DNA from: Ascoidea asiatica JCM 7603
Lineage: Eukaryota > Fungi > Ascomycota
DNA length: 31,526 nucleotides
Direction of reading: 5' to 3'
Assembly: GCA_001600695.1 (NCBI GenBank)
Contig: BCKQ01000018.1
Location: forward strand, 270,194-301,719
Part shown: positions 1 to 31,526 of the stretch, piece after piece
Layout of the letters: every line of letters starts with the position of its first letter
How positions within the stretch are numbered: the stretch's first letter is position 1
The notes under the pieces: model-generated
Told to the model about the DNA's origin: nothing
The model's input: the letters and a program-made list of their open reading frames with translations, nothing else
Database searches by the model: none
Made by a program: the position numbers and the translations under genes

Positions 1-460
1 CCTGCTTAGACTGACAATAAGCATCCAATTAAAACGTTTTTCAATCATTCTCAAAAATTACTAAATGGTGATAGATGAAAATTAACTACAATCTCTTGGG
101 CCTTCGATTTGTAAACGTGGGGCTATTTGATTGTTAATCATTTTATTCTTTTATTGGAATTGTCTTCGGCCATGCTAGGCTATTCTTAAACTTTCTAAAA
201 TTTCATAAATTGTTCTACGACTACATTTTATTGCGTTCTCCGAACTTCCGTGTGCATGTTAAATATACTAGAACGTTCTGGGTCTGCATTATTTATTTTT
301 TCTTTCAAGTTCTGTGTGCATCTCGAATGTATTGGAATCTTTGTGTTTGTTCTTAGAATGACGTAGTGTCTTTTAGAATAATACTTTATTTTATTTTATT
401 TCTTAAGTATGGGAACTGAACTTTCACATACTAAATTTACAAATTTATTCTTAAGATGGG

Positions 461-467
461 TTACCCG
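461..467. promoter_or_regulatory. Reb1-type site TTACCCG
   Basis: Exact TTACCCG match in a long AT-rich intergenic region. Motif match only. Confidence 0.35.
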
Positions 468-2229
468 CTCCTATTTTCCACTAATATTAATAGGGCACTT
501 ACCTCCCTTATTTTTTATATAATTTTTATATATTTTATATTTTAATTAACAATTGTTTATAATTTGAATTAGATATCTTCTTAGTAATAATTAGATATTT
601 CGTTCGAACTACTATCATTTGGCTAGAATACTGAAATGTAGTGGAGTGAATACTCTCTAATATTGGGCAATACGAAATATATTTTAATCCTCATATTAAC
701 TTCACTATCAATATTTTATTGAATAAATACTGGATAATTATTGAATATAAGTGATTATTAGAGAATATTATTCTTAATTTATATGCGTATCTAAATTAGA
801 TATTTAACAAAAAGAATAGATTGGTTCAATTTATTAAATCTTTTGATAATCAAGAACTGAAAAATCAATTTAAATGTTTTTAACGTTAACTCCTGCCAAT
901 TAAAATATTCAATTTGTATTCATTTCCTTCTTGGACAATGACAAATAACAGTTTTCTGTAACTGCAGTTTTAGATTAAAAACGTATTTTTTTTCAACCAC
1001 TTTCATATCTTTTTCTGGAGATAATATAACTTCCAGATACACCTTCATACCATTTCAATAACGTTGAATATTTTTATCGTATTATTATTTCCTGATAGTT
1101 TCCCACAAATTGAGACATCATTAACGGTTAATTATTATTTTCAGATAGTAAAATATTTACTCCTAAATGGTTTCAAATGAAATCATTCTTTTTTTATTAT
1201 TTTCGAATTTGAGAAAATAAAGATAAATTTTTTACTGATTTAATTGTGTTCCTGGCCTTTTTGTTAGGATAATTTGAATTTATGGCAACATGCATTAAGA
1301 TAAACTGCCAATATTTGATACTGTGTCTAATATCTAAACTGAAATAACAAATAGTAGTTTATAATTCACGTAAGTTTAATGAACACTGAAAGTTACATAA
1401 ACTGAAAATTATTAATATAAAGTGCTGAAGTATGCTTTGATTTGAAACTTTTAAAAGTTCTTCATTTTAAGATTTAAAGCCTTTCTATATATTTGATTTT
1501 TAATATAAATATTTCAGAATTTTAAGTATATTTGCCTGTGCTTAGGTATTTACTGTACTAATACCTGTAGTATTAATGTTTTTGCCTATGTTTATCTAAT
1601 AAAAAGTATTAATCATTTAAACAGAAATTATAATTATTCCGAAAATTAAAAATTCTTTTTAAATCTATTTATTTGGAATCTGGTTTCCTCATAAACTGTT
1701 ATGATATTACTAATATTAATATTAATTGAATGAATCTAATAATAGTCAATCTTCTATTTGAAGAATGTAAGATATTTTTCAATATTATTATTGATAAAAA
1801 ATAAATTAATAATAATTTCCATTTCAACTCATTTTTTTATCTAAACATTGATTCAATGTTATTGTATATTAAATTATTATTATTTTCAATATATTATTAT
1901 AAAAAATACAAAATATTAGATCTTAAATATTACTTTGTTTGAAAATATATTAAATTATTACTTGATATATTATTATCTTGATTTTCCTTTCATTTTTAAT
2001 ACGTACACTGAAAATTATTAATAATGAGGAATTTCTTCTTTTACTTTTACTAAGATATATACTTTTAATTTTTCTTTTCTTTTTTACGACTAAATAAACT
2101 AAAAGTACTACAATTCATTCACTCTTTAAATAAAATAATTCAAATAAATAATTTACATATATTATTCATATAAATCTTTAAATAATTTATTTGAATTGAT
2201 TTGAATTATATCTCAAAGATATTCAAATA

Positions 2230-5200
2230 ATGGCTCTTGATCCAAACTCAAATTTACAAGTAATTAAACAAAAAGAAAATGATTCAATTTCCATTTTATC
2301 AAATGACAATAATACAAATAGTAATATTAATGAATCTCCAATAAGTTTTTTAATAAAACGAATTAAGATTTTATTATCTTCTTCAAGAAAATCTTCTATA
2401 TATGATATCGAAAATAATCCTATTTTTATTCAAACAAGAAAAACTTTACTATCCTTATCAATTAATAAGTCTTTCATACAACAATTTATAATCTCTTCAG
2501 TTAATTTATTAAATGAATTAAATAAATCTGATAATTATTTACCAATTGAGAAAAAAAATGATGAGAATTTAACTTCAATTTTAATTATTTTAAGATTAAT
2601 TTCTTCAGCTCTTGAAACAACTTGGTTAAATTCAAATAATTTAAGCAATAATTCTTCCGCAAATTCTAATAAAAACAAAACTAATAATAATGTTACTATA
2701 TTTGAAACTCCAATTTTTTCAAATAGTATAAATACTTCAAGTAATATTTATTTTAATATTTTACATCCTTCAATTTTTCATTCTTCAAATAATGATCTAC
2801 CTTTATTAAAGTCAATATCTGTTTCAAATTGTTTAGACATTTTATCTCAATTGAGATCTTCTACTTTAATACATAATGAATTAATCAATCTCAAAAATAT
2901 AAATAATTTTCAAAAAGATGATTCATTTCTAAATTTAATTATAAATCAATCTTCAAATTTAAATAATACACAAAAATTCTTAATTCAAAATATTGATTAT
3001 AATTCAAATTTGATTTTAAGATATCTTTCAGCTTCAAATCAAGATGATTATTCAAATCACTTAATTAACAAAATTGTTACTTTGAATCATGATAATGATA
3101 ATGATAATAATATAATTTCTTCAATTGATCAATCTTTATATAAATACTTTGATTTATTTAATTTCATTTATTTATCTCCTTCCTTAATCATTGATTATTT
3201 CAAAAAGATTTGGGATTTATTAATCGTCGTTAAAAAATCAATAAATCAACAATTAATACTTTCCTTTTTTACAAATTCTATTAAATATTGGATAGTATCA
3301 AAACCAGAAGAATATTTATCTTCCACTTCTCTTTCCTTGACTCCAAATTCGAACAAATCTAAAAAAGATTCAAGTACAACTTCATTATCTCAAGAGGCTG
3401 AAAAATTATTTGATTACATTTACCCTAATTTTGATTCTGCAAAGTCAACATTTAGATCATCAAATCGATTTTTAGCAATTTTCTTAGCATTATCTCCTTC
3501 CTCATTCGATTCATTTTTATCAAGTTTAAATTCTAAACTAAGCGCTCTTTCGAGAAGTAAAAAACAAAAGTTTTTAAATACTTTGGTTAAATCTGTTTCT
3601 CAATCAAACTCGAATAATGATATCAATGGACTAAATAATATTAATAACATTCCAAATAATTCAAATGCTTCAAATGGAATGAATATAATGTCAGGTTCTG
3701 CCAATTTAATATCTCAATTTGAAGGTTGTTATAGTTTAGTTTCAATATTCACAATCGCTTCTTCAATTCTTCCTTATGAACCAGATCATCCTTTAGTTCA
3801 ATTTTCTAAAAATTATTCTTCTTTGGTGGAAGATTATCTTTCTTTTCAAACAAATACTGCTAGTACTTCTAACAACGATAACTTATTGAACATATATCTA
3901 GATCCTTTAAGAATTGATTTTTTTTGCTGTAGTGCTATTTTAAATCCTGGCCATGTGTTGTTAGATATTATTCAAACTTTGAATGATAAAAATTCAAGTT
4001 TACATAAAATAAAAAACATTACAGAAGGTATTAAAAGGTTGAAAAAATTTCCTACCATGAACAATGCTTTTAACACTTTTATTATAAAGGTTAACTTTTT
4101 ACTAAGAGATTGGATGTTAAAAGTTTCTAATACAATTGAACTGTCTACGTTTCCGGAGGGTGAGGGTGTTTCAAGAATGAAATTCAATGATCAAAATCTG
4201 AGCCTGAGCTCCCTTGGTTCATCAATTACTGTTTCTACATCTCATACTAATAGTAACAACAACAGTAATGGTAGCCCTAATATTAGTAATAATGGAAGCA
4301 ACTTAGGTCCTAATATGAACATGCAAAGTTCTATCTCTCCTTCAATGTCAAGTCTTGCTCCAAGTACTACAATAAATGGAAACAGTAAAATTCCTAAACA
4401 TGCTTCCACTAATATGACTTCTAAGAATAGTAAGAAACACAATTATACTTATATCAGAAATAACAGCCGAAATGTAAAAGACAAAAAAAAAGAGAACTCC
4501 TTTAAATTCACAAAAATTAAAGATAAACTTGACAAAAATAATAATCCTCATCTCCATTCGAAGCAATCAATGGCAAATTTCAGTAATGGCCAAGCTCCTA
4601 CTCATCATCAAAGCTCTTCCAGTGGCAGTGACATTTTAGTAAATAGTAGCAGCACCATGACTTCATTATCATCCACCACAGGCATACCTAATGAAAATTA
4701 CCTTTCGTCAGATAGTGTTACCGACTTCAATTTAAGTACTTTCAACACAATAATTAAATTGAAAGCCGCTGAATATCAAAGAAAGTTATCCGATTCTAAA
4801 TACATTACTAGAGAAATCTTGTCAAATTCTTTTGATATATTCTCTTTTTGTCCATATTTGTTTCTATTCTCAAATGCGGAACAATCCCTCACAAATGAAG
4901 CTCCAATTCTCAATCCTTCTATAAAAAATTCTGATTTAGCTGAAGTATTTAAAAATTCGGCCTCGTATCTTTCATGCGTTAATATAGCTCTTCTTGACAA
5001 CAATCGCGTTCTTAATGAATCTGCTTTGAAATTTATAATGGGATTGTTAAAGATTACAAAAGATTTTGAAACTAACAAAATATTTGCTGCCTATGTTTCT
5101 TCAAATCTTCTTTTATTGGAATTATCTGAAAGCTTACTTGAATTTAGTCTCACCGAGCCGAAAGTCAACAATATATTAAACTTGATAACTACAATACTCA

Positions 5201-8200
5201 AAACTCGTCATCTGGTTGTCAAGAAAACAAATTTATCAAAACTTTCAGAAACTCTTTCTGATCCTAATGATTTCTCTAGATCTAATAGAGCTGCTCATTC
5301 CGGTATTATAGATATATGTAAGAGATTATACTACCAACTTGAAAAAAGTTTATTTGTCTGTACGTGCTCACCTGAGATTGATTCTTACAATTTAATAAAA
5401 AGTTCAGGCTCCTCAATTTTATCTGAATTGGAAATTTTAGACCCTGAAAAAATTATCCTATCCATTAATTTTGATTTCAAATTTTATACTGAAATTAAAA
5501 AAAACAATGATATAATTACCGGTCTAGTTGCAATCCAAAAAAGAATACGAAGTATTTTGTTGAAAATAGAAACTCCATCAATCTCTTTAATTGATTCGTG
5601 GAATTTAATTTACCGAAGATGGTCAGTCTCTTCTAATTCGCCAAGCATTTATAATGACTCGATAGAACAGAGGAATTATGCGGGGTTTCTAGCAGCTACT
5701 TCTGGTGTTTTTTTGAAACCAGAGTTCGAATCAGATCTGGACATAGATGCCGGAATTCCTTCAATTGAACATTTTATTTCTAGACATATAGAACTCCTCG
5801 GATCCGATGATATAATAACAAGAGAATCTGCTAAAGATATTTTATCTAATGATTTACATCCACTTGCGATGGATTTACTTATTGACAATGTCACTGGGAT
5901 AATCAAACAAATCTACAACAAGAAACCGTTGGAGAAAACGGATTTGATTTTACTAGATCAAATATGTTCATTATTCATGTTTGTAATGAATTCTCGCGAC
6001 AAAATTCAAATCCTTAAAATTTCATTGAAAATAATCAATCCCTTATATTTTCTAGTTTACTATATGAATGACTTAAATAGAGATAATATTGATGTGATTA
6101 AAGTGCAAATTAAATTATGCAAGATGCTTTCAATTATCTTTTCATCTCAAGAAAACCTTTTGTTGGGAGGATTGGTAAAACTCAAGAATCAGTTTGTTAG
6201 AATATATTTCAAAAAGTTCGAAAATTCTGTATTCTACCAATTTAATAGCAGACCGGAGAATCCAGGACAAAAGAAGGTTCAAGATGCTGAATTGGATTCT
6301 AAAAAGCAAAGGGAATTAGCTCATATGCATTTAGATTTAGCAGTGGAATCAATTAAAGCTATTGCCATTATGTTGGATGGTCTTTCATTAGAAGTTCCTC
6401 AACCTCAAAATGCAGAAGAATTACTTAGATCAAAAAAAATTGTTTTTGGAAATTTTTTCAGTTTGTTTCTTAGGGTTTTGGAAAAATTTAATTCCACTAA
6501 AGGAAATAAAACCATAGATTCAATTTCAACCAATAGACATAAATACACAGTAATCTCAGAGCAAACAATCCTTGCCTTGACTAACCTATTGAAATCTAAC
6601 TCAGATATAGGCTTGGAAATTGCTCTTCCTTTAGGATTTCATGATAATAGACGTATTAGACTCTCCTTCCTTCATGTTTTTACTAATATAGTGGCAGATA
6701 TTGAGAATGTTGTTAAAAAAGATGAGAATAGACAAATATCCGAATTGGTTACTTCATATAAGAATTTTGAGATTTCACTTGCCGATTCTTGTCCTCCAAT
6801 AGAAGTAGACTCATTGGCGTCTGCCTTGTTACGTATATGGGAATCAAAAGGTAAGGGCATTGACCTTGTAAGTAGCCTTTTGCGTCATGAAATTTTGAAG
6901 CTTTCTAGGCGAACTGATATTTTAAGAAGGAACAGTGTTGCAACAAGAATGCTTTCTTTATATGCAAAAACCGATGGGACGGTTTACATTAAAGCGACCT
7001 TGCAACCAGTTTTGAATCGTTTGATATACAATAATGATTTTTTTGAAGTAGAAAAATTGAACGTCAATGATGTAGATGCTGATGCTAACTTAAGAATATT
7101 CATGATATACTTGAATGATTTAGTTGACGCAATTACAAATTCAGTTAGCTTGGTTCCACCAGAGTTTATGCTGATATGCTCTATTATCGAGAAAGCTTCC
7201 CAAGATAAGTTTAAGGCACCAACCCAATTACTTGGGGTAGGTTCGTTTATTTTTCTAAGGTTTTTTTGTCCTTCAATTGTCAGCCCTGAAATAGATGAAT
7301 TGGTGTCAGCAAAATATGACGCTAAGGCTAAGAGATCATTTATTCAGTTAGCAAAGGTCTTACAAAATATCGCAAACAGATCCATACAATTATTGAAATG
7401 GCCATTGCTATCATCAAAGATGGAAGAGTTGCACAAATTAAGTGAAAAGGTGTTTTCTTTCTTAAGAACAATAACATATGATTGTAAATATAATATTTCT
7501 GAACATGAAAATTCTGAAGCTGATGAACTAGAACTAAATTATTTACATCAATTTATATTTGATCATTGGGCTGAAATTCGCTATAATTTTTTCCAGGAAT
7601 CCTTTAGTGATCCGGTGGAATTATCTAAAAAAGCACTTGTATTTGCTCATTTAGATAAAGCTGTTTCTACTTTTGCTCAGCCTTTAAGGCCAAACGATAA
7701 TGTTATTCCAGATAATATCAGAAATGATACTGAAAATTGTGGAACTCTATATGAATTCATGACAAAGTATTCTTCGAATGACTATTCATCCTTTTTCGAT
7801 ACCCCTTTCATATATGAAAGTATTTCTAGAGATGGGACTCCTACCGTTATATTGACATATTATTTTTTTCAAAAATTAGCAATCAGTTCAGAAGTGTGTA
7901 TGTTTAGATTTTTTCAAGTCATTAGTAAATTTTGGAACACTAAATATTATTTGATAATGGATTACACTTCTTTTAATCCAAATCTGACAATCCTTAACAC
8001 AGATTTATTTGAAATCTTATCACCCGACTTTCTTTGCAAAAACTGTGCTGGAGTTTTTTACTATAATATTTCTGAATATGCTTTTGATTCAGTCCTGAAA
8101 GATATTTCAAGTAGAGATACTAGTAGATTTCTTAACCCTTTTAAAGTCCGTTATGTTTTCTTATCTTCTTTTGATGACCCTCATTTACTCATGTCTTTGG

Positions 8201-10911
8201 GTTTAACCGAAAACTCAAAAAAAATATTGAATGACGTAAGAATAGTTTTCAACGATGTGTCTTTATATTATGAGAAAGAGCAGAAGTATGATCCAATTTC
8301 TTTAAGGATCGGAACTGAATATGTTCAATATGCTTTTAATCAACCTCATAGAATAAAAATTGGTGGCACAATGAAGAATATTCGTCTAGTTAATGTTGTT
8401 TTTGCTGAAAAGATCACTCCTGCTTTAGATTTCAACTTTACTGGAGTTTCAAATGAATTTTGCTTAATTGACGATAATAGTAATACAAAAATGGTACTTG
8501 TATCTTCTAAGAAAGATGAAATTATCAGAAGTTTATATTTTGCCAAAACTAGAGCTATGGAGAACATTGAAGAATCTACTGAGCCTAAATCTATTTATGA
8601 TTTCTTAGGGGAGTTATTCAATATCAATTTCCTTGGGCTTGTTTCTGACTCAGACGAGGTTAGAGCTGAATGTTATACTTCAGTTGGAATTATATTAAGA
8701 TCTTTAAAAATTGATATTGGACGGAATGTGGTAGGCTTTAGTGAGCTAAATTTCCCTAGAGATTATAGTTCATTTGTGATTTCGTTATCAGAACAGCTTG
8801 CTGTTTCATACCCTAAAATAACTTATCAATTCATCAAGGGGTTTTTCAATGCCTATAAAAATACTGGAATACATAAATTATATTGTATTTTATACTGTGC
8901 TCCTTGGATTCGAAATATTTATCATTATGTTTATTCAAATGCTGATGAGAATGGTCCTGAAAAGGCTTCCGAGTTAATCCGAGAGCTTGTAAAATTATCT
9001 ACTTGTGAAAATCAACTAAATTTACTGAATTTTAATATTAATATATGGTCGAAATTGATTGTGGAGAAAGAACTTACTAGTATTGTTGTAGATGAAGTTG
9101 TAATTTCTGCAATGGATCTTGAAGCAGAAGGTGATCATTCTCCACCAGTTATGTCTTTATTAACATCTTCATCTACTAAAGAAATTTGTTTACAAATAGT
9201 AACAAGACTAAGAACAATCATTCAAAAACTTTCTCCTGTTGAAAATGATTCTGTTGCTTCTCAAACCAGTTGGCTAGAAATAACAGTTTTAGTGAAGATA
9301 ACTGTGGGATTATTTTTTGATTCAGAGTCTAATATAGATATATTTTTACCTGATTTATTTTTCCTTTCAAGTATATTATTAAATATTGGACCTTATGAGT
9401 TAAGAAAGTCCCTACATGACTTAGTTATGTGTATTACTCATTGCTTTTTAACAAAATTAAGCAACACTTCCGAAGAGTCTATTAGAATTAAAAATATTAT
9501 TGATGAATTAACTGGGGAAAAAGCCAAATCACTTTTTGGTCTTTATAATTCTAGAAGAAGTTCGATAACAGAAAATAGTTCAATGATTTTTTCCAAAATT
9601 CAAGGTATCGAGCATTTTACAGATTGTTTACTATCTTTAATTACTGACTGTTCTCCTGAACTAAAATCTCAATGGATAAATGTATGGAATTCATATGTCA
9701 GTAAATTGGCCTTCTCAGATGATTCTTTATTAAAACCAAGAGCATTACTTTTAATTGGGTTTTTGAATAAAAATAAAGGAGATACAATTCTAACAATTAA
9801 AACTTTAGATGCTGCATCCAAAACAATTGAAGCAAAAGTCTTTGATAGTCATTTATTTTCTACGCAGGTGTGTGCATTTAATGCATTGTCAAATTTTGTT
9901 GTTGATTCATATTCTATTCCATTGAATTTAGTTAGATTATTTTGGATTGGACTTTCAATTTCTATGATCGACGATGTTTCAATGTATATGACGAGTATTC
10001 AATTATTATCAAAGACTCTTGATATAATAAATAAGAGTAAAATTCTTGAATCTGAGAGTTTTTCTTCAATGCTTTTTTCAAGTAAAAAAGGATTGGAGCC
10101 TGAAATTTCTAGATTTGAAAGATTACTGAATATTAATATAGAAGAAAGACATTTTGATTCTTTAATTTTATATTTAGGATTAAAAGGATTAGTTAATCAA
10201 AAAACTAAGAGTCTTTCAACTACATTTTTAAAGACATTTTTTAAAATAAGATGTAAATCTACAATTCGTTATGCCAAGTCAAAAAATTTAAATACTTTTG
10301 ATTCAAATTCTGTTTCATACTTATTATTTCTTTATTTGATTCTTGATAATGAAGAACTTAAAGAAATAGTTGCACAAGCAGGATTAGATAGTACAAAAGT
10401 TATTGAATTAGGTGAAGATATAACGATACCTAGGGTTGTTGTTGATTACTTACTTACAGGAAAAGCTCAACCACTTGTTTTATTGTTATTGGCTGGATTT
10501 TATTTCAGTTCAAATACAATGGAAAATCAAACAGTCGAGAAATATTTATTATTGGTGAAATTCATTGGTCAACATAATAGTACCCTTCTTCAGTCATTTT
10601 ATTTTGAAATTTATCCTCAACTAAAAAAAATAGCATACGGAGGAGAATCTTTGAATACCCTTAGTATAACATATGATATTATAACTGATGCTTCAGAAAC
10701 AAATCAAGAAATAGATTTCGCATCAAGTAGAAAATCTAGTGAAGATTTACTAAAAAAAAATAATATAATAGGAATTAAACAATTTAAATTCGTTGATTTG
10801 TTCTATTCAAAGGATAAAAATTCATTAGTTGATGAATTAACTTTAGCTAAATTGAAGGAAATTTCAGCAATGATTAAAAAGGTAACAGATCTGTTAAGTA
10901 GTGGTAACTAG
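2230..10911 (+). CDS. IRA2: Ras GTPase-activating protein, neurofibromin/Ira1/Ira2 family (2893 aa)
   Basis: Uninterrupted 8.7-kb ORF. RasGAP signature FLRFFCPSIVSP, arginine-finger region ILRRNSVATRML, and KVLQNIAN. Size matches Ira1/Ira2/NF1. Convergent with REX4, as IRA2 is in S. cerevisiae. Probably the single orthologue of IRA1/IRA2. Confidence 0.96.
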   Translation: MALDPNSNLQVIKQKENDSISILSNDNNTNSNINESPISFLIKRIKILLSSSRKSSIYDIENNPIFIQTRKTLLSLSINKSFIQQFIISSVNLLNELNKSDNYLPIEKKNDENLTSILIILRLISSALETTWLNSNNLSNNSSANSNKNKTNNNVTIFETPIFSNSINTSSNIYFNILHPSIFHSSNNDLPLLKSISVSNCLDILSQLRSSTLIHNELINLKNINNFQKDDSFLNLIINQSSNLNNTQKFLIQNIDYNSNLILRYLSASNQDDYSNHLINKIVTLNHDNDNDNNIISSIDQSLYKYFDLFNFIYLSPSLIIDYFKKIWDLLIVVKKSINQQLILSFFTNSIKYWIVSKPEEYLSSTSLSLTPNSNKSKKDSSTTSLSQEAEKLFDYIYPNFDSAKSTFRSSNRFLAIFLALSPSSFDSFLSSLNSKLSALSRSKKQKFLNTLVKSVSQSNSNNDINGLNNINNIPNNSNASNGMNIMSGSANLISQFEGCYSLVSIFTIASSILPYEPDHPLVQFSKNYSSLVEDYLSFQTNTASTSNNDNLLNIYLDPLRIDFFCCSAILNPGHVLLDIIQTLNDKNSSLHKIKNITEGIKRLKKFPTMNNAFNTFIIKVNFLLRDWMLKVSNTIELSTFPEGEGVSRMKFNDQNLSLSSLGSSITVSTSHTNSNNNSNGSPNISNNGSNLGPNMNMQSSISPSMSSLAPSTTINGNSKIPKHASTNMTSKNSKKHNYTYIRNNSRNVKDKKKENSFKFTKIKDKLDKNNNPHLHSKQSMANFSNGQAPTHHQSSSSGSDILVNSSSTMTSLSSTTGIPNENYLSSDSVTDFNLSTFNTIIKLKAAEYQRKLSDSKYITREILSNSFDIFSFCPYLFLFSNAEQSLTNEAPILNPSIKNSDLAEVFKNSASYLSCVNIALLDNNRVLNESALKFIMGLLKITKDFETNKIFAAYVSSNLLLLELSESLLEFSLTEPKVNNILNLITTILKTRHLVVKKTNLSKLSETLSDPNDFSRSNRAAHSGIIDICKRLYYQLEKSLFVCTCSPEIDSYNLIKSSGSSILSELEILDPEKIILSINFDFKFYTEIKKNNDIITGLVAIQKRIRSILLKIETPSISLIDSWNLIYRRWSVSSNSPSIYNDSIEQRNYAGFLAATSGVFLKPEFESDLDIDAGIPSIEHFISRHIELLGSDDIITRESAKDILSNDLHPLAMDLLIDNVTGIIKQIYNKKPLEKTDLILLDQICSLFMFVMNSRDKIQILKISLKIINPLYFLVYYMNDLNRDNIDVIKVQIKLCKMLSIIFSSQENLLLGGLVKLKNQFVRIYFKKFENSVFYQFNSRPENPGQKKVQDAELDSKKQRELAHMHLDLAVESIKAIAIMLDGLSLEVPQPQNAEELLRSKKIVFGNFFSLFLRVLEKFNSTKGNKTIDSISTNRHKYTVISEQTILALTNLLKSNSDIGLEIALPLGFHDNRRIRLSFLHVFTNIVADIENVVKKDENRQISELVTSYKNFEISLADSCPPIEVDSLASALLRIWESKGKGIDLVSSLLRHEILKLSRRTDILRRNSVATRMLSLYAKTDGTVYIKATLQPVLNRLIYNNDFFEVEKLNVNDVDADANLRIFMIYLNDLVDAITNSVSLVPPEFMLICSIIEKASQDKFKAPTQLLGVGSFIFLRFFCPSIVSPEIDELVSAKYDAKAKRSFIQLAKVLQNIANRSIQLLKWPLLSSKMEELHKLSEKVFSFLRTITYDCKYNISEHENSEADELELNYLHQFIFDHWAEIRYNFFQESFSDPVELSKKALVFAHLDKAVSTFAQPLRPNDNVIPDNIRNDTENCGTLYEFMTKYSSNDYSSFFDTPFIYESISRDGTPTVILTYYFFQKLAISSEVCMFRFFQVISKFWNTKYYLIMDYTSFNPNLTILNTDLFEILSPDFLCKNCAGVFYYNISEYAFDSVLKDISSRDTSRFLNPFKVRYVFLSSFDDPHLLMSLGLTENSKKILNDVRIVFNDVSLYYEKEQKYDPISLRIGTEYVQYAFNQPHRIKIGGTMKNIRLVNVVFAEKITPALDFNFTGVSNEFCLIDDNSNTKMVLVSSKKDEIIRSLYFAKTRAMENIEESTEPKSIYDFLGELFNINFLGLVSDSDEVRAECYTSVGIILRSLKIDIGRNVVGFSELNFPRDYSSFVISLSEQLAVSYPKITYQFIKGFFNAYKNTGIHKLYCILYCAPWIRNIYHYVYSNADENGPEKASELIRELVKLSTCENQLNLLNFNINIWSKLIVEKELTSIVVDEVVISAMDLEAEGDHSPPVMSLLTSSSTKEICLQIVTRLRTIIQKLSPVENDSVASQTSWLEITVLVKITVGLFFDSESNIDIFLPDLFFLSSILLNIGPYELRKSLHDLVMCITHCFLTKLSNTSEESIRIKNIIDELTGEKAKSLFGLYNSRRSSITENSSMIFSKIQGIEHFTDCLLSLITDCSPELKSQWINVWNSYVSKLAFSDDSLLKPRALLLIGFLNKNKGDTILTIKTLDAASKTIEAKVFDSHLFSTQVCAFNALSNFVVDSYSIPLNLVRLFWIGLSISMIDDVSMYMTSIQLLSKTLDIINKSKILESESFSSMLFSSKKGLEPEISRFERLLNINIEERHFDSLILYLGLKGLVNQKTKSLSTTFLKTFFKIRCKSTIRYAKSKNLNTFDSNSVSYLLFLYLILDNEELKEIVAQAGLDSTKVIELGEDITIPRVVVDYLLTGKAQPLVLLLLAGFYFSSNTMENQTVEKYLLLVKFIGQHNSTLLQSFYFEIYPQLKKIAYGGESLNTLSITYDIITDASETNQEIDFASSRKSSEDLLKKNNIIGIKQFKFVDLFYSKDKNSLVDELTLAKLKEISAMIKKVTDLLSSGN

Positions 10912-11231
10912 CCTCTTTCTTCTTTATTTTCTCTTTTTTTTTTTTCTCTCAACATCGTCTCCTTCTTTCTAAAAATCATGACATTTTTTAAGATTTTAGG
11001 AACTTTTCGACCAAATTTGAATAATTTGTAAATCATACTTTTTCTTTTTTTTTTTCTTTGCTTTATTAAATACTCTTCTGAAATGCGTTTTTTTTAACTT
11101 TTTGTTTAAGTTTTGTTTTATTTATTATGTTTTATTTCTATTGTATTTTTTTATCACTCTCTCCGTCTTTATAAATATTTTATGAATAAATTATCAACTA
11201 TCTAAATATATCATATTCCTGAAAATAGTAA

Positions 11232-12191
11232 TTACTTTGACTTGAATTTAACAGGATGTTTGGATCTATGTAATTTTTCAAAATCTTTTTTATGAAGACG
11301 ATATAATAACATTGTTGCTCTAGCATCTTCAACAGATGAATGTTCACTTCCTTGAATTTCTAATCCCAAGAGTTCTTTCGTCAATTTTTTCAAACCAGGA
11401 GTTTTACCCTTTGCAAGTTCTCTAAAAGGAGGATGTCTAGAAGTATCACGAATTTGAGATTTTGGATGTGATAATAACAAGGAATTAAGATCGTGATACA
11501 CAGCATGACCAACAAGTACCCTATCTTTGAGAATTTCAGCAGCTGCCTTTTGAGCCTTTTTGAATGTTATGGCACCTTTCATATGCTCTGGACCCACACC
11601 ACTGACCCAAGTTCGCCAGTCTGTTACTCGTTCCAAAGGCTTCACAAACCGATCAAGCAAAACATGGCCGTAGAAGTTAACGATGGAGACTCTCGCCAAA
11701 GCTGATCTGCTGCCATTTCCCCCCACTCCCACAAACTCACAGTCCATAGAAACATACTTCCCGATGGCTTTTCGGTTCTCTCCGTCATCTTCATTCACAA
11801 GTGAACCACTGACACCACTCGCCACATTGCCGTCGAGGCTGATGCTGTTCTCTTTGCATCGTAATAGCTTTTCAAAGGAACTCAAACTGGTCATCTTCTT
11901 TTCGCCTTCATCATCCTTGTCTTTTATTTCAGTCTTTATCATTTTCATTGTTTTCGTCTTTGTCTTCATATTTGTCTTTATTTTTGACTTTGTTCTTTCT
12001 TTGTTTAAAACCGATATAGTCTTGTTTATTTTTAAACCATCTATTGGTTTATCCTTGGAAAATCTGCTTTTAGCCTTTTTGATCTTTTTATCCTTGCTTG
12101 AAGGTATCTGTCCCTTAGCTTTTATTGGTGTTTGATTTTTGAAATCTTTTTTCTTTTGTAGTTTTTCCCAATTTGAAGAAAAAATCATCAT
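11232..12191 (-). CDS. REX4: RNA exonuclease 4 (DEDDh 3'-5' exonuclease, pre-rRNA processing)
   Basis: N-terminal SSNW motif and Lys-rich linker. Exonuclease motifs [40 protein letters not shown] and [15 protein letters not shown]. Start could be 12191 or 12188. Confidence 0.95.
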
Positions 12192-12505
12192 GCTTTCTTC
12201 ATTATCATTATAAATAAGAGTTTAAATATAAGCACTGATGCCAATACAGATTGAAATGATTATTGTAACTGATTTCCAAACATTTTGAATATCAAAATTG
12301 TTTAACGATTGTTAAAAAATCGTTTTTTCCTTCTCAAAATTATTAATCTTTTACAGCCATTGTATCACAGCAGCGTTAACCTAAAAAAAAACTAACGTTT
12401 TTTTCAAAAACAAAACTATATTACATAATCATCAAAGCGACCGTTAAACTGGATTCATATAGAAACATTTTCCGTCCGCAAAAACTGTACTTCAAAACTG
12501 AAACG

Positions 12506-12519
12506 GATGAGCAATTTCA
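12506..12519 (-). promoter_or_regulatory. Short RRPE-like plus PAC element pair upstream of REX4
   Basis: Minus strand reads TGAAATT-GCTCATC about 315 bp upstream of the REX4 ATG. RRPE followed by PAC is the known arrangement in ribosome-biogenesis promoters. The RRPE match is partial. Confidence 0.4.
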
Positions 12520-13245
12520 GCCTCGGGAAACAAATTATGCGTTACTTTTATGCAACTTCTACGCAAGTTCAAGATCAGGTAGTTAAAAAATTATTGCTAT
12601 ACACAGTCCCTTTTGGTTTCTTAGCCAACAACAACCTTATTCAATTTTGGCCTTGTTATCGTGTAGTGTGGCGCATGTTATTTTTATAGCAAAGCTCACC
12701 CTGCATATATTGGCATTTTTATGCAAGTTATAATGGAAATATATAAGTTTGAGACCTTGTTTTCAGCACCTTTGCAGATTCTTTTCTTTATTCATTTGTT
12801 ATTCAGTTGTATAAGCACTCCCGATTTGGAATTTTGTTACTTATAAAGCTTTCAAAATATTGACTATATTTGTTTTTATTCTGAGTGCTTATTTTAAATC
12901 TCAGACTTGTCTCTTTAATGATCAAAACAATAATTATAAAATTCTAATAGAATCTATAAGAATATTGAAGATTATGGCAATATTAAATTTTTATTGCTAG
13001 TATATGAGGATATCCTGAAAAAAATTTTTGATTGAAAATTGTGAAAAAAAGGGAAGCAAAATGATGAAAATAAAAAATATGTATAAAGGTATCTAATTCC
13101 ATTCATAATCGATTTTTTATGTTAACTTTACTTTTAAAATGAATACATTTAAATATATTGTATATTCAATATAGTGATATACTGTACAAATAAATACTAA
13201 AAGGTAGGTTTATTGACAGAATTCAGTTTTAAATAATTTTTGAAA

Positions 13246-14826
13246 ATGAAGACTTATATTTATACACTAGCTATTTTAGCTTTAATAAAAACTATAATAT
13301 GTAAAACTTTTTCAACAATTGAAATCAAAGGTAATGCATTTTTTGATTCAACTTCTGGTGAAAGATTTTATATAAGAGGTGTTGATTATCAACCCGGTGG
13401 TTCTTCAGAGCTATCTGATCCTTTAATAAATAAAACAATTTGTGAAAGGGATATAACTTATTTCAAAGATTTAGGAGTTAATACAATAAGAGTTTATTCT
13501 GTTGATAATACTAAAAATCATGACTATTGTATGAATTTATTAAAAAATGCTGGAATTTACTTAGTTTTAGATGTTAATTTACCTGGTGTATCTTTAAATA
13601 GAGATTCTACTCAAATTAGTTGTTCTTATAATCAATATTATTTAAGAGAACTATTTGCAACAATTGATTCTTTTAAAGATTATGCAAATACGTTAGCTTT
13701 TTTTGCTTCAAATGAAGTTATTAATGATGCTTCAACAACATCTGCAGCTCCATATGTAAAAGCTGTAATTAGAGATTTGAAAACATATATAAAAGATAGA
13801 AATTATAGAAAAATTCCAGTAGGATATTCTGCAGCAGATGTTATTGAAAATAGGTTGGAAGTTGCAGAATACTTAAATTGTGGTGATAATGAATTAGAAA
13901 GAGCTGATTTTTTAGGTATTAATGATTATTCGTGGTGTGGTGAATCAACTATGAAAGTTTCTGGTTGGGATATAAAAATGGAAATTTATTCAAATTATTC
14001 AATTCCAATTTTTTTATCTGAATTTGGTTGTAATGCAGTTTCTGATACAACTGGAAGACCTTTTAATGAAATTCAAAGTTTATACTCAACTAAAATGTCT
14101 TCAGTTTTTTCTGGTGGCTTAGTTTATGAATATTCAATGGAATCTAATGATTATGGTCTTGTTGAAATAATTGATGATAATACTGTTGAAAAATTAGTAG
14201 ATTATACTAATTTAAAAACTATGTATACATCTGTTACAAATCCAGAGGGTGATGGAGGTTATTCTGATGATAATTCTTACTCAACTTGTCCAATTGAATC
14301 TTCTGAATGGGCTGTTGATGGAGATGATTTACCTGAAACACCCGAAGGTGCTGAGCAATATTTCATAGACGGTGTTGATGTAAGCTTTGGATTTGAGCTT
14401 CAAAATTCTCAATGGATGTGTTATTCTGGCGCTGAAGAAGATGCTGAAAAAGAATACAATATTAAGACCGTTTCTAGATCTAATGATTCCTCTGAATCAG
14501 ATACAACAGACTCTGTTTCTTATGAAATTGATTTGAGTTCCACTACTTCAACCAGTTCAAAATCGACTTCATCTACTAAAAAAGGTTCGACTGCCACTGA
14601 TTATTCTAATGAAAGCATTAATTCGGATTCTAATACAGATTCTTTTTCGGATTCCGTATTGGATTCTAACTCAGATTCTACATTATCTGCTTATTTATCC
14701 ATGTCTTCTGGGGCTGCCAATATCCTTCAAAATCCTGTTAAATTCAATTTTGATAAAAATTATATGATAATTCAAATCTTTATTATTGGTTTTATTTCCT
14801 TATTAATTATTTTAACTAGATTATAA
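13246..14826 (+). CDS. GAS5: GPI-anchored 1,3-beta-glucanosyltransferase, GH72 without Cys-box (Gas5 type), 526 aa
   Basis: ATG at 13246 (the track start 13240 is a TTG). Signal peptide; IEIKGNAFF...GERFYIRGVDYQPGGSS resembles Gas5; catalytic Glu motifs FASNEVIN and FLSEFGCN; Ser/Thr-rich tail; hydrophobic C-terminal GPI signal. Confidence 0.9.
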   Translation: MKTYIYTLAILALIKTIICKTFSTIEIKGNAFFDSTSGERFYIRGVDYQPGGSSELSDPLINKTICERDITYFKDLGVNTIRVYSVDNTKNHDYCMNLLKNAGIYLVLDVNLPGVSLNRDSTQISCSYNQYYLRELFATIDSFKDYANTLAFFASNEVINDASTTSAAPYVKAVIRDLKTYIKDRNYRKIPVGYSAADVIENRLEVAEYLNCGDNELERADFLGINDYSWCGESTMKVSGWDIKMEIYSNYSIPIFLSEFGCNAVSDTTGRPFNEIQSLYSTKMSSVFSGGLVYEYSMESNDYGLVEIIDDNTVEKLVDYTNLKTMYTSVTNPEGDGGYSDDNSYSTCPIESSEWAVDGDDLPETPEGAEQYFIDGVDVSFGFELQNSQWMCYSGAEEDAEKEYNIKTVSRSNDSSESDTTDSVSYEIDLSSTTSTSSKSTSSTKKGSTATDYSNESINSDSNTDSFSDSVLDSNSDSTLSAYLSMSSGAANILQNPVKFNFDKNYMIIQIFIIGFISLLIILTRL

Positions 14827-15424
14827 ACTCATAATAGCTACTTTTGTTTTTTTCATTTCACAATTCTTGCATTATTAAACTCATTCATAGATTTGTTTTT
14901 TTAGAAATTTGCATTTGCCTATTTTATTATTATCTGCTTTTCAAACATTTTGCTCTTCTTTTTTTTTAATCTTTATCTAATCATCATTCAAAACTATTTG
15001 AATTCTTAATTTGCTTTTTATATTTATTGTAAAATTGTAGTAATAAACATACTTTTTAAAAAATTTTAATCTTGATTCTGAATGGGTTTTGAAATTGGTG
15101 AAAAATATTCATAAAAATTATATTTTATTTTATTTTGCAAAACTTCTGCTTTTATATAAGTATAAATGTAAAAAAAAAACAAAAAAAATTATATTTTCAA
15201 ATAAATAGAATACACTAGATATGCGCTGAAATCTGAATCAAAAATCTAAAGTAATTAAAATTAGGAACAGTGTTGAAATGAATTGAAATGAAAAAATAGA
15301 ACTTGTTCATGAGTATTATATTACAACTTAATAGAAAAAAAAATTAACCAACAAATTCCCCGAAAAATAAAAATAAATAAAATAGAAAAGGTAAAAAATC
15401 AAGAACAATACAAGAGAAAACTCT

Positions 15425-18400
15425 TTAACTCCTTCTTTTTCTTTCACTTCTTTGTAAAAATTTTGAATTCATGCTAGTTATTAACTTCGGAGTCCCGTTA
15501 CGATTTTTTGTGGAACGAACATCATTTTCTTTTTTATTATTTCCCCTACTAAAACTACTGGTTCTAACAGAACTTGGAACAGTTCCATTATATGTTTTGA
15601 AATCGTTACTTGAAAGGTTCACATCAGATTTCAGATTGGAAACTTTCGAAAAATTCTCAGAATTTTCACTATTGACAATTTGCTTAATACTAGAGATTGA
15701 TTTTGAATGCAATCTCAGAACTGGATTAGGGTCACTTGGAGACACATTGGAAGATTTCCGGTTTTCAATTTTTTCCATAGTTGGTAACTGTTTGAAAAAA
15801 GGATTAGAAAATTGAGTACTATTGGGAGAACTTGAAGCAGATTGACCAAAGAATCTAATTGAAGAAGGAGGAAGGCCATAAGCTAGATTATTATTTGTCA
15901 ATGGTTTGCTGTTAGAATGTCTATGATTCACCATAGCAGATTTCGAATTTAACTTTGTGTCTAACATTCTTTCACGTTTGGTAACATTTCCAGAGCTTTT
16001 AGAAGAACGATGAAATGATTGTTGAGGTCGAGCATAAAAATTAGAAACTTTGGCATTTTCAGGCTGAATAGTTTTTTTACTCTGAATATAATAATCCAGA
16101 ATATCAGAGTCTCTTGAAGATCGTCTTGATTTATCTACAGTATCAGATGAAGAAGATTCAATGACACTATTGATACTCCCATTGGTAGCTGTAGAAAGAC
16201 CATTAAATGTGCCAATAGTAGGAGAACTCTTGGATATCGGAGCAGAATTGCTAACAGATTGATTAGAAGCTAGTAAGGCGGCATTTAAAGCGGCTTCTTT
16301 TCCTGTTCTCATACCAGCGCCAGCTGGGGGATCATTTTCTATGAATTTTTTGAGATTCAGATTTTGAAAGTTATTTTTTGCTTGAAGAATTGTTACCGTC
16401 CAAGAATTAATATTGTATTTTGGTACTTCAATAATGACTGTGTCATTAACTGATTCTATTGCAAAAATTCCATTTTCATTATTAGATAAATTTGTTTTCT
16501 TATCAAATACTACTTCTTTAATTCTAATCATAGGATGAGATAAATCAATCTCTGTTCTTAAAATATATACTTCATTTGAGGATTGAGGTACAGGGCTTGT
16601 TGTATTTATGCTACTTCTTTTACGAGAAAAGAAAAGAGCTCTAGCAAATGAGGTTATCACAACAGTTCTTAGTTTTCTAGATATAGGAGGTGCACCTGTG
16701 GATCCAAAAGGTTTATGGAAAAGTTTTTTGAAAGTTGAATTTTTGCTGGAAGTTTGATTATCGGCTTTTTCTCTGTTATTCTTATTTTCCGTAACTTTTG
16801 AAGATTCCGAACTGTTTAAATCATTGAAATGAGTGATAGCCTTATCACCAATAGAACTATAGACGCTACTGTTCAGCTTTGAATCTGTGGCTGAATTTTT
16901 CCTTAGGCCGGAAGAGGTTCCGTTGGCCACCTTAGTAAGAAGACTGTAACTCGAATTTCCATTGGATTGAGAGCCAGATCTTAAGCTATAAGAAAGTGGA
17001 GAGTCAATCAACATTCCTTTATATTTCTTTTCAAATAGATCTGTAGGAGTAAAATTAAGTGAAACATCATCCACCTTGAAAACTCTTTCATCAGGATGTT
17101 TTAAAAAATGTGCCCAAAAAATATCTGTGGAGTTCATTGGTTGAACAGTGTCTTTTGAGGAAATTTTAGAAAGGGGTGAAGGACAATTTGCTTCAATATT
17201 ATCCAAAGGACCTAAATTTTTATCATCATTAGAATAATCAATAAAGCCCGATTTTTCCGAATTGAGAATACCATTGTTTACATTTATAGTGCCGTTGTCG
17301 TAGATTTTATTTGATGTAGAAGAGCCATCGACAGCTTTGATAGTGGTAGTTAGTTTTACGGTTGATGATTTTATTGCATCTTTGGAATCATAGTTTAAAG
17401 CAGCTGCAGCTGCAGTTTGAGCATTTTTCTTAATAGTTTCAGCTTTTGATTGATCTGATTTTTTGATAGAAATCCTACTTCCATTTATATTATCTCTAGA
17501 TGCTTTTGTAGATCTACCAAAGTCTTTTGCACTTGCAGATCTTTGCGACAAAAAAGGGGGAGGATTTACCTTTCCAGCTTTTGAAGTTGGTCTTGATTTT
17601 GGCATTTGTTTCATTGATTTGGCAGAAAACTTATAAGGACTGATTTCTGGGCCTGGGTAATACCAAACAGATTTTTCAGTATCAAGCCAATCAATGCCTT
17701 CAAAAAAATAGTGATTTTTGATACCTGAAAGACTTAATCTTTTTTCAGGTTGAATAACTAAAATTTGTTTCAATAAATCTCTAATTATTGAAGGAAAACC
17801 TGCTGTAAAAGAATATTTAAGTTTCATGATTAATTGAAAAGTTAAGTATTCATTAGCAGCTTTAAAAGGAGGCTTTCCAGCAATCATTTGATAAAGGATG
17901 CAACCAAAAGCCCAAATATCACTTGCTTTTCCAGTGTATTTATTATTCAATAGCTCGGGAGACACATATTCAGCAGTTCCAACAAAAGATTTAGCCTTTG
18001 TATCTTTAGGATAATCATCAGTACCAGGTAGTTTTGATAATAATTTTGCGGTACCAAAATCAGTAATTTCAATTCTATTATGAGAATCTAATAAAATATT
18101 TTCAGGTTTTAAATCTCTATGAATTACACCATTTTTATGCATAAAATTGATTGCATCCAAAATTTGTGCAGAATAGTATCTTGTTGAATTCTCATTTAAA
18201 GAACCATATTTTTTTAATAAGGATAATAATTCACCATTTGGAGCATAATCAAGCACAAAATATAAAGACGCTTCATCTTGAAATGTGAAGAATAGGTTAA
18301 CAGTACCATGATTTTTCATATTTTCTTTTCTATTAACTAAACATAATCTATTTAAAGCATCTTTTTCCACATTAACATATCTAACTTTCTTTTCTTTGAT

Positions 18401-18697
18401 AATATGAGCTTTATCTAAAACTTTGATTGCATATAATTTCGAATTATTTTTATCAGTTGCTAAAATTACAGTCGAATATGACCCTTCTCCAAGAGTTTTA
18501 CCGAATTTAAAATCTTTTACAGATCTTTTTATTATTCTTGTAGTTAATTCACCATTGGAATTTTTGACAGTTTTAATTAATTTTGCAGCACCTCTTTCAT
18601 TCCAATCATCATCGCTATTCATGGATTTTTCTGGAGTTATAGAAACTGAGGATGGAATCTCTAACGAATCCAAAGTATTTGTAGTTATTATGCTCAT
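15425..18697 (-). CDS. PKH2: PDK1-like Ser/Thr kinase Pkh1/Pkh2 (1090 aa)
   Basis: DFKFGKTLGEGSYSTV, YAIKVL, HRDLKPENILL, DFGTAK, SFVGTAEYVSPELL and GKPPFKAANEYLTFQ are PDK1/Pkh hallmarks, followed by a long Ser/Asn-rich C-terminus. PKH1 and PKH2 cannot be distinguished by eye. Confidence 0.92.
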   Translation of the reverse strand: MSIITTNTLDSLEIPSSVSITPEKSMNSDDDWNERGAAKLIKTVKNSNGELTTRIIKRSVKDFKFGKTLGEGSYSTVILATDKNNSKLYAIKVLDKAHIIKEKKVRYVNVEKDALNRLCLVNRKENMKNHGTVNLFFTFQDEASLYFVLDYAPNGELLSLLKKYGSLNENSTRYYSAQILDAINFMHKNGVIHRDLKPENILLDSHNRIEITDFGTAKLLSKLPGTDDYPKDTKAKSFVGTAEYVSPELLNNKYTGKASDIWAFGCILYQMIAGKPPFKAANEYLTFQLIMKLKYSFTAGFPSIIRDLLKQILVIQPEKRLSLSGIKNHYFFEGIDWLDTEKSVWYYPGPEISPYKFSAKSMKQMPKSRPTSKAGKVNPPPFLSQRSASAKDFGRSTKASRDNINGSRISIKKSDQSKAETIKKNAQTAAAAALNYDSKDAIKSSTVKLTTTIKAVDGSSTSNKIYDNGTINVNNGILNSEKSGFIDYSNDDKNLGPLDNIEANCPSPLSKISSKDTVQPMNSTDIFWAHFLKHPDERVFKVDDVSLNFTPTDLFEKKYKGMLIDSPLSYSLRSGSQSNGNSSYSLLTKVANGTSSGLRKNSATDSKLNSSVYSSIGDKAITHFNDLNSSESSKVTENKNNREKADNQTSSKNSTFKKLFHKPFGSTGAPPISRKLRTVVITSFARALFFSRKRSSINTTSPVPQSSNEVYILRTEIDLSHPMIRIKEVVFDKKTNLSNNENGIFAIESVNDTVIIEVPKYNINSWTVTILQAKNNFQNLNLKKFIENDPPAGAGMRTGKEAALNAALLASNQSVSNSAPISKSSPTIGTFNGLSTATNGSINSVIESSSSDTVDKSRRSSRDSDILDYYIQSKKTIQPENAKVSNFYARPQQSFHRSSKSSGNVTKRERMLDTKLNSKSAMVNHRHSNSKPLTNNNLAYGLPPSSIRFFGQSASSSPNSTQFSNPFFKQLPTMEKIENRKSSNVSPSDPNPVLRLHSKSISSIKQIVNSENSENFSKVSNLKSDVNLSSNDFKTYNGTVPSSVRTSSFSRGNNKKENDVRSTKNRNGTPKLITSMNSKFLQRSERKRRS

Positions 18698-18891
18698 TGT
18701 GATTTTGACTTTATAAAATTTATTGAAATCTAGTATATAAATTTAAGATGATTGCTTATGTAATATTTTTTCCTTATTTTTTTTTCTTGACAGTGAAAAT
18801 AATTATTTGGGTTATAAATTCTCGGTCCTTTATTGAATAATTAATATTTGATTGAATTAGTGAATAGGCTTGAAGAAAAAAACTAAAATAT

Positions 18892-18929
18892 AAATAAAAC
18901 ACAACAAATCAAATAAAACACAACAAATC
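18892..18929. repeat. Perfect tandem duplication, 2 x 19 bp (AAATAAAACACAACAAATC)
   Basis: Copies at 18892-18910 and 18911-18929, upstream of PKH. Confidence 0.85.
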
Positions 18930-19845
18930 AAATTTAAATGAAACGAAATAAACTTGAACAAAATCAACTAAAATAGATAAATAAATAAATTAAATTAAGT
19001 TGAATATGGACTTTTGTAATCTTATATCATTATTATGATGTGAAGCCTTTTAAGGTTAAATTTTTTGATTTGGAAAATATGAATACGGATGATATTTGAT
19101 TTAAAAAAAAAACTTCAGTAAAGAAAAGGAGAAATCAATCAAACAAAACCTTGTATATATTTTATGTCTATTAATGAAAATAGTATTGGTCTAAAACAAC
19201 TAAAGAAAAGGAAGGATTGATTATTATTTGAAGATACAATTTGAGCAAAGTTGATCAAATTAAATAAAAATAATCTAAAATTATTTCTCTTTGATTATTA
19301 CTTGAAAGCCAGAAGGAGAGCAAAGAATAATGAAATTCTTCGAAATAAGTTAGTCAATTGTAGTTTGAATAATTAATATCCTATATTGAATGAAATTTTA
19401 TTAATAATTACTAAAATAAAAGATTGGTTGATTAATAGAGATGAAAATATGTTAATAAACTGAGATTGACAATAACAAAGTCAAAAAGATAATGTAGACA
19501 TTCTCATAGCAGTTATCGGTTTTCTCATACAAGTTTCTTAGGAGTAGAATAATCTACATGGTAATCGTAATTTTCTCTACAGCGCTGTAGAAAAGTTGTA
19601 ACAGCCACTGCCAATACATTCAAGGAGGCGCAAGAAAGCAGGGTAAGTGGCCCAAGGTGGAATGCCGAATATCCTTAAACCGGCCCGGTTTGAAGTCTGC
19701 AGGAATTGGTCGAATTCCCGGGGTTTCCAGTAAATGCACGTGTGATCTTTAGCCCTCCCCTCGGGTGGAGTGTTTAAAATTTTCCTAACCTAATCTGAAA
19801 AAGTTAGGATTTAGAGCCCAATTTTCGAAAAGTTAAAAAATAAAT

Positions 19846-20023
19846 ATCACGTGAAGTCACGGGATATTAAAATTTTAAAAAAAAACATTTCGCTTATGCG
19901 AATTTTCATGTGTATTTTTCTTCTATAAATCACGTAGACTATTATCTGTACTTGTAGAAAAGTGCTAAAATAAAGAACATTAGAACTAAGCTTTAAAATC
20001 AATTGAAAATACGATCACGTGAT
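19846..20023. promoter_or_regulatory. Array of Cbf1/CDEI-type E-boxes
   Basis: ATCACGTGA 19846-19854, ATCACGTA 19929-19936 and ATCACGTGAT 20014-20023. Also GTCACGGG 19856-19863 and an outlying CACGTG at 19737-19742. RTCACRTG is the Cbf1 consensus. Confidence 0.6.
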
Positions 20024-20063
20024 TCAAAAGTTAGGTAGTTAGGATAGGTATTTCGAGACTTTG

Positions 20064-20092
20064 AAAGTTAGGTTAGGACCTAACCTAACTTT
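20064..20092. repeat. Perfect 14-bp inverted repeat with 1-nt spacer
   Basis: AAAGTTAGGTTAGG-A-CCTAACCTAACTTT. Confidence 0.95.
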
Positions 20093-20186
20093 TAAACACT
20101 AGGTGCACCAAAAGCAGTCTTTTCAAAATAAATATACCATTCCTTTGGATCCATCGGGTGCCAATTCAAACTTCCGCAGGAGCGTA

Positions 20187-20195
20187 ATGAGTCAT
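20187..20195. promoter_or_regulatory. Gcn4/AP-1-type site ATGAGTCAT
   Basis: Perfect match to ATGA(C/G)TCAT in the divergent PKH/SUN intergenic region. Confidence 0.45.
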
Positions 20196-21693
20196 AAAAC
20201 TTTGTTATACAGATGTGTGCGTAAACTAGGTTTAGATTTTGATTTGAGGCGCATCTGCCGGCCGAGCTCTATAATTTCTTACTTTCTTTTTAGAACTCCG
20301 GTTTTGCTTTTTTTTTAGGATAAATCCTCTAAATGTACGGTAAGAAAACCAAAAAATACAACCAGATGTATGAAATGTCTGTTTGAAGATAATTTGCTAA
20401 TTTAAATTTTAATGACTATGTGACTCTTTTGCCAAGCATAATTTTTTTCACGAATTTAAATTTCTGGTAAAATATTTTTTTTAATACAAAATTTTATGAT
20501 TTAAACCAAAAAGAAATAACTTATTCTAAAAATTTAATGTCTACAAAAGCTATTGTAAAACTGTTCTAAAACATTCTTCATTTGATACTACTATCAAGTG
20601 GTCTAGATCTTTTTTGATTTGCCTATTTTGGAGACCCTTGATTAGCAGAAATTTGATTTCAGGAACAATTAGTAGGAATATTTATTCTTTTAGGAAATAT
20701 GGCTGTAGAGACCCGCAGATTTTGTAAAGCAGCAATGCAGTTGTTTTGTAACTTAAACTAATTGGCATTTTCCCTTTTTTGTTCTTCTTCTCTTTCTTTG
20801 GACTTTAAAAACATTTTGGTTAATTAAACTTTTTTGTCAGATTCAATAAAGTCGAAAACAAATTACTATCTTAGCAAAAATTTTAATTTTAATTTCCGGT
20901 TCAGTAGATAGGAATACAATTAAAAAGTTTAAAATTATTCAAAGCTGTCAAACAGCCAATAATATCAAGCTCTTGAATTTAATTAGTATAACAGAAACTT
21001 CGTTATTCGTTAATTTTTTTTTGGTTTTGCTAAAAAAAAAACAAATGAATCTTAACCTTAAACCCAAACATATGCAGTCTGCTTAAAAAAGAAACTATTA
21101 GATAACATTCTCTAAAAAAATTTACAAATTTGTAAACAAAAACAATAACAATAATAAAAACAAAAGAAGATTTTTAATTTAGAATTTATAATACATGTAA
21201 AATTTAACCAAGTATAATTTCTAATCCATTTTTTTCAAAAACCTCGCATATTTTGATGCATTCATGTTAAGTCTTTTCTTTTAAACAACGGTTAATCCCC
21301 CATTTTTTCTACCAATTATTTCCTTTGATATTCTTATTTTTTTGATCTCGAATTTATTTAGTCTTAACATTTAAAACTAAACAAAATACCATAAATATCA
21401 AAAGACAAAACAATTATAGTACAATCTTATTATAAATTTGTTTCTGTTCAGAAAACTATCACATTCCTTTTAAAAAAAATATAAAACCAGTTTAACTTGT
21501 CATTCCTTTCAACTTGCTTAAACTAGGCTATCAATCATTCTTTTAAAGTTGCCTGAAATTTCTATTTTCATCTCAAGCCTTTAGCTTTCTAGCTTTCTTA
21601 CTTTCATTAACTTTCATTCCCTTTCTATTTTTTTGGTAAATCGTCTTATTATTTTACTGTATTTTCTCACTAATTTATTTTGCTTATTACAAT

Positions 21694-22611
21694 ATGCTAT
21701 TATCTAAAACTTTCATCTTATTAATCGCTGCCGGCGTTCAAGCAATTCCAATCCAGCAACGTCCCCTTCATCATTCTCATCATGCACATAAAAAAGCTGA
21801 GGTAACTTGTGATTTCCCCGATGATCTTGGTTTAGTAAGTGCAAACTCCAAAGGTGATCGGGGAGGTTGGGCTATAGCTGTAGATCAAAAATGTACTGCT
21901 GGCTCTTATTGTCCATATGCTTGCCCACCAGGTCAATTAATGGCCCAATGGGACCCTGAGGCTACATCTTATACTTACCCACAAAGTCAATATGGTGGCT
22001 TGTATTGTAATGAAGATGGTACCTTATCAAAACCATATTCCAGCAAAGCTTATTGTTATGAAGGTAAAGGCACTTTATCAGTTTCCAATAAAATGTCAAA
22101 AAATGTGGCATTTTGTCAAACTGTTTTACCAGGTAACGAAGAAATGTCAATTCCTACCAACGTGAAAGCTAATAAAGAACAAACTTTAGCTGTTCCAGGA
22201 ACAGATTATTGGGCTGGAACTGCTGCTCATTATTATATTAACCCTCCAGGAGTTTCTATTGAAGATGGATGTACATGGGGTTCGACAGCTAACCCTTATG
22301 GAAATTGGTCACCATTTGTTGCTGGTGCAAATATGGATGATAGTGGAAATACTTATGTAAAAATTGGCTGGAATCCAATTTGGTTAGAAGATTCAAGTCC
22401 ATATAAAAACACTACACCAGATTTTGGTATTAGAATTACCTGCGATGATGAAAGTAAATGTGTTGGTTTATCTTGTTCAATCAACCCAAGTGAAGATGGA
22501 ATCAATGGAGTTTCCAGTGATGAAAGTTCCGTTGGCGCCGGTGGAGCAGCCTTTTGTATTGTCACTGCCCAAAGTGGTGCTTCCGCCAAAATCGAAGTCT
22601 TTTCCACTTAA
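21694..22611 (+). CDS. Secreted SUN-family (GH132-like) protein, YMR244W/Adg3-like, 305 aa
   Basis: Signal peptide and His-rich pro-segment HHSHHAHKK. SUN-domain Cys pattern C...YCPYACPPGQLMAQWD...GGLYC, FCQTVLPGNEEM, AAHYYINPPGVS, CTWG and GNWSPFVAG. Confidence 0.9.
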   Translation: MLLSKTFILLIAAGVQAIPIQQRPLHHSHHAHKKAEVTCDFPDDLGLVSANSKGDRGGWAIAVDQKCTAGSYCPYACPPGQLMAQWDPEATSYTYPQSQYGGLYCNEDGTLSKPYSSKAYCYEGKGTLSVSNKMSKNVAFCQTVLPGNEEMSIPTNVKANKEQTLAVPGTDYWAGTAAHYYINPPGVSIEDGCTWGSTANPYGNWSPFVAGANMDDSGNTYVKIGWNPIWLEDSSPYKNTTPDFGIRITCDDESKCVGLSCSINPSEDGINGVSSDESSVGAGGAAFCIVTAQSGASAKIEVFST

Positions 22612-23338
22612 AAGCGACCTTTATTTGTAATCTCTTTTTATACCTTATAATTACTATTATTTTTGAAAAAAATTTTGCTATTTGTAGAAGTTCAGAAATG
22701 GGTATATTAAACCTCAGTGATCTTAAAGGATTTAAATATTCCCTTATAAGAGACAATAAAAGCAATAAAAAACATTAGTTCAAATTAGTTGATTAGTTAT
22801 CAGCACTAATACTTAAGTGTTAAATCACTCTATGCAAATAAATATATCCATATATTGTTTCTGTCAACTATTCTTAATGCTATTAGAATGCTCTTCATGA
22901 AAGTCAAAATCTGCTGAATTAGATGCTGATATTCAGAGACAGTACTTTGCTTTGTTGTCTTTAGCATTTTTTACCGTATTAATTTGGATTTAAACAGACC
23001 AAACTAATGAGTAGCAAAAAACCATCGGTAATTGGAAATATTAGTCCTTTTCTTAAACCCATTATAAACATTTGCCCAATATTTCATCATCAATGCAGCT
23101 TAGCTCTTTTCTGAGCCAAATCCATGAAAATAGAAACACTTGAATGAACCTGAGTTTAGCTCTCAATGAAAAAATAATGATCTTTACTTTTGATGAATTC
23201 TTTTTCTTTTTATTTATCAGTTAAAACATGTGCCTAATTTAATATTAGCAGATTTATTGGTGAACAAAAAGGTGTTGAAATTTTGGATCTTTAAGCGCGC
23301 ATTTTTGCTTTGCGGGAGGGAACGTTGAAGCCTTTCAC

Positions 23339-23346
23339 TTTCGCGT
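23339..23346 (-). promoter_or_regulatory. MCB/SCB-like G1/S element ACGCGAAA upstream of MHF1
   Basis: TTTCGCGT about 115 bp upstream of the MHF1 ATG in otherwise CpG-poor DNA. Plausible for a DNA-repair/kinetochore gene. Confidence 0.35.
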
Positions 23347-23460
23347 TTCAAATTAAATATTGTGTTTTTATGTACAAATAATGATCAATCTCTTCAATTT
23401 ATATAAATAGTATACGTTTAATTTAGATAAAATTGAAATCACAATAATAATTTGATTATT

Positions 23461-24012
23461 ATGAAACAACTAACGGAAGAGGAAAAAGAAACAGCTAGTG
23501 TGCGTATTTTTTAAAATGGACAAGTTATATACATTTAATAAAACGAAATACTAATAAGGAATTTTTAGCATTTGAAAGCCAGATTATGGCTATCGGTAGC
23601 AAAGATGGTAGAAGAAGAAACAAAGAATCTCAACGTAGCTGCAACTCCAACTTTCACAGCAGCTTTAGTTGAGTTGGTTTTCAATCAAATATTATCAGTT
23701 GGAGATGATCTAGAATGTTTTGCAAAACACGCTAAAAGAAAAACTATACTTCCAGATGACCTATATATGATAACAAGAAAAAATCCAATGTTAACAGAAA
23801 TTTTGAAAGAATATGAACAAGAAGTCCGAAACAAGTCCTCTACTGAAAATCTGGAGCCTCAAAAAAATATTGAGAACAAGAATGTACAATATAATAGTAA
23901 AACAAGGAATCTTTCTGATAGTTTTGATGATATTGATAGTGGTGATGATGAGATGGAAGATGGATTAGATGAAGAATTTGCAAATATAGGCAATAGACCA
24001 ATCAAAAGATGA
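23461..24012 (+). CDS. MHF1: MHF histone-fold subunit 1 / CENP-S; exons 23461-23499 and 23569-24012, 160 aa
   Basis: The spliced product MKQLTEEEKETAS|HLKARLW...TPTFTAALVELVF...DLECFAKHAKRKTI..DDL matches the Mhf1/CENP-S histone fold. The track start at 23572 is an internal TTG. Confidence 0.9.
23500..23568 (+). other. Spliceosomal intron in MHF1 (69 nt, phase 0)
   Basis: Donor GTGCGT, branch TACTAAT (23549-23555), acceptor TTTTTAG. Removal joins ATG 23461 in frame; the intron has an in-frame TAA. Confidence 0.8.
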
Positions 24013-24162
24013 TGATCTTGAGTTTGTTTGCTTTATGTAGACTTGTTCTAGCTTTAAACTCGATATTTAATCTGTTTCCAATATGATTTTTAATGTATAA
24101 TAGTTTTTTTTAATTTCTATTTTTATTATGTTCTAAAATTTTTCTTTTATTTTTTTTTTTTT

Positions 24163-25473
24163 TTAACTTTTAGATCTCTTAAAGCTTTCATCAATTTCAA
24201 GATCCCTGAACTCTTTTGACTTTCTTTTAGTTCTAGTAGAATCCTTGAACCAAGGAGATCTAGAATTTCTGCTTGTATCCTCTTCTCTTAAACTCTTATA
24301 TTTTCCCCTATTCTTAACACCTGTATAACTAGAATCGTAAATAATTTCGGTAACCTGTTTGATATCTCTTTCTTTGAAAATTTGCTGATCTTGATAATAT
24401 GCACCTTTATGATAATATTTATGCTTTCTATTTTTACTGTTAATTTCTTCTACTTTGGCAATTTCATAAATTGAACTCTCATTATTTTTAAGATTAACTT
24501 CTTTCATTTTTCTCATTTCTTGATATTCTTTTTCTTTGGCTTCTTTCTCCTTGGATCTTTTTTCTTTGAAATATTTCTCTTTTTCAGAATCCGATAAATT
24601 CTTAAAATCTTCTAGTTCTTCCAATTCTTTTTCCAAAGCTTCAAGCCTTTTTCTTTTTCTTTCTGACCTTTTGCGACATCTTTCTCGCCAATGTAACCTC
24701 TCTAACTCAGGATCCAAGTTATCTGTATCATCTATTCCACCTAAATCTTCTTCTTTGGATTCTTCGAGAATTCTCTTCGCCTGAGCTTCATTCAATATCA
24801 CTCTTTCGATTTTTTTTATCGTCATTTCTTTTCCATTATTGAGATTTCCAGTTTTGTCTAGATTTTTATTGAACTTTCTCTTTCTCCTAAAAAATTTGAT
24901 TAGTATCTTACTTATAAAAAGGATATTATAAAATGTAATATGAAAAACTTACTTCGAGATAAAAATAGGTGCTGAAGGCTCTGGATTATCTTCCTCAGAA
25001 CTAGAGTCGCTTTCTTCACCATTTTCAGAAATATCAGAACTATCAGATTGATCAGAACTAGTAGAGCCTCCAAACTCTTCGGAAATTTCAGACTTTTCAG
25101 GAGTTGTAACTTTTTCAAAATTGTTACAATCCTCACCGTTTTTTTTTTCCAATATTTTCAATTTCTCAACTATACCAGGGGTATTTTTACTTTTTGAAAC
25201 TGAAGCATTTTTTATATTAACGGCTGATTTGTGATACTTTATATCGTTCATTTCCTCTTTTATTTGAGTTCCAGAGTCAAAGTCTTTTTGTCTTCTTATT
25301 CTGGAATTATTTTGTCTACTGCTAATAATATCGACTTTTTTTAAAGGCAGATTTGTAATATTTTCATTATTTTTCTTGTCAAAATCATTTTCACTTTCCC
25401 CTTCATCACTTGATGAATTTGATTCTGAAGAAGGATATGATCTTCCTGCAAAATATCGTTTTGTACTTGCCAT
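24163..25473 (-). CDS. SPP381: MFAP1/Spp381/Saf3-family spliceosomal B-complex protein; exons 25473-24953 and 24886-24163, 414 aa
   Basis: N-terminal KRYFAGR, acidic Ser/Glu blocks, PIFISK|RKRK across the junction, DDTDNLDPELERLHWRER, an ER/K-rich helix and KYYHKGAYYQD, all typical of MFAP1. The two track ORFs join in frame after intron removal. The symbol is by family orthology. Confidence 0.82.
24887..24952 (-). other. Spliceosomal intron in the MFAP1-like gene (66 nt, phase 2)
   Basis: Donor GTAAGT (24952-24947), branch TACTAAT (24905-24899), acceptor TTTTTTAG. The AA|G junction restores a Lys codon in frame with ORF 24163-24825. Confidence 0.88.
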
Positions 25474-26201
25474 TTTATTAATTTCTAAAGAGTTTGTGAA
25501 CAATACATATGCAATCTAATTCAATTAAAGTAAAAATGCATATATCAGTTCGCCCAATATCATAACATTGTTTTACTTTTTTTTAAGGTAAAATTAAAAA
25601 TATTTTTTGTATTATTTATTGAATGTCTTTTAAAAGCTTTGGCACCCGTCAAAATGGTCTCAAACTTTTTTCGAGGCCTATCGAGTAAATAATGTTTTTT
25701 AAGTAAATGTTTATACATAATTCAATAGAAATCAAGTTGTGAAAATTTGGTTCAACTTTTCAATGTTAAATCTGATCGAAAATATCAAAAAATGATTAAA
25801 TAATCAAAATTAAATTAGAAAAATAAGCTTGGAAATTTAATCAAAATATTCTTTTGGAATATTTTTCAACTCTAAAATATTAGAGTTACAGTATTTTAGA
25901 ATTTTTAAAAAGGATAAAATTAAAATCAAGCTTATAATTTACTAAGTTGAATAGAAAAATAAATTTATTTAAAAAAAAGGCACATTGTTATATAACATGG
26001 ATAACTTTTATGGAGAGTGTGATTGATTTACATGAAAGGAAAAGAATATTGATAGAAAAAATATTTCCAGAAAAAACAGAACTTATAATAATCTCATAAA
26101 GACATATAATAGATGTGAATGAGCATTACAAAGCACAAACATTAGAAATTTATAATGTTCTATATTATTTCATCTAAAGATCTAAGTGCTTGCTGCTAAA
26201 C

Positions 26202-26493
26202 TTATTTTTTCTCAGCCTTAGCTAAGTATTCAATGATAAACTTTTCTTCCTCTGGAGAGGCAGCATTTAATGGAGGAGTTGTAGGTTTAGCACATGATTT
26301 GAAAGGATTTGGGATAACAAGAAGACTAGCGAGACCAATAGTTCCAATTGCTAACTATTTTTTCCATTTATTAATGGTGATGTTAGTAATTTTTTCAAAA
26401 TTTCATTTCAAATTCTCTTTCTATTATTTATAAGGAAAAAAGACATACATAATGTGATGGGATAGCTCTACCAGCAATAATGTAACCTGCCAT
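26202..26493 (-). CDS. ATP19: Mitochondrial ATP synthase subunit k; exons 26493-26449 and 26354-26202, 65 aa
   Basis: Spliced translation MAGYIIAGRAIPSHY|LAIGTIGLASLLVIPNPFKSCAKPTTPPLNAASPEEEKFIIEYLAKAEKK*. Matches the Atp19 pattern (Y..G.AIP.H.LAIGT.G, PNPFKS, EEKFI..YL). Confidence 0.95.
26355..26448 (-). other. Spliceosomal intron in ATP19 (94 nt, phase 0)
   Basis: Canonical GTATGT (26448-26443), TACTAAC (26388-26382) and TAG (26357-26355). Confidence 0.93.
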
Positions 26494-26652
26494 TTTTGAA
26501 TATGAATTTTCTATTTGTGTATTTTAATTATTTGGAATTTAAAGCTATATGGTTCCTATTTGACTTGTAACTTCTTTTCTTCCTCAAGAAATAAATCCAA
26601 ACAGACTTGAAATTTTCAAATTAAATGAAAAGATACCTTTAATTCAGCTTTT

Positions 26653-26688
26653 TGATTGGGCAAAACACAAAAGCAGAGAGGTCACATG
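26653..26688 (-). promoter_or_regulatory. Hap2/3/4/5 CCAATCA box and Cbf1-type GTCACATG upstream of ATP19
   Basis: TGATTGG at 26653-26659 and GTCACATG at 26681-26688, 160-195 bp upstream of the ATG. Hap control of ATP synthase genes is established in yeasts. Confidence 0.5.
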
Positions 26689-27228
26689 TCGAGTATATTA
26701 AGCGTAAGAGATCCCCATTTCAATTTGAAGCCAAAAATTCGGTACCGTAACAAACCCTAAAAAAACGCTTTTTTGAAACTATAATTTTCATGCTTTTACT
26801 TTCAATTACAAGTTCTTAAATTAGGCTTTACAAAGATTTTTTTTTTTTGAATATCAATCCACCAAGTACGAGTGACGTCTTAAATTGAATTAACCAATAC
26901 AAAATGTAAATTTTCAAGCTTTTGAAGATCTTGATTATAAAAAAAAATGAAGAAAGAATGACTTGAGAACAAATAAATAAAAGAAAAAAACTCATGATAT
27001 CCAGTGAACAAAAAGATTTGAGATAAATTTAAATATTAAGAATTAAATCAACGGAAAAAAGAAATGAAAATGAAAATCTAAGTTTTAGTGATTAACCTAA
27101 TATAGTGAAGATTAATTAAATAAGAACGACTTCAAAAATTATTCCCAGTAGAATGTCAGATGAAGGATAAGTAAAAGTTAGAGAAATATAAAAGACATTA
27201 AAAATCATTAAACCAAGAAAGATTGATC

Positions 27229-30200
27229 TCAAATTTTGGGTATGACCTTTCTTCGGTATTTTAGCAGTACATCCGTACTTGATTTCCATATTTTAGTCTT
27301 TACTGTTAATAAGGTCAAATCGGAAGGTAAGACTTTATCATTACATAAAAGTTCTAACCATTCCTCTGGATTAATTTTATTTACCATTTCATTTGTGGGA
27401 GGATCAAACTTAGCTATAACATAATTCAATATTTTCTTCATCCTTATCGATTTTATAGCAGTTAATCTAACAGTAGTTGGCCCTATTCCTGGTAAGGGAG
27501 GGTACATTTTTTCAAAACTTTTCCTAGCTTTCAACATTGATGATGAAGTTTTTGAACTTTGCTCAGCTGTCCATTTCTCAAGAACAAATGTTATTTTCGG
27601 GGACTCTTTCTCATTATAGGTATTTTTCAATAGAGCCTTTCCTGCCCATAAGGGAAGTACATATCTCAACTGTTTAAAAGTACCCTCATTTAGAGAAACT
27701 TGATCCAAGTAGCACGAGAATAAATTTATCGAGTTACCTTTTAAAATTGAAAGTTGTTGATTAATCAATAATAAAATTTTGACCTTTTTATGACTTGTTC
27801 CACTGCTATCAACTTGGTTAACGTAATGAGTAAGGGTCTTTATAACAGGTATTGCCAATCTAGAAGGAATTTCAAATAACGTCTTCTTTAAAGCATTTAT
27901 ATCTTGTGATGTACTGTATTCCATACGAACATCCTTAATAACATTCGAAAATGAATCTTCACTTTCTGGATTCTTTACACTTGGGGTTAATGAAGAAGAG
28001 GAATCGTTCAATAAATCTGCACTGGAATTCAATTTTGAAGAAAGTTTTTCACTTGAATTTGACGAATTATTAGAATTGTTCAATCCCGCAGTTTTTTTAC
28101 TTTCTGTGCTTTTATTAGATTTCTTTTTGAAAAAACTTTTGAAACTAGACTCTTTATTATGCTCTTTTGTTGTTTGGGGTATGGAAGAAGTAGAATCCTG
28201 ATGAGGTAATATAGGTGGGATTGATGGTAATTCTGTCGAGTCAGTTAACTTTGAACTATTAGTACTTTCTTCCTTTTCATTATTTTCTATTTGTTTTATT
28301 CTTTTTTGTCTATATTTTTCATCCAATATTACTTCTTCTTTAACTAATCTATACATTAGTGATTTTAATATTATTTTTCCTAAATTATATCGAATCTCGG
28401 AATCATCCAGAATTTCACCTCCGTCATAATCTTTAGTGTGATAAAGATTATTTTGTGAACCATCATCTATACATTCTCCATATGCCTTCATTAATTCATC
28501 CTTGTAAACCTCAGTATCCAAATATGTTTTCTCATCAATTGTTATAAATAATTTTCCAATTTTTATACAAACTTTACACCAATTTGGTAAAGTTTCATAA
28601 GTTTGATATTTATGTACAATATTTTCAAACATTTGATAATTTTTGTTTTCATAATCATTGATCATAGAATCATTATCTTCTAAATCGGAAGAAGAATCAA
28701 CTTCTCCATTATTTGCGAACAGCTTATTATTAGAAGATTTGATATCTTTTTTAGCATTATAGATTTTAACTATTGAACAAGTTAAAATGTCCCAGAATTT
28801 AACTTCTCCATTTGATTCTAAAGTTACAATATTTCTTCTATTATTTAATAATCTAAATTTTATGATAGAAGATTGTCCTTTAATTTTATCTAAGAATTGA
28901 TCATTTATAGGTTTTGCAAGTATTTGATGAGGAGGCAAAGGTTCAGATAAAATTTCTATTCTTAAATTATTTTTTTTATTTGAATTATCAACATTAATAA
29001 AAGGTGTAGTCAATAATCCGGATAATGATAAAAAACTTGAATCAAAAGTCACTTCATCATCTTGATTCAAATTATTACCTTGATTTAATAAATCCTCATT
29101 GCTTAAACTTGTTAAACTTAAAGACTCATCATTATAATTTGAGAAAGAATCTGTATTAGATAAAGAAGGAGAATTTGTATTATTACCGTTCATTAAATTA
29201 TTATTTGTTGGAGGAATTGTTTCTGAAGAAAACTGTGAAACTAAATCAAACAAATCATCATTGTCTACCATTGAATTTTGAGTTTGAATATTACCATTTA
29301 AAGATAAAAATGGATCATTTTGTAAAGATAATGAGCTTAAATTATTAGAAATATTTGAAATATCATTGTGAATATAATTATCTTTGAATTTAGAAAAATT
29401 TATTGATGAATCACTTATAAAATTATTATTGAATTGTTTAGTTATATAAAGAAATTGATATAAAAGTAAATTATTTAAATCAATATTTTTATAAGAGTGA
29501 ATGCAAGCTTTTTTAGTTGATGCCCAAATTTTTCCAAATGAAGAACTTTTATTTGAATTTTTTGAATCTTGTTCTACAGTTAAGGATAGAATGCCAGTAT
29601 TTTCTTTAGCTATTAGAACTGATACACCTAAATTTTCATTTAATTTATTATTTAAAAATTGAAAATCTTGATTATGAGTCTTATTATCATTTTCTTCAGT
29701 TTTAATTGTTTTATGATTGAAATCATCATTTATAATATCAGATGAATTATTATTATTGAAGTTATTAAAATTATTAAAACTATTTTTATTTTTTATTTTA
29801 TTCTTATTTTTATTTTTATTTTTGTTTTTATTTTTGTTTTTATTATCAAGACCATTAATTGAAGATTTATGTTTTGAGATTGATTTCAAATTTAAATTTA
29901 AATTTAAATTTAATTTTGAATTAGAAACAGATTTTCTTGGAGATGAAGAAGCTATTGGTAAATGAGATGAATTTATAGATTGATTATTACTTGAGTTTAA
30001 ATTTGAAATTCCAAAGAAATTTGAATTTGAATTTGAATTTGTTAAAGAATTTGATTTTGATAAAGAATTTGATTTAGAATTATAATTTGAATTAGATGTT
30101 GAAATTGATAATTTTGATTCTTCTTCATCACTACTATTTAAACAATTTTGATTATAATAATTATAATTTGAATTTCTTAAATCAGTTTTATATATATAAC

Positions 30201-30922
30201 CATTTTTATCACCAGAATAAAAAACTTTGAAATCTTTTAAATTACTATATAAAGACCAAATTGAAGAACTATGCATATCAAAAGTTTTAAAAACTCTATT
30301 ATTTTTTAAAGACCATAATTTTATTGTTGAATCTGAAGAACCTGATAATAACCATTCATCAGAAATTATTAAAGATTTGATATTATCAGTATGACCGATT
30401 AATTTAATTATTGATTTTGAAGTATTATAAATATTATAATTTGTTGAAGGAATTCTTTTATCAAAAATATGAATAATATTTTCAGTACCTCCAGAAGCAA
30501 TTAAATTGTTTGTTGAAGATAAAGCATAAATTGAACCTGGAGAATTTGAAGTTGAATTTAATTTTTGTAAATTATTAATATTAATATTTTGATTTTTATT
30601 TTTTTTATTAATATTATTATTAAAATTATTAAAATTATTATTATCATTATTTATATTATTATTACTGTTATTAATATTTGAATTATTTGAATTGTTAGTA
30701 TTTTGATCAGAAGATTGAAATTTTAAAGATAAATTTAAATTTTGATTTATTAAAGATTCTAAAGGCATTGAAGAAGTTGATAAAGAAATTGGAGAATAAT
30801 TTATTATATTTAATGAATAATTTATATCAAAAGGTAAATAAGATTGAATTTTACAATTTTTATTTAAATCCCAAATATTTATAAATTTATCAAAACCTGC
30901 AGAAGCAAACCAATTATAGTTT

Positions 30923-30954
<32 letters not shown>

Positions 30955-31429
30955 AGTATTATTTGAATTAAAATTTGAATTTGGAAATGCTAAACATTTA
31001 ACATAATCATTATGATAACCAATTGTTTGAACTTGATCAGTATTATAATTTAAAAGTTTAATTGAAAGATCAGAAGAACAAGAAATTAATTTTGAATTTG
31101 AATCAATAAATTGAAAATCGTTAATCCAATCAGTATGTAATTGATTAAATTTTTTAAGATTATATAAAGGTTTCTTCAATTTATTTGAATTAGTTAAAGG
31201 TAAACCATTTTTAATTAAATTTAAATTTAAATCTTTTAAAATATTATTATTTTGAACTAAATCATTTGAATTATAAGATTTATTTACATAATTTGATAAA
31301 TTATAATCATCAATTGAATTATTTGAATTTATTGATTCTTGAATTATTGACAGATTTTGATCATTTGATTGATTTTTATCATTAAATTCATTATTATTTT
31401 CAGATATTTGATTATTATTATCATTATTA

Positions 31430-31526
<97 letters not shown>
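27229..31526 (-). CDS. DUF1: WD40 deubiquitinase-associated factor Duf1/WDR48(UAF1)/Bun107; 5'-partial
   Basis: WD repeats HTDWIND, LISCSSDLSIKL, GYHNDYVKCL, GHTDNIKSL..LLSGSSDSTIKLWSL and HSSSIWSL; LLNNRRNIVTL...VKFWDI; C-terminal [41 protein letters not shown]. The frame stays open for 115 more codons upstream of the track's TTG (31179) to the window end, so the true start lies outside the window. Confidence 0.9.
29782..29844 (-). repeat. Coding hexanucleotide repeat (Asn-Lys)n in DUF1
   Basis: Degenerate AAYAAA units encoding NKNKNKNKNKNKNKIKNKN. Boundaries approximate. Confidence 0.8.
30925..30951 (-). repeat. (AAT)9 coding microsatellite, poly-Asn
   Basis: Nine perfect ATT units on the + strand, inside DUF1. 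Confidence 0.9.
31432..31526 (-). repeat. (AAT)31+ coding microsatellite, poly-Asn, truncated by the window end
   Basis: Perfect ATT repeat on the + strand (imperfect from 31411), in the DUF1 frame as AAT. Confidence 0.95.

Follow-up and report, generated by a model that had tools for sequence, protein, structure and literature searches.

The locus analyzed here raises the question of whether CACGTG boxes spaced about 84 bp apart in an intergenic region of Ascoidea asiatica form a short centromere-like or chromatin-organizing module, or whether they are simply parts of a mobile element. A sequence-only reading had noted that the boxes are placed symmetrically within an element bounded by terminal inverted repeats, and had proposed that this arrangement is maintained by selection, either for the use of a host factor by the transposon or for a transposon-derived centromere. 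The window, i.e., the whole stretch of DNA that was analyzed, comprises 31.5 kb (C18:270194-301719) of a 20.3-Mb, 71-contig assembly.

Genomic context

The window has a GC content of approximately 28% and a gene set typical of budding yeasts, including an Ira-like RasGAP, a GH72 glucanosyltransferase, a SUN-family protein, a protein kinase, and an MFAP1-type splicing factor. The element lies in 3 kb of intergenic DNA that separate the kinase gene (minus strand, start at 18697) from the SUN gene (plus strand, start at 21694), and the orientation of these two flanking genes makes the gap a divergent promoter region. The listing of open reading frames contains none of 80 or more amino acids in 18717-21693. 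No Rfam family matched the window at gathering thresholds, none matched 18700-21700 or the long relic on contig C13 that is described below at E-values of up to 1, and ARAGORN called no tRNA in either the window or this relic.

It should be noted that the flanks of the element (19540-19768 and 20102-20330) have a GC content well above the background of the window, reaching 53% in 19600-19768 and 41% in 20101-20280. Both GC-rich flanks are single-copy in the genome and have no Rfam match, and promoter elements or an old insertion are candidate origins. A structured RNA in the left flank was considered and rejected, as the folding z-scores of +1.2 and +0.8 amount to no signal. A third CACGTG (GCACGTGTGA) is located at 19737-19742, 26 nt beyond the left end of the element (position -31), and all three CACGTG hexamers of the window lie within 285 bp (19737-20021). 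Targeting of the insertion to existing host E-boxes was likewise rejected: the flanking CACGTG was seen at the window copy only, and its absence at the other family copies means that it reflects no targeting rule.

A dispersed family with hAT-type termini

When 19769-20100 was used as a query against its own genome, three other full-length copies (C5:129754, C10:444292, and C29:106182) and about ten fragments were found, and a search with the better-preserved C5 copy yielded 19 candidate places on 13 contigs. The family comprises at least four full-length copies of 334-346 bp and about 15 further fragments on these 13 contigs. C13 has three or four of the places, C5 has three, and C4, C10, and C11 have two each, whereas most of the 71 contigs have none. 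The full-length copies are mutually 81-97% identical. Alignment of the copies together with their flanks showed that the flanks are unrelated to one another, and long open frames are located at distances of 60-600 bp from the copies. The identity of 97% between copies B and C suggests that the family was active fairly recently.

The termini have the form TAGTG...CACTA (TAGTGTTTTAAATTTTCCTAACCTAAC ... GGACCTAACCTAACTTTTAAACACTA), with one CAGTG variant, and thus start with the YARNG of hAT-type ends; the pattern of the left terminus occurs ten times in the genome and not once in the reversed control. Target-site duplications of 8 bp are perfect at copy E (TTCATACT) and match at seven of eight positions at copies B and C and at six of eight at copy D. 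At the window copy, only one of the eight positions matches and only a staggered GGTG is shared, so that its origin by transposition is deduced from the sister copies.

Two of the places deserve a comment on counting. The copies on C29 (C29:106182-106521) and C32 (C32:45786-45838) agree in their left flank, CTGTTCCCTC, and in a G variant of the terminal repeat, after which the sequence of the C32 locus continues as Ns. The two probably represent a single insertion that was assembled twice, on an allelic or duplicate contig, and should therefore be counted as one. A truncated copy with a CAGTG terminus lies at C4:626-735, less than 750 bp from the contig end.

Long relics and the link to a hAT transposase

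The ends of the family are also found on relics of about 3.2 kb, which have both MITE ends and the remains of a broken hAT transposase. The relic at C13:383886-387072 (3187 bp) contains one open reading frame that matches PF05699, the hAT dimerisation domain, with an E-value of 2.8e-10 and above the curated cut-off. A 193-aa open reading frame of the same relic resembles ZBED1 RNase-like/DUF659 clusters in an Atlas feature search (score 0.95, 188 of 256 features in common), and these clusters correspond to the hAT catalytic core; a PDB sequence search with this piece returned chance-level matches only, and it has no Pfam match. The relic at C4:1500753-1502443 has the same layout, with PF05699 located about 620 bp from the same terminus, and further long relics, which are 68-81% identical to the C13 relic, are present on C11, C10, C37, C13, and C3. 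The transposase reading frames of the long relics run from the end that corresponds to the "right" end of the MITE, placing the right box about 400 bp upstream of the first of them. Subterminal GTTAGG hexamers are clustered at the ends of the long relics too, and the interior of the MITE (about 100-250) has no detectable match in them. In the whole genome PF05699 matches at three places, two of which are within longer elements bearing the family termini; all three contain in-frame stops, and thus the genome search revealed no source of active transposase.

Taken together, the 8-bp duplications of the sister copies, the dispersed non-coding copies of less than 600 bp, and the ends common to a longer transposase-bearing relic are what characterizes a hAT MITE. 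The boxes are therefore very probably inherited parts of a miniature non-coding derivative of the hAT superfamily, and the element in the window is an ordinary transposon relic, belonging to a second yeast hAT MITE family with decayed parents.

Anatomy of the window copy

The features of the window copy are compiled in Table 1. It is the most diverged of the four full-length copies, and it is old: its first base has mutated from the T of the family to G, resulting in a GAGTG terminus, a target-site duplication is no longer recognizable, and decay has affected the second of its left boxes. The eight GTTAGG and CCTAAC hexamers within its 332 bp include five of the six GTTAGG and all three CCTAAC of the window (0.03 of each expected), and these subterminal hexamers are likely transposase-binding repeats. 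When treated as single-stranded DNA, the element has a far more stable fold than its shuffled versions (z = -4.4). The central half-box is retained in copies A-D and F and reads CAAGTA in copy G. In contigs from two independent studies the window copy is identical, without any difference, and these contigs end at the repeated arms; an empty-site allele was not found in DNA sequencing runs that possibly come from the source strain, and the search for runs yielded none of RNA.

Table 1. Features of the MITE copy in the window (positions are those of the window)
Feature	Position	Strand	Remarks
Non-autonomous hAT-type element (MITE)	19768-20101	+	334 bp; 81-86% identical to the copies on C5, C10, and C29
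Left terminal inverted repeat GAGTGTTTAAAATTTTCCTAACCTAAT	19768-19794	+	Family form TAGTGTTTTAAATTTTCCTAACCTAAC; window copy deviates at three positions
Subterminal hexamer GTTAGG	19803-19808	+	Further hexamers at 20030-20035, 20038-20043, 20067-20072, and 20072-20077
Inverted hexamer CCTAAC	19784-19789, 20079-20084, 20084-20089		Inverted relative to GTTAGG
Junction of copy-specific 10-nt deletion	19826-19827	.	One AAAAAGTTAG unit lost; from arm alignments
Left E-box 1 ATCACGTGA	19846-19854	.	CACGTG at 19848-19853; 81-86 nt from full terminus (19768), 80-85 nt from AGTG (19769)
Decayed left E-box 2 TCACGGGA	19857-19864	.	MITE consensus TCACGTGA, 10 nt past box 1
Central half-box ATCACGTAG	19929-19937	+	MITE-specific internal sequence; contains CACGTA
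Right E-box, 10-nt palindrome ATCACGTGAT (20014-20023), fused to AAAAGTTAGGTAG	20014-20039	+	Best-conserved block of the family's right arm; CACGTG at 20016-20021, 80-85 nt inward from CACT (20100)
Right terminal repeat GGACCTAACCTAACTTTTAAACACTA	20075-20101	+	Forms GTTAGGTTAGG/CCTAACCTAAC hairpin with 20060-20077

Origin of the mirror symmetry

The coordinates on which the sequence-only reading had based its proposal are correct. The two CACGTG boxes are each 80-85 nt inward from AGTG and CACT, respectively, their midpoint is 19934.5, and the steps between the starts of CACGT are 83 and 85 nt, with ATCACGTAG as the third box in the middle. Moreover, ATCACGTGA occurs twice in the window, with 0.03-0.07 occurrences expected, so that the boxes are beyond chance. 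The mirror symmetry had been taken as a preserved feature, and for this part of the claim the sister copies and the long relics are decisive. An alignment of 14 left and 12 right arms, in which MITEs and long relics were combined, gave the offsets listed in Table 2.

Table 2. Sequences of the boxes and their offsets from the full terminus (nt)
Copies	Left box 1	Left box 2	Right box
Window copy	CACGTG at 81	CACGGG at 91 (decayed)	CACGTG at 81
Copies B, C, and D	CACGTG at 91	At 101: CACGTG in B and D, CGCGTG in C	At 81: CACGTG in B and C, CATGTG in D
Long relics	At 89-90: CACCTG (two), GACGTG or AACGTG	None	At 76-78: CACGTG (three), CATGTG (one)

The symmetry is thus exact in the window copy, but it is not a feature that the family has preserved, with left and right offsets of 91/81 in the sisters and 89-90/76-78 in the long relics. 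The window copy reads 81/81 because one 10-nt AAAAAGTTAG unit of a tandem pair was lost between C19826 and G19827. The unit was probably lost by slippage, and the distance of the left box from its end thereby happens to equal that of the right box. The argument that a spacing preserved in spite of the divergence of the arms indicates selection is therefore wrong; variation of the spacing among other copies, which the sequence-only reading itself had named as evidence against its proposal, was observed in the family alignments. Steps of about 84 bp are indeed present in all four full-length copies (84 and 86 in copy B), and they are lost in the deletion derivatives E, F, G, and J and in the long elements; as the full-length copies are 81-97% identical, descent explains the recurrence.

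The same junction accounts for a second resemblance. The string TTTTCGAAAAG (19821-19840) had been likened to CDEIII of S. cerevisiae, with TCG instead of CCG, and it does read in this way in the window copy, but it is copy-specific and absent from every other copy, all of which read TTTT(T/C)AAAAAGTTAGG at this place. The string, with its TTCGAA, was created by the 10-nt deletion. Comparison of the copies thus shows that the boxes are features of the family and that a single deletion produced the symmetry and the CDEIII look-alike by accident.

Conservation of the boxes

Among 11 right arms, the right CACGTG ranks second of 135 hexamer windows, with a column identity of 0.955 versus a median of 0.80, level with GTTAGG, and it adjoins AAAGTTAGGT, which is equally conserved. 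It is kept in 8 of these 11 aligned arms, including three of the four long relics (two on C13 and one on C10). In contrast, left box 1 is of no more than average conservation (rank 48 of 156), and CACGTG is absent at this place from all four long relics; left box 2 has rank 117. These ranks are no formal test of selection, because the copies are few and related. In individual copies, boxes have been lost by single substitutions (CATGTG, CAGGTG, CACGGG, CGCGTG, and CACTCG), which argues that there is no constraint after insertion. Such loss is the expectation for a transposon, for which selection acts only on copies that still move. Three CACGTG are present in 31.9 kb of flanks (0.094 per kb) versus about 5 per kb inside the elements, a difference of roughly 50 times.

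Is the window copy a centromere?

The proposed co-option of the window copy, which would make it a short non-canonical centromere or a nucleosome-phasing module, starts from features that are present in the DNA: the CDEI box RTCACRTG occurs as ATCACGTG at 19846 and 20014, boxes of this type are about 84 bp apart, and the copy lies within a 3-kb gap between genes. An RTCACRTG box and a spacer of about 80 bp are also what the family has in common with the S. cerevisiae point centromere. However, CDEII of S. cerevisiae has a length of about 78-86 bp and an AT content above about 86%, whereas the two spacers, for which an AT content of about 75-77% had correctly been given, are 77 bp with 76.6% AT and 79 bp with 74.7% AT, near the window average of 72.3% and at the background of the genome. 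The family has three or four boxes instead of one, it has no CDEIII with CCG, and it is present in many copies per genome close to genes, the gap itself being the divergent promoter region of the kinase gene and the SUN-family gene. One copy per chromosome would have pointed to a centromere; the genome-wide search instead gave many dispersed places, with up to three or four on single contigs. Boxes on one worn copy of a dispersed element mark a transposon relic and not a centromere, and thus a centromere or chromatin organizer at this locus is not supported and is extremely improbable. Nothing shows a positioned-chromatin module at the window copy.

Kinetochore proteins were also searched for. 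Cep3 (PF16846) has no match in the genome, which is a weak result, the control genomes being unable to register PF16846. NDC10_II (PF16787) has two matches (C47:16410-17006 and C7:852687-853280), each with the same pattern of four stops (one TAG and three TAA). They look less like a kinetochore gene than like two copies of a repeat in decay, which may be a mobile element with a recombinase.

Candidate functions of the right box

With the boxes assigned to the MITE, it can be asked what they might do for the transposon. The family has an E-box, TCACGTGA, about 80-90 nt inside each end, with two further boxes in the MITE subfamily. The right-end box together with AAAGTTAGGT is probably a cis-acting element of the transposon. 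The right box would be a candidate site at which the transposase or a host bHLH factor recognizes the end, or it may activate the expression of the transposase from upstream, and MITE copies, which would carry the box by descent, might scatter E-boxes into intergenic regions. Selection of the box for the transposon's own use, by a host bHLH factor or the transposase, had already been suggested in the sequence-only reading; the conservation of the right box described above partly supports this suggestion, while the mirror spacing that had been adduced for it does not.

Binding of a host bHLH factor, binding of the transposase, and neutral persistence of the box appear roughly equal in weight. 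TCACGTGA is the canonical bHLH/Cbf1 palindrome, and it is tentatively possible that the boxes are docking sites for a Cbf1- or Pho4-type bHLH factor of the host, which the hAT family would exploit for the transposase promoter or for nucleosome-free ends. This would be a sub-mechanism that is compatible with the assignment as a MITE, with MITEs seeding new host-factor sites in promoters. The presence of at least 13 HLH-domain genes with open frames in the genome, the location of the best-conserved box at the end upstream of the transposase reading frames, and the rarity of CACGTG elsewhere (about 0.1 per kb) are consistent with such docking, whereas the decay of the left-end box in every long relic is not. 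In addition, boxes are more numerous in the MITE, where there is no gene to express, than in the long element, and thus a role in transposition fits better than a role in a promoter. A second possibility, to be held just as tentatively, is that the box and the adjacent AAAGTTAGGT form a subterminal repeat bound by the element's own transposase, through a BED finger or another DNA-binding domain. The two are contiguous and together make up a block of maximal conservation, four related boxes are present in the MITE, with 10 nt between two of them, and asymmetric binding of subterminal repeats by hAT transposases is described for Hermes (PMC10368747) and Kat1 (PMC4763223) in the accessible text of these reports. 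However, the ACGTG core is not enriched overall in the long relic (three found versus 2.8 expected), and GTTAGG alone behaves as a true multi-copy subterminal repeat. That the boxes have no function, and that a founder sequence persists because the copies have not yet decayed sufficiently, is a third, slightly less likely possibility: the single-substitution losses in individual copies and the small number and relatedness of the copies would fit, but the right box is present in three of the four long relics in spite of their identities of only 68-81% to the C13 relic, and it is kept as well as the hexamer repeats and better than the terminal repeat.

A more far-reaching version of the docking proposal would be that the TCACGTGA block is a dock for a Cbf1-type host factor that the hAT family needs for transposase expression or end access, and that its insertions plant clusters of E-boxes in promoters and thereby rewire a bHLH regulon. 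This is unlikely; if true, the divergent promoter of the kinase and SUN genes would be one example of a MITE-planted E-box cluster.

Relationship to known elements

Budding yeasts have few DNA transposons and, in particular, few MITEs, so that a second hAT MITE family, found along with its decayed parents, is useful for the annotation of genome repeats. Judged by its build, the element closest in kind to the family seems to be mRover1 of Lachancea yeasts, a hAT MITE of about 356 bp that is derived from Rover1, has 8-bp duplications, and was termed the first yeast MITE when it was reported (Sarilar et al. 2015, PMC4316626). As far as the accessible text of that report goes, both families are non-coding, have a length of about 350 bp, 8-bp duplications, and few copies per genome, and have terminal repeats and subterminal segments in common with longer transposase-bearing copies in the same genome. 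In both, a hexamer occurs many times and in both orientations within the subterminal 200 bp, and small deletions are found between the repeats; in mRover1 a hexamer is repeated up to 16 times, and the hexamer is GATTCG in Rover1 (PMC4316626) and GTTAGG in the present family. Palindromic E-boxes near the ends are not described for mRover1 in the accessible text of PMC4316626, from which the term CACGTG is absent. The present family further differs from mRover1 in that all parents found here are broken, and in that the interior of the MITE is no simple deletion product of the long relics found.

Short terminal inverted repeats and asymmetric subterminal regions that are full of short repeats are also common to the family and to the hAT ends of the Ac/Ds, Hermes, and Kat1 type; at hAT ends of this type, the short repeats are required in cis. 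To our knowledge, no hAT element has been described in which a perfect palindrome of the bHLH type forms a conserved subterminal block. The assignment as a MITE also removes a false lead to a centromere. What goes beyond the routine is the conservation of this palindrome, which equals that of the presumed transposase-binding repeats, together with the density of CACGTG inside the elements. If a host factor binds the box, the family would be a simple system for the dependence of transposons on host factors and for the spread of regulatory sites.

Internal repeats of the long relics

The C13 relic contains a second tier of inverted repeats (L039:3091-3195 and 5742-5857), which are about 110 bp long, 76-87% complementary, and located some 215-330 nt inside each end. 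Judged by TAGTGTAGTGG, which resembles an A box, and GGTTCGAGCTCC, which resembles a B box, they look tRNA-derived, and they lie beside a poly-C/G run; ARAGORN and Rfam call nothing in them. Matches to the second-tier repeat are present at the same positions in the C11 and C4 relics.
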